A stretch of 64,000 nucleotides of DNA, from positions 908 through 64,907 of the forward strand of contig JBGPMS010000001.1 in NCBI GenBank assembly GCA_041487115.1, in the 5' to 3' direction. The stretch is from Gammaproteobacteria bacterium (lineage in GTDB: Bacteria > Pseudomonadota > Gammaproteobacteria > Burkholderiales > SHXO01). A program made the position numbers and the translations under genes. Below are positions 1 through 64,000 of this stretch, piece by piece (positions within the stretch are counted from its first letter, which is position 1; each line of letters opens with the position of its first letter). The notes below the pieces were generated by a model that saw nothing but the letters and a program-made list of their open reading frames with translations, ran no database searches and was not told the DNA's origin.

Positions 1-319
1 GCAAGTGGCCCCGGGGGTTTTGTTGCGCGAACGAATTTGGAACACGGGCTTCTGGTGGAACTGGCATACGCGCTGGTCTCAGGAGAGCGCCTCAAAAGCC
101 GTTCGTGTTGAGCGCGTTTCGACTCTGCTACGCGACGCTCAACACGGTACATCCGCGGGCAGATCGAGCTGATCGAGAAGGCGAGGGCGGAGCAGGCGGC
201 CGGATGGGCGACGGCGCCTCTGCTCTGAGCAAGCTATAATTGCCCCCTCAGCTTGTGTTTCGCGAACCCGTCTGGCCAGCCAGAGTCCGCTGTCAGGCGG
301 GAAAGGCAATTCCTCACGC

Positions 320-395
320 GGTGACGTAGCTCAGTCGGTAGAGCGGCGGACTCATAACCCGCAGGTCGCCGGATCGTTCCCGGCCGTCACCACCA
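320..395 (+). tRNA. tRNA-Met (anticodon CAT; lysidine-type tRNA-Ile2 cannot be excluded)
   Basis: 76-nt cloverleaf folded by hand: acceptor GGTGACG/CGTCACC, D-arm GCTC-AGTCGGTA-GAGC, anticodon loop CTCATAA, encoded 3' CCA. T-loop is non-canonical (GGATCGTTCC rather than GGTTCGAATCC) and position 31:39 is an A-C mismatch. Confidence 0.8.
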
Positions 396-673
396 AGAAC
401 TCTTCATTTGGTGGGTGCTTACGGGGCTCCGCAGCGACGGTATTTCGGACCGTCGCTAACTTAAAACGGAGCCCGACATGAATATGCAACCCGCCCCTCT
501 CGCGCGCGCGCCGATCCCTTCCGGGGTGGGCGCAAGCGAGAAACGGGATTCTGATCTTGATACCCTATCCTTGCGCCGCGGTCGACATTCGCGATCTGTG
601 AGTGAGCTCATCCAATTGATCTCACGGGGGGCGCCGGCCGCGGGTCTAACAATGCCGAGTCGCGTCTCGGCCT

Positions 674-1933
674 TCATGATCCTAGGCCAGTAGAGATGCG
701 TTGGGATATCGCTTTGTCGATAAGCTGCTTGACTGTGGAGTCTATGTTGCGCAGCTCGAACCGCTGCATGAAGTTTAGTGGCCCAAGCTCAACAAACAGC
801 TTGCCGAGGACTTCATCGGCGAAGCTGCTCGATATCAAGGGAATGTCAGCGAAGTCAATGGTGATCCGCTGTCCTGGACACATACGAGCGAGATTCGAGA
901 GCTTAACGCGAACTGGCGCACCAGCAACGCGGCTACCAAACGATGAGCTTTCATCCTTCATTACGAAGCGTACCGCTTCCTCGTGCAGTTGCTCAAAGCG
1001 CAGCTCAACATAGTCCAGCGGCGTGTGCGGTTTGCCATTGAAGCGCAGGGCTTCCTCTAGCAAATAGGGGACTGAGAAGTCGATCTGCGCAGCGACTAAG
1101 GTACCCTCGAATGGTACCTTCTCCGTGGATACATGTAGACCATCTCTCTCAGTGAAGACCAGCTTCCCATATCCAGATTCGACTTGGAAGAACCCCTTGC
1201 TATGACTGCATATCTGGTAGCTACCAAATAGTCCGTTACCCTGGCCGATCGCCTTGTCGCGAGTTACGCCTTCGCGGATGGCGTGCTGAAGTGCTTCGGC
1301 ATCTGAGCTGAGATCGGGGCGAGCTTCGCGCAGAGTGGCCGGAATGCCGACACCGGCGTCCGCCACAATGTACTCAACCCTTTTCCTCGCGCGTTGGAAC
1401 GTTGAGACCTGAACAAGGCCGCCAATTCCGGATTGGGCATGATTCAGTACGTTGTCTGTGATTTCATTTACCGACCACTCAAGAGCTGCCAGCTCTTTGC
1501 GCTCTAGATTCGGGATGGCACCAAGGATCGCATTGACGATGCGATTAACTGCTTGCTGCTGCTCATGAGCGTTTCTAAACTGCGTCGCCGGAACTTGCGT
1601 GTATCCCTTGAACGCAGAGGGCGGGTTGTTCCGCGGTTCCAGGAAATGTGCCCAGTTAGCGTTCTGGAACAGGCGGGCGAGCTTGGCGTCCTTCGGCGGG
1701 AAGAGGGCTACGTCGATCTTCGCGTTCCGCAGCCTCATGACCTGAGCACAAACCGCGAGCATGGGTCCAGCGAACGCTGCAGTGCAGTCACTAAAATCTA
1801 AAATCAGGTCTTTGTATCCAGCATTCTGCACCGCGTGATGTAGACCGCCAAGCGGCCGGAGTAAGTCCTCGATGCCGAACGCACCCCTGAATACGACCTT
1901 GTTCTTGTCTCTGAAGATTCGGGTCTCAGACAT
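674..1933 (-). CDS. GHKL (histidine-kinase-like, RsbW-type) ATPase flanked by STAS-like domains (C-terminal part resembles DUF4325)
   Basis: 419-aa ORF with ATG start. Bergerat-fold motifs: N-box NEITDNVLNHA, G1 ADAGVGIP (DxGxG), G2 GQGNGLFG. N-terminal LILDFSDCTAAFAGPMLAVCAQVMRLR and C-terminal ITIDFADIPLISSSFADEVLGKLF resemble STAS/anti-sigma-antagonist folds. Family names are from memory, not from a search. Confidence 0.7.
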   Translation of the reverse strand: MSETRIFRDKNKVVFRGAFGIEDLLRPLGGLHHAVQNAGYKDLILDFSDCTAAFAGPMLAVCAQVMRLRNAKIDVALFPPKDAKLARLFQNANWAHFLEPRNNPPSAFKGYTQVPATQFRNAHEQQQAVNRIVNAILGAIPNLERKELAALEWSVNEITDNVLNHAQSGIGGLVQVSTFQRARKRVEYIVADAGVGIPATLREARPDLSSDAEALQHAIREGVTRDKAIGQGNGLFGSYQICSHSKGFFQVESGYGKLVFTERDGLHVSTEKVPFEGTLVAAQIDFSVPYLLEEALRFNGKPHTPLDYVELRFEQLHEEAVRFVMKDESSSFGSRVAGAPVRVKLSNLARMCPGQRITIDFADIPLISSSFADEVLGKLFVELGPLNFMQRFELRNIDSTVKQLIDKAISQRISTGLGS

Positions 1934-2039
1934 TGCCTAGGTTTAGTGAGGTTGTCGAATTGTCTGACGGACGAGCCACAATATCCATCATAGCCTCTTA
2001 CAGCTAGCGTAAGCGGTGTTGCAGGAGTCTCCCCACGGT

Positions 2040-2687
2040 CTACGTAGTGAGCTGGGGGAATCCCGGTTGCGATCCCTGCACTCGATATCTCCACGCTACG
2101 TAGTAAAGAAAATTGACGAGAACACGGACGTCTCGTGATCGGACTTGCGTATTTCTCCCAGTCTGATCGAAGATCGCAACCACTCTTCCCGCGTCAATCA
2201 TGGATTGGAACTTGGCGGACGGCGTATGTTCGAGAACACAGAGAACTCCTATGCCAGGACTTCGTCCATGGTCCGCGCTGGCCCCTCCCGGATCCGATAC
2301 GATCCTTCTCCCATCGACATCGTCTAAGAAGCCTTTCAGCTCCTTCACCGTCTTGCTATGGTTGCTTCTCTTGACCTCGATGACCCCGAAGGCACTACTT
2401 CTCGGGACGAGCCCAAAGCCCTCAATATCGAATAGAGCTGGGGCAGGATAAGGTGCCCAGATTATGATGTCGATCTGGCGCAGGGTCACTGGCATCGGAT
2501 AGTCAATCACAGCTCCAGTCGAAACGCGCATCGGATGAACCATGCGGTTCACCAGGCGCCGGAGAGCTGCCTCGGTGAAGGCGCCGAGGAGCACGCTATT
2601 CTGTGTCAGCTGTTTGATCTTGAGGGCGGGCCGGAGCTCATGCACGAGGTGCTCGGCGAACGCATCCAAGTACTCATCAACAGTCAT
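2040..2687 (-). CDS. PD-(D/E)xK-like predicted nuclease (DUF6602-like pattern)
   Basis: 215-aa ORF with ATG start and GAAGGA upstream. The pattern TGAVIDYP...LRQIDIIIW...VPRSSAFGVIEVKRS matches a restriction-endonuclease-like D...E-x-K core. Assignment by motif only. Confidence 0.5.
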   Translation of the reverse strand: MTVDEYLDAFAEHLVHELRPALKIKQLTQNSVLLGAFTEAALRRLVNRMVHPMRVSTGAVIDYPMPVTLRQIDIIIWAPYPAPALFDIEGFGLVPRSSAFGVIEVKRSNHSKTVKELKGFLDDVDGRRIVSDPGGASADHGRSPGIGVLCVLEHTPSAKFQSMIDAGRVVAIFDQTGRNTQVRSRDVRVLVNFLYYVAWRYRVQGSQPGFPQLTT

Positions 2688-2755
2688 TTATTGCAATCCT
2701 TCCCGGGCTGCGGTGATACTACGAGGTTGGATCCAGGTAGCCAGCCAAGTTGCTT

Positions 2756-3613
2756 TTAGCTAACGGTACAGGCGCCGTTCTGAAAGCAGAAGCGCAACTC
2801 ACCGTCCTGCCGTGTAGTCAGCACTTTCCGCTTATCCAGTTTCCCACGAAACGGCGTGATGCCGACGCACTTGCTGTTGTAATAACCGATAGTGTTTTGC
2901 GTGTCGTACTGCTTGTAATCGTCGGAGATGATGACAATTTTTGGTTTGCAACCCCACACGTCAAAGATGTCCTCGCAGATGCCGTTCTCCCGGCCATGGT
3001 GGGCTGCGATAAGTACGTCCGTGGACCCTATGAGCTGGCGCAGCCTGGCATTTGTATTCAGCAGATGTTTCCATCCGGCCATCTCTAGGTCGCCAGGAAA
3101 GATGAATTGCACGCCCTGGATGTCGAGGTGCAGGAGAGTGCTCAGGTTGTTTTCGTCGTCAAATGCCGGGTAGGAGTTGTTGAACCACTCCAGGTGCACC
3201 CCAGCAAACTGCGGTGACATAGCACCGACGGCAGGTGGACCGAAGTTGTCCAGAGAACCTACCAACGCGTCGATGCCCTTGCCCATCCCGTCCTCGGTTT
3301 TCAGGAGCTTGATCGTTTGCGGCGATACCGACTTGTTTCTGATCATCCAGCCAATATTGATGCCCCGCGCGAGCATGTTTGGGTAGCCCGAGACGTGGTC
3401 TTCGTCGTAATTCGTTATAGCTAGAAGATCGATGTAGCTGATGCCCAGACCCTTAAGGTGATCACCCGGGTACCAGGGCATGGATCCGTTGTGACCACAA
3501 TCAACCATTAGTCGGCCGAACCCGCCGCCGACCAAAGGAGCCGTGAGGAGCCCGCAAGCGCCGTGTTCGACATCGAAAATCTGTAGCAGGGCATCATGAA
3601 TCGGTATCATCAT
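2756..3613 (-). CDS. MBL-fold metallo-hydrolase, ComEC/Rec2-like subtype with variant metal motif
   Basis: 285-aa ORF. MVDCGHNG, then AITNYDEDHVSG where HxHxDH normally sits, then FPGD and LIAAHHGRENG (the HHG signature of ComEC-type MBL domains). Confidence 0.65.
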   Translation of the reverse strand: MMIPIHDALLQIFDVEHGACGLLTAPLVGGGFGRLMVDCGHNGSMPWYPGDHLKGLGISYIDLLAITNYDEDHVSGYPNMLARGINIGWMIRNKSVSPQTIKLLKTEDGMGKGIDALVGSLDNFGPPAVGAMSPQFAGVHLEWFNNSYPAFDDENNLSTLLHLDIQGVQFIFPGDLEMAGWKHLLNTNARLRQLIGSTDVLIAAHHGRENGICEDIFDVWGCKPKIVIISDDYKQYDTQNTIGYYNSKCVGITPFRGKLDKRKVLTTRQDGELRFCFQNGACTVS

Positions 3614-3628
3614 CAGGCAGGCCTCGTG

Positions 3629-4288
3629 CTATTTGGAGTAGGCGAAAGCTGTAAAGAGCTCGACCGCATACAATCTCAAGAACTTCAGATACCGGAAGAT
3701 CATTCCAATCCCAATGATGAGCGCAGCGAGCGCCCAGTAAGCGTCCTCTTTAGTTCCCGAACCCCACTGATATGACCATGCAAGAACAGTCGCATCGATG
3801 AAGGCCACGAGTGCGATGTTTCGACAGAAACCGTAAAGATTCAGGAAGTCGGTTAGTCTTGCGATCACTGCCGGCATTGCGCGGGCGTGCTGATAAGCTA
3901 GCCAAAATAATGCCTCTCCGGGCCGCGACACCCCCAGTGCTTGGCCTTTGTCCAGCGCCGCTTTTCGTAGCTCGGTGGGAAGCGCCTGGAAATAACTCGG
4001 AGAGAGCCTACGGACGCACTTCCAGGCCTTGGCATCTCCAAAGAGCACGTTCCGGGGATAGCCAAGTAGCTGTCCCGTCAGGAAGCGCTCGAATATCACG
4101 GACGACATGCCAGCGACCAGATGTCCGACGATGTATGCGGCGGAGACAGCGATGATGCCCTGAACGATGGTCCACGAATTGCGCATCAGGAGGTCTGTAC
4201 CTGCTACATGGTCGAGCGCGAATAGCAGCAGAAAACCGGCCGACAGATACCCCCAGAAGTCGTAGGAAGAAAAGGGAATCCGATCCAC
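3629..4288 (-). CDS. small integral membrane protein (about 4 predicted TM helices), function unknown
   Basis: 219-aa ORF with GTG start. Hydrophobic stretches FWGYLSAGFLLLFAL, IVQGIIAVSAAYIVGHLVAGM, NIALVAFIDATVLAW, YWALAALIIGIGMIF. It is 15 nt upstream of the MBL gene on the same strand. Confidence 0.55.
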   Translation of the reverse strand: MDRIPFSSYDFWGYLSAGFLLLFALDHVAGTDLLMRNSWTIVQGIIAVSAAYIVGHLVAGMSSVIFERFLTGQLLGYPRNVLFGDAKAWKCVRRLSPSYFQALPTELRKAALDKGQALGVSRPGEALFWLAYQHARAMPAVIARLTDFLNLYGFCRNIALVAFIDATVLAWSYQWGSGTKEDAYWALAALIIGIGMIFRYLKFLRLYAVELFTAFAYSK

Positions 4289-4343
4289 GAGCTTCCAAAA
4301 CGCGAGGCTAGAAGCTTGGTGCTATCCGCGAGAACATGCGGAA

Positions 4344-5510
4344 CTAGTGTAGTGCTTCGTAGTTAATGGAACCAATCGTGATGTGTCGTATCACAAGGGT
4401 TGTGAGACTGCTTGGGAGGCGACGATGCGAGTGGCAAGCGCGATTGAACTGGACGAAGTGCAGCGCAAGGAACTGATGAAGCTGGCGCATTCGAACACGA
4501 CCGAGGTGCGTCTGGCACGCCGCGCCGGCATTGTGCTGCTGGCCGCAGATGGGTTGGACAACCGCGAGATCGCCGAGTTGATGGGGGTGGGGCGCATTCA
4601 GGTGGGCCGTTGGCGTGAGCGCTACGCGGCTGGTGGGGTGAAAGCCATCGAGCGGGATTTGCCGCGCGCGGGGCGCAAACCCAAAGTGGACCCTGTCGAG
4701 ATCGTGCGCTTGACCACGCAGACCAAGCCGCGAGGTGCTACCCAGTGGAGCACCCGCACGCTCGCCGCGGTGGCGGGAGTGAGCGACACCACGGTGCATC
4801 GCATCTGGAAGGCGCGCGGGCTCAAGCCACACCGGGTCAAGCGCTTCAAGGTATCTCGCGATCCCAAGTTCGTCGAGAAGCTCGAGGATATCGTGGGTTT
4901 GTATATGTCCCCGCCCGAGCATGCACTGGTGCTGTGTTGCGACGAGAAGAGCCAAGTGCAGGCGCTCGATCGCACCCAGCCCGGTCTGCCGATGAAGCCC
5001 GGGCGTGCCGCCACCATGACTCATGACTACAAGCGCAACGGCACCACCACCCTGTTTGCGGCGATGAATACTCTCGATGGTACGGTCATCTCGCGCTGCG
5101 AGCAACGCCATCGCCACATCGAGTGGCTTACCTTTCTGCGTCAGATCAACCGCGAAACCGCACCGGACAAGGCGCTTCATCTGATCTGCGACAACTACGC
5201 CACCCACAAGCACCCCAAGGTCAAGGAGTGGCTGGCCAAGCACCCACGCATCCATGTTCATTTCACTCCGACCTCGGCCTCCTGGCTCAACATGGTCGAG
5301 CGCTTCTTCCGTGACATCACCACCGAACGCCTGCGCAATGGCGTGTTTCGCAACGTCCCAGAGCTAACCGCCACCATCAAGGAGTACATCGCCTTGCACA
5401 ACAAAAATCCCAAACCCTTCGTCTGGACTGCCAAGGCCAAGGACATCCTGGCCAAAGTCATCCGCGCCAACAGTCGGTTAAGTTCCAAACAGAACGAAGC
5501 ACTACACTAG
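4344..5510 (+). mobile_element. IS630-family insertion sequence, apparently intact
   Basis: Perfect 17-bp terminal inverted repeats: CTAGTGTAGTGCTTCGT at 4344-4360 and ACGAAGCACTACACTAG at 5494-5510. Both ends lie in CTAG with a TA on each side (4345-4346, 5508-5509), the known IS630 target and duplication. One transposase ORF inside. Confidence 0.9.
4425..5510 (+). CDS. IS630-family DDE transposase
   Basis: N-terminal HTH region (EVRLARRAGIVLLAADGLDNREIAELMGVGRIQVGRWRERY) and DDE region (LCCDEKSQVQAL...LICDNYATHKH...WLNMVERFF). ATG at 4425 is preceded by GGAGG; the track start at 4383 is a GTG. Confidence 0.9.
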   Translation: MRVASAIELDEVQRKELMKLAHSNTTEVRLARRAGIVLLAADGLDNREIAELMGVGRIQVGRWRERYAAGGVKAIERDLPRAGRKPKVDPVEIVRLTTQTKPRGATQWSTRTLAAVAGVSDTTVHRIWKARGLKPHRVKRFKVSRDPKFVEKLEDIVGLYMSPPEHALVLCCDEKSQVQALDRTQPGLPMKPGRAATMTHDYKRNGTTTLFAAMNTLDGTVISRCEQRHRHIEWLTFLRQINRETAPDKALHLICDNYATHKHPKVKEWLAKHPRIHVHFTPTSASWLNMVERFFRDITTERLRNGVFRNVPELTATIKEYIALHNKNPKPFVWTAKAKDILAKVIRANSRLSSKQNEALH

Positions 5511-8500
5511 ATGCCTCTGCGCTTAGCCTTTCATCTGTTCAAGCACGGCTCGCTGTGGGTCTACCGACTGTCGACCTTCGCGGTGCTGGCGGCGGGGGTG
5601 TTGTTTGCCTCCATGGTGCTGCTGCTGCGCTACTGGGTGTTGCCCCATATCGACGACTACCGGCCGAATATCGTCGCCGGATTGACACGGGCGGCGCACC
5701 AGCGCATTGAGATCGGCCGCATCGAAGGGGAGTGGGACGGCTACCGGCCGCGGCTCATCCTGCGCGACGTGCGCTTGCTCGACGAGCGAGGACAGGAGCG
5801 GTTGAAGCTCGAGGAGGTCGACAGCACGCTCGCGTGGCTGTCGCTGTTTGCCGGGGAGCTGCGCTTCTACTCCATCGAGCTGGAACAGCTCAGCCTGGAG
5901 ATCCGCATCGACACCGGCGGTAACCTCTTGGTAGCGGGCATACCGGTCGGGCAGTCCGGCGGCGAGCGGGGGTTGGGCGACTGGCTGCTGGAGCAGCACC
6001 GCATCGTCGTGCGCGACTCGGAGCTGATCTGGGTCGACGAGAGGCTGGGCGGCACGCCGCTGGAGCTGGAGGATGTGGAAGTGCTGGTCGAGCAGCGCTT
6101 CTGGACCCATCGCTTCGGCCTGCGCGCCAAGCCGCCGCTCGAGGTCGCCTCGCCGATCGACTTCCGCGGCGACCTGCACGGCCGCAGCTTCAGCAACCTT
6201 TCCGGCTGGGCTGGCCGCCTCTACCTCGGCATCGGATACGCCAACCTGGCGGCACTCCGGCCCTGGTTCAAGCTGCCGATGCACACGACGGAGGGTTCGG
6301 GCAGTCTGCAGATCTGGGGCACATTGCAGCGTGGGCAGCCGGGCGAAATCACCGCCGACGTGGGGCTGGCCAACGTGCACGCGCGCCTGCGCGAGGACTT
6401 GCCCGAGCTTGAGCTGTCCCACCTGCGGGGCCGCCTCGGCTGGCGTTCGGATCCGACCGGCATATCCATATGGGCGCGGGGCTTGAGTTTCACGACGCCG
6501 GACGGCGTGGACCTCCCGCCGGCGGACATCAGCTACTCGCGTACGCTGCCCGGCGCCAGCCGCCCGCTCGAATCCGAGGTTGCCTTCGACGCCGTCGAGC
6601 TCGACGCGCTGACGCGCCTGATCGACCGCCTTCCACTGGATGCCGCGCTGCGCACCCGCCTGGCCGAGGTCAACCCGCGCGGGCAGTTGCGGGATTTCCA
6701 TCTTCACTGGCGCGACAGCTTCAGCTGGAGTGGCCCTTACGATGTACGCGGGCGGTTCGAGGACGTCGCGGTCAGCCCCACCGGCTCCTTGCCGGGCATC
6801 TCTCACGTTACTGGCCGCCTTGACGGCAGCGAACGCGGCGGGTCGATCCTCCTGAACGCGGCGGCCACGGAGCTGGTCATGCCGTCGGTGTTCGTCGGGA
6901 CGCTTCCGCTGGACCGGCTCGAAGCCAGGGCGTCCTGGACCGTTTCCGGCGGCGTGCCGAACATCGCGCTCGAGCGCGTGGCCGTGTCCAACAAAGATAT
7001 CGCTGGCGAGGTATCCGGCCGCTACCAAGTGGTGCCCGGCGGTCCCGGCATCATCGATGTGAAGGGGAAGTTCGGGCAGGTCACCGGCCAGGGTGCCTGG
7101 CGCTATATCCCACTGATGGTCGCGGAGCCAGTGCGCCAGTGGTTGCGGCGCGCGATCGTATCGGTCTCCGCCAGCGATGTGCAGGTCACGCTGCGCGGCG
7201 ACCTCCGCAACTTTCCTTGGGGGCGCACCGGCGACGGCCTGTTTGAGGTGTCGGGTGCAGTCCAGGACGGAACGCTGGCCTACCATACGAGCTGGCCCAG
7301 GGTGGAAGGTCTGCAGGGCCGCATCGCGCTCCGGGGCAGCCGGCTAGAGGTCACCGCCAACGCCGGAAGCGTCTTCGGAACCAGGCTGTCGGGCGTCACT
7401 GCCCTGATCCCGGACCTCGGCTCGTCCGACCCGCTGCTGGAGGTGCACGGTGAGGCCGAGGGTCCGACCAGCGACTTCCTGCGCTTCGTACAGGAGAGCC
7501 CGGTGCAGGAGCGGGTCGGCGACCTTACCGACGGAATGCGCGCCAGCGGCCGCGGCCGTCTGAGCCTGCGCATCGACATCCCGCTGCACAGGACCGTGGA
7601 CGGGCAGGTGACGGGCACCTACGTCTTCGCCGACAACACCCTTGATGCGGGCGAGGGTCTGCCGGTGCTGGAACAACTGTCGGGCCGGCTGGTGTTCACC
7701 CAGGACGATGCCAGCCTGCGCGACGGCGCCGCCCGCGTCTACGGGGTGCCCGCCCGGTTTACCGTTGCGCGGGAGGGCTCGGGTTCGGTCCGCATCAAAG
7801 CCATGGGACAGGTCGAAGCGGCGCAGCTGCGGCGTGAGATCAACCAGCCATGGCTCGCGCACTTGACTGGCTCCACTGACTGGCAATTTGCCGCCTCCCT
7901 GGGCGGGCGGCGCCACGACTTCGTGATCGAATCCAACCTGGTGGGCATCGCCTCCTCGTTGCCTACCCCTTTTGCCAAGACCGCGAAGGAGCGGGTCGCG
8001 CTGCGCATCGAGCGGCGGGAGCGCACGCGGGCGAACGACCTCGTCACCATCGCGTACGGCGACCATCTGTCTGCCCAACTGGTGGTGGACAAGGCCGGTA
8101 AGGCGAGGATCAGCCGCGGCGAGATCGTGTTGGGGGGCACCGCACCAGCGCCTCAACGCGACGGGATCTGGATTGCCGGTGCGCTGGAACGCGTCGATCT
8201 GGACCAGTGGCAGGATCTGCTGTCGCAACCGGGCACCGGGGCAGGCGAAGGCAACGCCGGGCTCGCTGGGATCGACCTGTCGGTGTCCCTGGTGCGGGCG
8301 TTCTCCCGGGACTTTCACGACGTGAGGTTCGACGCCACCCGTAGCGAGAGCGCTTGGTCGGCGAAGCTCGACAGCCGCGAGATTACGGGAGACCTGAAAT
8401 GGCTGCCGGAGGGGGACGGGTTGCTCGTCGGCCGCTTCGGCCGCCTGGAACTGCCGCCTTCCACCGCCGAAGTGGAGCCCGAACCGGTGAACGCCCAGCC

Positions 8501-9347
8501 CAGCGAGGGCAAGGACCTGCCGTCGGTCGACCTCACGGCGGACGACTTCCGCGTGGGCCGACGCCAGTTCGGCAAGCTGTCGCTGCAGGCCGTACCAAAC
8601 GGTGCGGACTGGCACATCGAGCGGCTCGACCTGACCAATCCGGATTGCACGCTCAGCCTCACCGGCCTGTGGCAGGCCTGGTCCGTGAGCCCGCGCACGC
8701 AGCTCAATGTCAAGCTCGAGGTCAACGATATCGGCCGCTTCTTCGCGCGTACCGAGCTGCCGCAGGGCATCCAGGGCGGCAAGGCCAAGCTGGAGGGGCC
8801 GCTCTCCTGGTCAGGCCCCCCTTATGCGCTCGATCTGCCCACGCTGTCCGGTCAGCTAGCTTTGACGGCCAACAAGGGGCGCTTCGTGAAAATCGACCCC
8901 GGTATCGGCAAGCTGCTGTCGGTGGTAAGCCTGCAGACGCTCCCCAAGGTGGTGACACTCGACTTTACCGACATCTTCAGCGAAGGTTTCGCTTTCGAGC
9001 AGATCTCCAGCAACGTCGAGATCGCGCATGGCGTCGCCCGGACCCGCAACTTCAACATGGAGGGCTCGGCGGCCCGGGTGGAGATGAAGGGGGAGGTGAA
9101 TCTGGCGGCCGAGACCCAGGAGCTCGATGTGAGGATCTTTCCGGCCTTGAGCGACAGCGTGGCGTTGGGTACCGCGCTGGTCAACCCGATATTCGGACTA
9201 GGCGCGTGGGTGCTGCAGAAGGCGCTACGGGACCCGCTGAGCCATATGCTGTCGTTCCAGTACCACGTGGCCGGAACGTGGACCGCGCCTACTGTCAAGA
9301 AGATAAGGCGCGAGCCGGTGCCGCAGGTGCCGTCCGGGCGCAGATGA
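5511..9347 (+). CDS. yhdP: YhdP-family (AsmA-like, DUF3971) large envelope protein
   Basis: 1278 aa. N-terminal TM segment followed by YWVLPHIDDYRPNI, which parallels E. coli YhdP ALPHLDAWRPEI. The long beta-rich body and a C-terminus ending ...HVAGTWTAPTV are typical of the family. Confidence 0.8.
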   Translation: MPLRLAFHLFKHGSLWVYRLSTFAVLAAGVLFASMVLLLRYWVLPHIDDYRPNIVAGLTRAAHQRIEIGRIEGEWDGYRPRLILRDVRLLDERGQERLKLEEVDSTLAWLSLFAGELRFYSIELEQLSLEIRIDTGGNLLVAGIPVGQSGGERGLGDWLLEQHRIVVRDSELIWVDERLGGTPLELEDVEVLVEQRFWTHRFGLRAKPPLEVASPIDFRGDLHGRSFSNLSGWAGRLYLGIGYANLAALRPWFKLPMHTTEGSGSLQIWGTLQRGQPGEITADVGLANVHARLREDLPELELSHLRGRLGWRSDPTGISIWARGLSFTTPDGVDLPPADISYSRTLPGASRPLESEVAFDAVELDALTRLIDRLPLDAALRTRLAEVNPRGQLRDFHLHWRDSFSWSGPYDVRGRFEDVAVSPTGSLPGISHVTGRLDGSERGGSILLNAAATELVMPSVFVGTLPLDRLEARASWTVSGGVPNIALERVAVSNKDIAGEVSGRYQVVPGGPGIIDVKGKFGQVTGQGAWRYIPLMVAEPVRQWLRRAIVSVSASDVQVTLRGDLRNFPWGRTGDGLFEVSGAVQDGTLAYHTSWPRVEGLQGRIALRGSRLEVTANAGSVFGTRLSGVTALIPDLGSSDPLLEVHGEAEGPTSDFLRFVQESPVQERVGDLTDGMRASGRGRLSLRIDIPLHRTVDGQVTGTYVFADNTLDAGEGLPVLEQLSGRLVFTQDDASLRDGAARVYGVPARFTVAREGSGSVRIKAMGQVEAAQLRREINQPWLAHLTGSTDWQFAASLGGRRHDFVIESNLVGIASSLPTPFAKTAKERVALRIERRERTRANDLVTIAYGDHLSAQLVVDKAGKARISRGEIVLGGTAPAPQRDGIWIAGALERVDLDQWQDLLSQPGTGAGEGNAGLAGIDLSVSLVRAFSRDFHDVRFDATRSESAWSAKLDSREITGDLKWLPEGDGLLVGRFGRLELPPSTAEVEPEPVNAQPSEGKDLPSVDLTADDFRVGRRQFGKLSLQAVPNGADWHIERLDLTNPDCTLSLTGLWQAWSVSPRTQLNVKLEVNDIGRFFARTELPQGIQGGKAKLEGPLSWSGPPYALDLPTLSGQLALTANKGRFVKIDPGIGKLLSVVSLQTLPKVVTLDFTDIFSEGFAFEQISSNVEIAHGVARTRNFNMEGSAARVEMKGEVNLAAETQELDVRIFPALSDSVALGTALVNPIFGLGAWVLQKALRDPLSHMLSFQYHVAGTWTAPTVKKIRREPVPQVPSGRR

Positions 9348-10306
9348 CACTGCCAAAGGCAGACTCGATGAAGAAGGCATCCGGCAAGACCAGAGTTCCT
9401 CCGACCGCCCGCTCCGGGTTCGGACGGGCGCGCCCGCGCTCGAGCGAGGCACAGGCCGAAGGCAAGAGCGAGCCGCCGACGGAGAACCAGGCGGCACCGG
9501 TCTTCCGCATCGCGGGCATACAGATGGCCTCCGGCCCCAATGTCTCGGCCAATCTCAACGAAGCCAGGCGACTCATCGAGATGGCGGTAGAGCAGGGCGC
9601 CAGGCTGATCGCGCTGCCCGAATGGTTCGCGTGCATGGGTTTGAAGGACACGGACAAGGTGGCCCTGCGCGAGAAGGACGGTGACGGCCCGATCCAGAAG
9701 TTCCTGTCCGACATGGCGCGCCGCCAGAAAATCTGGTTGATCGGCTGCTCGGTCCCGCTCCAGGCGCCGGAGCCCAACCGCGTACACAACAGCATGCTGG
9801 TATACGACGACCACGGCAAACAGGTTGCACGCTACGACAAGATCCACCTGTTCAGCCTGGATCTGGGGCAGGAGCGATTCTCCGAGGAGCGCACCATCTA
9901 CCCGGGCAAGGACGTGAAGGTGGTAGACACACCGTTCGGGCGCGTGGGGCTGTCGGTGTGTTACGACCTGCGCTTCCCCGAGCTGTACCGGGCCATGAAA
10001 GCGGTGGACGTGATCGTGGTGCCGTCTGCTTTCACCGAAACGACCGGGCGCGCGCACTGGGAGGCGCTGATCCGGGCGCGCGCCATCGAAAACCTGGCCT
10101 ACGTCCTGGCCCCGGCCCAGGGCGGGTATCATCTGAGCGGGCGCGAGACCCACGGACACAGCATGATCGTGGACCCCTGGGGTGTGGTGCTCGATCGCCT
10201 GCCGCGCGGCTCCGGCATAGTGATCGCGGGGATCAACCCCACTTACCAGGCGCATCTGCGCGAGAGCCTGCCGGCGCTGAAGCACCGTACGATACACAGG
10301 ATCTAG
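9344..10306 (+). CDS. carbon-nitrogen hydrolase family protein (nitrilase/omega-amidase-like)
   Basis: FRIAGIQMASG...LIALPEWF...GLSVCYDLRFPELYR show the catalytic E/K/C context. The ATG at 9344 overlaps the yhdP TGA (ATGA). The first ~50 aa are a low-complexity extension, so the start is uncertain. The rest of track ORF 8354..10306 is out-of-frame overlap with yhdP. Confidence 0.8.
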   Translation: MTLPKADSMKKASGKTRVPPTARSGFGRARPRSSEAQAEGKSEPPTENQAAPVFRIAGIQMASGPNVSANLNEARRLIEMAVEQGARLIALPEWFACMGLKDTDKVALREKDGDGPIQKFLSDMARRQKIWLIGCSVPLQAPEPNRVHNSMLVYDDHGKQVARYDKIHLFSLDLGQERFSEERTIYPGKDVKVVDTPFGRVGLSVCYDLRFPELYRAMKAVDVIVVPSAFTETTGRAHWEALIRARAIENLAYVLAPAQGGYHLSGRETHGHSMIVDPWGVVLDRLPRGSGIVIAGINPTYQAHLRESLPALKHRTIHRI

Positions 10307-10337
10307 GGGTGAGGGATTAGGGGCGAGGGGCGAGGGA
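10304..10337 (+). repeat. G-rich degenerate heptamer cluster (left arm of an inverted repeat pair)
   Basis: TAGGGGTGAGGGATTAGGGGCGAGGGGCGAGGGA: five G3-4 tracts. AGGGGCGAGGGGCGAGGG is the exact complement of units in the right-hand array. Confidence 0.85.
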
Positions 10338-10443
10338 TCGCTGTCGGGTATTTACCTCAACTGGTTGAATCTGGAAGTGGTTACCCGCACGTAAGAATCT
10401 CGCGCAGATAACGAGCTCCCATGGCTGTTAGACCGTCAATCCA

Positions 10444-10513
10444 TCGCCCCTCGCCCCTCGCCCCTCGCCCCTCGCCCCTAGCCCCTAGCCCCTAGCCCCT
10501 AGCCCCTAGCCCC
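10444..10513 (+). repeat. perfect 7-bp tandem array: 5 x TCGCCCC followed by 5 x TAGCCCC
   Basis: Counted base by base. The array ends 7 nt before the tldD ATG. The minus strand reads (GGGGCTA)5(GGGGCGA)5. Confidence 0.95.
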
Positions 10514-10520
10514 TCTACAC

Positions 10521-11978
10521 ATGAACGCACCCTCGAACACTGAATTCCTCTTCGCCACCGCCGATCGGACCTTGCTGGCACCCTATGGCCTCGATGCCGG
10601 CGGGCTCACCCAGGTGTTTGGCCGCATCATGGCGCACCAGGTCGACGCCGCCGACCTGTACTTCCAGTACAGCCGCAGCGAGAGTTGGAGCCTGGAGGAA
10701 GGCATCGTCAAGTCGGGCAGTTTCAACATCGACCAGGGCGTGGGAGTGCGCGCCGTGAGCGGGGAGAAGACCGCCTTCGCCTACTCCGACGACATCAGCT
10801 TGCCGGCCTTGCGCGCGGCGGCCGAAGCCACGCGCGCGATCGCGCGGCAAGGCGGTGATGTGCGCGCTCAGGTCGCGCGGCGAAATGAGGGCCGCAGCCT
10901 GTACCTGCCCGAGGATCCGCTGGGGAGCCTGGAAGACCCGAGGAAAGTCGCGCTGCTGGAGACGATCGAGCGCTACGCCCGCGCACGTGACCCGCGCGTG
11001 AAGCAGGTGATCGCCAGCCTGGCGGGAGAGTATGAGGTCATGCTGGTGGCGCGCTCGGACGGCGTAATGGCGGCCGACGTGCGCCCGCTGGTGCGGCTGT
11101 CCTTGCAGGTCATCGCCGAAGAGAACGGGCGCCGCGAGCAGGGCTCCGCTGGTGGCGGCGGACGTTTCGACTACGACTATTTCACCGATGAGATGGTGCA
11201 GAGCTACGCGGAGAAGGCGGTCGAGCAGGCCATCGTCAACCTCAGCGCCCGGCCGGCGCCGGCCGGCACCATGACCGTGGTGCTCGGCCCGGGCTGGCCC
11301 GGTGTCCTGCTGCACGAAGCGATCGGACATGGCCTGGAGGGGGACTTCAATCGCAAGGGAAGCTCCGCCTTCACCGGCCGCATTGGCGAGCGTGTGGCGG
11401 CGCCGGGCGTGACCGTCGTGGACGACGGCACCCTGCACCGGCGGCGCGGGTCGTTGAACATCGACGACGAGGGCAACCCGACGCAGCGCACCGTGCTGAT
11501 CGAAGACGGCGTGCTCAAGGCATACATGCAGGACGCGCTCAACGCGCGGCTGATGGGCGTACCGGTCACTGGCAATGGCCGGCGCGAGTCCTTCGCTCAC
11601 GTGCCCATGCCGCGCATGACCAACACCTACATGCTGGCCGGCGACAAGGATCCAGAGGAGATCATCGCCTCGGTCCAGCGTGGCCTCTACGCCAAGAACT
11701 TCGGCGGCGGGCAGGTGGACATCGTGAGCGGCAAGTTCGTGTTCTCCGCGTCGGAAGCGTACATGATCGAGGACGGCAAGATCACCTATCCGGTCAAGGG
11801 CGCCACGCTCATCGGGAATGGCCCCGACGCGCTCACCCGCGTGAGCATGATCGGCAACGACCTGGCGCTCGATCCCGGCGTGGGCACCTGCGGCAAGGAA
11901 GGGCAGAGCGTGCCGGTGGGAGTGGGCCAGCCCACGCTGCGCATCGATGCGCTCACCGTGGGCGGCACCGCCTCCTAG
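10521..11978 (+). CDS. tldD: metalloprotease TldD
   Basis: 485 aa with the [16 protein letters not shown] zinc motif and overall TldD/PmbA family features. Confidence 0.9.
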
Positions 11979-12469
11979 AGACCAGGCACGCCGGCAGGCG
12001 GGCGGCGCGCGACCCAAGTCGAGCTGCCTCAGTTCTCCAGCTCGCGCGTGCAGTCGTGCCTCCAGCTGCGCGCGGGGAACGCGATGAACCTCCGGGAAGG
12101 TCTCGGGCACGGGGTAGCCCGACAGCATCTTGATGGCGGTGAACAGCTCCAGGAGAAGCTGGGCGAGGGGTTGGTCCGGCACGAGCGTCCTCGTGAGCGC
12201 GAGTTGCGGTCGATCGTTCCGGACTCGAGCCCGGCCGCGCCTGCTCGAATGGTCAGGACCAGTTGTATTTGTCGCGTTGGCGCCGGTTCAAATAGTGGAG
12301 CGCAGGAGCGACCGGTGTCAACTCCCGTCCGCGGGACCGAGGTTGGCGAGGGGCCAGACCGCGTTGCTCGCGCAGGACGTCTCGCCGTTGGTTCACACCC
12401 CCCTGCTAGAATGCTGCCTCGCCGCCTCGCTCACGCTTGAGTTCCTTGCCCCAAGCTCCGCACCTCACC

Positions 12470-13588
12470 ATGATCCTCATACTAAGCGACAATGCCGACC
12501 GCAAGAGCCCCGAGTACGCGCAGCTCATGGGCGCTCTGCACCGCCTGCCCGGCATCGAGGTCAAGGTGCATCGCATCGAGGGCGAGTTGCGCGCGGTGAC
12601 CGAGGTCTATCTCATCGGCGACACCAAGCAGCTCTCGATCGAGGAGATGCAGGCGCTGCCCCTGGTGGAGCGGGTCGTTCGCGTATCGGAGGAGTACCGC
12701 ATCCTCGGCCGCCACAAGGACGACGGCCGGCCCAGCCACTTCGAGTATCAGGGCTTGCGCTTTGGTCAGGACACCCTGCACGTGTTCGCCGGGCTGTGCG
12801 CGGTGGACACACCTCACCACGTGGAGCAGATGTGCCGCGCGCTGCGCGACAACGGTCAGGTGTGCACGCGCATGGGAGCCTACAAGCCGCGCACCAGTCC
12901 CTACTCGTTCCAAGGGCACGGGCGCTCCTGCCTCGATTATGTGTTCGACATCGCGGGGAAGTACGGCATCAAGGTCATCGCCATGGAGGTGACCCATGAG
13001 TCGCACGTGACAGAGATCCGCGACGCGCTGCGCCAGACCGGCAGCCCCACCGGCGTGATGCTGCAGATCGGCACCCGCAACACGCAGAACTTCGAGCTGC
13101 TCAAGGCAGTCGGGCGGCAACAGGACTTTCCGGTTCTGCTCAAGCGCGGTTTCGGGATCACCCTGGACGAATCGTTGAACGCGGCGGAGTACCTGGCGAG
13201 CGAGGGCAACGGCAAGGTGGTGTTCGGCCTGCGCGGCATGAAGACCAACATGGGCGATCCGCACCGCAACTTCGTGGACTTCGCTCACGTCCCGGTGGTG
13301 AGGCGGCTCACGCGCATGCCGGTGTGTGTCGATCCGTCTCACTCGGTCGGTTCCCGTGCGCGAGCGCCCGACGGCATCCTGGATGTGATGCACGTGACGG
13401 CCCAGGCGGTGTCGTCTGGAGCGAACATGGTATTGGTGGACTTTCACCCCGATCCCGCCAAAGCGCTGGTGGACGGGCCCCAGGCGCTGCTTCTATCCGA
13501 GCTGCCCTATTTCCTCGAGGACGTGGGCATCGCTCGGGATGCCTATCGGCGCCGCGTAGACGCGGCGAGGCGCCACCGGGACGGCTGA
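12470..13588 (+). CDS. 3-deoxy-7-phosphoheptulonate (DAHP) synthase, class I-beta type with N-terminal regulatory domain
   Basis: MGAYKPRTSPYSFQG, LQIGTRNTQNFELLKAVG, VLLKRG and VCVDPSHS motifs of the DAHPS/KDO8PS family. ATG at 12470 preferred over the TTG at 12437. Confidence 0.8.
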   Translation: MILILSDNADRKSPEYAQLMGALHRLPGIEVKVHRIEGELRAVTEVYLIGDTKQLSIEEMQALPLVERVVRVSEEYRILGRHKDDGRPSHFEYQGLRFGQDTLHVFAGLCAVDTPHHVEQMCRALRDNGQVCTRMGAYKPRTSPYSFQGHGRSCLDYVFDIAGKYGIKVIAMEVTHESHVTEIRDALRQTGSPTGVMLQIGTRNTQNFELLKAVGRQQDFPVLLKRGFGITLDESLNAAEYLASEGNGKVVFGLRGMKTNMGDPHRNFVDFAHVPVVRRLTRMPVCVDPSHSVGSRARAPDGILDVMHVTAQAVSSGANMVLVDFHPDPAKALVDGPQALLLSELPYFLEDVGIARDAYRRRVDAARRHRDG

Positions 13589-13707
13589 GGCGGGAGCACT
13601 GCCGAGGCCGGCGGGCCGGGTGCCGGTTTTGCCAAACCCCTGCTCCTTAACGCATAATCGCCGGGTTTCCCGCATTGCCACCGGAATCATCCGGGTCCGA
13701 ACAGCCT

Positions 13708-14229
13708 ATGGCCGAACCTGCGAAAAACACTTTGCTCAACAGCCTGGAGCATCTGGGCGAGGGCACTGCGTTGGCCCAGCAGATCTTCGACATGATCGGC
13801 CACTCGAAATTCTTCGCCGATTTCAGTCGCGACGACGTGCAGATGCTGGCCGGGTTCATGCAGGTCTATCGCGCCGAGCCGGGCAGCATGATCATCCGCG
13901 AGGGTGACATCGACGATTACATGCTGCTTATCATCCAGGGCAAGGTAGACATCGTGAAGACCGACAAGCGCGGCGTGATCCAGGCCATGACCAGCGTCGG
14001 CCCCGGCATGACTCTGGGCGAGATGTCCATGATCGACGGCGAGCCTCGTTTCGCCACCTGCATCGCGGTGGAACCCACCACCTTCGCCGTGTTGTCGCGT
14101 GACGCGATGGTCCGCATCATCCTGGAAGAGCCGGCGCTGGGCGCCAAGCTCCTCATCAAGCTCGTGACCCTGCTGTCCCAGCGCCTGCGCCAGACCAGCT
14201 CGACGCTCTTGCACTACATGGAACGGTGA
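13708..14229 (+). CDS. cyclic-nucleotide-binding domain protein
   Basis: cNMP-binding beta-barrel signature: IIREGDIDDYMLLIIQGKVDI...GPGMTLGEMSMIDGEPRFATCIA. ATG at 13708 preferred over the TTG at 13675. Confidence 0.75.
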   Translation: MAEPAKNTLLNSLEHLGEGTALAQQIFDMIGHSKFFADFSRDDVQMLAGFMQVYRAEPGSMIIREGDIDDYMLLIIQGKVDIVKTDKRGVIQAMTSVGPGMTLGEMSMIDGEPRFATCIAVEPTTFAVLSRDAMVRIILEEPALGAKLLIKLVTLLSQRLRQTSSTLLHYMER

Positions 14230-14384
14230 GCATCGCGCCCTTGCGTGATGCCCCGTTCCCGTAGCCGTTCCCGGGTTCAGTAGTGTTCGAGCGTGTCAGT
14301 CGACAGGGTTTAGTTCGCGGGTGTTCGGAGGCTGTCGGGATCGGGATCGGGTACGAGTACGGGATCGGCTAGGGGCGCACAGCA

Positions 14385-15107
14385 CTAAAGCCCGATCCGT
14401 TGTCCCTTGTAGATCACCGGACCCGTGGGCAGCCCGGTAGGCGACCCGCCTGCAGGCTCGACGCTCATCGCCAGGCCCCAGGCGCTGTTGATCACCGGCA
14501 CCAGTTTCTGCGGTATCACCAGTTCCTGCGTCGGGTCGGTGTTGATCAGGCCCAGCGACACCGGTTTCTGGTCGCCGCCGGGAATCATCCATAGTTCCCA
14601 GGCCGTACCGGTCGGCATCTCGGCATGCCCGAGGACGCGGATGCGCAGCTTTGGGTGACCCTTCTGCTGCGTAGGCCAGGAGACGCTTAGGGCGGGGGTG
14701 GACTTGTCGTCCGACATGACCACCACCATCGTGTCCGGCCGGTGCGTGGCCGGCGTGATCACCGCCAGCGTCACCGCGAGCGCCACGGCCACCGCGGCGC
14801 TGGCGAGCGCGGCACCGCGCCAGAATCCCAGGTTTGCCCAGAAGCCGCGGGACCCTGCCAGCGCCCGGCGCCGAGAGCCGGCCTGGATGCGATCCCGGAT
14901 CGCCCGCCACACGCGTGCCGGTGGCTGCATTGGTTCGATCAGCGCGTCCAGAGGAGCCAGGCGTCTTTGCCATTGCGCCACCAGCTGCCGCAGCCGCGGA
15001 TCGTCCTTCAACGATCGCTCGAAGCGGCGGCGCGCACGCCCCTGCAGCGTGCCGAGGGCATATTCGGCCGCCAGGGCGTCGCGGACATGTTCGCTCTGGT
15101 ATTTCAC
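14385..15107 (-). CDS. anti-sigma factor (RskA-like, single TM)
   Basis: N-terminal ALAAEYALGTLQGRARRRFERSL...WQRRLAPL, a central TM segment, and a position 14 nt downstream of the ECF sigma gene. Confidence 0.75.
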   Translation of the reverse strand: MKYQSEHVRDALAAEYALGTLQGRARRRFERSLKDDPRLRQLVAQWQRRLAPLDALIEPMQPPARVWRAIRDRIQAGSRRRALAGSRGFWANLGFWRGAALASAAVAVALAVTLAVITPATHRPDTMVVVMSDDKSTPALSVSWPTQQKGHPKLRIRVLGHAEMPTGTAWELWMIPGGDQKPVSLGLINTDPTQELVIPQKLVPVINSAWGLAMSVEPAGGSPTGLPTGPVIYKGQRIGL

Positions 15108-15120
15108 GATGCGGTCTCGA

Positions 15121-15681
15121 TCACGCGGCTTTGCCGTCCATGCAGCCCTTGAGCCGATCCAGCCCGCGACGAATCCAGGTCTTTACCGTACCCAGCGGCT
15201 CTTTGAGATGGCTGGCAAGCTCGCCGTGCGACAGGCCGTGCGCGTAGGCCAGCATGATGGTCTGGCGCTGGTTGCCGCTCAGTTGCTTCAGGCATTCCGC
15301 CAACGCCCGTGCGTCGCGGCTGTTGCCCAGCACCACGTCCGCGCCCGGGGCATCGTCGGGGAGCGCTTCGACGAGCAGATCGTAGTCCTCGTCGCCTTGC
15401 TCGAGGTTGGGCCGCCGCAGCCAGTCCAGCGCCCGGTTGCGTACTATGGCGGTCATCCATGTCATCGGTGCGCTGCGAGCGACGCTGTAGTCGGCAATGT
15501 GGTTCCAGATGTTGACGAAGCTCTCCTGCAAGACCTCTTCGGCCCAGTCGTCCCGTCTCAATATACGGATGGCAACGCCGTATAGTTTCGGTGCGGCGTG
15601 GCGATACAGTTCGGCGAATGCCCGCTGGTCACGCAGCGCGCAACGCGCCATCAAATCGGTCAGTGCGTCGGTATCGGCCAC
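15121..15681 (-). CDS. ECF-type RNA polymerase sigma-70 family factor
   Basis: Region 2 (WAEEVLQESFVNIWNH) and region 4 (LSGNQRQTIMLAYAHGLSHGELASHLKEPLGTVKTWIRRGL) are present. Confidence 0.85.
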   Translation of the reverse strand: MADTDALTDLMARCALRDQRAFAELYRHAAPKLYGVAIRILRRDDWAEEVLQESFVNIWNHIADYSVARSAPMTWMTAIVRNRALDWLRRPNLEQGDEDYDLLVEALPDDAPGADVVLGNSRDARALAECLKQLSGNQRQTIMLAYAHGLSHGELASHLKEPLGTVKTWIRRGLDRLKGCMDGKAA

Positions 15682-15721
15682 GATGTCGAAGGGCAGTGCG
15701 TGAGGGCGATCGGGCCGAGGG

Positions 15722-16285
15722 TCAGTCCCCCGCTACGGGGTTGCGGCCCTTCTGCCACAGGACGTCGCCGTGCCCGTCGCGCCGGTTGATGACTCGGCTC
15801 AGCACGAACAGCAAGTCGGACAGGCGGTTCACGTATTGCACACAATACGCAGAGAGCGGCTCGGCGGATGCAAGGGCGACCAGCCGGCGCTCGGCGCGCC
15901 GGCACACCGTGCGAGCCTGGTGGGACAGCGCGGCGGCGCGGCTGCCGCCCGGCAGGATGAAGTCCTTGAGCGGCGGCAGGTCCGCGTTGTAGTGATCCAG
16001 AACCTGCTCCAGGCGGCTGACGTGCGCCGGCTGGACGCGGTTGTGCCCCGGGATGGAAAGCTCGCCCCCCAGCTCGAACAGGTCGTGCTGCGCGCCGGTC
16101 AGGGCGTCGCGCAGGTCTTCGCCCAGGGGCTCGGCCAGCAGCAGGCCGATGGCGCTGTTCAACTCGTCCACCGCACCGATGGCCTCGATGCGCAGGCTGT
16201 CCTTGGGCGTGCGGGAGCCGTCGCCCAGTCCGGTCTGGCCGGAGTCACCGGTGCGCGTATAGATTCGGGTCAGGCGGTGTCCCAT
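15722..16285 (-). CDS. ATP:cob(I)alamin adenosyltransferase, PduO/MMAB type
   Basis: RIYTRTGDSGQTGL...IEAIGAVDELNSAIG...LPGGSRAAALSHQARTVCRRAER. Confidence 0.85.
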   Translation of the reverse strand: MGHRLTRIYTRTGDSGQTGLGDGSRTPKDSLRIEAIGAVDELNSAIGLLLAEPLGEDLRDALTGAQHDLFELGGELSIPGHNRVQPAHVSRLEQVLDHYNADLPPLKDFILPGGSRAAALSHQARTVCRRAERRLVALASAEPLSAYCVQYVNRLSDLLFVLSRVINRRDGHGDVLWQKGRNPVAGD

Positions 16286-16384
16286 CGTCGTGGCAGACCT
16301 CTATTCGTGGCGGAGGCCGGCATCGCGGTCGGATGCGGCGCCGGGGATTATAGGCGCTCGCCGCAGGCCTGACCAACGCACAGG

Positions 16385-17308
16385 TCAGCCGCCGAGCTCT
16401 TCCACTTCGAGCTGAAGGTAGCGGTGCAGGACATTCTGGCGGTGCAGTGAGGGATACATGGACCAGCCCGCGTAGGCGGGCAGGGTGGCGACATCGACCG
16501 CGTCGATCAAACCGGCGCCAGCCTTGTACAGCGCCTGCACCCTTTCATCCAGCGCGCGCAGGTAGGAGGCGGTGGCCTGGATGATTTCCGAGCCGCCAGC
16601 CGGGCCGTGGCCGGGCACGATCACACGAGCGCGGACGCGGCCCAGCTGGTCGAGCGCCTGCAGCCAACTATCGAGCTTGCCGTCGCGCAGCGCGGGAATG
16701 CGCCCGGCGGACACCAGTCCACCGGCGAACAGCACGCCGCTGTCGCGGTCGAGCACGGCCATGTCGCCCGGAGTGCTGGCCCATCCGAAGTACAGCAGCT
16801 CGAGAGTGCGACCTGCCACTTCGAGGGTAATCGACTGGTCCACGGTTTTTTCCGGCAACACGAGTCGTGTCCCGGCCATGGCCTGTGCTCCGAGGATCTT
16901 GCGCAGATTCTCCAGGCAATGCTGACAGCGCTCGCGCATCAGCTCAACCGATTTCGCGTGAGCGAGGAGCGGCGCGCCCAGCTCGGCGAAGGCGGCGTTG
17001 CCGAACAGGAACTCCTGTACCGCGTGGGTGTTGACGACGAGCTCCACCGGCTTGTCGGAGATGCGGCGGATCGCCTCGATCATCGCCTGGCCGTGGCGAA
17101 AGGAGACGCCGGTATCGATCACGATCACGCCGGAACTGCCGACGATGAAGCCCGAGTTGCCGGTCTCGCCGCCATTGTCGGGTCCGATCTCGCCCAGATC
17201 GCCGATGAACGCGTAGACGCCTTCGCCGACCTGGATCGGCTGAAGTGCGTGGGCCGGTGGCAGCGAAACGCCAATCAGCAGCAGGCAGGCGAGCGAACAG
17301 CGCAGCAT
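16385..17308 (-). CDS. secreted MBL-fold protein, 'quinoprotein relay system metallohydrolase 1'-like, with a degenerate zinc motif
   Basis: Start moved to the ATG at 17308, giving signal peptide MLRCSLACLLLIGVSLPPAHA. MBL fold (VIVIDTG...VPGHG), but VVNTHAVQEFLFG replaces HxHxDH. Confidence 0.65.
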   Translation of the reverse strand: MLRCSLACLLLIGVSLPPAHALQPIQVGEGVYAFIGDLGEIGPDNGGETGNSGFIVGSSGVIVIDTGVSFRHGQAMIEAIRRISDKPVELVVNTHAVQEFLFGNAAFAELGAPLLAHAKSVELMRERCQHCLENLRKILGAQAMAGTRLVLPEKTVDQSITLEVAGRTLELLYFGWASTPGDMAVLDRDSGVLFAGGLVSAGRIPALRDGKLDSWLQALDQLGRVRARVIVPGHGPAGGSEIIQATASYLRALDERVQALYKAGAGLIDAVDVATLPAYAGWSMYPSLHRQNVLHRYLQLEVEELGG

Positions 17309-17460
17309 CGGACGAGATTCGGCGGACTGGGCGGAAGTCGATACCGCGGTCACGTTACTGGAGTTGAACCGGCCAGGCAATCGCGCCGGTTGCCGGACGT
17401 TTGCGGTGTGGCCGGCTTTGCGGCATGCTTGCGCGCCCGCACAACTCATTATCCACCACG

Positions 17461-18393
17461 ATGACACACGGAATCGCGCTGCTGCTCGCAGCCCTGTGCG
17501 CGGCGGCGGGCCATATCGCGCTGGCGCAGCAGTCCGGCCCGTTCGAGCTGGACGAGATCGCGCCGGGTAACTTCGTGCACTATGGGACGCTCGAGGAGCG
17601 CTCGCCCGCCAACCTCGGAGACCAGGCCAACATCGGGTTCATCGTCGGCAGCCGCTGTGTGGCAGTGGTGGATACCGGAGGATCGCTCCCGGTAGGGGAG
17701 ATGTTGCGTCAAGCTATCCGCGTGCGTACCGGCTTGCCTGTCTGCTACGTGATCATCACCCACGTGCATCCGGATCACATGTTCGGCGCTGGCGCTTTCC
17801 GCGTGGAGAATCCCACGTATGTCGGCCATCACAACCTGCCGCGCGCGATGCAGCTGCGCGGCAAGTTCTATGTGAACACGCTCAAGCGCGATCTGGGCGA
17901 ACTGGCCGAGGGCAGCGACGTGATCCTGCCGACGTTGCTGGTGCAGGACGAAATGAAGCTCGATCTGGGCGGCCGCACTCTGGTCTTGCACGCCTGGCCG
18001 GTGGCCCACACCGACAATGACCTGACAGTGTTCGACGCGCAGACCGGGACGTTCTGGGCGTCGGACCTGCTGTTCCTGCAACATACCCCGGTCGTGGATG
18101 GCAGCATCATCGGCTTTGCATCCGTGCTGGATCGGCTCCGGGCCGTCCCGGCACAGCACTTCGTCGCCGGCCACGGGCGCACCGACCAGCCCTGGCTGCA
18201 AGCGCTGGAGCCGGAGCGGCGGTATCTCGAGCTGATCGTGGATGAGACCCGTCACGCACTGAAGCTGAGGCAGACCATTCAACACGCGGTCGACACGGTC
18301 GGCCTGTCGGAGGAGAAGAACTGGGTCAACTTCGAGTCATTTCACCGGCGTAACGTGACCGCCGCTTACACCGAGCTGGAATGGGAAGAGTGA
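17461..18393 (+). CDS. secreted MBL-fold zinc hydrolase, 'quinoprotein relay system metallohydrolase 2'-like
   Basis: Start moved to the ATG at 17461 (signal peptide MTHGIALLLAALCAAAGHIALA). Canonical ITHVHPDHMFG motif plus VAGHG. Divergent from the paralogue. Confidence 0.7.
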   Translation: MTHGIALLLAALCAAAGHIALAQQSGPFELDEIAPGNFVHYGTLEERSPANLGDQANIGFIVGSRCVAVVDTGGSLPVGEMLRQAIRVRTGLPVCYVIITHVHPDHMFGAGAFRVENPTYVGHHNLPRAMQLRGKFYVNTLKRDLGELAEGSDVILPTLLVQDEMKLDLGGRTLVLHAWPVAHTDNDLTVFDAQTGTFWASDLLFLQHTPVVDGSIIGFASVLDRLRAVPAQHFVAGHGRTDQPWLQALEPERRYLELIVDETRHALKLRQTIQHAVDTVGLSEEKNWVNFESFHRRNVTAAYTELEWEE

Positions 18394-18485
18394 AGGCTAG
18401 CATCATCGCATGCCGGCGTGAGATGACGGTGTCGGGCGCTGGGCTATAATCGTCTGGGAATCCGTTTCAGGTAGGGGGGTGCGTA

Positions 18486-19322
18486 ATGGGGTTCAGTTGG
18501 AAGCCGATCATCCTGTCCGTGGTCGCGGGCGCGCTGCTGGCCGGGCCCGCGCTGGGCAACGAGAAGGCCGAGCCCGATCCCGCCACTTCGCCTTACTGGG
18601 ACCCGATCCGCAAGATCACGTTCGGCGATCGCGAGATCCAGGACGGCAAGGACGTCGTTCGCGTCTACCTTTCGCTGCGCGCCGATGATGCCTCCACCGT
18701 CCCGGTGACGGTGAAGGCCCAGATCGACCAGAAGCCCGATCTGTACATCAAGACCGTCTACCTCATCGTCGAACGCAACCCCTCGCCGACGGCGGGCGTG
18801 TTCCACTTCACGCCCGACAGCGGTCGGGTGCAGGTCGAGACGCGGCTGCGCTTCGAAGATTTCAGCCATGTGCGCGCGGTGGCAGAGACGAGCGACGGCA
18901 AACTGTATATGGCCTCGCGCTGGGTCAAGGCGGCCGGCGGCTGCTCCGCACCCAATGCCAAGAACGCGGTTCCCGCGCATCTTCTGGGCAAGATGAAGTT
19001 CAAGTTCGAGGAAGAGATGGTCAAGTACAACGAGCCTGCCCTGGTCCAACTCATGATCCGTCATCCCAACGAATCGGCCTTGGCGGGCGACTTCGACCCG
19101 AGCAAGGTTGCCCAGTTCGTGCGCAGCGTAGTGGTGACCTATGCGGGCAAACCGGTCATGACGGCGGAAGTCGATTTTTCCATCAGCGACAACCCGAGCT
19201 TCCGGTTCTACTTCGTGCCGCACGAGAAGGGCGAGCTGCGCGCCGAGGTGGAGGACACGCACGATCAGCTCTACACGCAGACCTTCACCGTTAGCGACGA
19301 CATCAAGCTCCCCGGCGGCTGA
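18486..19322 (+). CDS. SoxY-SoxZ fusion-like sulfur-carrier protein (quinoprotein dehydrogenase-associated SoxYZ-like carrier)
   Basis: Signal peptide; a SoxY-like half ending in VKAAGGCSAP (GGC carrier-cysteine context); a SoxZ-like half with LMIRHPNES. Confidence 0.65.
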   Translation: MGFSWKPIILSVVAGALLAGPALGNEKAEPDPATSPYWDPIRKITFGDREIQDGKDVVRVYLSLRADDASTVPVTVKAQIDQKPDLYIKTVYLIVERNPSPTAGVFHFTPDSGRVQVETRLRFEDFSHVRAVAETSDGKLYMASRWVKAAGGCSAPNAKNAVPAHLLGKMKFKFEEEMVKYNEPALVQLMIRHPNESALAGDFDPSKVAQFVRSVVVTYAGKPVMTAEVDFSISDNPSFRFYFVPHEKGELRAEVEDTHDQLYTQTFTVSDDIKLPGG

Positions 19323-19469
19323 CACCGCGCGGCCGCGGCATTGCCGCCCAGGCGCTTTCCCGTGGCGGATTGACCGCCCCCAGCCTATCCGATAAAGTTC
19401 GCGCTGATGGAGATTGATCCGGCCGAGGGCATCCTCGCCAACACCAAGAATCTTGGGCCTCACTACTCA

Positions 19470-19814
19470 ATGATCATCATGAACCTGTACCGTGTGATTG
19501 CCACCTGTGCATTGGGGAGCCTCGCCGCCTTGTCTGCGCCGGCCTGGGCGGAGGGGGACCCGGTCGCCGCCGTGCAGAAAAAGCAGATGTGCGAGGGCTG
19601 CCACGGCATCCCGGATTTCCGTACCGCTTATCCCGATGTGTATTCGGTGCCGAAACTCGGCAGCCAGGGCGCCGCCTATATCGTCAAGGCGTTGCAGGAC
19701 TACAAGTCGGGGGCGCGCAAGCACCCGTCCATGCTCGGCATCGCCGCCAGCCTGAGCGACAAGGACATCGCGGACCTCGCGGCCTACTACTCCGGCGGCG
19801 ACGCGCCAAAGTAA
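19470..19814 (+). CDS. class I monohaem c-type cytochrome
   Basis: Signal peptide, CEGCHG haem motif, distal PSMLGIA Met region. Start 19470 or 19479. Confidence 0.8.
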   Translation: MIIMNLYRVIATCALGSLAALSAPAWAEGDPVAAVQKKQMCEGCHGIPDFRTAYPDVYSVPKLGSQGAAYIVKALQDYKSGARKHPSMLGIAASLSDKDIADLAAYYSGGDAPK

Positions 19815-19842
19815 CCGAAACCACCTGGACCCAGCGCGCATT

Positions 19843-20169
19843 ATGACGAAGTTGACCCTGACAGCCGCCTGCGTGTTGTTGGCCGCAAGCGGTGCCGCCG
19901 CGGCGGCAGACTACGAAGCAGGCAAGAAGAAGGCGGAAGAAATCTGTGCCGCCTGCCACGGCCCCGACGGCAACAAGCCGCTGACGCCCGAAACCCCACG
20001 CTTAGGGGGCCAGTACTACGACTATCTGGTGCATTCCCTGAAGGCGTACCGCTCGGGCGCGCGCGAGAATCCAATGATGAGCCCGATGGCCAAACCACTC
20101 AGCGACAAGGAGGTCAAGGACGTGGCCTGGTACTTCTCCAGGCAGCCGGGCTTGGTGTCCAAGTACTAG
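19843..20169 (+). CDS. class I monohaem c-type cytochrome
   Basis: Signal peptide MTKLTLTAACVLLAASGAAAA, CAACHG haem motif, NPMMSPMA. Confidence 0.8.
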   Translation: MTKLTLTAACVLLAASGAAAAADYEAGKKKAEEICAACHGPDGNKPLTPETPRLGGQYYDYLVHSLKAYRSGARENPMMSPMAKPLSDKEVKDVAWYFSRQPGLVSKY

Positions 20170-20192
20170 CGGCGCAGCACGTGGGATCCCGG

Positions 20193-20217
20193 AAAGGGCC
20201 GGCAGTGCCGGCCCTTT
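20193..20217. terminator. bidirectional rho-independent terminator
   Basis: AAAGGGCCGGC-AGT-GCCGGCCCTTT perfect GC-rich hairpin with A/T runs on both sides, between convergent genes. Confidence 0.8.
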
Positions 20218-20248
20218 AGTCTTTTCTCCGCTGCTGCGCGTTCAGGCG

Positions 20249-20680
20249 CTATTGCCTCACTTGCCGATCGAGGCAGTCGATATAGAGCCGCTCATCCAGC
20301 GCCGTTCCCGCGCGCTGGGCCTGCCAGACGACCTCTCCCAGGCACTCCACTACTGCGTGCAGCGCATCGTGCTCCGAACCGGTGTGCCGGACCAGCTTCC
20401 GGTAGCGCTCGGCGATCCCGACCGGCTGGTCGATAGACAGTTGTTCGGCCACCGCAAGGTGCAGGGACAAATGCAGAAACGGATTGAGATCGCCCGCTTC
20501 GGGCAAGTAGTCGCGATCGGCGTGGCGGTCCGGCTGCTCCAGGATGGCGTGATACTCGGGATGGAGCAGGATCACCTCGAGCACGGTCTGCTCCAGTCCG
20601 GACAGGCCTTCACCGCGGAGAGACTTGGCCCAGGTGTCGAAAAACAAGCATCGCGCCTGGTCGCGGCTGGGGGTGAACAT
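20249..20680 (-). CDS. DUF1841-family protein
   Basis: 143 aa. FFDTWAK...LLHPEYH...NPFLHLSLHLAVAEQL pattern recalled for DUF1841. Confidence 0.6.
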   Translation of the reverse strand: MFTPSRDQARCLFFDTWAKSLRGEGLSGLEQTVLEVILLHPEYHAILEQPDRHADRDYLPEAGDLNPFLHLSLHLAVAEQLSIDQPVGIAERYRKLVRHTGSEHDALHAVVECLGEVVWQAQRAGTALDERLYIDCLDRQVRQ

Positions 20681-20760
20681 CCGGGGGTGAACATCCTTGG
20701 CGCGTTGCTGATGTTAGCTCGCAGTAACGCTGAAGCCTAACACGGAACACGAATCGCGCC

Positions 20761-21414
20761 TCACGGGTCGGGCGTTGCCATGGTTGGCGTCTTGTGCTTG
20801 TACTCGCACAGGTCGCGGATGGCGCAAGTCGGACAATCGGGCTTGCGCGCCTTGCAGACGTAGCGGCCGTGGAGGATGAGCCAATGGTGCGCATTCTTGC
20901 GATAGGCCTCCGGCACGAGCTTCAGCAGCTTCTTCTCCACCTCCGCCACGTTCTTGCCCGGCGCGATGCCGGTCCGGTTTGACACCCGGAAGATGTGCGT
21001 GTCCACGGCGATGGTGGGCTCGCCGAAGGCGGTGTTCAGGATCACGTTGGCGGTCTTGCGCCCTACTCCCGGCAGGCTCTCGAGCGCCGCGCGATCGCGT
21101 GGCACCTCGCTGCCATGACGCTCTATGAGAATGCGGCAGGTCGCGAGCAGATTCTTCGCCTTGGTGCGATAGAGTCCGATGGTTTTAATCGTCTGCTCGA
21201 GCCCGTCCTGACCGAGCGCGAGCATGGCCTCCGGGCTGCTCGCGGCTGCGAACAACCGTGGTGTCGCCAGGTTCACGCTCCGGTCCGTGGCCTGTGCCGA
21301 CAGCACCACGGCCACCAGCAGCTCGAACGGCGTGCGGAATTCCAGCTCGGTCTTGGGCTCCGGATTCAAGACTTTGAGGCGGCGGAAGATTTCTTCGCGC
21401 TTGGCGGCGTTCAT
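20761..21414 (-). CDS. nth: endonuclease III
   Basis: HhH-GPD region LPGVGRKTANVILN and the C-terminal 4Fe-4S loop CKARKPDCPTCAIRDLC. Confidence 0.92.
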   Translation of the reverse strand: MNAAKREEIFRRLKVLNPEPKTELEFRTPFELLVAVVLSAQATDRSVNLATPRLFAAASSPEAMLALGQDGLEQTIKTIGLYRTKAKNLLATCRILIERHGSEVPRDRAALESLPGVGRKTANVILNTAFGEPTIAVDTHIFRVSNRTGIAPGKNVAEVEKKLLKLVPEAYRKNAHHWLILHGRYVCKARKPDCPTCAIRDLCEYKHKTPTMATPDP

Positions 21415-21435
21415 GAGGTCTCCAGGGCGGGCGCC

Positions 21436-21462
21436 TTAAGTTTGCCTTGCCGGGGCCGTTAA
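21436..21462 (+). promoter_or_regulatory. sigma-28 (FliA)-type promoter
   Basis: TTAAGTTT-N11-GCCGTTAA versus consensus TAAAGTTT-N11-GCCGATAA, with exact 11-nt spacer, about 68 nt upstream of the MCP start. Confidence 0.65.
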
Positions 21463-21529
21463 CGGATCGCGCCGCCGGAGTCCCGGTTCCGCGGGACCGG
21501 CTGCGCCCGAATGAGACAAGAGTGAAGGC

Positions 21530-23578
21530 ATGCCAATGCGTTTTCGCGACCTCCCGATCGCCGTCAAGTTTTCGCTCCTGCTGCTGCCCGCCGTCGCGGT
21601 GCTGCTGGGCTCGCTCGCTTTCGTCCAGGCCTGGGTCTCCACCAACTCGCTGGAGAGCAAAGGGCTGGCCGAGCTGAAGCAGAAGAACGAGCTGATCGTG
21701 GGCATGATCGATTCGTACAACAAGTCCCTCAAGCATAGCGTGACGCGGCTGGGCGAGGTGTTCGCCTCGTACTATCCCGGCCGCTACGAGCTGGACGAAG
21801 CGCACCTCATGCAGGTCGGCGACAACGCTGCTCCGGTGCTGCGCGTGGGCGGGCATATCGTCAATCTGGACTTCAGCGGGGTAGACCGCTTCACCGACGT
21901 GACCGGCGGTGTGGCCACCTTGTTTGCTCGCAAGGGCGACGACTTCATCCGCGTGAGCACCTCGCTCAAGAACGAAAAGGGTGCCCGTATGGTGGGCACG
22001 CTGCTCACGCCCAACAGCCCGGCCTACTCGAAGGTGATGCGCGGCGAGACCTACTTCGGCAAGGCGCACCTGTTCGGTCGCGACTACATCACCCAATACA
22101 GGCCGATCAAATCCTCGGACGGGCAGGTGATCGCCATTTCCTTCGTCGGGCTGGATTTTACCGAAGGACTGAAGATTTTCCAGCAGCACATTCGCGACAT
22201 CAAGATCGGCGAGACCGGTTACGTGTTCGTGATCGACGGCACCGAGGGGAAGAACAAAGGTCTGGCTGTGGTACATGCCCTGCGCCAGGGCGACAATCTC
22301 CTGGACTTGAAAGACGCCAGCGGCGCTCCCTTCGTTCAAGACATGCTGCAAGCCCGTAAAGGCACCCTGCGCTACGTCTATGTGGGTCCGAACGACATAG
22401 ACCAAACCGCCCGCGAAAAGATTGCCGCATTCGACTATTTCGACGATTGGAACTGGCTGATTGCCTCGGCCGCCTATACCGACGAGTTCACGCAGGAGAG
22501 CGTAGCCGTTCGCAATTACACCATCATCACTACTGCGTTGATCATCGGGATGTTGGCCGGGCTCATCTACCTGGCTGCCAGGACCTGGGTCGCCCGGCCG
22601 TTGCGTCGAGCCATGGATTTTACCGGGCGGCTGGCCGCCGGAGACCTGACCGCCCGGCTGGAGGCGAAATCCGGGGATGAGATTGGACGCCTGCTGCGTG
22701 CCACCAGTGAGATGAACGAAAACCTGGTGGGCATCGTGCGCCAGGTGCATGGCAGCGCCGAGGAGGTATCCCAGGCGGCCTCGGAGCTGTCGGCGTCAGC
22801 CGAGCAGGTGGCCCACGGGTCGCACCGGCAGAGCGATGCCGCCATCGCGGCGGCCGAGGCTGTCGAGCAAGGGACCGCGAGCATTGCCGCCACCGCCGAG
22901 ACCGCCGAGGAGGTGCGCAAGCTGTCCCACGGGAGTCTGGAGAGCACCGCCAAAGGCAACCAAAGCCTGCTCAAGATGGTGGCCGAGCTGGATCGGGCCG
23001 GCGTCTCGGTGCAGGAGATCGCCGTCGCCGTCACCGAGTTCGTACGCAGCACCAGCACCATCACGGCGATGACTCGCCAGGTCAAGGAGATCGCCGAGCA
23101 GACCAACCTGCTGGCGCTCAACGCCGCGATCGAGGCCGCGCGCGCGGGCGAACAGGGCCGTGGCTTCGCGGTCGTGGCGGACGAAGTGCGCAAGCTGGCC
23201 GAAAAATCCGCGCGCTCCGCCAGCGAGATCGATGCGGTAACCGGCACGCTGGGCGCCAAGTCGTCGGCGGTCGCAAATGCGATCGGCAATGGCCAGGGAT
23301 CGTTGGCGTCCTGCCAGCTGCTGGTCAAGGACGTAGTCGACGTGCTCGCGGAAGCCAACCGGACTGTCATGCAGGCGGCAGAAGGCGCGGAGCGCATCGC
23401 CACCTCGGTGAAGGAGCAAGCGACCGCCAGCGGCGAAATCTCGCGCAACGTGCACGGCATCGCTCAGATGGCGGAAGCCAATAGCGCCGCGATCCAGCAG
23501 ACCTCCGCCGCGGCCCGCCACTTGGAGCAGCTGGCTCACACGCTGCAGGATAGCGTCAGCCGCTTCCGCGTCGGCTAG
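21530..23578 (+). CDS. methyl-accepting chemotaxis protein with periplasmic Cache-like sensor, HAMP and MCP signalling domain
   Basis: Two TM segments, HAMP ([18 protein letters not shown]), and the conserved hairpin [41 protein letters not shown]. Confidence 0.9.
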
Positions 23579-23582
23579 CAGG

Positions 23583-24251
23583 TCACCCTTTACTCCCCGC
23601 GCGGCGTACGCGTGCGCGTTCCAGCGCCGCTCGAACCGCTGCCTGTTTGCGCTCCAGACCGGGCGAGGTTGCCACGCGGTCCGGGCGTCTGACTTTCCTG
23701 TCGGCCTTCGCGGGGAGACGCGCTTCCTGCTCTTCGCGCTCGCGTGCGATGCGAGCCAGATGAAACTGGTAGCGCGCCCGCGCTTCGGCTGCGCGTGCTT
23801 CTGGCCCGGGATCGGCAATGACCGCCCCGCGCCGAACCAGTGCGGGTATCTCCACCATTTCGATGCAGTCCACTGGACAAGGCGGGATGCACAGCTCGCA
23901 GCCGGTGCAATGCTGCAGTAGCACTGTATGCATCAGCTTGGCGGCGCCGACGATGGCATCGACCGGGCAGGCCTGGATGCACAGGGTGCAGCCGATGCAC
24001 CGGGTTTCGTCGATCAGTGCCGCAGCGCGCGTCTGCTCCACACCGCAAGCCGGATTCAGCGGCCTCACCTCCCGGCCCAGCAGCGCCGCGAGCTGCGCGA
24101 TCCCGTCAGCGCCACCGGGCGGGCATCGATCGATCTCCGCCTCGCCTTGCGCCATCGCTTCGGCGTACGGCCGGCAGCCCTGGTAGCCGCACTTCGTGCA
24201 CTGCGTCTGCGGCAAAAGAGCGTCGATTCGATCGGCTAAGTCAGCCGTCAT
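23583..24251 (-). CDS. RnfB/RsxB-like ferredoxin (stand-alone)
   Basis: Start moved to the ATG at 24251 ([33 protein letters not shown]). Two CxxCxxCxxxCP 4Fe-4S motifs. The upstream part of the track ORF has no support. Confidence 0.8.
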
Positions 24252-24283
24252 TGTGCTCGGTGTCTCGGCGGTGAGCGGAGCTC

Positions 24284-27200
24284 TTACGCGGCAGCGGCAC
24301 GGCGCTGCAAGTGGACCAGGCAGCGGTCGATCCACTGGGCCGTGAGCTTCTCCTGCACCGAGTTCTGCAGCAGCCGCGCGGCCAGGCCGGGGAAGTCGAC
24401 GCGGTCGAGTGGCTGGTCCTGGTTGAAGCAGGAGAACACGTAGCGGCGCTCCCCGCTGTCCGGATCCAGATGCGGTTGCAGACATTGGGCGCAGATCTCC
24501 TTCATCATGCACTGCATCGGCGAGTTGATCGAGCCGATGGCGAAGTGGTGCGGCTTCACGTGTGCTGCCAGTACGCCATGGCGGGCGGCGGCCACCGCCG
24601 CCATCATGCGATCGGAGCCGATGGCGACGATGCGGTCGGCGGCGCTGAACGGGATCGTCTGCCCACCCAACTGGCCGGTCGCATAGGCGAGCATGGCTTG
24701 CACGATATTGCCGACGAACGCGCGGTCCTGGCGCCGAGTCGGCTGAAATCCCGGCGCCTCGTCGCAGCACCACACGACGACGTCAGCGGCCGCCTCGATC
24801 TCGGCGACTTTGTAGCGGTCGATGATCTTCTTGTAACCGGCGAAGTAGAGCACCTCGGAGCCGGCTGCGCGCAGCGCGGAGCCGATGGAGAACAGCACCG
24901 CGTTGCCGAGACCGCCGCCGGCAAGGATCACCGTCTCATCGGCGGGGATCTCGGTGGGCGAGCCGGTCGGGCCCATCAGCACCACCGGCTCTCCCGGCTC
25001 CAGGAGTGCGCACAGGTCCGAGGATCCCCCCATCTCCAGCACGATGGTCGAGACCAGGCCTTGCTCCGGGTCGACCCAGGCCCCGGTGAGCGCCAGACCC
25101 TCCATGGCCAGGCGCGTCCCGTCCACCGCCAGCGCGTGGCGCTCGAAGTTCTGCAGGCGGTAGAACTGCCCGGGCTGGAAGCGACGCGCGGCGGCGGGCG
25201 CCTTCACGATCACCTCCACGATCGTGGGCGTAAGCCTGATCACTTCGTGTACCGTGGCACGCAACTCGCCGTTGAGGCGAGCCTCGAATTGCCCGTCGCT
25301 GTCGGGCGAAGCCGGCGTCACGGCGTCGAGGATGCGGCTGATCGCCGGATAGCCCTGCTTGGCGCCCCCCATGGCTTTGACCACGTTGCCGAAGAAGGAG
25401 GGGTGCAGGTCGCCGAAGAAGCTGGCGAAGCGGCCGTCCGCGCGCTTCGACAGGAGCACGCGCACTTCTCCCGGCTTGGCGCTCGCCCGTTCGGGCTGCA
25501 CCGGATCGCCGTTCTCGTCGCAGGCCTGGAAGTATTTCCCGTCCAGATGAAAGTTGTGTGGATCTTCGCGTGCCAGGACGGTATTGGGTTGCGTGCCCGC
25601 CGCGACCAGGATCGAGCGTGCCGGCAGCAGCGTCTCGCCCGCTGCGTCCAGCGCGTTGTCCGCGCTCGCGCGTTGTACCGAGACGCGCAGGCGGCTGGCA
25701 TGGCCGAACTCGTCGGTCTCCACCGCTACCGGGCTCAAGCCCTCGGCAAAGCGGATGCCCTCTTCCAGGGCCTTCTCGATCTCCTCGTGATTGAGCGTGT
25801 AGGAAGGGCTGTCGATGAGCCGCTTGCGGTAGGCGATGGTAACGCCGCCCCAGGTTTGGAGCAGCTCGACGATGCGGGCTTCGCGGCCCTCCCTGCGCGC
25901 CGCCTCGCGCTCCGCCCGAATCGCCCGTCCGTGCGCGATGAACTCGTCGCCGATGCGGCTTTCCTCCGCACTCCAGCCTGCGCGCACTGCGCCCTTGCCG
26001 CGCTCTGCCACCAGCGTCTCGTAGCGCTCGAGGAACTTCTCGACTTGTACCGGGTAGTAGGCCAGCGACTCGGTCGCGGTATCGATGGCGGTCAGCCCGC
26101 CGCCCACCACCACCACCGGCAAGCGGATCTGGAGGTTGGCAACCGAGTCGTGTTTGGCTGCACCTGTGAGCTGCAGCGCCATCAGGAAATCCGAAGCGGT
26201 GCGCACCCCGCGGGCGAGACCGTTGGGGAGGTCGAGCACGGTCGGCCTGCCAGCCCCGGCACACAGCGCGACGTGGTCGAAACCGAAATCAAACGCGTCA
26301 TCCAGCGTCAGCGTGCCGCCGAAGCGCACGCCACCGAACAGCTGGAATTCGCACCGGCGCTCGAGCAGCAGCCGGATCAGCTTGAGGAAGTTCTTGTCCC
26401 AGCGCACCGTGATGCCGTATTCGGCCACGCCGCCGAAGCCCGCCATCACGCGGTCGTCCAGGGACTCGTACAGGGTGCGCATGTCGAGGATCGGCTGGAA
26501 GGCGACGCGTTCTCCGGTCGAGTCGACCCCCGACAGTTCCGCCGGAAGCGGCTCGATCTTGAGCCCGTCGATGCCGACGACCCGATGACCGTCGTTCATC
26601 AGGTGGTGGGCGAGGGTGAAGCCGGCCGGCCCCATTCCCACCACCAGCACGCGTTTGCCGCTGGCCGGCTGCGGGCAGGGGCGGCGCAGGTCGAGCGGAT
26701 TCCAGCGCGTGAGCAGCGAGTAGATCTCGAAGCCCCAGGGCAGCTCGAGCACGTCTTTCAAGGTGCGCGTCTCGGCTTGCGGGATGTTCACCGGCTCTTG
26801 CTTCTGGAAGATGCAGGACTTCATGCAGTCGTTGCAGATGCGGTGCCCGGTCCCCGCCACCATCGGGTTGTCCACGCAGATGATCGCCAGCGCGCCGATC
26901 GACTGGCCCTCGGTCTTCACCTTGTGGAACTCCGAGATCTTTTCTTCCAGCGGGCAGCCGGCGAGTTGAACGCCGAACACGCTCTTTTTGAACGGTGCGC
27001 GCGTCCCGTCGGGTGGCGCCTTGTCCTTCAGGCCATGGGAGCAGGAATCGCGGCCCTGCTCGTGGCACCAGATGCAGTAGTTAGCCTGGTCCAGCGCGCC
27101 CACCAGGTCGGTACCCCGGTCGGTGAGGGCGAAACCCTGACGGCGGCGCAAGTGATCGAGGCGGAAGCTGCGGAAGCCCGCGCGATCGTCGGCGATGACC

Positions 27201-27835
27201 GGGACGAGGCGCTGGTAGTCGAGTTTTGCGGGCGTCTTGAACAGAACGCCTTGGCGGTGGCGCGCGCGGCCCTCGGGCGTGTGCGCGGCCCAGGCGGCGT
27301 AGTGCAGCGCCAGTTCCAGCTCCTCCGCGTGCGCGGCCTCGTTCTGTTGCCACTTCGACACAAGCCGTGCGAATCCCAACTCCGTGAAGATTCCCCCCAT
27401 GTGCACCGCGAGCTGGGCCTCTAGCGCAGGACCATCGATGACGGCCGCCGCTTCGGGTTTGATGCGGTTCATCGCCTTGCGCTGCACGAACGCGCGCTTG
27501 CAGGAGAACAGCGGCGCCCGCTCATGATGGCGTGCTGCGAGCGCCGTAACGGCTTGCTCGATGCCGAACAACTCGGCGATGAAGTCCTCCAGATGCGGGG
27601 CCAGGGCGATCAGCAGCTCGGACTCCGGTTTGCCGGCCAGCGCGTCGGGGTTGGCGCGGGCCTCGACCAGGCGATGGGCCAGTTCGGGTTCGGCCTGCGC
27701 CAGGTGTTGCAGAAAGTGCTGGTCCAAGTGGGTCAGCCCGTCGCGCCGGTGCAGATCTTCGAACGAAATTCCGAAGCGCAGATTGAGGACGGCTGGAACG
27801 GGCGCACTGCGAGAGGCGGTAGCGGGGCTGGTCAT
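24284..27835 (-). CDS. large multidomain Fe-S/flavin oxidoreductase: Cys-rich N-terminal region, GltD-like FAD/NAD(P) domain, PyrK-like FNR/2Fe-2S module
   Basis: Cys clusters ([26 protein letters not shown]); Rossmann motif [17 protein letters not shown]; FNR-like [11 protein letters not shown] and [11 protein letters not shown]; C-terminal [10 protein letters not shown]...FSCF. ATG at 27835 (the track start is a TTG one codon upstream). Confidence 0.6.
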
Positions 27836-27962
27836 CAAAGAACTGCGCGGAATATGGATATGTCCCGAACCGGTAGATCGGTGCAGCGTGGCGATCCGAA
27901 ACGAGCGTCAAAAAAGGGCGTCAAGTATACCAGCCGCAGCCGGCCCATCGGCCCAACGCGGA

Positions 27963-28982
27963 TCAATGCTTCGCCAGTGCCTGCACACAGTCGCGCACCA
28001 GGCGCGGTCCCGCATACACCAGTCCGCTATAGAGTTGGACCAGCTTTGCGCCGGCGGCAATCTTCTCGAGCGCGTCTTCGGCACGCAGGATGCCGCCCAC
28101 GCCGATGATGGGAATCCGGTCGGCCAGCGTGGCGTAGAGCCGGCGCACCACAGCGGTCGAGCGCTCTCGCAGCGGGGCACCGCTCAAGCCACCGCTCTCC
28201 TCGCCGTACGGTAAGCCCTCGACCCCGGTCCGCGACACGGTCGTGTTGGTCGCGATTACGCCGTCCACGCGATGCTCGAGCACCAACTGTGCGACGGCCT
28301 CGATCTGCTCATCGGTCAAGTCGGGCGCGATCTTCAGCGCCAGCGGCACGTAGCGTGCGTGCGTCACGGATAGCACCTGCTGCTCTGCCTTCAGCGTCCC
28401 CAGCAAACGGCCCAGCTCGTCCGTCTGCTGGAGTTGCCTGAGGTTCTTGGTGTTGGGCGAGGAGATGTTCACCGCCAGGTAGCTCGCCAGCGGATAGGCC
28501 TTGCGCATGCAAGCCACATAGTCTCCCGCCGCGCGTTCGATCGGCGTGTCGAAGCTCTTGCCGATGTTGACGCCGAGGATGCCGCGGTAGCGCGCGCGGC
28601 TTACATTGTGTACCAACCGATCGATCCCGAGGTTGTTGAACCCCATGCGGTTGATCAGAGCCTTGGCCTGCGGCACGCGGAACAGCCGCGGACGTGGATT
28701 GCCTGGCTGCGGCCGCGGCGTAACGGTGCCGACCTCGATGAATCCGAACCCGAGTGTGGCGAGCGGATCGATGTGCTCGCCGTTCTTGTCCAGGCCCGCG
28801 GCGAGGCCGACTGGATTGGGGAAGGTGAGACCCATCGCCTGCACTGGCGCGGGTGGCAGGCGCGACGTTACGAGCCGGGTGAGCCTCAGCGCGTGCGCCG
28901 CGTCGAGCAGCGCCAGCGTCAAACCGTGCGCGCGCTCGGCTTCGAGCCGGAACAACAGCGGCCGCAGCGGCGCGTACAGCAC
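27963..28982 (-). CDS. pyrD: dihydroorotate dehydrogenase (quinone), class 2
   Basis: [47 protein letters not shown] start. Confidence 0.9.
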
Positions 28983-28985
28983 GGA

Positions 28986-29765
28986 TCAGAAGCGCGGCTC
29001 GCGCCGTTCCAGGAAGGCCTTCAGGCCTTCGATAGCGTCATCGCTCGCCAGCGCTTGTTGCAGGTCGGGCAGCATGCGGGCGAATGCAGCGCGCTCGCCC
29101 TCGGCCCGCGCTAGCCGCGCCGAGGCCAGCGACGCCTGCACGCCGACTGGCGACTGGCGCGCGATGGTTTCCGCTACCGCCAGGGCGCGCTCCAGCTGAC
29201 TTCCGGCCGGCACGACCTGCTGGACGAAGCCGATGCGGTGCGCCTCCTGCGCGGTGAACTCGTCGCCGGTCAGCAGAATGCGCATGGCATTGCCCCAGCC
29301 CACCTCCTGCACCAGCCGCACCGTCGCACCGCCGATGGGATAGATGCCGCGCTTGACCTCGATCTGCGCGAAGCGCGCGTTGTCCGCGGCCACCCGCACG
29401 TCGGCGGCGAGCATCAGCTCGATGCCGATGGTCAGGCACCATCCCTGCACGGCGACCACCAGCGGCTTGGACAGCGCGCGCTCGGGCTCGCGCCCGAGGG
29501 GATCCGGCACGCCCTCGGGCAGCGGGGGCATGCGCCCGTCGCGGAAGAAGGGCAGCCACTGCGGCAGCTCGATGCCACCGGTGAAGTGCTCACCATGAGC
29601 GAACAACAGGCCGCAACGCAGCCCGCCATCGCGCTGCAGATCGCCCAGCGCCTGGCCCAGCTCGGCGTACATCTGCAGGTCGAAAGCGTTGCGCTTCTCC
29701 CGGCGGTTGAGCCCGACGAGAAGGACGTGCCCCCGCGTTTCCACCGTGACGCGCTGCAGGCTCAT
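28986..29765 (-). CDS. enoyl-CoA hydratase/isomerase (crotonase) family protein
   Basis: LNRREKRNAF...VAVQGWCLTIGIELMLAADVRVAADNARFAQIEVKRGIYP. Confidence 0.8.
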   Translation of the reverse strand: MSLQRVTVETRGHVLLVGLNRREKRNAFDLQMYAELGQALGDLQRDGGLRCGLLFAHGEHFTGGIELPQWLPFFRDGRMPPLPEGVPDPLGREPERALSKPLVVAVQGWCLTIGIELMLAADVRVAADNARFAQIEVKRGIYPIGGATVRLVQEVGWGNAMRILLTGDEFTAQEAHRIGFVQQVVPAGSQLERALAVAETIARQSPVGVQASLASARLARAEGERAAFARMLPDLQQALASDDAIEGLKAFLERREPRF

Positions 29766-29820
29766 GCAAGCCTCCGCTCGACCGGCTCCGGCCGCCGGCG
29801 GCTGCCAGAGGGCAGACCGC

Positions 29821-30570
29821 TCAAGCGCGAAAGGAGCCCGACGGACCGGGCTTGATCCGCTGCCACTGGCCGTTGACCAGGCCTTCCATGGCCTGGAAGT
29901 TGATCTTGTAGGCCATCTTGCGGCTCTGGGCGATCCAATAGCCCAGATAAAGATATGGCAGTCTCAAACGGCGGCACAGCTCCACCTGCCACAGCACGTT
30001 GAAGGTGCCGAGGCTGGCGCCCAGCAGGTCGGGCTCGAAGAACGTATACACCGACGATACACCGTCCTCCAGCCGGTCGACGATGCTGACCATGACCAGC
30101 CGTCCATCGTCGCGGAATTCGACCAGGTTGGAGGTCACGTTGCTCTGCAGGAGGAAGTGCCGATACTGCTCGCGGCTGTCGTGGTCCATCCCGCCGCCGG
30201 AATGGCGCGTGGATTGATAGCGGAGATACAACGCGTAGTGCTCCGGGTGGTACTTGAGATCGAGCATGCGCGCGTCCAGGCCCTCGTGGCGCTTGCCCGC
30301 GCGACGTTGCGACCGCGTGGCGTGGAACTCGGAGGTGATGATGCGCACGGGCACGCAGGCGCGGCAGCTGTCGCAATACGGCCGGTAGGTGAACGCCCCG
30401 CTGCGGCGGAAGCCGGCGCGTACCAGCTGGCTGTAGACCTGGGTGTCGATGGCGTGACTCGGGGTCGCGACTTGCGAGCGCGCCAGCTTGTCGGGCAGAT
30501 AGCTGCACGGATACGGCGCCGTGGCGTAGAACTGCAGGACCGAGAACGGCAGGTCGTTGAGCTGCGTCAT
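29821..30570 (-). CDS. bpt: arginyl-tRNA--protein transferase (Bpt/ATE type)
   Basis: YPCSYLPDK...[25 protein letters not shown] and the C-terminal YLYLGYWI. Confidence 0.88.
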
Positions 30571-31301
30571 GCTGGACTCAGGCTCCAGGGCGCTGGCACA
30601 TCCGGATAGTTTACCAACTCTGCCATCCGACGCGTGAACTCCGCACGCGGGATCTCCCGAGCCCCGAACGAGGCCAGCAGCGGCGTGTTCATCTGGCAGT
30701 CGATCATGCCGAACTGCCAGCCCTGGAGCTGGCGCATCAGGTGCACCAGGGCGATCTTGGACGCATCGGCCGCGCGCGAGAACATGGATTCGCCGTAGAA
30801 CATGCGCCCCAGCGCCACCCCATACAATCCGCCGACCAGCTCACCGCCGCGCCAGGTCTCGAACGAGTGGGCCACGCCCAGCCGATGGAGTCGCGCGTAG
30901 GCGGCCTGCATCGCGCCGGTGATCCAGGTGCCGGGCTGGCGCGGGCGCGGCTCGCTGCAGGCTTGGATGACTTGCTCGAAGGCGCTGTCTGCGCGCACCT
31001 CGAAGCCTCCCTTGCGCAGCGTCTTGGCCAGCGAGCGAGCGATCTTGAACTCGTCGGGAAACAGCACCATGCGCGGGTCTGGGCTCCACCAGAGGATGGG
31101 CTCGCCGACGCTGAACCAGGGAAAGATGCCGAGACGATAGGCGTGCAGCAGGCGCTCTGGGGACAGATCGCCGCCGGCAGCCAGCAGCCCGTTGGGGCGG
31201 CGCAGCGCCCGCTCGACCGGTGGGAAATCGCCGTCTGGCTCGAGCCAGTGGATCAAATAAGGTCTATCCCCCGCACGGGGAGGGTAGAGCGTGCATTGCA
31301 A
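30567..31301 (-). CDS. aat: leucyl/phenylalanyl-tRNA--protein transferase
   Basis: [28 protein letters not shown]...YGESMFS. Its stop overlaps the bpt ATG (ATGA). Start is a TTG and is uncertain. Confidence 0.85.
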
Positions 31302-31365
31302 TTGCCCTGGGGCTCAAGGCAGCCATGGCGCGACATCGGGCGCGAAGAAGAACTCACGCCGGCGC

Positions 31366-31896
31366 TCAGAACCACTGATCCTTGCCCTTGCTGATCAAGC
31401 CACAGGCCAGGCGCGGCCCAGCGTTGCCGGCCGGCTGGGTGCGCAGGTCGTCGGCGTTTGCATGGACGATCACCGCGCGGCCTACGATGCTGTCCTCGGC
31501 GGTGCCTACGCTGATGCCGCCGACCTCGGCGTGGTATACGGCTACGCCGTTGGCGTCGGCGTTCAAGTTGCCCAGGTCGCCCGCGTGGCGTTGCGGGCTA
31601 TCCGGACCTGCGTGGGGCGCTTTGCGCGGGTTGAAGTGGCCGCCGGCGCTGGTGGCATCGGGCGCGGTGCAATCCCCCTTCTCGTGCACGTGAAAGCCAT
31701 GCAGTCCCGGGCTCAGGCCAGTGACCCGGGCATCGACCAGCACTTTGTCCCCCTTCTGCACGAACGTCACGTTGCCCGTCACCTGGCTGCCCTTCGTGGG
31801 CGCCAGCGCCGCCGTCGCAGTGGGCGATCGCAGGCTCATGTTGGAACAGGCGGCAAGCCAGCCGCAAACGGCGAGCAGTACGAGGAACCTCTTCAT
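31366..31896 (-). CDS. sodC: periplasmic Cu/Zn superoxide dismutase, lipoprotein form
   Basis: Start moved to the ATG at 31896 (AGGAG upstream; lipobox MKRFLVLLAVCGWLAAC). GFHVHEKGDC, GGHFNP, HAGDLGNL, VIVHANADD. Confidence 0.9.
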   Translation of the reverse strand: MKRFLVLLAVCGWLAACSNMSLRSPTATAALAPTKGSQVTGNVTFVQKGDKVLVDARVTGLSPGLHGFHVHEKGDCTAPDATSAGGHFNPRKAPHAGPDSPQRHAGDLGNLNADANGVAVYHAEVGGISVGTAEDSIVGRAVIVHANADDLRTQPAGNAGPRLACGLISKGKDQWF

Positions 31897-32109
31897 GCGC
31901 TGTCTCCTAAGCTGGGAATCCGGGCCGTTTGGACGCGGTGCTGCGTCAGCTCCCCCGCGCGCCGCACGACCTGCGTTCGCGTCGGTTGTAGCACTGGTAC
32001 CCATCAGTGTCAAACCAGCCTTGGCGCGTCGCCTTGCGGCGAGGGCGGCTCGCGGCTCGTCTCACGTCGAAACGCCCGGGGCAGCTTCCTCGGTGGCTTC
32101 GAGGTTGGT

Positions 32110-33342
32110 ATGCTGGGCCCTTCTTACCTTCCCCCATGTTTTACGCGGTTGGCCAACTCGCCTAAATCCCCCAGCCCGCAGGAGCTCGAGCAGGCCTTTT
32201 CGCTGTTCAACCAGGCCTCCGCCCAGCTTGCCAGTGCCTACCACGAACTGGAGCAGAAGGTGGCGGGGCTGACCGGCGAGCTGGCGGTCGCCAATGGCGA
32301 GTTGCGCCGGCAATACGAAGAGAAAGAAGCGCTCTCCCGCCGGCTGTCGCTCCTGCTGGATGCGCTTCCCGGCGGCGTCGTGGCGTTGAATGCATCCGGC
32401 GCCGTGGTGGAGGCGAACCCCGCCGCCATCGAGTTGTTCGGCGGGCGTGCGCTCGGCCGTCCCTGGCTCGAGCTGGAGTCGGAGTGCCTGGCGCCGACCG
32501 GCACGCCGCAGGAATGGCGCTTGCGGCGCTTCGACGGCGCCAACCTGGCGGATCGCTGGGTGAGCATCTCAGCCAGCCAGGTCGACCTTGCCGGCGGCCG
32601 TATCCTCCTGGTCTCCGAAATCACCGACGCCTACCGCATGCGCGAGCAACTCGAGCGGCACAAGAAGCTCTCGGCGATGGGCGAGATGGCGGCCGGACTG
32701 GCGCACCAGCTGCGCACGCCGCTCGCCACCGCACTGCTTTACGCCGGCAACCTGGCGCGCAGCCAATTGTCCGAGCCGGATCGCCAGCGCTTCGCCGAAA
32801 AAGCCCTGGCGCGTCTCAAGGACCTCGAGCGCATGATCCGGGACATGCTCACTTTCGTTCGCGGCGCGCCCAGCGGCCGCGAGCGGATACAGCTGGGAGA
32901 GCTGGTGCAGGAGCTCGCCCAGGTCATGGAGCCGCAGATGGCCGAGCGCAGCGTCAGCTTCCGGGTCGACTTGCGCGCTGCGTCCGCTGCATTGCGCGGC
33001 GACCGCAAGGCGCTCGCCGGCGCAGTGCTCAATCTATTGGAGAATGCGCTGCAGGCGAGCGGCGCTGGCGGCCAGGTGCAGCTCGCTGCCGCGCTCGAAG
33101 GCGATCGCGTCGTCATCCGGGTGAGCGACACGGGTCGGGGCATGACAGCCGAGGTGCAGGAGCGCCTGTTCCAGCCATTCTTCACCACGCGGTCCGAGGG
33201 AACCGGGCTGGGCCTGGCGATCGTGCGCAGCGTGGTAGACGCCCACGGCGGAGAGATCACCGTGGAATCCACACCCGGGCGCGGGTCGATCTTCAGCGTG
33301 CGGCTGCCGCAGTACTCGGCCAGCGAGCGGACTGCGGCATGA
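32110..33342 (+). CDS. PAS-domain sensor histidine kinase, FleS/NtrB-like
   Basis: Start moved to the ATG at 32110. Coiled coil, PAS, H-box EMAAGLAHQLRTPL, N/G boxes (LLENALQA, DTGRGM, GTGLGLAIV). The upstream 273 codons of the track ORF are antisense to sodC. Confidence 0.8.
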   Translation: MLGPSYLPPCFTRLANSPKSPSPQELEQAFSLFNQASAQLASAYHELEQKVAGLTGELAVANGELRRQYEEKEALSRRLSLLLDALPGGVVALNASGAVVEANPAAIELFGGRALGRPWLELESECLAPTGTPQEWRLRRFDGANLADRWVSISASQVDLAGGRILLVSEITDAYRMREQLERHKKLSAMGEMAAGLAHQLRTPLATALLYAGNLARSQLSEPDRQRFAEKALARLKDLERMIRDMLTFVRGAPSGRERIQLGELVQELAQVMEPQMAERSVSFRVDLRAASAALRGDRKALAGAVLNLLENALQASGAGGQVQLAAALEGDRVVIRVSDTGRGMTAEVQERLFQPFFTTRSEGTGLGLAIVRSVVDAHGGEITVESTPGRGSIFSVRLPQYSASERTAA

Positions 33343-34679
33343 GCGTCCGGGCCGGACTGAAACCGCTGCCGGTGCTCATCGTCGAGGACGACCCGGCGTT
33401 GCGCGAGGCCCTGGAGGACACGCTGCACCTGGCAGGCTACAACGTGATGCAGGCGATCGACGGTGAGTCGGCACTGGCGTTGCTGGAGAAGAACCGGGTC
33501 GGCATCGTCGTCACCGACGTGCAGATGCAGCCCATGGACGGAGAGAAGCTGCTGCGCGAGATCAAGCGCCGGCACCCGGCGCTGCCGGTTCTGCTGATGA
33601 CCGCCTATGGCGAGATCGACCGTGCGGTGGAGGCGATGCGCGCCGGCGCGTGCAACTACCTGGCAAAGCCGTTCGAGCCCGACGAGCTGGTGTCGGAGGT
33701 GGCGCGCTGGATGCTGCCCGCCGGGCTGGGGGATGAAGGCGAGCTGATTGCCGAGGACCCCGCCACGCACGAGGTGCTCGATCTCGCGCGCCGCGTTGCC
33801 GCTACCGACGCCACTGTGCTCCTGACGGGAGAGAGCGGAGTGGGCAAGGAAGTGTTCGCGCGCTTCATCCATCGCCACTCGGCCCGGGCAGACAAGCCGT
33901 TCGTCGCAATCAACTGTGCGGCCATTCCGGACAATCTGCTGGAGGCCACGCTGTTCGGTTACGAGAAGGGCTCGTTCACCGGTGCGCAGCAGGCCCACGC
34001 CGGCAAGTTCGAGCAGGCCGAGGGCGGCACCCTGCTGCTGGACGAAGTGTCCGAGATGCCGCTGCAGCTGCAAGCCAAGCTGCTGCGCGTGTTGCAGGAA
34101 CGCGAGGTGGAGCGGGTAGGCGGCAAGAAGCCGATACCGCTCGACCTGCGCGTTCTCGCGACTTCTAACCGCGACCTGGAGGGGGAGGTGAGGGCCGGCC
34201 GCTTCCGCGAGGACCTGTACTATCGCCTCAACGTATTCCCATTGCAGATCCCGCCACTGCGCGGGCGCCGCGCCGATGTCCTCCCGCTCGCCAACCGGCT
34301 GCTGCGGAAGGGTTCGGAGGCCGCGCAGGGCAAGGCGTTCAGCCTCTCGAGCGCGGCCGCCGCTGGTTTGACGGCCCATACCTGGCGGGGTAACATCCGG
34401 GAGCTGGAGAACGTGCTGCAGCGCGCGATGATTCTGGCGCCAGGTGCGGTGATCGAGTTCGAGCATCTGTGCCTGCCCAAGCTGGCAGCCCCGAGCGACG
34501 CGGGGCAGGTAGTAGCGGCAGAGCGCTCGGCGGAGTTGCCGACAGATCTTAGGTCGCGTGAGCGCGCCCACATTCTGGAGACGCTTGCTGCAGTCAACGG
34601 GGTGCGTAAGGCGGCGGCGGAACGGCTGGGGATGAGCGAGCGGACGCTCCGCTACAAGCTGCAGCAATACCGGCAGTAG
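33339..34679 (+). CDS. sigma-54-dependent response regulator, FleR/NtrC family
   Basis: REC domain (LIVEDD...[11 protein letters not shown]), AAA+ domain ([20 protein letters not shown]-type [18 protein letters not shown]), C-terminal Fis-type HTH. The ATG overlaps the kinase stop (ATGA). Confidence 0.88.
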
Positions 34680-34766
34680 GCGGAGGAGAGCCGTCCGGAT
34701 TCCGGCACAGAAGGCTTGGACCGGTGAAAAAGGCTTTTTGGCTCCGAGGGTTACAGAACGTCCGAT

Positions 34767-34782
34767 TGGCACGCGAATTGCA
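34767..34782 (+). promoter_or_regulatory. sigma-54 (-24/-12) promoter upstream of fliE
   Basis: TGGCACgcgaaTTGCA, an exact match to TGGCAC-N5-TTGCW, 52 nt upstream of the fliE ATG. Confidence 0.8.
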
Positions 34783-34833
34783 GCATACAGGGTCTGACAC
34801 CGCGAACCGATCAACGGACAACGGAAAGGCGCC

Positions 34834-35148
34834 ATGAACACCCAAGGGATCGACCAACTGCTGCAGGAACTGAACACGCTGGCGGCACGCGCGGGTGGTC
34901 AGGAGCCGGCTGCCGCAGCCGGTTCGCCCGGTTTCGGCGAGATGCTGAAGTCCACGCTCGAGCAGGTGAACAACGCCCAACAGCAGGCCGGGCAACTCAC
35001 CGAGAAGTTCGACCTCAACGCCCCCGACGTAAACTTGCACGACGTGATGATGTCGCTGCAGAAGGCGAGCCTGTCCTTCCAGACCATGGTTCAGGTGCGC
35101 AACCGCCTCGTGTCTGCCTATCAGGAAATCATGAATATGCAGGTCTAG
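34834..35148 (+). CDS. fliE: flagellar hook-basal body complex protein FliE
   Basis: 104 aa. C-terminal HDVMMSLQKASLSFQTMVQVRNRLVSAYQEIMNMQV. Confidence 0.9.
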   Translation: MNTQGIDQLLQELNTLAARAGGQEPAAAAGSPGFGEMLKSTLEQVNNAQQQAGQLTEKFDLNAPDVNLHDVMMSLQKASLSFQTMVQVRNRLVSAYQEIMNMQV

Positions 35149-35170
35149 GAGGGCTTAACCAGCCGTATTG

Positions 35171-36823
35171 ATGGCACAGGCTCCCGGTCAAAGCGTCAGC
35201 GCCCTCGCAAGGGGTTTCACCCAACTCAGCAACGCACAGAAAGTCGGGCTACTGGCCGGCATCGCCGCCGTCGTTGCCGTCCTCGCCGTAGTCCTGCTCT
35301 GGGCCCGCACTCCCGAATACCGCGTGCTCTACTCGAACCTGTCCGACCGTGACGGGGGCGAGGTGCTCGCCGCGCTCGGTACCATGAACATCCCCTACCA
35401 AGTGGCCGACGGCGGCACCGCCATTCTGGTGCCGGCGGGGCAGGTCTATGACACGCGCTTGAAGCTGGCCAGCCAGGGACTGCCCAAAGGCGGCTCCGTC
35501 GGTTTCGAGTTGATGGAAACGCAGAAGTTTGGCGTCAGCCAGTTCGCCGAGCAGGTCAACTATCAGCGCGCGCTGGCCGGCGAGCTTTCGCGCACCATCC
35601 AGTCCCTGTCTCCGGTCGCGTCCGCGCGGGTGCACCTCGCGATCCCCCGGCCGAGCGTGTTTGTGCGCGAGCAGCCAAGGCCCAGCGCTTCGGTACTGGT
35701 CGGCATCTACCCTGGGCGCAGCCTGGACGAAGCTCAGGTAAGCGCTGTCCAGCACTTGGTGGCCTCGGCTGTGCCCGAGTTGTCGGCGCGCAGCGTCACG
35801 GTAGTGGACCAGGCCGGCAACCTGCTCTCGGGCGGTGGCGAGGGGACACAGGCGGGCGGCCTGGACGCCTCCCAGCTCAAGTATCTGCGTGCCCTCGAGA
35901 GCACCTACGCCGCGCGCATCGAGAGCATCGTGCAGCCCATTGTCGGCCGCGAGAACGTGCGCGCCCAGGTCGCCGCGAACCTCGATTTCTCCCAGGTCGA
36001 GCAAACCTCGGAAACGTTCAGGCCGAACGCCTCCGCGCAGGACCAGGCGCTGCGCAGTCAGCAGACGGTGGAGACTACCAGCACCAACCCGACCGGACCC
36101 AGCGGGGTTCCCGGCGCGCTGTCCAACCAGCCGCCGGGCGCAGCCAGCGCGCCGTTGACAGCACCTAGTGCGGCTCAGCCGGCCACGGCCTCCACGTCGG
36201 CGTCTACCAGCTCGCACCGCGAGAACACGGTCAACTACGAGGTGGACAAGACCATCCGACACGTCAAAAACGAGGTGGGGGCCATCAAACGCTTGTCGGT
36301 GGCGGTCGTGGTCAATCACCGGCGCACGGTCGACAGGAACGATAAGGCCAGCTTCACACCGCGCACCGACGCGGAGATGGCCCAGATAGCCGAACTGGTG
36401 CGCCAGGCCATGGGTTTCAGCAAAGAGCGAGGCGATACGGTCAACGTGGTCAACACGCCCTTCAACCTGCCGGAAGCCGACGCCGCCGGGGTCGCCGCAC
36501 CTTCCGTGTGGAGCGATTGGCTGGAACGCCAACTTACCCCTCAGGGCTTGTCCCGGTGGGGCGGCTACGCGTTGATAGCGGCGGTGCTGTTGTACGCCTG
36601 GTTCGGGCTGCTGACCCCGACGTTCCGCGACCTGATGCGAGCGGGAAGCCGCGTCGAGCCGACGTATGCGCCAGGCGGCGGGGAGGCTGCGATCGCGGCC
36701 GCAGCGCGCTCCCAGGCCCAGGCGGGTTACGACTCCGATCTGCGGGCGGTCAAGGATATCGCCCGCTCGGACCCGCGCATCGTCGCCAACGTGGTGAAGG
36801 ATTGGGTTGGCCGCAATGAGTGA
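35171..36823 (+). CDS. fliF: flagellar M-ring protein FliF
   Basis: YscJ/FliF signature (LYSNLSDRDGGEVLAAL, RLKLASQGLP) plus a C-terminal TM segment. ATG at 35171 (a TTG lies one codon upstream). Confidence 0.92.
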   Translation: MAQAPGQSVSALARGFTQLSNAQKVGLLAGIAAVVAVLAVVLLWARTPEYRVLYSNLSDRDGGEVLAALGTMNIPYQVADGGTAILVPAGQVYDTRLKLASQGLPKGGSVGFELMETQKFGVSQFAEQVNYQRALAGELSRTIQSLSPVASARVHLAIPRPSVFVREQPRPSASVLVGIYPGRSLDEAQVSAVQHLVASAVPELSARSVTVVDQAGNLLSGGGEGTQAGGLDASQLKYLRALESTYAARIESIVQPIVGRENVRAQVAANLDFSQVEQTSETFRPNASAQDQALRSQQTVETTSTNPTGPSGVPGALSNQPPGAASAPLTAPSAAQPATASTSASTSSHRENTVNYEVDKTIRHVKNEVGAIKRLSVAVVVNHRRTVDRNDKASFTPRTDAEMAQIAELVRQAMGFSKERGDTVNVVNTPFNLPEADAAGVAAPSVWSDWLERQLTPQGLSRWGGYALIAAVLLYAWFGLLTPTFRDLMRAGSRVEPTYAPGGGEAAIAAAARSQAQAGYDSDLRAVKDIARSDPRIVANVVKDWVGRNE

Positions 36824-37814
36824 AGACGGGGTCCAGCGCAGCGCCATTCTGCTCATGTCCATCGGCGAGGAGGAGGCGGTGGAGGTGTTCAAGTTCCTCG
36901 GGCCGCGCGAGGTGCAGAAGCTGGGGCTCGCGATGTCCAAGCTCAGCAACGTGACGCGCGAGCAAGCGGCCGAGGTGCTGCGCAAGTTCCGCGCTGAGGC
37001 CGATCAGCAGACCACTATCGGCGCGGCCTCCGACGAATATCTGCGCACCGTCCTGACCCGCGCACTGGGAAACGACAAGGCCGCGGGCTTGATCGACCGC
37101 ATACTGCTCGGCAGCGACACCGCCGGTATCGAGAGCTTGAAGTGGATGGACTCGGCCTCGGTGGCCGAATTGATCAAGGGGGAGCATCCGCAGATCATCG
37201 CCACCATTCTCGTGCATCTCGATCCGGACCAGTCGAGCGAGATCTTGACCCTCTTGCCGGAGCGGCTGCGCAACGATGTGGTACTGCGCATTGCGACGCT
37301 CGAAGGCATCCAGCCCTCGGCCATGCGCGATCTGAACGAGGTGCTGACCCAGATCTTGAGCGGTACCGACAAGCTCAAGAAGACTGCGCGCGGTGGCATC
37401 GAGGCGGCGGCCGAGATCCTCAATAACATGGGCGGCACCCTGGAGGCGACGGTCAGCTCGCACATCCGCGAGGTCGATCCGGAATTGGCGCAGAAGATCC
37501 AGGACAAGATGTTCGTGTTCGAGAACCTGATGGACCTGGACGACCGCGGCATCCAGCTCCTGCTGCGCGAAGTGCAGTCGGAGACGCTGGTGGTGGCACT
37601 CAAGGGTACCACTGAGGCGCTGCAGGAGAAGGTGTTCAAGAACATGTCGCAGCGCGCCGCGGAAATGCTGCGCGATGACTTGGAAGCCAAGGGCCCGGTG
37701 CGGCTGTCGGAAGTCGAGGCGGAGCAGCGCGAGATCCTGCGCATCGTGCGCAGGCTGGCGGAGGAAGGCCAGATCGTGATGGGCGGGAAGGGCGAGGAAG
37801 GTCTTGTCGAATAG
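36816..37814 (+). CDS. fliG: flagellar motor switch protein FliG
   Basis: SAILLMSIGEEEAVEVFKFL, LIKGEHPQIIATILVHL, MFVFENL. The ATG at 36816 overlaps the fliF end. Confidence 0.92.
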   Translation: MSEDGVQRSAILLMSIGEEEAVEVFKFLGPREVQKLGLAMSKLSNVTREQAAEVLRKFRAEADQQTTIGAASDEYLRTVLTRALGNDKAAGLIDRILLGSDTAGIESLKWMDSASVAELIKGEHPQIIATILVHLDPDQSSEILTLLPERLRNDVVLRIATLEGIQPSAMRDLNEVLTQILSGTDKLKKTARGGIEAAAEILNNMGGTLEATVSSHIREVDPELAQKIQDKMFVFENLMDLDDRGIQLLLREVQSETLVVALKGTTEALQEKVFKNMSQRAAEMLRDDLEAKGPVRLSEVEAEQREILRIVRRLAEEGQIVMGGKGEEGLVE

Positions 37815-38460
37815 GATTATCCCCAGGGAATCCCTGACCCACCTGCGCCGGGCCGAGCTGGAGGATCTGGAGGATCTGGGTGGGGCGAAATCGCAGACGC
37901 GCTCTGTGCCGGCGCGTCCCGAACCGCCGGGGGTGCCCGACCCGTCGCTCTTGGCGCGAGCACGCGAGGAAGGTCATGGGGCAGGGCTGGAGGCAGGGCG
38001 GCGCGAAGCCGAAGGGCTGTTGCAGGCCGAGCGCGACGCGCTGAGAGCGCTCAGCAACGGGCTCGCGCAGCTCGTGAACGACTTCGAGCAGAGCCTCGCC
38101 AACGACGTGCTTTCGCTCAGCCTGGAACTCACCAAACTGATCGTGCGTCAGTCGGTGAAGGTCAAGCCAGATCTGGTGCTGAGCGCGGTGCGCGAAGCGG
38201 TGGCCAGCCTGCCCGGCGTCGACCTGCAGACCACCATCCACCTGCATCCGAACGACGCGGCCCTGTTGCGCAGGCTCGCCGAAAATGACAAGACACTGCG
38301 CGAGCTGCCCTGGAAGATCGTCGAGGACACCCAGCTCGAGCGCGGCGGCTGCCGTCTGGACACCGCCACCACAGAAGTTGACGCGACGCTCGAGACGCGC
38401 TGGCGGCGCGTCATCGCGGCGCTCGGCCGCGACGATCCCTGGATCGACATCACGACCTGA
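37804..38460 (+). CDS. fliH: flagellar assembly protein FliH
   Basis: Position between fliG and fliI, and a FliH-like C-terminal domain (GGCRLDTATTEVDATLETRW). TTG start is uncertain. Confidence 0.75.
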   Translation: MSNRIIPRESLTHLRRAELEDLEDLGGAKSQTRSVPARPEPPGVPDPSLLARAREEGHGAGLEAGRREAEGLLQAERDALRALSNGLAQLVNDFEQSLANDVLSLSLELTKLIVRQSVKVKPDLVLSAVREAVASLPGVDLQTTIHLHPNDAALLRRLAENDKTLRELPWKIVEDTQLERGGCRLDTATTEVDATLETRWRRVIAALGRDDPWIDITT

Positions 38461-38521
38461 CCGGGCTCGGTTCCCACGCAACGGCGCGCTGCCCGCGCGC
38501 ACGCAGCCATGACATCCAACC

Positions 38522-39916
38522 ATGAGCATCCGCCGCTGGCACAGGTATTTCGAGGACTGCAAGACCGCCGCGCGCGAGAGCCAGCCGTTTACCGTCAGCG
38601 GCCGCCTCACGCGGGTCGCAGGGCTGGTGATGGAGGCAGTCGGACTGAAGCTGCCGGTGGGAAACAGCTGCTACATCCTTACGCCGAGCGGCCAGCAGGT
38701 GGACGCCGAGGTAGTCGGGTTCTCCGGCGAGCGCCTGTTTCTGATGCCTTCCACCGACATTTTCGGGCTGAAGCCCGGGGCGCTGGTGATTCCCATCGAC
38801 CCGGCGATAACGCGGGTGCCGCAGCTGGGCGAAGATTTCACGCCGCGCCGGCGCGCCGAGGACCGGGCCAAGCAGGTACCGGTCGGTCCGGCATTGCTCG
38901 GGCGGGTGGTGGATGGCGCCGGGCGGGCGCTCGACGAGCACGGTGCCCTGCCCCTGGAGCGCTACGTACCCCTGCACAGCCGGCCAACCAATCCGCTGCA
39001 GCGCGCGCCGATCCGCGTTGTGCTGGACGTAGGCGTGCGGGCCATCAACACGTTGCTCACGGTCGGCCGCGGCCAGCGGCTAGGCCTGTTTGCCGGAAGC
39101 GGCGTGGGCAAGAGCGTGCTGCTCGGCATGATGGCGCGCTACACCAGCGCCGATATCGTGGTGGTGGGGTTGATCGGCGAGCGCGGCCGCGAGGTACGTG
39201 AGTTCGTCGAGAACATCCTCGGCCCGAACGGCCTGGCGCGCTCGGTCGTGGTGGCCGCGCCGGCCGATTCGCCGCCGTTGATGAGGCTGCACGGCGCCGC
39301 CTACGCCACGGCGGTGGCCGAGTTTTTCCGCGATCAAGGCAAGCACGTGCTGCTGATCATGGATTCGCTCACACGCTTCGCCATGGCGCAACGCGAGGTG
39401 AGCCTGGCGATCGGCGAGCCCCCTGCAACCAAGGGCTACACGCCATCGGTTTTCGCCAAGCTGCCGCAGCTGGTCGAGCGGGCCGGTAACGGTGCCGACG
39501 AGCGCGGGTCCATCACCGCCTTCTATACCGTGCTGACCGAAGGCGACGACCTGCAGGATCCCATCGCCGATGCGGCGCGAGCGATCCTCGACGGCCATAT
39601 CGTCCTTACCCGCGACCTCGCTGATCAGGGTCACTATCCCGCCATCGACATCGAGGCCTCCATCAGCCGTGCCATGACCGAGCTGCTCGGGCCGCAGGAC
39701 CTGGAGGCCGCGCGCCTGTTCAAGCAGCTCTTCTCCGCCTATCGGCGTGCGCGCGATCTGGTCGCGGTGGGCGCCTATGTGCGCGGCAGCGATCCAGTGG
39801 TGGATCGCGCCATCGTGCTGTATCCCCAGCTTGTCGCCTTCCTGCAGCAGGACATGCTGTTTCGATCGTCGGTGGAAGAGGGCACGCAGCGCCTGAGCCA
39901 GCTGCTCGCCGAGTGA
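38522..39916 (+). CDS. fliI: flagellum-specific ATPase FliI
   Basis: Walker [12 protein letters not shown], Walker [12 protein letters not shown]1/T3SS ATPase family. Confidence 0.93.
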
Positions 39917-39917
39917 G

Positions 39918-40367
39918 ATGGCACGCCCGTTTCGCCTCCAGCTGGTGCTCGACCTCGCTCTGCAGCGCGTCGATGCGGCGACCAGCGAGCTGCAGCGGCT
40001 GCGCGCGCAGTGGAACGAAGCGCAGAGCAAGCTGGAGCAGCTTGAGGCCTACGCGACGGAATACTCGACCGGGCTCAGCGCTCGGTTGGCCCAGGGGATG
40101 CCGGTGCATCAGCTCAACGACTATCGCCTGTTCCAGAGCAAGCTCGCGCGGGCTATCCAGGCGCAGAGCGAGGAGGTGGATCGGCGACACCGCGCCTGGG
40201 ACGACGCGCACGCCCGCTGGCTGGGTCTGAGGCGGCGGCACCAGGCGCTGGGGGTGCTGGCGCAGCGCCACGTCGCAGCCGAGGCTCTGGTCGAGGCACG
40301 GCGCGAGCAGAAGGAGCAGGACGAGTTCGCGCTCAAGGCGGTTAAGGAGCCTCCATTTCGCCGCTAG
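39918..40367 (+). CDS. fliJ: flagellar export chaperone FliJ
   Basis: 149-aa coiled-coil protein directly after fliI. Confidence 0.8.
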   Translation: MARPFRLQLVLDLALQRVDAATSELQRLRAQWNEAQSKLEQLEAYATEYSTGLSARLAQGMPVHQLNDYRLFQSKLARAIQAQSEEVDRRHRAWDDAHARWLGLRRRHQALGVLAQRHVAAEALVEARREQKEQDEFALKAVKEPPFRR

Positions 40368-40438
40368 CCCGGCATTTCTTGCCGCGTCTCGGGTTTGACA
40401 GTCGGCGGGTTCGCCTTGGCGGCGCGCGGATGGGTTAG

Positions 40439-40454
40439 TGGCACGGCGATTGCA
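40439..40454 (+). promoter_or_regulatory. sigma-54 (-24/-12) promoter upstream of fliK
   Basis: TGGCACggcgaTTGCA, an exact consensus match, 55 nt upstream of the fliK ATG. Confidence 0.75.
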
Positions 40455-40508
40455 GAGTATGCCTCGCACCATCCACCAATCCCACCGAACCGACAGGCAC
40501 GATCAACC

Positions 40509-41750
40509 ATGGCTTCGCTTCCCTCTGTGCCGTCTACACTCGTTCCTGCTGCCGCGAGCCAGGCTCGCAGCGTTGGGCCGAATGACCGCAGCGTCACGTC
40601 CAACGATCGCAGCGCAGCGCCGAGTGACCGCAGCGTAGCGCCTAGCGATCGCAGCGTCGCATCGAGCAATCGCAACGTCGCCCCGAATGACGGCAGCACG
40701 GCGCCCAATGCCTCCGGCGTAGCGCCGGTCGAGAGCGGGGCTGCACCGCATCAGGCGGACGGATCCGCCTCCTTCGAATCCGTGCTGGAAGCCCAGCTCG
40801 GTCTGCCCTCCGGGGCGAAGCTCGCGCCCCTTGTGCAGGGCACGGACGGAGCGTCCCCGACCGGCGGGTCTCGAACGAAGGAACATGAGACGAAGCAGGT
40901 CGCCACCGCGGAGCCTGCTGCGGCATTCTGGCTTCTTCCTGCCAATATGCTCGTGCCTCCCGCGTCCAACGCGGTCCCATCTGCCGGGGATGCGGTCCTG
41001 GCGGCACACGATGGCCGGCAAGACGGCGGCAGGGCGTTGCCGCCGGTGCCGGGTGCATTTGCCGCTGCGGCCGACCCAGTCGCCTCCCAGGCCGGTGCCG
41101 AGGCTGCCAATGATCCGGCCGGGAAACTCGCGGCCCCGGCAAACTTTGCCGCCACTCTGCAAGGCTTGCCGGCGACCGAGGCAGAGGATAAGCATGCCAC
41201 CGAACCAGCGACCCTCAGCTCGAGCGCGGCGCCCGATCCAGGTTCGCCCGTCCCGCCGCTACCGGTTGGGGAGCGCCGGTTGGAGGGGACGCAGGGGTCG
41301 CCGCAGCCGGCCAATACGATTCCGGGTGTGGTTGGAGAGCCGCACTGGGGTGACGCCTTCTCGCAACGCGTGGTTTGGATGGTCGGGCAGCAGGTGCATT
41401 CGGCGCAGTTTCGTGTCGAGCCTCCGCAGCTCGGTCCGATCGAGGTGAAACTGTCGATCACCAACGACCAGGCCACGCTGACCTTCGCTGCTCCCCACGC
41501 AGCCGCGCGCGAAGCGATCCAGATGTCGCTCCCACGTCTGCAAGAGATGCTGCTGGAGAGCGGCGTTACGCTGGGCAACGTCTTCGTGGGCGCACACACG
41601 CCGCAGAACCGACGCGACGCTGGCGCGGATGGCGGCGGCGCGGCGGGTACAAGGGGCGGCGCCGCCGGAGTAGCCGACTCTGAGTCGATCAGCATCGATT
41701 CGTCGGTGCAGGTGCGTCGCACGCTCGGGCTCGTCGATCTCTACGCGTAG
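40509..41750 (+). CDS. fliK: flagellar hook-length control protein FliK
   Basis: C-terminal Flg_hook domain (SAQFRVEPPQLGPIEVKLSITNDQATLTFAAPHAAAREAIQMSLPRLQEML) and an Ala/Pro-rich N-terminal ruler. ATG at 40509 chosen. Confidence 0.85.
   Translation: MASLPSVPSTLVPAAASQARSVGPNDRSVTSNDRSAAPSDRSVAPSDRSVASSNRNVAPNDGSTAPNASGVAPVESGAAPHQADGSASFESVLEAQLGLPSGAKLAPLVQGTDGASPTGGSRTKEHETKQVATAEPAAAFWLLPANMLVPPASNAVPSAGDAVLAAHDGRQDGGRALPPVPGAFAAAADPVASQAGAEAANDPAGKLAAPANFAATLQGLPATEAEDKHATEPATLSSSAAPDPGSPVPPLPVGERRLEGTQGSPQPANTIPGVVGEPHWGDAFSQRVVWMVGQQVHSAQFRVEPPQLGPIEVKLSITNDQATLTFAAPHAAAREAIQMSLPRLQEMLLESGVTLGNVFVGAHTPQNRRDAGADGGGAAGTRGGAAGVADSESISIDSSVQVRRTLGLVDLYA
40581..40727 (+). repeat. seven imperfect in-frame 21-bp tandem units inside fliK
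   Basis: Units encode NDRSVTS/NDRSAAP/SDRSVAP/SDRSVAS/SNRNVAP/NDGSTAP/NASGVAP. Read directly from the DNA. Confidence 0.85.
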
Positions 41751-42019
41751 GCGTCTGTCCGTTCCACCCCATCGGGGTTGAGCTGCCAGTCCCCCTCCGC
41801 TGCTGCGCCTGCAGAACAGCGGGCCGTTCGGCATCGGCTTGCTTCCCTTCTAGAAAGCACCTAAACTCCAGTCGAGACGCTATTGTTTTTCCAGTAGTTT
41901 ATGGAGATTTTCTCCTGGGGCTCTAGGACGCCGGCTCAGAATCGTCCGCGTTACGCCGATATTGGCTTGGAACCGCTTCGGTCGGCCCTCGACGGTATCT
42001 CAGAGCTGAAGGAAAACAA

Positions 42020-42625
42020 ATGGCTAAACAAAGCGATACGCAACCTGACGCCCCTCCGCAGAAGCCCGGCGGGAAGAAACGCCTGCTGATCGGGGCCGTG
42101 GCAGCAGTGCTGCTGGCTGTCGGTGGTGGTGGGGCCTGGCTTGTCATTGGCCACAAAGGCGACCCGCACGCGGCGAAAGCGAAAGCCAAACCGAGCGCGC
42201 CGCCGCTGTTCCTGACACTCGAGCCATTCGTGGTGAATCTAGCCGGCGACGTCCAACACTTCCTGCAGGTAGGCATCGACCTGCGCGTGGCGGACAGTTC
42301 GGTGTCGGAGCAGGTCAAGGCGCACTTGCCCGAAATTCGCAACGGCGTGCTCTTGCTCCTGTCGAGCAAAAAGGTGGAAGATCTCGCCAGCGTCGAGCAG
42401 AAGAATCGGTTGCGCGAAGAAATCCGGGACGCAGTCAACAGGCCGCTGGGGATTCAACCGCCGGTGCCCAGGCAGCCTGACGCGATGGCGCCCGCGGGCG
42501 ATCCCGCGCACCCGGTGAGCGAGGCGCAGGCAGCAGAGCCGCCCAGGCCGGCAGAGCCGGAGGCGGCACCGCAGCCGGACAGCGGAGTGCTCGAGGTGCT
42601 GCTTACATCGTTCGTGATCCAGTGA
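42020..42625 (+). CDS. fliL: flagellar basal-body-associated protein FliL (with C-terminal Pro/Ala-rich tail)
   Basis: TM segment, then LEPFVVNLAGD...FLQVGIDL...IRNGVLLLLSSK. GAAGGA RBS. Confidence 0.85.
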   Translation: MAKQSDTQPDAPPQKPGGKKRLLIGAVAAVLLAVGGGGAWLVIGHKGDPHAAKAKAKPSAPPLFLTLEPFVVNLAGDVQHFLQVGIDLRVADSSVSEQVKAHLPEIRNGVLLLLSSKKVEDLASVEQKNRLREEIRDAVNRPLGIQPPVPRQPDAMAPAGDPAHPVSEAQAAEPPRPAEPEAAPQPDSGVLEVLLTSFVIQ

Positions 42626-42642
42626 CAAAGGCAGCGGGGTAG

Positions 42643-43653
42643 ATGGCTGACGACATTCTGTCGCAGGAAGAAGTCGATGCGCTGTTGCGCGGCGTCACCG
42701 GCGAGACCGATGAAGCGCCCGCCATCGAGGACGCCGGAGGCGCCCGCCCCTACGACATCGGCCGGCAAGAGCGGATCGTCCGCGGCCGTATGCCCACGCT
42801 CGAACTGGTCAACGAGCGTTTTGCACGGCTGCTGCGCGCCGGGCTGTTCAATTTCATGCGCAAGAACGCAGAGATTTCCGTGGGGCCGGTGCGCGTGCTC
42901 AAGTTCAGTGAGTTCGTCCGCAACCTGGTGGTTCCCACCAATCTGAACCTGGTGCAGGTGAAGCCCCTGCGTGGCACGGCGCTGATGGTGATCGAGCCGA
43001 CGCTGGTATTTCAGGTGGTGGACAGCCTGTTCGGGGGCCACGGCCGTTTCCACACGCGGGTCGAAGGGCGCGATTTCACGCCCACCGAGATGCGCATCGT
43101 CCAGCGCCTGCTGCAAGTGGTGTTCGAGGAATATGAAAAGGCCTGGAAGCCGATCTTCTCGCTCAAGTTCGAGTACGTGCGCTCGGAGATGAACACCCAG
43201 TTCGCCAACATCGCCACGCCCACCGAGGTCGTGGTGGCGACCAGCTTCAGCATCGATCTGGGCACGGGCGGCGGCGATTTTCACCTGTGTATGCCCTATG
43301 CTATGCTGGAACCGATCCGCGCCCTGATCTACAGCAGCATCCAGGCGGATCGTTCGGATGCGGACGACCGTTGGGTCGCGATGCTGTCAACCCAGGTGTA
43401 CGGGGCCGAGGTGGAACTGGTGGCCAATCTGGCTTACGCCGAAGTGACCGTCGGGCAGCTGATGGCCTTGCAGACCGGCGACGTAGTCTCCGTCGATCTT
43501 CCCGACGTGCTGATCGGCGAGGTCGATGGCGTTCCCATCCTGGAGTGCAAATACGGGGTTATGAACGGTCAGTATGCGCTGAAGGTCGAGAAGGTCGTTG
43601 GCGGGACGCAGCCCGGCGGCGGAGGCAACGATGGCGGAAGACCTAAAGAGTGA
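42643..43653 (+). CDS. fliM: flagellar motor switch protein FliM
   Basis: N-terminal CheY-P binding motif ILSQEEVDALL plus the FliM middle domain. Confidence 0.92.
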   Translation: MADDILSQEEVDALLRGVTGETDEAPAIEDAGGARPYDIGRQERIVRGRMPTLELVNERFARLLRAGLFNFMRKNAEISVGPVRVLKFSEFVRNLVVPTNLNLVQVKPLRGTALMVIEPTLVFQVVDSLFGGHGRFHTRVEGRDFTPTEMRIVQRLLQVVFEEYEKAWKPIFSLKFEYVRSEMNTQFANIATPTEVVVATSFSIDLGTGGGDFHLCMPYAMLEPIRALIYSSIQADRSDADDRWVAMLSTQVYGAEVELVANLAYAEVTVGQLMALQTGDVVSVDLPDVLIGEVDGVPILECKYGVMNGQYALKVEKVVGGTQPGGGGNDGGRPKE

Positions 43654-44050
43654 CCTGAGCGCCGACGACTGGTCCGCCGCCATGGCGGAGCAGGAGAGCG
43701 CCTCGCGCAAGGGCTCCGTCACCTCCGGCGCGGCCGCGCAGGCGCGCGCGTTCCCCGAGCTGGCCGCCGGAGCCGGTGCCGCCGCCGCGGGGCGCATGGA
43801 CATGATCCTGGATATCCCGGTGCAGCTGACGGTCGAACTGGGCCGGACCAAGATCGCCATCCGCAATCTGCTGCAATTGGCTCAAGGTTCGGTCATCGAG
43901 TTGGACCGTCTGGCCGGCGAGCCCATGGACGTGCTGGTCAATGGATGCCTGATCGCGCAGGGCGAGGTCGTGGTGGTCAACGAAAAGTTCGGCATCCGCT
44001 TGACCGACGTCATCGCCCCCGACGAGCGTCTGCGCCGCCTGCATCGATGA
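43631..44050 (+). CDS. fliN: flagellar motor switch protein FliN
   Basis: SpoA domain LDIPVQLTVELGRTKIAIRNLLQLAQGSVIELD...VNGCLIAQGEVVVV. ATG at 43631 has a GGAGG RBS. Confidence 0.9.
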   Translation: MAEDLKSDLSADDWSAAMAEQESASRKGSVTSGAAAQARAFPELAAGAGAAAAGRMDMILDIPVQLTVELGRTKIAIRNLLQLAQGSVIELDRLAGEPMDVLVNGCLIAQGEVVVVNEKFGIRLTDVIAPDERLRRLHR

Positions 44051-44481
44051 ACCGGCTCGATCGAGCCCTGGTCGCTGGTCTAGTCTTTCTCCCCGCACTA
44101 CCCCCGATTGCCCAATCGGCCGACGGTGCCCCCGCCGGTGCCGTCTCGGTGGTGAGTCTGCTGCAGGTGATCCTCGCGCTGGGAGTGGTCCTGGCCGCCA
44201 TCGCGCTGTTCGCCTGGCTGCTGCGACGCTGGATGCCCGGACCAGCCGGCGCGGGTGGGTTCTTGCGCATCGTCGGCGGCGTGATGGTGGGGCCGAAGGA
44301 ACGGCTGCTGCTGGTCGAGGTCGGCGAGACGTGGCTGCTGGTAGGCGTGGCCACCAACAGCGTCAACCTGCTGCATACCATGCCCAAGCCTGCAGGTGCC
44401 GTGGTGGCCGCGGCGCCGGTTGCGCAGGGGTTCGCGCGCCTGCTCAAACAGGCGATTTCCGGCAAGCGCGAGGGCGGCTGA
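44047..44481 (+). CDS. fliO: flagellar biosynthesis protein FliO
   Basis: Single TM protein (LLQVILALGVVLAAIALFAWLL) between fliN and fliP. The ATG overlaps the fliN TGA. Confidence 0.8.
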   Translation: MNRLDRALVAGLVFLPALPPIAQSADGAPAGAVSVVSLLQVILALGVVLAAIALFAWLLRRWMPGPAGAGGFLRIVGGVMVGPKERLLLVEVGETWLLVGVATNSVNLLHTMPKPAGAVVAAAPVAQGFARLLKQAISGKREGG

Positions 44482-45213
44482 ATGCGCTGGCTTTTGCTGC
44501 TCCTGTTGGTGCTGCCGGGCAGCGTGCTGGCGCAGTCGGCGCTCCCGGCGGTGACCGTGCAGCCCGCTGCAGGCGGGGGGCAGACCTACTCGCTCACCAT
44601 CCAGACCCTGCTGTTTCTCACCTCGCTTACCTTCCTGCCGGCGGTGCTGCTGATGATGACTTCGTTCACGCGCATCATGATCGTGCTGTCGCTGGTGCGC
44701 CAAGCGCTGGGCACCGTTCAGGCACCGCCTAACCAGGTGCTGGTGGGCCTGTCGTTGTTTCTCACCTTCTTCGTCATGTCCCCGGTGCTCGACCGCATCT
44801 ACACCGACGCCTATCTGCCGTTCTCGGAACGGCGTATCGGCGTCAACGAGGCGTTGGAGCGCGGCTCGGTGCCGCTCAAGACGTTCATGCTGCGCCAGAC
44901 GCGCGAATCCGACCTCGCGCTGTTCGCCAGGCTCGCCAACCAGCCCGAGTTGAAGGGACCGGAGCAGGTGCCCATGAAGATCCTGGTACCGGCCTATGTG
45001 ATCTCCGAGCTGAAGACCGCCTTCCAGATCGGGTTCGTGGTGTTCATCCCGTTCCTCATCATCGACCTCGTCGTGTCGAGCGTGCTCATGTCCATGGGCA
45101 TGATGATGCTCTCGCCAGTGATCATCTCGCTGCCGTTCAAGCTCATGCTGTTCGTGCTGGTGGACGGGTGGAACCTGCTGGTGGGCTCGCTGGTGCGAAG
45201 CTTCTATACCTGA
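44482..45213 (+). CDS. fliP: flagellar export apparatus protein FliP
   Basis: [29 protein letters not shown] and [18 protein letters not shown]. Confidence 0.93.
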
Positions 45214-45220
45214 CCGATCC

Positions 45221-45490
45221 ATGACTCCGGAACTGGTAACCAGCCTGGTGCAGCAGGCCCTCGAAGTCACTATCCTGCTGTCGGCACCGCTGCTGCTCAC
45301 CGCACTGGTGACGGGCTTGGTTGTGAGCATATTTCAGGCGGCGACTCAGATCAACGAGATGACGCTGTCCTTCATCCCCAAGCTCCTGGCCATCTTCGCT
45401 GCGCTGGTGCTGGCCGGGCCGTGGATGCTGAACGTCATCGTCGACTTCACCCGCCGCCTGATTGAAGGCATTCCCGGGATGATCGGGTAG
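45221..45490 (+). CDS. fliQ: flagellar export apparatus protein FliQ
   Basis: 89 aa with two TM helices. VSIFQAATQINEMTLSFIPK. Confidence 0.9.
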   Translation: MTPELVTSLVQQALEVTILLSAPLLLTALVTGLVVSIFQAATQINEMTLSFIPKLLAIFAALVLAGPWMLNVIVDFTRRLIEGIPGMIG

Positions 45491-45631
45491 AACCGCCGCA
45501 GGATCGCAGCGCGGGCGTCCCGCCCGGCTTGACCGGCGAACCGGCCGTTCAGTTCGCGTTGCCTCCAAGACGGCGAGGCCGGCAGTGGCGACTGGGGATC
45601 GTTTTTTGAACCTCTACTATCGGGCTGGACC

Positions 45632-46423
45632 ATGATTACGGTCACGAGCGGCCAGTGGTACGCCTGGATCGCCATGTTCCTTTGGCCTTTTCTGCGCGTC
45701 TTTGGACTAGTGCTGGCCGAGCCGATACTCGGTCACGCCAGCGTTCCACAGCGCGCCAAGATCGGCCTCGCGATTTTCATCACGCTGGTACTCGCACCGG
45801 TCCTGCCGCCCCTGCCGGCGGTGGAGCCGAGCTCCGCCGCCGGGATCCTGATCGGCGTGCAGCAACTATTGATCGGGCTGGCTATGGGCTTCACGCTGCG
45901 CATCGCGCTGACCGGCATCGAGGCTGCCGGCCATCTCATCGGCCTGCAGATGGGGCTCGGTTTCGCGGTATTCTTCGATCCGCAAAGCAGTGCCCAGACC
46001 GCGGTCGTGGGCCAGTTCCTGGGATTGTTCGCCATCCTGATCTTCCTTTCCATCGACGGACATGTCCTGCTCATCACAGCGCTAGCGCACACATTCACCA
46101 CGTTGCCGATCAGCGCCGAGCCGGTGACCCCGATGGGCTGGCGGCTGCTGGTAGGGTGGGGCGGCGAGATCTTCCGTACCGGGCTGATCATCTCCTTGCC
46201 GGTGGTAGCGGCGCTGCTCGTCGCCAACATTGCCATAGGGATCATGACGCGCGCCGCGCCGCAACTGAACATCTTTGCCGTGGGGTTTCCGCTCACGCTG
46301 GCGGTGGGTTTCTTCGCTCTATGGCTGGCCGTACCCTTCATGGGCCCGCAAATCGCGAGCCTGTTCGAGCAGGCGGTTCTGGTCGGCCTGAGCATTGTCG
46401 AGCACCTCGCCCCCGCGCGCTGA
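45632..46423 (+). CDS. fliR: flagellar export apparatus protein FliR
   Basis: 263-aa polytopic protein with the FliR/EscT pattern (FLWPFLRVFGLVLAEPILG). Confidence 0.88.
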   Translation: MITVTSGQWYAWIAMFLWPFLRVFGLVLAEPILGHASVPQRAKIGLAIFITLVLAPVLPPLPAVEPSSAAGILIGVQQLLIGLAMGFTLRIALTGIEAAGHLIGLQMGLGFAVFFDPQSSAQTAVVGQFLGLFAILIFLSIDGHVLLITALAHTFTTLPISAEPVTPMGWRLLVGWGGEIFRTGLIISLPVVAALLVANIAIGIMTRAAPQLNIFAVGFPLTLAVGFFALWLAVPFMGPQIASLFEQAVLVGLSIVEHLAPAR

Positions 46424-46428
46424 TCTGC

Positions 46429-47007
46429 ATGAGCCCGAGCACGCACTCTTCCATCTCCGCGCCGTCCGATTGGGTCCGTCGCTTTGCTCCGTTGATCCCG
46501 GCGGCGGGTCACGTGCTCGATCTCGCCTGCGGCGAGGGCCGGCATGCGCGGTTCCTGGCCGAGCTTGGGTATCGGGTCTCAGCCGTGGACCGTGATGAAC
46601 AGGCGTTGGCCTGCCTTGCGGGCGTCCCCGGCATCGAGGTCAAGGCTGCTGACGTGGAGCACGGCCCCTGGCCCTATCCCGGCCAGCGCTTCGCCGGCAT
46701 CGTCGTCGTAAACTACCTGTGCCGGTCGCTGTTTCCAGTGCTGCTGGAAAGCCTGGAGACGAGCGGAATTCTGGTGTACGAGACCTTCGCGCGCGGGAAC
46801 GAACGCTACGGGCACCCGTCCAATCCGCAGTTCCTGTTGCAGCCGGGCGAACTGCTGGGCGTGCTGTCGGGGCGGCTGCGTGTCATCGCCTACGAGGACC
46901 TGTTCGTTACGCAACCGAAGCAGGCTCTGGTGCAGCGCATCTGCGCAGTGAACGCGGATGAGGTTCCGAGATCCCGACAGCCGCCGCCTGCGGAGGGATT
47001 GGGTTAG
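46429..47007 (+). CDS. class I SAM-dependent methyltransferase
   Basis: Motif I VLDLACGEGRHARFLAELG. Start moved to the ATG at 46429, because the upstream part of track ORF 45655.. overlaps fliR out of frame. Confidence 0.7.
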   Translation: MSPSTHSSISAPSDWVRRFAPLIPAAGHVLDLACGEGRHARFLAELGYRVSAVDRDEQALACLAGVPGIEVKAADVEHGPWPYPGQRFAGIVVVNYLCRSLFPVLLESLETSGILVYETFARGNERYGHPSNPQFLLQPGELLGVLSGRLRVIAYEDLFVTQPKQALVQRICAVNADEVPRSRQPPPAEGLG

Positions 47008-47076
47008 AATCCCGGCTGCGTCGGCGCCGCCTGCAGCACGATGGCGCGGCAACTCACTGACCGGGGAGTTTAAAAT

Positions 47077-47970
47077 ATGTTGAAGGGCAGCCTGGTAGCC
47101 ATCGTCTCGCCGATGTCGGAGGACGGCAACCTCGACCTCGAGGCCCTGCGTCGCCTCATCGACTGGCACATCGCCGAAGGCACGGACGGCATCGTTGTAG
47201 TCGGCACTACTGGCGAATCGCCGACTGTCGACTTCGAGGAGCACTGCCAGCTCATCAAAACCAGCGTCGAGCATGTGGCCGGCAGGATCCCGGTTATCGC
47301 CGGCACCGGTGCCAACTCGACCAGCGAGGCGATCGAGCTGCAGGGCTTCGCCAAGAAAGCGGGCGCCGATCTGTGCCTGTCGGTGGTGCCTTACTACAAC
47401 AAACCGACTCAGGAGGGGCTGTATCGCCACTTCAAGGCCATCGCCGAAACGGTCGACATCCCGATGATCGTGTACAACGTGCCGGGGCGCACGGTGTGCG
47501 ACATGCAGAACGACACCGCGCTGCGCCTGGCGCAGGTGCCCAACGTCGTGGGCATCAAGGATGCCACGGCCAACCTCGAGCGCGGCTCCGACTTGATTCG
47601 CCGTGCTCCGAAGGATTTCGCCATCTACAGCGGGGATGATGCGACGACGCTCGCGTTGTTGCTCCTGGGCGGCGACGGAGTCATCTCGGTCACCGCCAAT
47701 GCAGCGCCGGCTCTGATGCACGAACTGTGCGCCGCGGCTTTCGCCGGTGACCTCGCCAAGGCGCGTTCTGTCAACAACAAGCTGCTCGGGCTGCACCGGC
47801 ACCTGTTCGTGGAGGCCAATCCGATTCCCGTCAAATGGGTGCTGCAGGAGATGGGGCTGATCGGGGGCGGCATCCGGCTGCCACTGACGCCGCTGTCCTC
47901 GTCTTTTCACGACCTGTTGCGCGGTGCCATGGAGCAGGCCGGAATCGCCGCGCGCGTGCCGGTGGCCTGA
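47077..47970 (+). CDS. dapA: 4-hydroxy-tetrahydrodipicolinate synthase
   Basis: [18 protein letters not shown], and the active-site K context VGIKDA. Confidence 0.93.
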
Positions 47971-47991
47971 GCCGAAGCCCGAACCAGTCAG

Positions 47992-49113
47992 ATGAACCAG
48001 CCTTCAGTCGGCATCGCTGTTCTGCTTTTGACGCTGCTTTGCGGTTGCTCGACCTTGGAGACCAAGAAGATCGACTACAAGTCCGAGAGCAAGCAAGTGC
48101 GTCCCCTGGAGATCCCGCCGGATCTCAGCTCGCCCAACCCCAGCGACCGCTACGTGGTGCCTGACACGAACTCCGCGACCTTTTCCGATCTGAATCCGGG
48201 TCAGCCAGGGCGCAGTGTCAATACCGGGATGCTGCCGCAACCCGACAAGGCCCATATCGAGCGTGCCGGCAGCCAGCGCTGGCTGGTGGTGGACGGAGCT
48301 TCGGAGAAGGTGTGGCCGGTGGTCAAGGAGTTCTGGCAGGAGAACGGCTTCATCGTCATCTCGGAGAACGCCGAAACCGGAATCATGGAAACCGACTGGG
48401 CCGAGAATCGCGCCAAGATCCCGCAGGGTTGGGTCCGTAACGTGGTAGGCAAGGTGCTCGACCAGGCGTATTCGTCTCCCGAGCGTGACAAGTTCCGCGC
48501 GCGTCTGGAGCGCGGGCAGAAGGCCGGCACGACCGAGATATACGTGTCTCACCGCGGCATGTACGAGATGTACGTCAACGACGCGAACTTCCGCCAGACC
48601 GGCCGCACGGTGTGGCAGGCACGCGCTCCCGATCCGGAACTGGAGGCGGAAATGCTGCGCCGGCTGCAGGGCAAGTTCACGGGCGAGCAGGTGGTCGATA
48701 CCGCCCAAGGCAAAGGGACCAAGCCGGCGGCGGCCCCACCACGGGCGGTGGTAAGCAAAGAAGCCAACGGCACCCCGGTGCTGGCCCTTACCGACGACTA
48801 CGACCGTGCCTGGCGCCGCGTAGGCCTGTCCCTGGACCGCCTCGGCTTTACCGTGCAGGACCGCGACCGTGCGGGCGGGCTGTACTATGTCCGCTACCTG
48901 AACCCCGAGAGCGAAGCCAAGAAGCCAGGGCTCCTGTCACGGCTCGCGTTCTGGGAGAGCGACGCGCCCAAGGGCAAGGCGGAGGATTATCGCATCGCTG
49001 TGGCCGAGGCGAAGCCCGGCTCCCAGGTCCACGTGCTGAGTGCAGACGGCAAGCCCGACAATTCGGAGGCAGCCGCGCGCATTCTCACCGTGCTTCAGGA
49101 AGACCTCAAATAG
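47992..49113 (+). CDS. bamC: outer-membrane protein assembly factor BamC (lipoprotein)
   Basis: Lipobox LLCGCS, N-terminal LEIPPDL motif, and conserved dapA-bamC synteny. Confidence 0.8.
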   Translation: MNQPSVGIAVLLLTLLCGCSTLETKKIDYKSESKQVRPLEIPPDLSSPNPSDRYVVPDTNSATFSDLNPGQPGRSVNTGMLPQPDKAHIERAGSQRWLVVDGASEKVWPVVKEFWQENGFIVISENAETGIMETDWAENRAKIPQGWVRNVVGKVLDQAYSSPERDKFRARLERGQKAGTTEIYVSHRGMYEMYVNDANFRQTGRTVWQARAPDPELEAEMLRRLQGKFTGEQVVDTAQGKGTKPAAAPPRAVVSKEANGTPVLALTDDYDRAWRRVGLSLDRLGFTVQDRDRAGGLYYVRYLNPESEAKKPGLLSRLAFWESDAPKGKAEDYRIAVAEAKPGSQVHVLSADGKPDNSEAAARILTVLQEDLK

Positions 49114-49170
49114 CGACAGCCTCGACCGCGCTCTCGGGCTTCGGGGTCACCGAATGAGGCTCCCTGCCGC

Positions 49171-49938
49171 ATGAGGTTTGCCTCGCTGGGAAGCGGCAGC
49201 AAGGGCAACGCGCTCCTGGTCGAGGTTAAAACCACCCGCATCCTGCTCGACTGCGGATTCGGCCTGGCCGATGCCACACGCCGGCTCGGACGCCTGGGTG
49301 TAGCACCGCAAGATCTGGGCGCCATCGTCGTTACTCACGAGCACGAAGATCACATCGGCGGCGTCGCCCGCTTCGCCCGGAAGCATGGTGTGCCCATATG
49401 GCTCACGCCTGGCACGTTGCGCGGGTTGGAGGGGCTGTTCGATACCGATGTCGACGTGTGCCTGATCCGGGGCTACGCCGGCTTTGCTGTCCGCGATATC
49501 TGTATCCAGCCGTTTCCGGTTCCCCATGACGCACGCGAACCGGCCCAATACATCTTCAGTGACGGCGATCGCCGCCTGGGTGTGCTGACGGATGCGGGTC
49601 ACGTGACTGCACACATGCAGCGTTGTCTCAGCGGCTGCGATGCGCTGTTCCTGGAATGCAATCACGACCCTGAACTGCTGCGCACCTGTGACTACCCCGA
49701 GCGGCTCAAGGCGCGCATCGCCAGCCGCTTCGGCCATCTCGACAACGAGTCGGCGGCGGCTCTGCTGGGGGGGCTGGACCGGACCCGGCTGCAGCATGTC
49801 GTTGCGGCGCATCTGAGCGAAAGCAACAACCGGCCCGAGCTCGCGCGCAACGCGCTTGCCGGGGCGCTGGGGTGTGCACCCGAGTGGGTCGCGGTCGCCG
49901 ACCAGCAGGCCGGGCTCGACTGGCGACACCTGACCTGA
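49171..49938 (+). CDS. MBL-fold metallo-hydrolase (YycJ/PhnP-like)
   Basis: LLDCGFG...VVTHEHEDHIGG...HLS. Confidence 0.75.
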   Translation: MRFASLGSGSKGNALLVEVKTTRILLDCGFGLADATRRLGRLGVAPQDLGAIVVTHEHEDHIGGVARFARKHGVPIWLTPGTLRGLEGLFDTDVDVCLIRGYAGFAVRDICIQPFPVPHDAREPAQYIFSDGDRRLGVLTDAGHVTAHMQRCLSGCDALFLECNHDPELLRTCDYPERLKARIASRFGHLDNESAAALLGGLDRTRLQHVVAAHLSESNNRPELARNALAGALGCAPEWVAVADQQAGLDWRHLT

Positions 49939-50069
49939 CGCCGCTCGGTGACCACCGAGGGGATCGGAGGGATCGCAAAAAAACAGCGGACCCGGAAAGC
50001 CGAGCCCGTTGTTTCCTCCAGGCCGCGCCCGGTGGGCGCGCCATCTCCTGTCGCCGGTACGACTGCGAA

Positions 50070-50261
50070 TTACTTCTTTTGCTCCGCCGGTGCAGCAGCG
50101 GGGGCAGGCGAAGCGGCAGTGCCGGAAGCTGCCTCCGGAGCGGGCGCGGGAGCCGGTGCTGCCGCGGGAGCGGGCGGGGGAGCGGGAGCAGGTTCTTCTT
50201 TCTTGCTGCAAGCGGTCAGACCGATTGCCAGGATGGCGGCAATGACCAGGGCGTGTCTCAT
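50070..50261 (-). CDS. small Ala/Pro-rich lipoprotein
   Basis: 63 aa. Lipobox AILAIGLTAC followed by a low-complexity (AP)n tail. Could still be spurious. Confidence 0.5.
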   Translation of the reverse strand: MRHALVIAAILAIGLTACSKKEEPAPAPPPAPAAAPAPAPAPEAASGTAASPAPAAAPAEQKK

Positions 50262-50309
50262 CTACTTTCCTTAACGGTGTCCAGACTGTTGGGGAATGAT
50301 CGAATTGTT

Positions 50310-50356
50310 CGAAACTTGAATCTTCTGAAATGTAATCTTCCGAAACTTGAATCTTC
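50310..50356. repeat. two perfect 16-bp direct repeats (CGAAACTTGAATCTTC), 31 bp apart start to start
   Basis: Copies at 50310-50325 and 50341-50356, plus a third AATCTTC at 50334-50340. They lie in an AT-richer stretch 50-95 nt upstream of the lipoprotein ORF. Confidence 0.8.
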
Positions 50357-50478
50357 CAGAGGACGGCCCCCGGAAGAAGCCGAAATATTAGCAGATTTGT
50401 CAAACAAATCCAGTGGCGCTCTCACCGCCAATCCCTGTGGCATAGGGACTGTGCGATCAGCTGTACTTGACTTCCAGC

Positions 50479-50970
50479 TTACAAGCCCAGCGTGGTTCCC
50501 GACAACGCCGGCGAGGAAGCTTCCCAGATCTCCTCGAAGCGCTGGACGAATCCGTGCGCGTCGTGCGGATCGTCCAGCGCGAGCAGGCCGCGTGAGTCGT
50601 CGTAGTGGAAGCGATGCAGGTAGTCGCGGTCGTCCATCACGACGAAGGGATCATACACCCGCTTTGCCTGCGGCTCGGTTTCGTTAATGCTGACAGCGTG
50701 ACTGAACTGGCGCAGGAGCAGGACCAGGCGTGCGCAGTCGCGCTGCAGATTGGCGGTGTCGTGCAGCACGATCTGGATGCGGTTGGTGCGGCTCACGAGA
50801 AGAAAGTGGCGCAGCAGCTCGTACCGATGGACGCCGACGAATCCACTCCCGAGCTGCCGGTCGAAGATCCGAAGCCTGCGCCCCGGGCGCCCGAACAGCG
50901 TATCGAGCGCATCCTCGTATTCGGCGTTACCTTCGATCTTGCGATGCTGGGGTTGGATCTCTTCGCTCAC
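50479..50970 (-). CDS. hypothetical protein
   Basis: GTG at 50970 is preceded by GGAGAGAGGAG and overlaps the stop of the upstream cupin gene (GTGA). No family recognised. Confidence 0.55.
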   Translation of the reverse strand: MSEEIQPQHRKIEGNAEYEDALDTLFGRPGRRLRIFDRQLGSGFVGVHRYELLRHFLLVSRTNRIQIVLHDTANLQRDCARLVLLLRQFSHAVSINETEPQAKRVYDPFVVMDDRDYLHRFHYDDSRGLLALDDPHDAHGFVQRFEEIWEASSPALSGTTLGL

Positions 50971-52130
50971 GGCTCCTCTCTCCTTGTGCCTGCTGCCGCA
51001 CGCGGGCTCAGATAGCCCGCACCATACCATTCATGCAACACGGCGGCCAGTCCGCGCTGTGTAGTGTCGACTTCGGGCAGCCAGCGCATGTCGGCGAGGC
51101 GGCTCAGCGTGGCGCATGCCCTCCCTTTGACCTCGACCGACTCGCCGTTGATGAAGAACTGATGGCCGGCGTACAGCATCTGGCTCTGCAGGTCGAGGGC
51201 GACGCCTCGGCGCCGAACGCGTGCAGCGAAGGCTGCCGGTGCGAGTCGCGGGTGCGGCGGCGTGAAGAACACGTGCACCTTCGGCTCGGTCAGATATTGG
51301 CCGAGGAAGCGGGCGACGTCTCGCGTGCGCCAGCCGATGCCGTCGAGGCGCTGGGCGACCTCTTCCACCATCGTCCGCGCGATTCGAGCTGGACTGTCCT
51401 GGGGCTTGAGCCCGGGATCCTGGTACAACCCGGCCAGGTCGAGCCGGTCTTCGAGATAGCGCAAGAAGTGGATCCCGAGCTCCTGCCAGGCCGGCGCACG
51501 AAATCCGATTGAATAAGTCATGCACGGATCGAGTGCGACGCCGTCATGCGCCCAGCCTGGAGGCAGGTACAGCATGTCACCCGGCTCCAACGTCCATTCC
51601 TGCTGCGGGCGGAAATCGCGCAGCAGTTTGAGCGGGGCGCGATCCAGCAGCGTCAGGTCGCGCTGATGGCTTATCCGCCAGCGGCGCCGCCCCGCACCCT
51701 GGAGCAGGAACACGTCATAGGAGTCGAAGTGCGGGCCAACCCCGCCACCAGCTGGCGCGTAGCTGACCATCAAGTCGTCCAGCCGCGCGTAGGGCACGAA
51801 GTTGAAGCGGTCCAGCAGCGCCCGTGCCTCGGGAAGGAAGTGATTGACGTCGTGTACCAGCAGCGACCACGCGCGCGCGGGAAGCTGCCGCAAGAAGCTG
51901 CGCTCGAACGGGCCTTGATACGCCTGCCAGCGCCGCCCGCGCCGGATGACGAGCCGTGACTGCGCGTCGTCGCGGCAGGCGAGCTCCGCCAACTCGGCGG
52001 GCGAGAGCAGGCCGGCGAAGCCGGGCAGCGCCGCGCGGACCAACAGCGGGTTCTTCTGCCAGTGCTCGCGCAGAAACCGGCGCGGCGGGTAGCCGCCGAG
52101 CAGCCTAATCGCAGCGTCGGGAGAATGCAT
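50967..52130 (-). CDS. cupin-4/JmjC-like ribosomal oxygenase (RoxA/YcfD-like)
   Basis: FLREHWQKNPLL...GGGVGPHFDSYDVFLLQGAGRRRWRI...PGDMLYLPPGWAHDG. Confidence 0.8.
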   Translation of the reverse strand: MHSPDAAIRLLGGYPPRRFLREHWQKNPLLVRAALPGFAGLLSPAELAELACRDDAQSRLVIRRGRRWQAYQGPFERSFLRQLPARAWSLLVHDVNHFLPEARALLDRFNFVPYARLDDLMVSYAPAGGGVGPHFDSYDVFLLQGAGRRRWRISHQRDLTLLDRAPLKLLRDFRPQQEWTLEPGDMLYLPPGWAHDGVALDPCMTYSIGFRAPAWQELGIHFLRYLEDRLDLAGLYQDPGLKPQDSPARIARTMVEEVAQRLDGIGWRTRDVARFLGQYLTEPKVHVFFTPPHPRLAPAAFAARVRRRGVALDLQSQMLYAGHQFFINGESVEVKGRACATLSRLADMRWLPEVDTTQRGLAAVLHEWYGAGYLSPRAAAGTRREEP

Positions 52131-52245
52131 GCAGCGGATTATATTTCGCCACGCGCCGGCACGTTCGGCGCGATGCGGCGCTAGGCGTCACCCCCAACCA
52201 AAATCGGTTAGAATCGCCGCAGTACTGTCGCTGGAGCAAGGAGCT

Positions 52246-52713
52246 ATGTTGAAGGAAGGCGAAGCCGCACCGGGCTTTGACTTGCCGGATTCGGACATGG
52301 AGATGGTCAGTCTCTCCAGCTTCGCGGGCGGCAAAAACGTCGTCCTCTACTTCTATCCAAAGGACGACACGCCCGGCTGCACGCTCGAGGCGATCGACTT
52401 CAGCGAGCTCGAAGACGCTTTCTCCTCGTTGCAAACCGTGGTCCTGGGCGTGAGCATGGACGACTGCATGAGTCATGGCTCGTTCCGCGACAAGCACGGC
52501 CTGACGGTGCAACTGCTGGCCGATCCCGACGGCGACGTCTGCCGCAATTACGGCGTGCTGCAGGAGAAGGACGTCGACGGGAGGAAGAAGACCGGCGTGC
52601 TCCGGTCCACCTTCATCATCGATCGCAACGGGGTGCTGCGCCACGCGCAATACGGCGTCAGTCCGCGCGGCCACGCGCAGGAAGTGCTCAAACTGGTCAA
52701 GGGAATCGGCTAG
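52246..52713 (+). CDS. bcp: thiol peroxidase Bcp (peroxiredoxin)
   Basis: VVLYFYPKDDTPGCT motif. ATG at 52246 with an AAGGAG RBS. Confidence 0.88.
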   Translation: MLKEGEAAPGFDLPDSDMEMVSLSSFAGGKNVVLYFYPKDDTPGCTLEAIDFSELEDAFSSLQTVVLGVSMDDCMSHGSFRDKHGLTVQLLADPDGDVCRNYGVLQEKDVDGRKKTGVLRSTFIIDRNGVLRHAQYGVSPRGHAQEVLKLVKGIG

Positions 52714-53192
52714 TGCAGATCGCTAAGAACACGGTCGTGTCGTTGACCTATGAGTTGTCGAACACCGATGGGGGGGTCGTCGAAAAGACCGACAAGCCGA
52801 TCAGCTACCTGCACGGCGGCTACGAAGGCATTTTCCCGCGCGTCGAACAGGCGCTCGCTGGCAAGGATGCCGGCTTCGCCTGCGAGGTGCGACTGGAGCC
52901 CGACGATGCCTTCGGCCAATACGAGGAAGCGCTGGTACGGGTGGAGCCGCGCAACCTGTTCCCTGCCAGCGTCAAGGTCGGCATGCAGTTCGAAGGCAGT
53001 GCGGAGGAATCGGGCGAGAGCCGCATCTATACCGTCACCGGCATCAGCGACGGCAAGGTAACGGTGGACGGCAACCACCCGCTAGCCGGCCAGACACTCG
53101 TGTTCTCCTGCGTCATCACCGACGTGCGCGTCGCAAGCGGGGAAGAACTGACCCACGGCCACGTTCACGGCGCCGGCGGCCATCATCACTGA
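52713..53192 (+). CDS. slyD: FKBP-type peptidyl-prolyl isomerase SlyD
   Basis: VVSLTYEL..., an IF-domain, GNHPLAGQTL, and a His-rich tail HGHVHGAGGHHH. GTG start overlaps the bcp stop. Confidence 0.85.
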   Translation: MQIAKNTVVSLTYELSNTDGGVVEKTDKPISYLHGGYEGIFPRVEQALAGKDAGFACEVRLEPDDAFGQYEEALVRVEPRNLFPASVKVGMQFEGSAEESGESRIYTVTGISDGKVTVDGNHPLAGQTLVFSCVITDVRVASGEELTHGHVHGAGGHHH

Positions 53193-53206
53193 TCCGGCAA
53201 AGCCCG

Positions 53207-54016
53207 CTAACCTCCCCGCTTGCCCGTCAGGATATGGATCAGAGGCTCGTACGCCTCCTCGCGCGAGAAGCGCCAGCTCGCCAGCGCCACCGCGACCAGT
53301 GTGAACCCGGCGGTCACCAGGAAATCCAGACCTACCTGCAACTCGGATGCTGAGACTGCTGCCAATGATCCGAGCAGGGCGTGCTTGAGCAGGTCAACGG
53401 CGTAGGTGAAGGGGTTGAGCATGGCGGCGACTTTCAGTGCCACCGGCAGGTTCTCGATCGGGTACAGCGCGCCACTGAGAAAGAATACCGGGAATATCAC
53501 GAAGTTCATGATGGCGGCGAAGTTGTCCAGCGTGCGGGTGAACGCGGCCACCAGGATGCCGATCCCCGCGCAGGCCAGCGACGTCATCAGGATGCCGGCG
53601 AGCAGCAGCGGGTAGTTCATCTGTAAGTTGAGAAAGTCGAGCACCGCGAGTAGCACGACGAGCAGCGCCGCCTGCACGATGCCGGCCAGCGTCGCGGCGA
53701 CGGTCTTGGCCACGATGATCCAGTGGTGGGCGAAGGGCGCGATGATCAGCATGCGCATCACGCCCGACTCTTTGTCGTAGACCATCGTCAGCGCCGCCAG
53801 CATGGCACCGAACAGGATGGTCATGCCGACCACGCCGGGGACGAGGAACTGCTGGTAGTCCACACCGCGCGCGCGCCCGACTACCGTGCCGAACCCGGCG
53901 CCGATCACGAACAGCCAGATGAGCGGGCGCACCATGGCGGAGACGAGGCGCGTGCGCTGGCGGAACATTTTCACCAGTTCGCGTTCGAGGACTGCATAGA
54001 TGGGTCGGACGATCAC
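53207..54016 (-). CDS. ABC-2 type transporter permease
   Basis: 269 aa with about 6 TM segments, overlapping the ATPase gene by 4 nt. Confidence 0.8.
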   Translation of the reverse strand: MIVRPIYAVLERELVKMFRQRTRLVSAMVRPLIWLFVIGAGFGTVVGRARGVDYQQFLVPGVVGMTILFGAMLAALTMVYDKESGVMRMLIIAPFAHHWIIVAKTVAATLAGIVQAALLVVLLAVLDFLNLQMNYPLLLAGILMTSLACAGIGILVAAFTRTLDNFAAIMNFVIFPVFFLSGALYPIENLPVALKVAAMLNPFTYAVDLLKHALLGSLAAVSASELQVGLDFLVTAGFTLVAVALASWRFSREEAYEPLIHILTGKRGG

Positions 54017-54951
54017 GATGGTGAGGCGTTGACCCAGAGAAAAACGTCGTTGAGATTGGGCCGCCGGATGCGCAGCGCGGACACGCGGCTGCCCAGTTCG
54101 CCTTGCAGCGTGGCCATAGCGCTGATGTCCTCCTCGACGTGGCGAAACATGGCCGTGTCACCATCTCTTAGCGCGGGCCCGAGCCGCGGCTCGAGTGCGG
54201 GGACCAGGGTATCCAGGTCGGGTGCCTCCAGCTCGATGATATGCCGTCCGAGCGCATCGACCAGCCCGCGCGGCGTGCCTTGTTGCACGATCTTTCCCGA
54301 CTTGATGAACGCGACGTGGTCGCAGCCGTCGGCTTCTTCCAGATAGTGGGTGGTGAGCAGCACCGTCATGCCGGTGCTGGCGCGCAGCCGCTCGATGAAG
54401 CGCCAAATGCGGCGCCGGTTGGGCAGATCCAGCCCGATGGTGGGCTCGTCCAGAAACAGAATGCGCGGGTGGTGGATGACGCCACGCACGATGTCCAGCG
54501 CGCGCCGCATGCCGCCCGACAGCGCGCCGACCGGGCGGTTGCGCATGTCGTTCAGGCCGAACAACTCCAGCAACTCCCGGGCACGCGACTCGATCACGGC
54601 AGGCGCAAGATCGTAGAGCAGGCCGGCAAACCGCAGGTTTTCCGCGACCGACAGGGTGCGGTCCAGCGCTGATTCCTGGAACACCAGGCCAATCGCCCCA
54701 CGCACGGCCACCGACTCTCGCGTGACATCGTGGCCGGCCACCGTGGCAGAGCCCGTGCTGGGCCGCACCAGGGTGGAAAGCATGTGGATGGTGGTGGTCT
54801 TGCCCGAGCCATTGGGGCCGAGCAAGCCGAAGAATTGGCCGGAAGCGATCTCGAGCTCGAGGCCGTCCACGGCGAGAACCTCGCCGTAGCGCTTGGTCAA
54901 GCCGTGCGTGCGGACCGCTGCTTCGAGTGCGACAGGACGGGTATCGTTCAT
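54013..54951 (-). CDS. ABC transporter ATP-binding protein (DrrA-like)
   Basis: Walker A GPNGSGKTT, signature LSGGMRRAL, Walker B ILFLDEPT. Confidence 0.9.
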   Translation of the reverse strand: MNDTRPVALEAAVRTHGLTKRYGEVLAVDGLELEIASGQFFGLLGPNGSGKTTTIHMLSTLVRPSTGSATVAGHDVTRESVAVRGAIGLVFQESALDRTLSVAENLRFAGLLYDLAPAVIESRARELLELFGLNDMRNRPVGALSGGMRRALDIVRGVIHHPRILFLDEPTIGLDLPNRRRIWRFIERLRASTGMTVLLTTHYLEEADGCDHVAFIKSGKIVQQGTPRGLVDALGRHIIELEAPDLDTLVPALEPRLGPALRDGDTAMFRHVEEDISAMATLQGELGSRVSALRIRRPNLNDVFLWVNASPS

Positions 54952-54963
54952 GCCGCGCCGATT

Positions 54964-55185
54964 CTAGTGTCCTGAGTCATAAGTTCGCCGCCGAAAACCG
55001 CCCAGTTGGCCGCCATGCTGTGTTCCGAAGCCTCGCCGTGGTGCCCGCCACTGCCGAGGCTTCGCGCCTTGCCTGGCGGCCAACTGGACGGTTTTCCAGT
55101 CGGCACTGGGGCTGTTGCAGCCGACGCGCCCAATCGCTCCGGCGGTACCAGAGGTCGCCGACGAACTTACCACTCAGGACACTAG
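54964..55185. mobile_element. 222-bp palindromic MITE with IS630/Tc1-mariner-type CTAG/TA ends
   Basis: About 30-bp imperfect TIRs: CTAGTGTCCTGAGTCATAAGTTCGCCGCCG at the left, and the reverse complement of the right end reads CTAGTGTCCTGAGTGGTAAGTTCGTCGGCG. Both ends lie in CTAG. Internal inverted repeats CCAGTTGGCCGCC/GGCGGCCAACTGG and GAAGCCTCG/CGAGGCTTC. No coding capacity. Confidence 0.75.
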
Positions 55186-55195
55186 CGCACGAGGC

Positions 55196-56377
55196 TCAAC
55201 CGACCGGCGTAGTCTCCGGTTGGCTCTTCTCGCTGAGCTTGCGGGAGTTCTTGTCGTCGCGGAAGACGATGGGGTGCACGGTGACTGGCTGGCCTGTAGT
55301 CTGGGCCTTGGCGGTCACGTCGGTAATCAGGTGGTGCTTGGGCGACAGATCGCAGACCGGGTCGGTGTTGGTCGCATCGCCGGTGAGCATGTAGGCCTGG
55401 CAGCGACAGCCGCCGAAATCCTTGGTTTTTTCCGGGCAGCTGCGGCAGGGCTCCTGCATCCAGTCATCGCCGCGGTAGGCGTTGAAGCCGGGTGACTCGT
55501 GCCAGATCCAGCGGACATCGTGATCGCGCACATTCGGGAACGTGAGTGCCGGCAGCATGCGTGCTTCGTGGCAAGGCAGGGCAAGGCCGTCGGCCGCGAT
55601 GTTGAGAAACACCGAACCCCAGCCGTTCATGCATGCCTTCGGACGCGTAGCGTAGTAGTCCGGCACCACGAAGTAGACCTTGCACTTGTTCCCCATCCGG
55701 GTGCGAAACTGGTTGGTGATCGCCTCCGCGCGCACCAGTTGCTCGCGGCTGGGGAGCAGCTGATCGCGGTTGATCAGCGCCCACGCGTAGTACTGAGTGT
55801 TGGCCAGCTCCAGGTGCTCCACGCCCATCGCTTCGGCCATGTCCAGGATAGCCTGGATGTGGTCGATATTGAGCCGGTGCAGCACCACGTTGAGCACCAT
55901 CGGATATTCGTACTGCTTGATCAGCTTCGCCACCTTCTCCTTCAGCTCGAAGGTGCGCGTGCTGCTGAGGAAATCGTTCAACTCGCGGGTGGAGTCCTGG
56001 AACGAGAGCTGGATCTGGTCCAGGCCGCCTTCCTTGAACGCGGCGATGCGCTTCTCGGTCAGCCCGACGCCGGAGGTGAGCAGGTTGGTGTAGTACCCGA
56101 GCCGATGGGCCTCGGCGACCATCACCTCGACGTCGTCGCGCAGGAGCGGCTCACCGCCCGAGATGCCGAGTTGCACCGCGCCCAGCTCGCGCGCCTCGCG
56201 CAGCACGCGCAGCCAGTCCTCAGTAGACAGTTCCGGCCCGGAGCGGGCGTAATCCACCGGGTTATAGCAGTAGATGCAGTGCAGCGGGCAGCGGAATGTG
56301 ATTTCCGCATTGAGCCAGAGCGGATTGCTTATCTTGCGCTCAGCCGGCTTGTTTGGCACGAATCCAGCCTCGTCCAT
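55196..56377 (-). CDS. pqqE: PQQ biosynthesis radical-SAM enzyme PqqE
   Basis: CPLHCIYCYNP radical-SAM cluster motif and a SPASM-like C-terminus (CRSCPEKTKDFGGCRCQA). Confidence 0.93.
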   Translation of the reverse strand: MDEAGFVPNKPAERKISNPLWLNAEITFRCPLHCIYCYNPVDYARSGPELSTEDWLRVLREARELGAVQLGISGGEPLLRDDVEVMVAEAHRLGYYTNLLTSGVGLTEKRIAAFKEGGLDQIQLSFQDSTRELNDFLSSTRTFELKEKVAKLIKQYEYPMVLNVVLHRLNIDHIQAILDMAEAMGVEHLELANTQYYAWALINRDQLLPSREQLVRAEAITNQFRTRMGNKCKVYFVVPDYYATRPKACMNGWGSVFLNIAADGLALPCHEARMLPALTFPNVRDHDVRWIWHESPGFNAYRGDDWMQEPCRSCPEKTKDFGGCRCQAYMLTGDATNTDPVCDLSPKHHLITDVTAKAQTTGQPVTVHPIVFRDDKNSRKLSEKSQPETTPVG

Positions 56378-56630
56378 GGGCCACCTCCAAAAAATCCATC
56401 ACGTCCTGGCGCAGATCGTTGCCGGGGAATGCCTGCTCGAGCTTCTCGACGATGCCTGCCGCCGTGGTTTTGCCGTCTATGCATTTCATGATTTCGCCCG
56501 CGCTGCCCGACAGCTTGATCATGCCTTCGGGATAGAGCAGCACGTGCGACTGCTGCGCGGCCTCCCACTGGAAGCGGTACTGCCGCTCCAGCTCGATGAC
56601 CGCGTCGGCGGCGATGCGAGGCTCACTCAT
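56340..56630 (-). CDS. pqqD: PQQ biosynthesis peptide chaperone PqqD
   Basis: 96 aa. [23 protein letters not shown]. Overlaps pqqC and pqqE, as is usual. Confidence 0.88.
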
Positions 56631-57384
56631 CGGGCATCGGGGTCCCGGCGCCCGCGCGCTCGGGACCGATTCCGTAGGCGATCTGCATGGCGTCGAGCAT
56701 GGACCACAGGATGTCCAGCTTGAACTGCAGAATGTCCAGCGCGCGCTGCTGCTGATCGCGCGTCTTGAAATAGTCCAACGTCACGCGCAGCCCGTGTTCC
56801 ACGTCGCGCCGCGCCTCCGACAGGCGCTTGCGGAAATAGGCGTAACCAGACTGGTCGATCCACGGGTAGTGCTGGGGCCAGTTCGATAGCCGTTCCTTGT
56901 GGATTTCCGGCGCGAACAGCTCGGTGAGGCTGGAGCACACCGCTTCCTGCCAGGGGGCGTGGCGGCCGAAGTTTACGTAGGCATCGATGGCGAAGCGCAC
57001 CCCCGGCAGCACGCGCTGGAGCGAGGTGACCTCGTCGCGCGCGAGGCCCACGGCCTCGCCCAGGCGCAGCCAGGCCTGGATGCCACCCTCGTCGCCTTGC
57101 GCCCCGTCGTGGTCGAGGATGCGCTGGATCCACATGCGCCGATGATCGCGGTCCGGCATGTTGGACAAGATGGCCGCGTCCTTGATGGGGATGCTGATCT
57201 GGTAGTAGAACCGATTGCAGACCCAGCTCTGGATCTGCTCCCGGGTCAGCTTGCCGCTGTTCATGGCCACCTGGTAGGGGTGGTAGATGTGGTAGCGCTT
57301 GCCTTTGCCGCGCAGCCTTTGCTCGAACTCCTCTTTGCTCCAAGGCTGGTCGGCTGACTGCGGCATGTTCTCCGGTGCGCCCAT
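56623..57384 (-). CDS. pqqC: pyrroloquinoline-quinone synthase PqqC
   Basis: [32 protein letters not shown]. Confidence 0.93.
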
Positions 57385-57393
57385 GGCATTCTC

Positions 57394-58308
57394 CTAGAGA
57401 GCGACTTCCAACCCGTCGTAGGCTACCTCGATGCCGGCGCGCGACAGCTCCGCGCGCTCGGGCGAGTCCTCGTCCAGGATCGGGTTGGTGTTGTTGATGT
57501 GGATGAGAATCTTGCGCTCAGCTTTGAGTGGCCTCAACACGTTGATCATGCCGCTCTCGCCGGACTGGGGCAGGTGCCCGATGTCGCGCGCGCGCTTGTC
57601 CGAGATCCCGAGCCGGATCATCTCGTCGTCGGTCCAGAACGTGCCGTCCACCATCACCGCGTCCGCCTCCTGTAGAAGCGGCTCGAGGTGGGGTTCGATC
57701 TCGCCCAGGCCAGGGGCGTAGAACAGTTTCTTGCCGCTGCGCAGGTCGGTGATGCGCATGCCGATGTTGTCGCCCTGGTGCGGGTTGTCGCGGTGCGGCG
57801 AGTAGGGTGGCGCCTTGCTCTTGAGTGGGACCGGGGTGAAGCTCAAGTGCTCGATGCCATCGACGGAGAAGCTGCTGCCCGGCGCGGTAGGCACGCGGTG
57901 CCAATCGACGCCGCAGTAGTGGCCCAGGATGTTGAACAGAGGGTTGCCGGTGGTGAGATCCTCGCGGACCATGTCGGTGCACCAGATCTCCAGCGGCTTG
58001 CCTTCGCGCAGCATGAGCAACCCGGTCGTGTGATCGATCTGGCCGTCGACCAGGACCACGGCGCGGATACCGGTGTCACGAATGGCGCGCGCCGGCTGCA
58101 GCGCGGGGAAGGACTTGATCTGCGCCAGTAGATCCGGCGAGGCGTTGAACAGTACCCAGCTCACGCCGTCCGAGCTGACGGCGATCGAAGACTGCGTGCG
58201 CGCCTGGGCACGGATCGATCCCTTCCGCACGCCATTGCAGTTGTGGCAGTTGCAATTCCACTGCGGAAAGCCGCCGCCGGCTGCGGCGCCGAGTACTCTT
58301 ATTCGCAT
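57394..58308 (-). CDS. pqqB: PQQ biosynthesis protein PqqB (MBL fold)
   Basis: [25 protein letters not shown]-terminus typical of PqqB. Confidence 0.92.
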
Positions 58309-58426
58309 GGGGGTACTTTGATTCGCATTGGGACACTCTCACGTGCCTCCGGGGACCCGGATCCGCACTCGCGCCTGGTTCGACGCTTGCTTCAAAACAA
58401 CGTACGACCTGTCTCTCAAAAACAAC

Positions 58427-58449
58427 GAAAGCCCCGATCGGGGGCTTTC
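58427..58449 (-). terminator. pqqA-pqqB intergenic hairpin / partial terminator
   Basis: GAAAGCCCC-GATCG-GGGGCTTTC. On the minus strand it is followed by GTTGTTTTT, and it starts 21 nt after the pqqA stop. Confidence 0.75.
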
Positions 58450-58469
58450 GTCTAGCCCGCAGATGAAGC

Positions 58470-58541
58470 TTAGCGGTTGGCGATGTACATCGTTACTTCG
58501 AAGCCGAAACGCATTTCGGTGAATTCAGGTTTCGTCCACAT
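58470..58541 (-). CDS. pqqA: PQQ precursor peptide PqqA (copy 1)
   Basis: Not in the ORF track (23 aa). Hand translation: [23 protein letters not shown] with the conserved E-x3-Y (EVTMY). Directly upstream of pqqB. Confidence 0.9.
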
Positions 58542-58807
58542 AGTCTTCTCCGGAGATGATAAAGTTTAGAGTTCGCGGCCGTCGAGGACCGCCCTTGGTG
58601 ACCCCTACCAGCCGGAATCCTACGAACCTTGGGGCCTTGGTTGCTCGCGCTGACCACGGCTCCAACCGGCAGGTAAAGTCGAGCACCATTCTCGGCTACT
58701 TCAGGGCCGGGGCCCCCCAACAAAATCAGCAAATGCGACTCATGATTTTCATGAGTTTATGAAACGCGTCTACACATGCCCCGGGCTTTCGCCCTAATCT
58801 TGCGGCC

Positions 58808-60391
58808 ATGGCCAGCGTAACCGCCGACAGCGATCCGTTTGCATTTTCCATCGAGACGCCCTGGCACCGCGACGGTGTCATGGTGGTGGCGTTCCTGGTT
58901 TCGCTCCTGGTGCACGCCGTGGCACTCATCTTGTTGCCCGGATTCCGCACACCCGTGCCCGAAGAGAAGGTGTTGACGGTCGAGATGGCGCCACCCATCG
59001 TGGAACCGAAGCGGGCGGTCGAAGAGCCACCCAAAACACAGAAAAAGGCGGCGCGGAAGGCCGAACAGCCGTTTCAGCGCCAGGAGCTACAGCCCCCGCC
59101 GGCGACTGCGCCGATGCCCAAGCCCGAACTCACGAAGCCGGAACCTCGCACGGAGGTACGACCCGAGCCCAGGCAGGAGCCGCGCCTCGAGCCGCGTCCG
59201 GAGATTGCACCGCCGCCGCAACCGCTGGCTCGCCTCGAGCCGCGGCCTGAGCCGCGAGTGGTTCCAGCCCCGCACGTGCGTTCCGAGCCTCGGCCCGAGG
59301 TGAGACCCGAGCCGCGTCCCGAACCAAAAATGGAGCCGCGCCAGGATATTCGGCCTGAGCCGCGCGTCGAACCCCGGTTCGAGCCCCGCCCACAGGTAAC
59401 GCCCGAGCCCAGGCCCGTGCAACGCGCGGAGCCCAGGCCCGAGCCCCTTGCGCGCGTCGACCCACGGCCGGAACCGAAGCGGGAGCCGGTGACCGTGGCG
59501 CGTCCCGAAGCGCGGCCCGAGCCGGTCCCTCTACCGCAGGTACAACCGCCGAAGGTGGAACCACGCGCCGAGTCGCGCCCGACGGTCAAAGCGGAGCCTC
59601 GCGCCGAGCCCACCATCGCCGCGCGTCCCGCGCCCCAGGTAGAGGCCCCGCGTCCCGAGGCGCGGCCTGAGCCGGTCCCCTTACCCAAGGTGGAAGCGCC
59701 GAAGGTGGAACCACGCGCCGAGTCGCGCCCAGCGGTCAAAGCGGAACCTCGCGCCGAGCCCACCATCGCCGCGCGTCCTGCGCCCCAGGTTGAGGCCACG
59801 CGTCCCGAGGCGCGGCCGGTCGCGCCGCCGCCCGAGGCGACCCCTCTGGTGCGTTCGCAGTCCCGTCCCGAGCCGCAGCCTGCGGTTCGCGCGCAGCCGC
59901 AGCCCGAGGTTCGCCCCCAGCCCAAGCCAGAGGTCAAGTACGAGGCGCGCGCAGACTCGCGACCGCCTGCCCCGCTGGCGGCACCCGTGCCCGCCGGGCC
60001 TGTGCGTCCCTCCGCAGCGCCGCCCGGCCAGCCAGGCGCCATCGCCTCGCTGCCCGTGGCGCCGAAGCAGGCCAGCGTGGACGAAAATGCTCTGCTCCGG
60101 CGCTTCGCCGATGAGATCTCGCGCGTGCTGGGCAAGTCGGTGTCCGAGCGGGACTATCCACGGCTCGCGCGGCAGAAGGGGTGGCAAGGGACGGCCGAGG
60201 TTCGCCTGCAGATCGGCACGGACGGCAAAGTCAAAAATGTTCTGGTCGGTCGCAGCAGCGGGTACGAGTTGCTCGATCAGCGCGCGCTCGAGCTCGTCAA
60301 ACAGATTCGCCTGCCCAAGGTGCCCTCTGCGTTTCGCGCGCGGGAGTTTTCCGTCACCGTTCCCATCACCTTCGCGCTCAGGAATTCCTGA
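58808..60391 (+). CDS. TonB-family energy transducer with an unusually long Pro-rich spacer
   Basis: N-terminal TM (VMVVAFLVSLLVHAVALILL), more than 300 aa of (E/K)PRPEP-type repeats, and a C-terminal TonB_C domain (YPRLARQKGWQGTAEVRLQIGTDGKVKNVLVGRSSGYELLDQRALELV). Confidence 0.8.
   Translation: MASVTADSDPFAFSIETPWHRDGVMVVAFLVSLLVHAVALILLPGFRTPVPEEKVLTVEMAPPIVEPKRAVEEPPKTQKKAARKAEQPFQRQELQPPPATAPMPKPELTKPEPRTEVRPEPRQEPRLEPRPEIAPPPQPLARLEPRPEPRVVPAPHVRSEPRPEVRPEPRPEPKMEPRQDIRPEPRVEPRFEPRPQVTPEPRPVQRAEPRPEPLARVDPRPEPKREPVTVARPEARPEPVPLPQVQPPKVEPRAESRPTVKAEPRAEPTIAARPAPQVEAPRPEARPEPVPLPKVEAPKVEPRAESRPAVKAEPRAEPTIAARPAPQVEATRPEARPVAPPPEATPLVRSQSRPEPQPAVRAQPQPEVRPQPKPEVKYEARADSRPPAPLAAPVPAGPVRPSAAPPGQPGAIASLPVAPKQASVDENALLRRFADEISRVLGKSVSERDYPRLARQKGWQGTAEVRLQIGTDGKVKNVLVGRSSGYELLDQRALELVKQIRLPKVPSAFRAREFSVTVPITFALRNS
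59501..59817 (+). repeat. 150-bp in-frame tandem duplication (two full copies plus the start of a third) inside the TonB spacer
   Basis: Copies start at CGTCCCGA(A/G)GCGCGGCC at 59501, 59651 and 59801. They encode RPEARPEPVPLP.V..PKVEPRAESRP.VKAEPRAEPTIAARPAPQVEA. with only a few substitutions. Confidence 0.9.
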
Positions 60392-60423
60392 GCGCGATAT
60401 TCCCGCGCGGGTGCCCCCGCCCC

Positions 60424-61362
60424 ATGTCCGACGCGCTGTACCCACCGCTGGAACCCTATGCTTCGGGCTGGTTCGACGCCGGTGACGGCCACCGCATCTG
60501 GCACGAGCAGTGCGGGAACGCTGAGGGCAAACCGGTCGTCTTTCTGCACGGGGGGCCAGGTAGCAGCATCAATCCTGGTCACCGCCGCTTCTTCGACCCG
60601 TCCTTCTATCGGATCGTGCTGCTGGACCAGCGTGGCTGCGGGCGCTCCACGCCGCGCGGCGAAGTCCACGCCAATACCACACCGCATCTGGTCGAAGACC
60701 TCGAGCGGCTGCGGCGTCTGCTCGGTATCGAACGCTGGTTGTTGTTCGGCGGCAGTTGGGGCAGCACGTTGGCGCTGGCGTATTCCCAGGAGCACCCGGG
60801 CGCAGTGACCGGGTTGGTGCTGCGAGGGCTCTTCCTCGCCTCCGACGAAGAGGTTGCCTGGTTTCTCACCGGCCTGCGTCATTTTCTGCCCGAAGCCTGG
60901 GACGCGTTTGCCGCCGGCGCCGAGGATTCCTCGGCAGCGGGCTTGCTGCGTCACTACTCCGCGCGGATGGAGCTGGACGACGAAGCGGCGGCGGCGCGCT
61001 GGACCGCGTGGGAATCCGCGGTCATGTCGGTAGGCGAGCTGTCGTCCGCCGCGGCGTCGGCGGACGCCTCCGCACTGGCGCGCGTGCGCATCCAGCTGCA
61101 CTATCTGGTCAATCGCTGCTTCCTCATGCCGGGAGAGCTGCTGCGCGGGATGGAACGTTTGCGCCCGTTGCCCGCCATTCTGGTGCAGGGCCGCCGCGAT
61201 CTGGTCTGCCCCCCGGGCACCGCGTACACTTTGCGTGGTCGGTGGCCTGGAGCCGAGCTGCGCATCGTGGAGGAGGGCGGCCACTCGGCTATGCATCCCG
61301 CGATGGCGCGGGCGTTGGTCCAGGCTACGCAAGATATGAAGGAGCGTTCGACGGCGACATGA
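60424..61362 (+). CDS. pip: prolyl aminopeptidase (proline iminopeptidase)
   Basis: VVFLHGGPG, LLDQRGCGRS, and the nucleophile elbow GGSWGSTL. ATG at 60424. Confidence 0.88.
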   Translation: MSDALYPPLEPYASGWFDAGDGHRIWHEQCGNAEGKPVVFLHGGPGSSINPGHRRFFDPSFYRIVLLDQRGCGRSTPRGEVHANTTPHLVEDLERLRRLLGIERWLLFGGSWGSTLALAYSQEHPGAVTGLVLRGLFLASDEEVAWFLTGLRHFLPEAWDAFAAGAEDSSAAGLLRHYSARMELDDEAAAARWTAWESAVMSVGELSSAAASADASALARVRIQLHYLVNRCFLMPGELLRGMERLRPLPAILVQGRRDLVCPPGTAYTLRGRWPGAELRIVEEGGHSAMHPAMARALVQATQDMKERSTAT

Positions 61363-63134
61363 GCCTGCGTTTCCGCATCAACCTCATCATCACGGTGCTG
61401 ATCGTGCTGTTTTCGCTCGTCACCGCGAAGATCGTGGTGGACGATGCGCGCCGTTCCATCCGCGAAGAGATGGAGGCCGGCACCAAGGTCACGCTGCAGC
61501 TGCTCACCACGGTGCTGTATAGCAGCCAGTTCGTCCCGCCGACCGAGGAGCCCAACGAAGTGCTCCGCTCGTTCCTGCACAGCCTCGGCCGCGTGCGTGC
61601 CAACGAGATCCGCCTGTACAACGACGACGGCAAGCTTCTCTATACGTCTCCGCCCCCGGTGTACAAGGCCGGCCGCGCTGCGCCGCACTGGTTTTCGCTC
61701 CTGGTCACCCCCGAGCTGCCCGAGGTGGAGCTGACGGTCAGGAGCGGGCGCATCGTCGTCACGCCCGACGCCTCACGTTCGATCCTGGACGCCTGGGACG
61801 ACATGAAGAATCTGATCTGGCTGGCGTTGGGATTCCTGGTGCTGGTCAACGTCGTGGTGTTCTGGCTGCTGGGCCGCGCGCTGCAGCCGGTGAAGCCCAT
61901 CCTGCGCGGGCTGTCGGAGATGGAGCGAGGGCGGCTGGATACGCGTCTGCCGGGCTTCTCGCTGCCCGAGTTCGATTCCATCAGCCACACGTTCAACCGG
62001 ATGGCAGGCGCGCTGGAAGAAAGCCACGCCGAGAACATGCGCCTCGCGCTCGTGACGAAGCAATCGTCCGACGCGATCATGATCCACGACTTGACCGGCA
62101 ACATCTCCTTCTGGAACCCCGCCGCCGAGCAATTGTTCGGTTACAAGCCGGATCAGATCGTGGGTCGGTCGGCCACTTTGCTCACCCCGCCCGGCCTGGA
62201 GGCGGAGGTGGCGGAAAACCTCCAGACCATCGGCAGCCGACGTGTAGTCGACAACGTCGACACGACTCGGCTTACTCACGATGGCCGGCTGGTGAACGTG
62301 GCGCTGTCGGCCGCACCGCTGGTGGACCCCGCCACCGGAGAGGTGATCGGCGAGATCTGCAGCATGCGCGACATCACCGAGCGCAAACATGCCCAGGAGA
62401 CCGAACGAGAGCTGGAGCAGAACCGCCGGCTGACCCAGTTGATCCAGACGCGACTGGAAGAGGAGCGACGCTCGATCGCCCGCGAGCTGCACGACGAGTT
62501 GGGGCAGTGCGTGACCGCGATCAAGACCATCGGCGTGGCCATCGCCAACCGGACTGCGGAGGCAGCACCCGAGATCCACCGCAGCGCCCAGACCATCGTC
62601 CAGGTGGCAGGCCACATATACGACGTGGTGCACGGGATCATCCGCCAGCTTCGGCCCAGCGCGCTGGACCACCTTGGCTTGCAGGAGGCCATCGAGGATG
62701 TTGTCAAGAGCTGGAGCGGCCGCCATCCCGAGATCGCCTGCGACCTGAAGCTCTCGCGCGACCTCGGGGACCTGGGCGAGGCGGTCAATATCACCATATA
62801 TCGCCTGATCCAGGAGTGCCTGACCAATCTGATTCGCCACGCGGAGGCTACCGCTGCGGCGGTCGAGGTGAGCCGCAGCGGCGCCGTGGTCCGGGTCAGC
62901 GTGTCGGACAACGGCAAGGGCCTCGGAGAGCGCACGGAGAGCGAGAGCGCGCGCTTCGGCTTGATGGGGATGCGCGAGCGGGTTCAGGCCTTGAACGGCG
63001 AGTTCCACCTCGAGTCGAAACCCGGACAAGGGTTGAGAGTAACGGCGCTGATTCCCATTCCTGGGATGGCGCTCGATCCGAGCTCGGCGGGGGGCGATAC
63101 GAAGGCAGCCGACGTGAAGGTAGCCGCGAGATGA
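61359..63134 (+). CDS. HAMP-PAS sensor histidine kinase, NarX/UhpB (HisKA_3) class
   Basis: Two TM segments, HAMP, PAS (IMIHDLTGNISFWNPAAEQLFGY), H-box IARELHDELGQ, and an HATPase domain. The ATG overlaps the pip stop (ATGA). Confidence 0.85.
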   Translation: MSLRFRINLIITVLIVLFSLVTAKIVVDDARRSIREEMEAGTKVTLQLLTTVLYSSQFVPPTEEPNEVLRSFLHSLGRVRANEIRLYNDDGKLLYTSPPPVYKAGRAAPHWFSLLVTPELPEVELTVRSGRIVVTPDASRSILDAWDDMKNLIWLALGFLVLVNVVVFWLLGRALQPVKPILRGLSEMERGRLDTRLPGFSLPEFDSISHTFNRMAGALEESHAENMRLALVTKQSSDAIMIHDLTGNISFWNPAAEQLFGYKPDQIVGRSATLLTPPGLEAEVAENLQTIGSRRVVDNVDTTRLTHDGRLVNVALSAAPLVDPATGEVIGEICSMRDITERKHAQETERELEQNRRLTQLIQTRLEEERRSIARELHDELGQCVTAIKTIGVAIANRTAEAAPEIHRSAQTIVQVAGHIYDVVHGIIRQLRPSALDHLGLQEAIEDVVKSWSGRHPEIACDLKLSRDLGDLGEAVNITIYRLIQECLTNLIRHAEATAAAVEVSRSGAVVRVSVSDNGKGLGERTESESARFGLMGMRERVQALNGEFHLESKPGQGLRVTALIPIPGMALDPSSAGGDTKAADVKVAAR

Positions 63135-63775
63135 CGCAAAACCCGATCCGCGTGATGCTGGTGGACGACCACGCGGTGGTCCGTATGGGCTTTCGGCTTC
63201 TGCTCGAGGGGGCGGCGGACATCCGTGTGGCGGCGGAGGCGGAAAGCGGAGAGGAGGCGGTGCGCGCTTTCCCGGAGGTCAAGCCGGACGTCGTGGTGAT
63301 GGACATCTCGATGCCGGGGATCGGAGGCCTCGAGGCCATCGCTCGCATCCTCGCGCGGGAGCCTCAGGCGCGCATCCTCGTGTTGTCCGCGCACGAGGAC
63401 GCGATGCATGCGAGGCGCGTGCTCAAAGCTGGCGCGGTGGGCTATCTCACGAAGCGCAGTGCCGCGGAGGAGCTCATGCAGGCGATCCGCCAGGTGGCGC
63501 AGGGCAAGACTTTTCTCGAACCCTCCATCGCCCAGCAGCTCGCGCTGCAACAACTGAACGGTGAAAAGAGCCCGCTGGAGATGCTGAGCGAGAAGGAATT
63601 CAAGGTGTTTCTGGCGCTGGCCAAGGGGACATCGGTGGCCGAGATCGCTGAGATCATGTCTCTCAGCCCGCGCACAGTGGGAACGCATCTATATAATATA
63701 AAACAGAAATTGGGTGCTTCGAACTCGGCCGAGCTAGCCATCATTGCGATCCGGGCCGGCCTGCTCGAGCCATGA
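63131..63775 (+). CDS. NarL/FixJ (LuxR-type HTH) response regulator
   Basis: REC domain (VMLVDDH...VVVMDISMPG) and a LuxR HTH (LSEKEFKVFLALAKGTSVAEIAEIMSLSPRTVGTHLYNIKQKLG). The ATG overlaps the kinase stop. Confidence 0.9.
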   Translation: MTQNPIRVMLVDDHAVVRMGFRLLLEGAADIRVAAEAESGEEAVRAFPEVKPDVVVMDISMPGIGGLEAIARILAREPQARILVLSAHEDAMHARRVLKAGAVGYLTKRSAAEELMQAIRQVAQGKTFLEPSIAQQLALQQLNGEKSPLEMLSEKEFKVFLALAKGTSVAEIAEIMSLSPRTVGTHLYNIKQKLGASNSAELAIIAIRAGLLEP

Positions 63776-63932
63776 CCGGGGCGCGGTGCCACGGGAATCT
63801 AATGAAAATCATGAGGCCGATTTCAGTGATTTTCGCTGGCTTCCCGGGCGGGGCCTGGACACAATAGGGTCCGTATTGAAGCGACCCCCCCGACCTGAGT
63901 TGGCCGAACCGAACCTGAAGAGGAGAATAACT

Positions 63933-64000
63933 ATGTGGACCAAACCTGAATTCACGGAAATGCGTTTCGGCTTCGAAGTCACGATGTACATCTACAATCG
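63933..64000 (+). CDS. pqqA: PQQ precursor peptide PqqA (copy 2, truncated by the window end)
   Basis: Hand translation: [22 protein letters not shown](R...), with a GAGGAG RBS at 63920-63925. Differs from copy 1 by three synonymous changes in the first 19 codons, then one Ala-to-Tyr change (codon 21) and one further synonymous change (AAC to AAT, codon 22). Confidence 0.85.
   Translation, partial: MWTKPEFTEMRFGFEVTMYIYN

Follow-up and report, generated by a model that had tools for sequence, protein, structure and literature searches.

A 419-aa protein encoded on the (-) strand of the window (the whole 64,000-nucleotide stretch of DNA that was analysed) is probably a one-piece phosphorylation switch, and not a regulator of neighbouring genes. 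The protein joins three folds in one chain: a STAS domain, a GHKL domain with intact motifs, and a second STAS-like domain with a predicted acceptor serine at the homologous position. It shows collinear homology to VapK and VapS, and its gene is autonomous. With more confidence than doubt, we read it as a single-chain, stand-alone version of the CapK/CapS and VapK/VapS pairs, in which a signal-activated kinase would phosphorylate its own tethered STAS domain. The features of the gene are as follows.

674..1933, (-) strand: fused STAS-GHKL putative kinase and DUF4325/STAS substrate domain (complete 419-aa ORF)
1580..1933, (-) strand: N-terminal STAS-fold domain, residues 1-118 (AF2, Foldseek and collinearity with the VapK STAS domain)
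1064..1579, (-) strand: GHKL (Bergerat-fold) kinase/ATPase domain, residues 119-290 (Pfam, Foldseek and hhalign)
1439..1465, (-) strand: N-box E157-I-T-D-N161-V-L-N-H165, with the Mg/ATP-binding Asn and catalytic Glu (translation and alignment)
1346..1360, (-) strand: G1 box D192-A-G-V-G196 (translation and alignment)
1223..1246, (-) strand: G2 box G230-Q-G-N-G-L-F-G237, after the ATP-lid region (translation and alignment)
977..1063, (-) strand: linker, residues 291-319 (pLDDT and alignment variability)
677..976, (-) strand: C-terminal DUF4325/VapS-type STAS-like domain, residues 320-419 (Pfam, PDB search and hhalign)
824..832, (-) strand: S368-S369-S370, N-terminus of helix α2, predicted phospho-acceptor (translation and alignment)

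The ORF is complete, with 419 aa and a stop, and its translation contains all of the peptides quoted in the earlier note, which had placed the same ORF at 674-1933. Re-translation puts the SSS motif at 824-832, EITDNVLNH at 1439-1465 and the stretch from DAGVGI to GQGNGLFG at 1223-1360. The NCBI gene call, P0004, is shorter (362 aa), but protein-level conservation of residues 1-57 throughout the family supports the long start codon. There are more than 2,100 homologues, nearly all 410-420 aa long and matching end to end, and 582 representative clusters (50% identity, E ≤ 1e-30), nearly all of ∼420 aa. The family spans many phyla, with a patchy distribution; it is a widespread yet unstudied stand-alone protein, and its database label is only ‘STAS-like/DUF4325 domain-containing protein’. 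Conservation was scored with 81 homologues from genomes (median identity 51%, giving an alignment of 82 rows) and with a second alignment, A1, of 66 sequences; for a defence protein, the family is conserved in sequence to an unusual degree.

The single-chain STAS-GHKL-STAS-like architecture claimed from the sequence was borne out, by Pfam for the middle and C-terminal domains and by Foldseek for the N-terminal and middle domains. The AF2 model of the full-length protein has a pLDDT of 84.5 and a pTM of 0.73. The N-terminal domain reaches a pLDDT >90 in this model, with the order of secondary structure β-β-α-β-α-β-α-α, and the 120-residue domain modelled alone has a pLDDT of 86.8. Searches of the PDB by sequence gave only chance-level matches, both for the whole protein and for the profile of the N-terminal domain, and the STAS call for this domain therefore needed structure prediction and Foldseek. 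Indeed, the isolated N-terminal model retrieves almost exclusively STAS proteins (RsbV 6m36, SpoIIAA 1th8_B, MlaB, RsbS, SLC26); the best 13 Foldseek matches in the PDB are STAS proteins or STAS-containing chains, with probabilities up to 1.0 and TM scores of 0.5-0.65. The alignment with SpoIIAA 1th8_B has TM scores of 0.59/0.62 and an rmsd of 3.2 Å, and the homologue P0121 has a weak Pfam STAS_2 match. The proposed N-terminal STAS-like segment is thus upheld, its best structural matches being STAS structures.

Conserved residues in the N-terminal domain include C50, invariant in the 66 sequences of A1 and present in 68 of 82 rows of the genome set, and W94, F89, N91 and P80, which show little or no variation in either alignment. 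We found no conserved Ser or Thr at the acceptor position of this domain; residue 55 is Ala, homologues have Pro, Ala or Gln, and Ser occurs in only 5 of the 82 rows. The N-terminal STAS is a non-acceptor domain, equivalent to the kinase's own regulatory STAS in CapK and VapK, and the two STAS-like domains of the 419-aa protein are not equivalent to each other. They are not the product of a recent internal duplication, because hhalign gave no significant match between them.

The middle domain scores 29.3 bits against Pfam HATPase_c_2 (cut-off 27.4) and 23.7 bits against HATPase_c, under the cut-off of 26.4. Its Foldseek match to SpoIIAB (1thn_A) has a probability of 1.00 and a TM score of 0.69, and other matches are to Topo VI-B, Hsp90, MutL and SiaB. 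The motifs are well kept: E157, D160, N161 and H165 of the N-box are present in all 81 homologues, as are G232-N-G-L235 and G237 of the G2 box, while in the G1 box D192 is kept in 81/81, G194 in 80/81 and G196 in 75/81. The G3 box (GT) is G277-T278, invariant or nearly so, and the ATP lid between G1 and G2 is modelled with low pLDDT (residues 223-232). The N-box aligns with ‘ELIGNVRDH’ of CapK, the Asn of which is a conserved active-site residue that was mutated (PMC13373217). By N-box, G1/G2/G3, fold and profile, the 419-aa protein is a member of the GHKL superfamily, and the claim of a complete Bergerat core holds on the Pfam, Foldseek and motif evidence. The earlier note had named non-conserved G1/G2 boxes and flanking segments that are not STAS-like as findings that would count against its architecture; the boxes are conserved among the 81 homologues and the flanks are STAS-like by Foldseek, both in favour of the claim.

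Between the GHKL and C-terminal domains, the linker varies more than any other stretch of the family alignment and is partly disordered in the model (pLDDT <50 at residues 305-317), and it could act as a flexible tether. The C-terminal domain had been described as a DUF4325-like STAS segment, and residues 342-402 do match Pfam DUF4325 (44.2 bits, cut-off 23, E 1.5e-11); on the same model VapS scores 62.7 bits (E 2.7e-17). In a PDB-wide sequence search the best match of this domain is VapS (9z7o, E 0.005); by hhalign the match to VapS has an E-value of 4e-5, and that to CapS is weak (E 0.001-0.03). The conserved phosphorylatable residue missing from the N-terminal STAS is found here: each Ser of the SSS motif is kept in 79-80 of 80 homologues, followed by invariant F-A-D-E. 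Helix α2 begins at residue 369 in the AF2 model. S48 of VapS aligns with S369, and S54 of CapS (‘DSSF’) aligns with S370 (‘SSSF’). From these alignments S368-S370 is the predicted phospho-acceptor, at the site phosphorylated in SpoIIAA, VapS and CapS. CapK phosphorylates CapS at S54, and VapS with the S48E substitution lets go of VapC (PMC13373217).

The closest characterised relatives, judged by profile comparison, are the CapK/CapS and VapK/VapS pairs, and not RsbW/RsbV as the earlier note had it. CapK and CapS are a DNA-damage-activated kinase and repressor that control immune operons, and VapKSC is a toxin-antitoxin/anti-phage system (Chambers et al., EMBO J 2026, PMC13373217). With the VapK sequence taken from the authors' AF3 model file, hhalign matched the family profile to VapK with a probability of 97.2% (E 4.4e-11). 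The alignment is collinear, has 245 columns and pairs residues 22-286 of the family with residues 25-290 of the 302 in VapK; the probability against CapK is 95%. For the GHKL domain the values are 96.9% (VapK) and 95.6% (CapK). The N-terminal STAS alone is matched weakly to VapK and CapK (E 0.008 and 5e-4), and its tie to them thus rests on full-length collinearity and fold. Both the family and VapK have the STAS-GHKL layout, the Cys after β3, and the N, G1, G2 and G3 boxes, and VapS, like our C-terminal domain, is a DUF4325 STAS protein with its acceptor at the matching position. The CapK likeness lies in the STAS domain N-terminal to the kinase and in the homologous GHKL N-box and G1 region.

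There are also clear differences from these systems. Kinase and substrate are two proteins in VapK/VapS, but one polypeptide here; a VapC/PIN toxin gene adjoins vapKS, but there is no PIN domain in the three adjacent genes of the window; and the C-terminal inhibitory tail of VapS is not evident in the 419-aa protein. No clear counterpart of the ssDNA-contacting aromatic residue (CapK W68, VapK F54) was found in the family alignment; VapK F54 aligns with the variable A52, and the nearby F54 is Phe or Tyr in 65 of 82 rows. Unlike CapK/CapS, the protein lacks both an HTH in its kinase portion and a wHTH in its substrate portion, and so has no DNA-binding output; neither family matches nor the AF2 model revealed an HTH or extra domain. 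CapKS also lies upstream of the operon it regulates, whereas the 419-aa gene is the last of a co-directional cluster.

SpoIIAB and RsbW are GHKL serine kinases that phosphorylate a serine at the N-terminus of helix α2 of a STAS protein. Both folds match those of SpoIIAB-SpoIIAA and RsbW-RsbV (probability 1.0 for 1thn_A, 1th8_B and 6m36), but those are separate small proteins that share their locus with a sigma factor and, in most cases, a PP2C phosphatase. Nothing of this kind is found here, and those modules lack the extra N-terminal STAS. The NCBIfam spIIAB model gives 16.3 bits against a cut-off of 135. A kinase and its STAS in one chain is not unprecedented, as Rv1364c of Mycobacterium tuberculosis is PAS-PP2C-kinase-STAS in a single chain, the kinase domain of which phosphorylates the STAS at Ser-600 (PMC9138534). 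Rv1364c shares with our protein a GHKL-type kinase joined to its own STAS substrate, but has PAS and PP2C domains and a tie to SigF, whereas the 419-aa protein has no PAS or PP2C, has an N-terminal STAS, and belongs to the VapK/DUF4325 lineage. The PADLOC model of DrmA, PDLC02567, matches residues 119-413 at positions 109-393 of 1750 (E 1e-32); in this DISARM variant the same GHKL-DUF4325 module stands at the N-terminus of the model, fused to a defence helicase, but the 419-aa protein lacks the helicase and the remaining ∼1350 positions. No DISARM partner genes were seen among the neighbours in the window, which are PDC-M48-like and DUF6602 genes, and we rejected DISARM membership on both counts. 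Membership of VapKSC, CapKS and SpoIIAB/RsbW was also rejected, the PIN toxin, the wHTH and upstream position, and the equivalog score and sigma factor, respectively, all being absent.

These comparisons bear on two other explanations of the biochemistry. The protein might be an anti-sigma-type partner switch like RsbW or SpoIIAB, the kinase sequestering a sigma factor or regulator encoded elsewhere and the tethered STAS serving as a built-in antagonist, as in Rv1364c. That precedent, the two folds, the Pfam HATPase_c_2 match (the anti-sigma-kinase family) and the JGI label ‘anti-sigma regulatory factor’ on homologues all point this way. So does plasmid pAACI02, on which the protein is split into a 297-aa kinase ORF, an in-frame stop and a 102-aa STAS-like ORF, and a sigma70-region-4/LuxR-type HTH gene precedes the split version. 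(Both split and fused forms thus exist, the split one seen only on pAACI02.) We nevertheless consider this explanation unlikely: the nearest sequence relatives are VapK and CapK, the protein falls well short of the spIIAB threshold, the 80 loci show no recurring sigma factor or PP2C phosphatase beside the gene, and the family is patchy across phyla and holds accessory positions in islands and prophages. Alternatively, the protein might be a GHKL ATPase and not a kinase, using ATP to drive a clamp or a change of conformation as MutL, MORC, Hsp90 or Topo VI-B do, with STAS-like domains that bind a ligand or nucleic acid and serines that are structural. The lowest Foldseek E-values of the full-length model are indeed to ATPases (Topo VI-B, TRAP1/Hsp90) and not to kinases, the Glu-x3-Asn N-box is common to GHL ATPases, and a single fusion homologue with added CSD, NusB and NUDIX domains hints at nucleic-acid chemistry. 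However, the Topo VI-B and TRAP1 alignments have an rmsd of 14-20 Å and TM scores of ∼0.2, far poorer than that to SpoIIAB, and the AF2 model has no transducer/S5 domain with a catalytic Lys behind the GHKL core. Moreover, the three invariant serines coincide with the acceptor position, and the homology is collinear with VapK and CapK; kinase activity is experimental for CapK, and for VapK was deduced from mutants together with an AF3 model (PMC13373217). On this evidence we infer kinase rather than plain ATPase activity, and the pure ATPase is quite unlikely.

The remaining explanation is that the switch acts locally, as the earlier note had suggested in proposing that it gates the neighbouring hydrolases: phosphorylation-dependent partner switching would control the DUF6602 protein, the MBL-fold hydrolase and membrane pair, or both. 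The neighbours in the window are a DUF6602 PD-(D/E)xK nuclease-like gene (2040-2687) and an MBL-fold hydrolase and membrane protein pair (2756-4288). The four genes are co-directional, with short gaps, in one low-GC island that lies next to tRNA-Met and has an IS630 element, and the neighbours resemble defence effectors in PADLOC (PDC-M48B, E 2e-57; NucC-like/PD-DExK). Furthermore, CapK/CapS and VapK/VapS are themselves regulators of effectors encoded next to them (PMC13373217). Against this, tblastn of the window neighbours over 84 other loci found the DUF6602 gene beside the family in none of them, and the MBL and membrane pair in a single one (L032), where the gene order differs and the distance is 3.5 kb. 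When all ORFs ≥80 aa long in the flanking 6 kb on each side were compared with one another, no neighbour cluster covered more than 5 of 80 loci; the 137 immediate neighbours belong to 136 Pfam families, and 2 of the 137 are PIN. In addition, the protein has no DNA-binding domain, and its gene is downstream, not upstream, of the others. In PADLOC, PDC-M48 is a candidate system of two genes (A membrane, B MBL) and has no kinase; the 419-aa gene, adjacent to such a pair in the window, was rejected as a member, the pair being near the family in only that one other locus. Gating of the adjacent hydrolases is thus not supported, because there is no conserved neighbour in 80 genomes and because the gene also occurs as an accessory gene of P2-like prophages, between Phage_tail_S and baseplate genes. 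We regard local control as very improbable.

The 419-aa gene is instead autonomous, without a conserved neighbour. Four approaches (tblastn, ORF clustering, Pfam/PADLOC tallies and small-ORF/upstream clustering) found no conserved partner beyond closely related genomes, and the last of these gave neither a conserved small ORF (30-130 aa) nor an upstream DNA motif beyond such genomes. Promoter and terminator scans of the island gave no excess over shuffled sequence. Strong PADLOC matches, of many kinds, make up a raw share of ∼10% of the immediate neighbours; CBASS, GmrSD/NERD/ParE and MazE-PIN genes are among the neighbours in the sampled loci, but in many loci the surroundings are housekeeping genes. 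Settings of an accessory or defence type, among them the tRNA-adjacent island, the P2-like prophages and the DrmA module, speak for our favoured reading, and the housekeeping loci and the high conservation speak against it. One case each was seen of UvrB, Mfd and RecJ next to the gene, and a DNA-repair linkage was rejected as a pattern, as no such cluster recurs.

The other half of the earlier proposal, a self-contained switch, is a reasonable reading of the intact kinase motifs and the conserved acceptor serine, and the single-chain version of the CapK/CapS-VapK/VapS pair that we favour would work as follows. Residues 1-290 would make up a VapK-like unit in which a regulatory STAS that cannot be phosphorylated packs on a catalytically intact GHKL serine kinase. 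Residues 320-419, a VapS-type STAS (DUF4325), would be tethered to this kinase by the flexible linker of ∼30 residues. In the resting state, the C-terminal STAS may hold a partner via the surface around the invariant SSSFADE motif; candidate partners are the kinase face of its own subunit or of another one, and a separate protein in trans. An activating signal, by analogy with CapK/VapK possibly ssDNA from DNA damage or phage infection, would be received by the N-terminal STAS/GHKL unit, and the kinase would then phosphorylate S369 or S370. The added charge would break the STAS-mediated contact and flip the switch. No partner phosphatase is evident near the gene. The protein has no effector domain and no conserved partner gene that would point to an output of the proposed switch. 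One possible role, which we put forward tentatively, is that of a single-gene sensor-switch of an immunity or stress response on islands and prophages that needs no dedicated effector. The freed kinase or STAS surface might sequester or phosphorylate a conserved host or phage target, and the free DUF4325 proteins of phages might be decoys against it. Searches of plasmid and phage records found distant relatives only (∼30% identity).

GHKL-kinase/STAS pairs were tied in 2026 to immune-operon expression (CapKS) and toxin release (VapKSC) upon DNA damage or phage infection (PMC13373217). The 419-aa family is a third layout of the same parts, in which one chain holds both kinase and substrate and neither an effector nor a fixed neighbour accompanies them. 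At 582 clusters the family is larger than vapKSC, for which 289 operons were reported (PMC13373217). If the protein phosphorylates itself, it would offer a minimal model of partner switching that is easy to test, with three serines and a catalytic Asn in a single protein, and its output would reveal what such switches do without a dedicated effector. The analysis also mends likely annotation errors, namely the truncated 362-aa call, the ‘anti-sigma factor’ label, and the partial DrmA matches in defence-finder pipelines.

Every peptide quoted in the earlier note is contained in one ORF, and re-translation places its segments as follows:

674–1933, minus strand: ORF of the window protein, 419 aa
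824–832, minus strand: SSS motif (S368–S370)
1223–1360, minus strand: DAGVGI...GQGNGLFG stretch
1439–1465, minus strand: EITDNVLNH motif
1580–1933, minus strand: N-terminal 118 residues

The NCBI entry for the identical protein (P0004) begins at M58 and has 362 residues. Because residues 1–57 are kept at the protein level in homologues as low as 43% identity, the true gene product is the 419-residue form rather than the NCBI call. The M58 start cuts off half of the N-terminal STAS domain.

Pfam identifies DUF4325 (‘STAS-like domain of unknown function’) at residues 342–402 (44.2 bits, cut-off 23) and HATPase_c_2 at residues 121–210 (29.3 bits, cut-off 27.4); the HATPase_c score is slightly under its cut-off. 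In homologues, there is weak Pfam support for STAS_2 on the N-terminal domain of one protein (P0121) and for STAS on the C-terminal domain of another (P0183). The full-length AlphaFold2 model, built on a 66-sequence alignment, has a mean pLDDT of 84.5 and a pTM of 0.73. Residues 1–118 (pLDDT >90) run strand, strand, helix, strand, short strand, helix, strand, helix, helix; residues 119–290 form an alpha/beta sandwich with a low-confidence lid (223–232) between the G1 and G2 boxes; residues 291–319 are a linker (pLDDT <50 at 305–317); and residues 320–415 form a compact alpha/beta domain, whose helix alpha-2 starts at residue 369, right at the SSS motif. Foldseek comparison of this model with the PDB gave GHKL matches to SpoIIAB (1thn_A; probability 1.00, TM 0.69), Topo VI-B, TRAP1/Hsp90, MutL and SiaB, and STAS matches to SpoIIAA (1th8_B and 1h4y_A) and RsbV (6m36_D). 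Since these results do not specify which flank lies behind the STAS matches, residues 1–120 were modelled alone (pLDDT 86.8). Because the best matches of this isolated domain are almost all STAS, from RsbV, SpoIIAA, MlaB, anti-sigma-factor antagonists and RsbS to glutaminase STAS and SLC26/prestin STAS (probability up to 1.00, TM 0.5–0.65, rmsd ~3.2–3.5 Å), we assign a STAS fold to the N-terminal domain as modelled. The STAS–GHKL–STAS-like architecture proposed in the earlier note is thus upheld, both by the Pfam calls (DUF4325, HATPase_c_2) and by Foldseek of the N-terminal domain. Compared directly with each other, the two flanking domains have no detectable similarity.

This architecture is widespread. 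A word-indexed search found >2,100 homologues, and the 120 listed are nearly all 410–420 aa with ~99% query coverage; the source databases label homologues either ‘anti-sigma regulatory factor (Ser/Thr protein kinase)’ or ‘STAS-like domain-containing protein’. Searched exhaustively with an HMM, 1.84 billion cluster representatives yielded 3,987 matches at E ≤ 1e-3, 1,193 at E ≤ 1e-10 and 582 at E ≤ 1e-30, and the best 150 are almost all 405–440 aa and aligned end to end. A one-genome-per-species scan yielded 143 relatives, of which 80 were kept, from Beta-, Gamma-, Alpha- and Deltaproteobacteria, Nitrospira, Acidobacteriota, Gemmatimonadota, Armatimonadota and Myxococcota. In a set of 81 proteins encoded in these genomes, whose median identity to the window protein is 51%, the invariant or near-invariant residues are P80, F89, N91 and W94 in the N-terminal domain; E152, W153, E157, D160, N161, H165, G172, D192, G194, D211, T224, G232-N-G-L235, G237 and G277 in the GHKL core; and S334, R335, N347, S368-S-S-(F)-A-D-E374, K378, G384, Q411 and R412 in the C-terminal domain. 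The G1 and G2 boxes, whose lack of conservation among homologues would by the earlier note have refuted its reading, are clearly among the (near-)invariant elements. One family member, P0249 (855 aa), carries cold-shock (CSD), NusB-like and NUDIX domains after the three-domain core; this extension is either an artefact of gene calling or a genuine fusion, which would hint at chemistry on nucleic acids or nucleotides, and as a single case has low weight.

When the C-terminal domain profile was compared with all PDB sequences, the one meaningful match was ‘Escherichia VapS’ (9z7o; E 0.005). In the two systems described by Chambers et al. (EMBO J 2026), CapK, with an HTH–STAS–GHKL layout, phosphorylates S54 of CapS, which splits the CapS dimer and lifts repression of adjacent immune operons; VapK, with a STAS–GHKL layout, is proposed to phosphorylate Ser48 of the STAS antitoxin VapS and so release the PIN toxin VapC, and the VapKSC operon shields E. 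coli from a phage (PMC13373217). The protein sequences used for comparison come from that paper. VapS is a strong DUF4325 member (E 2.7e-17). The family profile (82 sequences) aligns with VapK at a probability of 97.2% (E 4.4e-11) over 245 collinear columns, which pair family residues 22–286 with residues 25–290 of the 302 in VapK and extend from the STAS domain through the end of the GHKL domain; a 66-sequence profile gives E 1.6e-5. Similarly, the GHKL part matches CapK (probability 95–96%), and the C-terminal domain matches VapS (E ~4e-5) and, weakly but collinearly, CapS (E 0.001–0.03). From these alignments, the window protein very probably joins a VapK-like kinase and a VapS-like substrate domain in one chain. 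Its lineage is not RsbW-like, as the earlier note had called its GHKL core; VapK and CapK are closer relatives.

The alignments also bear on the phosphorylation site. S48 of VapS (residue 66 in PDB chain numbering; the chain has 134 residues versus 116 in the native protein) aligns with S369 of the window protein, and S54 of CapS, in ‘DSSF’, aligns with S370, in ‘SSSF’; the predicted acceptor site is preserved and is invariant in the family. At the equivalent position the N-terminal STAS domain has A55 (P, A or Q in homologues), and this domain is predicted to be the kinase's own non-acceptor STAS, like those of CapK and VapK. Both STAS-like flanks of the earlier note are present, but they are not equivalent. 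C50, the Cys after strand beta-3, does not vary in the 66-sequence alignment and is kept in 68 of the 82 genome-set rows; VapK has a counterpart, C52. The aromatic implicated in ssDNA sensing in VapK, F54, aligns with the variable A52 and has no clear counterpart; 65 of 82 alignment rows have F or Y at the position of the window protein's F54, two residues past A52.

Split and fused forms of such units exist. On the Alicyclobacillus plasmid pAACI02, one tblastn segment spans two annotated genes in the same frame, a 297-aa kinase-like ORF and, after one in-frame stop codon and two codons, a 102-aa ‘STAS-like domain-containing protein’ with ‘IPSSFADEVFGKL’; the split unit lies at 540–1748 of locus L089. 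The arrangement may have arisen by a recent nonsense split, be a genuine two-gene form or be a candidate for read-through, and because the plasmid carries a split form, fission or fusion of the kinase–STAS unit has occurred. A 92-aa sigma70-region-4/LuxR-type HTH gene precedes the split unit. Positions 109–393 of the 1750 in PADLOC DrmA model PDLC02567 match residues 119–413 of the window protein (E 1e-32), so a DISARM helicase variant carries the same GHKL–DUF4325 module at its N-terminus. The single-chain principle is not new, since M. tuberculosis Rv1364c likewise carries a kinase and a STAS substrate in one chain, and its STAS domain is phosphorylated by the kinase domain (PMC9138534). What is new here is the lineage, together with a minimal format of three domains and no effector; the window protein is a variant of a recently described system and stands for a large uncharacterised family that is easily tested by experiment.

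The gene sits in a ~4-kb stretch of 55–57% GC, while the rest of the window has 64–69% GC, with these features:

320–395, plus strand: tRNA-Met, directly left of the low-GC stretch and bounding it
2040–2687, minus strand: DUF6602 / PD-(D/E)xK protein, 215 aa; sub-threshold DUF6602 match, PADLOC PD-(D/E)xK/NucC-like matches
2756–3613, minus strand: MBL-fold protein, 285 aa; PDC-M48B match, E 2e-57
3629–4288, minus strand: membrane protein, 219 aa; weak PDC-M48A and Csx27 matches
4344–5510: IS630-family element, bounding the low-GC stretch at its right edge
4344–4372 and 5482–5510: 29-nt terminal inverted repeats of this element
4383–5510: DDE_3 transposase of this element

The membrane, MBL and DUF6602 genes all lie upstream of the window protein ORF on the same strand. 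The stretch looks like a small defence island of up to three separate modules, in which the 2040–2687 product may be a stand-alone nuclease effector. The membrane and MBL pair (2756–4288, minus strand) matches the PADLOC candidate defence system PDC-M48, and a 1278-aa ORF starting at 5511 abuts the IS630-family element.

If the window protein were a local regulator gating these hydrolases, as the earlier note had suggested, we would expect the linkage to be conserved. It is not: a DUF6602 protein lies near the family gene in none of 84 other loci, and an MBL and membrane pair in one (L032, 12803–14328; 52–64% identity to the window's pair), 3.5 kb off and in a different order. This reading is contradicted. 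When all ORFs of ≥80 aa lying up to 6 kb to the left or right were clustered, no neighbour family recurred in more than 5 of 80 loci, and the few clusters found come from related genomes; the 137 immediate neighbours represent 136 Pfam families, none seen more than four times, and conservation of small ORFs or upstream DNA motifs does not extend past close relatives. The family gene is an autonomous unit.

Its surroundings mix housekeeping genes (UvrB, Mfd, RecJ, metabolic genes) with defence and mobile genes, such as patatin with CD-NTase (CBASS) and a transposase; GmrSD_N, NERD and ParE; and MazE with PIN. Strong PADLOC matches make up, as a raw share, about one-tenth of immediate neighbours: type I restriction enzymes (three loci), PDC-S54 and PbeA (two each), and DpdF, Upx, HEC-04, PsyrT, HerA, type II methyltransferases and PDC-M72A (once each). 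A DNA-repair gene directly adjoins the family gene in three of eight Pfam-annotated contexts (RecJ in L001, UvrB in L002, Mfd in L085), which may be chance, since the clustering of 80 loci shows no recurrence of such genes.

The protein could, less probably, be an anti-sigma partner-switcher of the conventional type that targets a regulator encoded elsewhere, but neither a sigma factor nor a phosphatase recurs beside it in the 80 loci, the family is distributed patchily and on islands, and its closer relatives are VapK and CapK. We also considered a GHKL ATPase clamp that is not a kinase, since the best Foldseek E-values are to ATPases; however, these matches are poor in TM and rmsd, a transducer domain is missing from the protein, and its acceptor serines do not vary.

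We favour instead a kinase switched through its own substrate domain. The protein has an intact GHKL active site in a VapK-type STAS–GHKL unit, to which a flexible tether of ~30 residues joins a VapS-type STAS domain, and by alignment its invariant serine triplet falls exactly at the acceptor position defined by experiment in relatives. A signal would reach the STAS/GHKL unit, and the kinase would then phosphorylate the tethered domain at S369 or S370, either within one chain or between the chains of a dimer; such self-phosphorylation at the SSS motif is somewhat favoured. Because the acceptor serine is buried in a functional interface in both relatives (dimer interface 1 of CapS; the VapC contact of VapS) (PMC13373217), phosphorylation should, by analogy, break the contact made by the SSSFADE surface and flip the switch. 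No dedicated phosphatase is evident nearby in the family loci, since no neighbour of any kind is conserved; this fits a trigger that works one way, like CapKS and VapKSC, better than it fits reversible partner switching. As the protein lacks both an effector domain and a fixed partner, its output could take two main forms: the freed kinase or STAS surface may engage a conserved target in the host or in a phage, or the oligomeric state may itself be the signal. The chances of a defence or stress role are about even. Since the ssDNA-sensing aromatic has no clear counterpart, ssDNA is treated as a hypothetical trigger, suggested by analogy, and a rather doubtful one.

Family members are also found in phages. 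Two P2-like prophages (IMG/VR contigs L091 and L092) each carry a lone full-length member (57–58% identity), located between the tail-completion gene Phage_tail_S and baseplate (Baseplate_J) and tail-fibre genes (5995–7248 in L091), a typical accessory (‘moron’) position within the structural module. More distant GHKL–DUF4325 proteins occur on large viral contigs beside GmrSD-like and ResIII plus endonuclease genes. In BFVD, phages encode free DUF4325/VapS-like proteins of ~90–110 aa, which match the C-terminal domain with TM values up to 0.85, for example A0A223LC21 (Bacillus phage PBS1) and A0A8S5RZ86, and a 233-aa viral protein, J7KH07, matches ~240 residues of the window protein model. Such kinases could have the free proteins and J7KH07 as substrates, or be misled by them as decoys.

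Follow-up and report, generated by a model that had tools for sequence, protein, structure and literature searches.

The region between a carbon-nitrogen hydrolase gene and tldD in an uncultured Burkholderiales lineage is bracketed by two inverted arrays of a 7-nt unit, and this element is a further example of the published class of G-rich intergenic heptamer repeats (PMC4692102), not a new kind. Comparison of relatives shows that its arrays gain and lose whole 7-nt units quickly. The interpretation that we favour, and regard as probable, is that of a convergent heptamer SSR pair (unit GGGGC(G/T)A, T(C/A)GCCCC on the + strand), driven by slippage, which would form an intercistronic hairpin that tunes the expression of the hydrolase gene and tldD.

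Arrangement of the locus

Coordinates refer to the window, by which we mean the whole 64-kb stretch of DNA that was analysed. The features of the locus, all on the + strand, are as follows.

9371-10306, +, CN_hydrolase (carbon-nitrogen hydrolase) gene; Pfam PF00795, E = 2e-54; stop codon TAG at 10304-10306
10303-10337, +, left G-rich arm, five degenerate inverted heptamer units: CTAGGGG TGAGGGA TTAGGGG CGAGGGG CGAGGGA
10338-10443, +, spacer of lower GC content, homologous by alignment to the spacers of relatives L121, L204-L206 and L208
10364-10392, +, candidate sigma-32-like promoter motif, GTTGAAT-N14-CCGCACGT, agreeing with 10 of 14 consensus positions
10444-10478, +, right arm, spacer-proximal block of 5 x TCGCCCC, perfect; direct reading and Tandem Repeats Finder
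10479-10513, +, right arm, ATG-proximal block of 5 x TAGCCCC, perfect, each junction making CTAG
10448-10481, +, 3' strand of the predicted long-range stem, from RNA and DNA folding
10486-10520, +, surplus C-rich, G-poor units and TCTACAC, essentially unpaired in the RNA fold, between the stem and the start codon
10521-11978, +, tldD (metalloprotease TldD, 485 aa); Pfam PF01523, PF19290 and PF19289

The original prediction, made from the letters of this DNA, described an array of 5 x TCGCCCC plus 5 x TAGCCCC that stops 7 nt before the tldD ATG; direct reading and Tandem Repeats Finder (10444-10515, period 7, 10.3 copies, 96% matches) confirm this array at 10444-10513. The inverted G-rich cluster placed just after the hydrolase stop is equally real, and begins inside that stop codon, whose TAG lies within the first unit of the left arm. 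The two arrays occupy both edges of the intergenic region, with a promoter-like native part between them. Their complementarity reaches 85% over 39 nt and includes a perfect 18-mer (AGGGGCGAGGGGCGAGGG / CCCTCGCCCCTCGCCCCT), and the pair is the longest inverted repeat of the window. Repeat 14-mers gave 10-11 matches in the window against 0.35-2.7 expected, and these counts exclude a chance origin of the repeat array. Every match lies at the tldD locus except one, at 33872, which carries two mismatches; the same search found no second copy of the arrays in the window.

The sequence TCTACAC fills the 7-nt gap between the right array and the ATG at 10521. Within 25 nt upstream of this ATG there is no GGAG, GAGG, AGGA or GGA, in agreement with the earlier remark that no Shine-Dalgarno sequence is visible. 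The ATG at 10521 is supported as the start of tldD by the length of the close TldD homologues, nearly all of which have 485 aa; these are named Burkholderiales MAG proteins with up to 94% identity. An exact look-up of the TldD sequence of the window found no match on record. A hydrolase orthologue stands at the same position in relatives.

As had been observed, the spacer is less GC-rich than its surroundings (0.48-0.53 versus 0.65-0.70 in the flanks). The 220 nt considered here contain six of the 47 CTAG sites of the window, where the under-representation of CTAG is about 4-fold overall. The creation of CTAG at the unit junctions had been connected to IS630, of which it is the target; the junction sites are there, but nothing ties them to an insertion sequence in this locus, and no insertion sequence or transposase was found near the locus.

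Several other candidates were rejected. The array is not protein-coding, as TAGCCCC gives TAG in every frame, and CTAG does likewise on the opposite strand. A 12-nt perfect inverted repeat between the 3' end of the hydrolase gene (10254-10265) and the spacer (10398-10409) is conserved in none of five orthologues and is therefore left outside the feature. A possible target-site duplication, TACACA (10292-10297 and 10516-10521), is absent in relatives L121 and L204 and was treated as chance. The plant microRNA precursor MIR1858 was matched below threshold on both strands (32 bits against a gathering score of 137), as is typical of any long hairpin; at gathering score, Rfam recognized nothing except a tRNA at 320-392. 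A scan of 10100-10700 for sigma-70 promoters and intrinsic terminators returned no sites. Among 2.9 million viral contigs there were only 13 matches, with no sign of a phage link, and literal repeat dimers (for example CCCCTAGCCCCTAG) had no match in the literature.

Variation of the arrays and of the junction among relatives

Slipped-strand variation in copy number, which had been proposed from the repeat structure, is borne out by the relatives, in which unit number ranges from 2 to 11. The clearest case is provided by L204 and L205, which have identical TldD proteins and 300 of 300 upstream bases in common, yet carry 5 and 6 units. The window has 10 units (5+5), as does L121, while L126 has 11 and L206 has 2; the array of L208 is degenerate, and the contig of L207 breaks inside its array. 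The TCG and TAG units differ by a point variant that has propagated blockwise, the outcome that slipped-strand mispairing would be expected to produce.

The junction itself differs greatly between lineages. Its length among relatives varies between -4 and 339 nt; in many of them the genes overlap by 4 nt (ATGA) or the spacer is unstructured, and among the longer spacers, 33 of 43 have z > -3. Other relatives carry heptamer hairpins that are not G-rich (GATGAGT, GTGATTC), 9-11-mers, REP-like palindromes (L137, L138, L140 and L151), or nothing. The heptamer pair persists at the junction in L125 and L126, the TldD proteins of which are only 82-84% identical. Given the two units of L206 and the many relatives with overlapping genes or unstructured spacers, the structure is dispensable for tldD expression.

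Within the spacer, TTGAAT is invariant in all seven aligned orthologues. The pattern TTGAAT-N14-CC(C/G) is kept even in L126, where the spacer has otherwise diverged, and it matches a promoter-like motif of array-free orthologues. This sigma-32-like class of motif is enriched upstream of tldD orthologues, with scores of at least 11/14 in 20% of them versus 1.8% of shuffles, so that the motif at 10364-10392 stands as a candidate sigma-32-like promoter. Because the motif is conserved in L126 and common to array-free orthologues, the spacer looks like native intergenic sequence. The suggestion of a small mobile or structured-RNA element is not supported: array-free orthologues share the spacer motif, no Rfam family was recognized, and there is no conserved target-site duplication.

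Membership in a published class of heptamer repeats

Rehm et al. (2015, PMC4692102) described GGGAATC and GGGGA(C/T)T repeats in Xanthomonas and Nostoc that obey the same rules of position and pairing as the present arrays, Xanthomonas having 70-75 convergent pairs; the repeats of Nostoc coincide in part with the STRR heptamers of cyanobacteria, originally described from Calothrix (cited in PMC4692102). That class consists of tandem 7-nt intergenic units with a G3-G4 tract in at least two copies, and here the right array has 10 perfect units and the left arm 5 degenerate ones. Its G-rich strand lies antisense at most 50 bp from a start, or sense at most 50 bp after a stop; both positions occur at this intergenic locus, where the right array has its G tracts antisense before the ATG and the left arm has them sense over the stop. 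Convergent inverted pairs able to form stem-loops are frequent in the class, and the pair described here has a predicted stem of ~31 bp (z = -4.3). The class also shows unit numbers that differ among related genomes at one locus, which here are 2, 5, 6, 10, 10 and 11, and no tie to surface or virulence genes. The original prediction missed this membership.

The locus departs from the published description in its unit, GGGGC(T/G)A, with CTAG at each junction, which makes it a sister unit and not the published motif. It differs further in its host, an uncultured Burkholderiales lineage, in the single site seen within 64 kb of genome and in having no preference for four units. We found GGGGC(T/G)A in many phyla, a spread that was outside the scope of Rehm et al.: our survey of the heptamer yielded at least 120 loci, often at several sites per genome. 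Among 78 independent loci, and for any gene orientation, the C-rich array lies within 50 nt of the 3' neighbouring ORF in 40 loci and of the 5' neighbour in 18, a bias of about 2-fold that rests on rough ORF calls. Where inverted partners occur in other genomes, the G-rich arm always precedes the C-rich arm (19:0, p = 4e-6).

A predicted hairpin that spans the intergenic region

The long-range stem between the arms that had been proposed is supported by both RNA and DNA folding. The predicted stem of ~31 bp joins 10448-10465 with 10319-10336 (18 bp) and 10469-10481 with 10303-10315 (13 bp), the segment at 10469-10481 spanning the junction of the TCG and TAG blocks. The RNA fold has a minimum free energy of -101.1 kcal/mol (z = -4.30), which none of 200 shuffles equalled, and the DNA fold gives z = -4.61.

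For read-through RNA from the hydrolase gene, folding thus predicts that the arms pair into a stem enclosing the whole intergenic region, and the surplus C-rich units would remain single-stranded outside it, leaving the start codon in an open, G-free leader. The computed accessibility of the start site in the read-through transcript is 0.75, versus 0.43 +/- 0.07 for random genomic fillers, and exceeds that of all 30 fillers. For a shorter transcript from the candidate spacer promoter it is 0.60 versus 0.55 +/- 0.08, a value predicted to be unchanged by the array. If the sigma-32-like motif is the main tldD promoter, most tldD mRNA would lack the G-rich arm, which would confine the hairpin to DNA or to read-through RNA.

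The Haemophilus hmw heptamer hairpin and REP elements suggest by analogy that the most likely role of the stem is that of an intercistronic double-stranded RNA. As such, it would be a plausible site for RNase III or a barrier to exonucleases, so that the hydrolase and tldD mRNAs would have separate fates. Changes in unit number may adjust the length of the leader and the accessibility of the start site by degrees, not as an on/off switch, and the effect on fitness may be small. Some co-variation of the arms is visible: the window has TCG-type units on the spacer side of both arms, whereas L126, L204 and L205 are TAG-dominant in both. It is partial, as the left arm of L121 keeps a TCG-type unit opposite an all-TAG right arm, and is hence suggestive of selection for pairing but not proof of it.

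Comparison with other repeat systems

The closest tested analogue is the hmw1A/hmw2A system of Haemophilus influenzae (PMC12721329), in which an (ATCTTTC)n tract in the 5'-UTR forms, against a G-rich arm, a hairpin that RNase III cleaves, and in which expression falls as units are added; a G-to-A change that kept the hairpin also kept the phenotypes, which are explained by the hairpin and not by a G4. In both systems a heptamer SSR just upstream of a gene provides one arm of a long hairpin, predicted in our case, the other arm is G-rich and G4-capable, and unit number varies in populations. The order of the arms is reversed, however: the hmw SSR is the 5' arm and its G-rich partner is no repeat array, whereas here both arms are arrays and the G-rich one is 5'. 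The hmw system needs at least 11 units, a minimum being maintained that always leaves the hairpin complete, while here no minimum is kept (2 units in L206, a degenerate array in L208). The hmw genes encode a phase-variable adhesin, in contrast to the housekeeping protease TldD, and the promoter-like motif inside the loop is peculiar to the present locus.

The TAACTGA repeats of Beggiatoaceae, cyanobacteria and Bacteroidetes, whose arrays sit just ahead of start codons in the place of a ribosome-binding site (MacGregor 2015, PMC4679880), resemble our arrays in that close strains differ by indels in 7-nt steps and that the downstream genes have no functional theme. Their unit, however, is A/T-rich and lacks G4 potential, their arrays are almost never paired in inverted orientation (one indirect repeat in 170 sets), and their proposed action is the binding of a post-transcriptional regulator. 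With REP, BIME and REPIN elements (Bertels and Rainey 2011, PMC3116915), the locus shares an extragenic inverted doublet with a spacer, a predicted hairpin in single-stranded DNA or mRNA, and a position at an operon junction. Its arms are tandem 7-mers without internal palindromy, whereas REP sequences are imperfect palindromes of 20-40 nt, headed by GTAG and present in many near-identical copies; there is no known RAYT link and no other copy in the window, the spacer is locus-specific, and length changes by whole units. A MITE is equally ill-fitting, for the inverted ends are present but there is no conserved duplication and the core looks native and promoter-like. Hypermutability is all that the locus has in common with classical phase-variation loci, which were considered and rejected. 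In such loci an SSR within the reading frame or between the -35 and -10 elements switches a surface or virulence gene on and off; here the array lies past the candidate promoter and does not enter the ORF, TAG stands in all three of its frames, and the gene is tldD.

Alternative explanations

The arrays could be a neutral by-product of replication, to which 7-nt units are especially prone to contribute by slippage: heptamers would expand wherever an intergenic region tolerates them, the partner would be copied by template switching, and expression would be unaffected. The junction is indeed highly permissive, with lengths from -4 to 339 nt and lineage-specific contents, the 2-11 units reveal no visible constraint, and for their repeats Rehm et al. 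saw no connection with gene function and were unable to demonstrate regulation (PMC4692102). We nevertheless consider this explanation somewhat doubtful, since the strict 19:0 order and the bias toward gene ends would hardly arise unless selection or a directional mechanism were at work, the pair has persisted at the locus in L125 and L126, and the predicted openness of the start exceeds that of every random filler. A G-quadruplex switch, in which the G-rich strand folds and blocks or pauses RNA polymerase or ribosomes at tldD or the hydrolase gene, would find its sites in the ten tracts of the template DNA of the tldD leader and in the five tracts of the RNA or non-template DNA after the hydrolase stop. 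The canonical motifs claimed for both strands do exist in silico, but the ten-tract strand is the template of tldD, so that sense RNA carries only the five-tract left arm. G4Hunter, which had been recommended as a check, scores the right array at -2.21, the strongest value in the window, and the left arm at +1.89; of the four canonical G4 motifs of the window, three are at this locus, one of them in the left arm at 10306-10330. Moreover, the related (GGGGACT)4 and (GGGGATT)4 form very stable G4s in vitro, with T1/2 above 74-95 C (PMC4692102), and the position rules would suit structures that are tolerated after stops and avoided before starts in mRNA. As relatives have hairpins of GATGAGT or GTGATTC, which lack G4 potential, or no repeat or no spacer at all at the same junction, it is not G4 potential that is conserved; the counts of 2, 5, 6, 10 and 11 show no preference for four units, the complementary arm competes for the G tracts, and the hmw phenotypes survived the G-to-A change with the hairpin kept (PMC12721329). 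A G4 switch therefore seems improbable to us.

Much the same low likelihood attaches to a miniature mobile element of the MITE or REPIN kind, in which the arrays would be terminal inverted repeats of a ~210-bp unit inserted between formerly adjacent genes. It would account for a pair that brackets the entire intergenic region when some relatives have overlapping genes; L015 and L057 share their arms and a ~70-nt spacer at 80% identity within unrelated flanks, the arrays of one Lentisphaeria MAG are embedded in a larger repeat dispersed over many loci, and REP-like palindromes occupy the same junction in other lineages. Apart from L015/L057 and that MAG, however, nearly all spacers are unique across the at least 120 loci, and the spacer motif, conserved in L126 and matched in array-free orthologues, is native-looking. 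A conserved target-site duplication, arms with GTAG-headed REP palindromes and a second copy within the window are all lacking. A further explanation is coupling or attenuation, in which the stem brings the hydrolase stop near the tldD start for re-initiation, or the C-rich tract loads Rho and makes tldD transcription dependent on translation, the G-then-C order keeping that tract hidden until its partner has been made. The ATGA overlaps of many relatives imply ancestral translational coupling, tldD has no Shine-Dalgarno sequence, and the stem has the hydrolase stop at its 5' base and is followed, 38 nt beyond its 3' base, by the ATG; the G-then-C polarity is also strand-symmetric, so that, however the genes are arranged, starts are preceded by C-rich RNA and stops are followed by G-rich RNA. 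We rate this explanation as very improbable: it is purely inferential, the literature examined gave no bacterial precedent for re-initiation across a hairpin bridge, coupling would be superfluous given the putative internal promoter, and the position bias is only ~2-fold with rough ORF calls.

Significance of the locus

Taken alone, the locus is one more intergenic heptamer repeat before a housekeeping protease gene of an uncultured Burkholderiales bacterium. Its wider value is that it adds a new unit, GGGGC(T/G)A, which is common to many phyla, to the published G-rich heptamer class. That the order is strictly G-then-C (19:0), and that different heptamer hairpins recur at a single orthologous junction, are simple, testable regularities that existing papers leave unexplained. 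At the far end of what we would entertain, and with little expectation of its being right, is the idea that two-array heptamer hairpins, purine/G-rich and then pyrimidine/C-rich, may form a general, unnamed class of operon-junction element across phyla that recolonizes permissive junctions, at least four different units having appeared in orthologous hydrolase-tldD spacers. Complementarity would then be maintained by arm-to-arm copying or by RNA-dependent repeat change of the type reported for hmw, polarity would derive from translation initiation or Rho, and some pairs (L015/L057) may move as units by unknown machinery.

Arrays of 2, 5, 6, 10 and 11 units on near-identical backgrounds, together with array-free orthologues, constitute a clean natural series with which experiments could separate the hairpin, G4 and neutral readings. 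For annotation, the locus carries a warning: such arrays break assemblies, as in L207, and can conceal start codons with no Shine-Dalgarno sequence.

Results and discussion

An inverted pair of heptamer arrays at an operon junction
Two hypermutable heptamer arrays, inverted relative to each other, sit at the two edges of the junction between the hydrolase gene and tldD.

9371-10306: carbon-nitrogen hydrolase gene, 5' of the element (Pfam)
10303-10337: left G-rich arm, five degenerate inverted units (CTAGGGG, TGAGGGA, TTAGGGG, CGAGGGG, CGAGGGA)
10444-10478: right array, block 1, five perfect TCGCCCC units (direct reading, Tandem Repeats Finder)
10479-10513: right array, block 2, five perfect TAGCCCC units (direct reading, Tandem Repeats Finder)
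10521-11978: tldD, 3' of the element (Pfam)

The arrays are as originally predicted, with five plus five perfect units, a G-rich partner and no Shine-Dalgarno sequence: GGAG, GAGG, AGGA and GGA are all absent from the 25 nt upstream of the tldD ATG, which is separated from the last TAGCCCC unit by TCTACAC. Close TldD homologues are nearly all 485 aa long, which makes 10521 the likely position of the start codon. At the opposite edge, the first left-arm unit includes the hydrolase stop codon TAG (10304-10306); YhdP is a more distant upstream neighbour of the locus. The arm pair is the longest inverted repeat of the 64-kb window, where the heptamer count at the locus is far above chance expectation, and the spacer is indeed less GC-rich (0.48-0.53) than its flanks (0.65-0.70). 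CTAG, to which the original prediction had drawn attention, is approximately 4.4-fold under-represented in the window (47 observed, approximately 207 expected from base composition), with an unusual local concentration of 6 of the 47 sites inside the element. A perfect 12-nt inverted repeat (ATCTGCGCGAGA / TCTCGCGCAGAT) joins the hydrolase 3' end (10254-10265) to the spacer (10398-10409); it is probably fortuitous, since it is not kept in the five orthologues checked.

Gain and loss of units
Our set of hydrolase-tldD junctions comes from 88 related contigs. Named homologues place the source lineage among uncultured Burkholderiales. Gene order is kept, while intergenic length ranges from -4 (an ATGA overlap) to 339 nt, so that the 214-nt region of the window is both derived and dispensable. 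Close relatives, whose TldD is 91-94% identical, have the spacer and arrays in common and differ in unit number. Two contigs, L204 and L205, encode identical TldD proteins and agree at 300/300 upstream bases, yet have five and six units, respectively; others have two (L206), ten, all TAG-type (L121) and eleven (L126, TldD 84%). The L207 contig begins within the array, and the arrays of L208 and L125 are decayed. These differences are direct evidence that whole 7-nt units are gained and lost at the locus. The proposed comparison of strains thus yields 2 to 11 units among relatives, and slipped-strand copy-number variation is borne out. The 5 + 5 blocks of the window show the spread of one point variant along the array. 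Unit types of the two arms agree in part: in the window both arms have TCG-type units next to the spacer, and in L126, L204 and L205 both are TAG-type, with L121 departing from this matching.

Other contents of the junction
In other relatives the junction holds hairpins of different repeats, namely GATGAGT/CATCACC (L128), GTGATTC/GAATCAC-type (L122, L123) and 9- to 11-mers (L156, L170, L137), or REP-like palindromes (L137, L138, L140, L151; fold z -5 to -11.5), and some junctions hold neither. Given these varied contents, and given that the fold z-score is below -3 for 10 of the 43 spacers that are 75 nt or longer, a stable hairpin is common at the junction but not required.

The short tandem repeats of L128, L122, L123, L152, L156, L170, L137 and L158 include GATGAGT, GTGATTC, CAGGATTAA and ACGAATGAACA. 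Each hairpin built from such repeats has its purine-rich arm 5' and its pyrimidine-rich arm 3'; L158 has a one-sided GTGACCG array only, directly past the stop. The long REP-like palindromes have a GTAGG head (for example CGTAGGTTGGGCAAAGCG... and TGTAGGGCGCAGCTTCAGCGCGCC).

A candidate promoter in the spacer
The E. coli sigma-32 consensus is CTTGAAA-N13-14-CCCCATnT. Using a two-block score out of 14 modelled on it, motifs of at least 11/14 were found upstream of tldD in 20% of orthologues (1.8% of shuffles) and of at least 12/14 in 9.5% (0% of shuffles). Array-free relatives have a -10-like box 7-37 nt before the tldD ATG; in L136, L160, L172 and L174, CTAGAAT-N14-CCCCAT(C/T)T is followed by 7-9 nt and the ATG, which suggests a near-leaderless mRNA. 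CTAGAAT-N14-CCCCATCT, or a near match to this sigma-32-like motif, lies approximately 30 nt before the ATG in these four and in L183, L198 and L199. In several of these array-free relatives it ends just 7-9 nt before the ATG, suggesting for this lineage a promoter of heat-shock type and a tldD mRNA that is nearly leaderless. The counterpart in the window, GTTGAAT-N14-CCGCACGT at 10364-10392, is 128 nt from the ATG and scores 10/14, weak taken alone; its TTGAAT is invariant across the alignment of seven orthologues, including L126, though the rest of the L126 spacer has diverged. We infer that the spacer is the junction's original intergenic sequence, promoter included, and that the C-rich array grew within the tldD leader. 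The G-rich arm lies between the hydrolase stop and the candidate promoter.

Predicted structure and its possible role
The long-range stem proposed between the arms is recovered by prediction as approximately 31 bp, in both RNA (10295-10530, -101.1 kcal/mol, z = -4.30) and DNA (z = -4.61). Helix 1 (18 bp) pairs 10319-10336 with 10448-10465, and helix 2 (13 bp including one G-U) pairs 10303-10315 with 10469-10481, taking in the TCG/TAG block junction, which is unique in the array. With five units in the left arm against ten in the right, approximately four TAGCCCC units plus 7 nt would remain unpaired between stem and ATG. In read-through RNA, the predicted stem would enclose the intergenic region, and the leader ahead of the start codon, which has no Shine-Dalgarno sequence, would be single-stranded and free of G. 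A partition-function calculation on the native read-through RNA gives an unpaired fraction of 0.75 for the start region (-15 to +12), compared with 0.43 +/- 0.07 (maximum 0.56) for 30 random 70-nt genomic fillers; changing unit number shifts this fraction across 0.53-0.75. By analogy, changes in unit number would adjust expression by degrees, and the stem, as intercistronic double-stranded RNA, could be cut by RNase III or could block exonucleases.

The main rival to such a role holds that slippage produced the pair as a tolerated by-product without function. The filler comparison favours a role, while in a transcript from the putative internal promoter the array leaves the calculated openness of the start region unchanged (0.60 against 0.55 +/- 0.08). 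Control by G-quadruplexes (G4) is less well supported. The element holds the strongest G4Hunter score in the window (right array, -2.21; left arm, +1.89) and three of the window's four canonical G4 motifs, so that the in silico potential stands; the ten-tract G-rich strand, however, is the template strand of tldD, and the sense RNA has just the five-tract left arm, for which the hairpin competes. Nor is G4 potential a common property of the junction, because relatives have other repeats, palindromes or nothing there. Coupling or Rho models are likewise less well supported, as is mobile-element insertion.

A wider family of arrays
No further heptamer occurrence was found in the 64-kb window. 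In other genomes, a search of one genome from each species for runs of four T(A/C)GCCCC units located arrays at no fewer than 120 loci, often several per genome. Hosts among the matches listed include cyanobacteria, Planctomycetota, Lentisphaeria, Acidobacteriota, Chloroflexota, Gemmatimonadota, Actinomycetota, Firmicutes, Parcubacteria and many Proteobacteria; viral contigs gave 13 matches only. When arrays were read with the C-rich strand on top, 19/101 testable ones had inverted G-rich units on the 5' side and 0/101 on the 3' side (p = 4e-6, matches listed), and this order belongs to the pair and not to the strand read, since reverse complementation leaves it unchanged. Two regularities are of most value here: the strictness of the G-then-C order, and the repeated appearance of different heptamer hairpins at a single orthologous junction. 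Among the matches listed, and by rough ORF calls, 40 loci have no more than 50 nt between the C-rich array and the 3' neighbour, compared with 18 for the 5' neighbour, independently of neighbour orientation.

Spacers were unique among the matches listed, save in one Lentisphaeria MAG, where the arrays form part of a larger dispersed repeat, and in L015 and L057, two gammaproteobacterial MAGs (one Thiohalomonas denitrificans). The latter have in common the arms and a spacer of approximately 70 nt at approximately 80% identity, the complete unit being G-arm, spacer AGGAGTGCGCTGCGCGCA...AGTACATTCC and C-array (L015, 7190-7338; L057, approximately 6975-7109, reverse strand). Because their flanking genes are unrelated, some such units may be dispersed or mobile.

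In the Lentisphaeria MAG, JBMNFR01, variant units of AAGCCCC type are interspersed through the TCGCCCC arrays. The larger repeat, mostly from this MAG, recurs at many loci (L003, L005, L020, L034, L052, L061, L091, L092, L094, L120) with 80-97% identity and looks like a complex satellite or mobile element family.

Comparison with known systems
The element is a member of a published class, the G-rich heptamer repeats, with a new unit sequence. Those of Xanthomonas (GGGAATC) and Nostoc (GGGGA(C/T)T) are intergenic, often form convergent pairs (70-75 cases), differ in unit number among related genomes and form G4 in vitro, with no regulatory role demonstrated in that study (Rehm et al. 2015, PMC4692102). 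The window element follows each of their positional rules and differs only in unit sequence. It does not represent a new kind of system or a regulator specific to tldD. TAACTGA heptamers also adjoin start codons, taking the place of the ribosome-binding site, and show 7-nt indels between strains (MacGregor 2015, PMC4679880). In the Haemophilus hmw 5'-UTR, (ATCTTTC)n pairs with a G-rich arm in a long hairpin that RNase III cuts; expression and repeat-number change both depend on the hairpin, and a G-to-A change that kept pairing kept the phenotypes (Rapun-Araiz et al. 2025, PMC12721329). Among mobile hairpins, REPINs (PMC3116915) come closest, but they have REP palindromes as arms, unlike the element.

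Other repeats in the window
A nested inverted repeat of approximately 222 nt (54964-55185; outer arms 31 nt, inner arms 26 nt, CTAG at both ends) occupies the entire gap between co-directional minus-strand ORFs (54013-54951 and 55196-56377). Its RNA fold is -135.5 kcal/mol (z = -9.4) with no match in Rfam; candidates for its nature are a structured RNA and a MITE-like element. Three tandem repeats lie in long open frames and probably encode repeat-containing proteins.

40565-40697: 21-nt unit x 6.3, 63-nt super-period
50137-50189: GGAGCG x 8.8
59499-59817: 150-nt unit x 2.1
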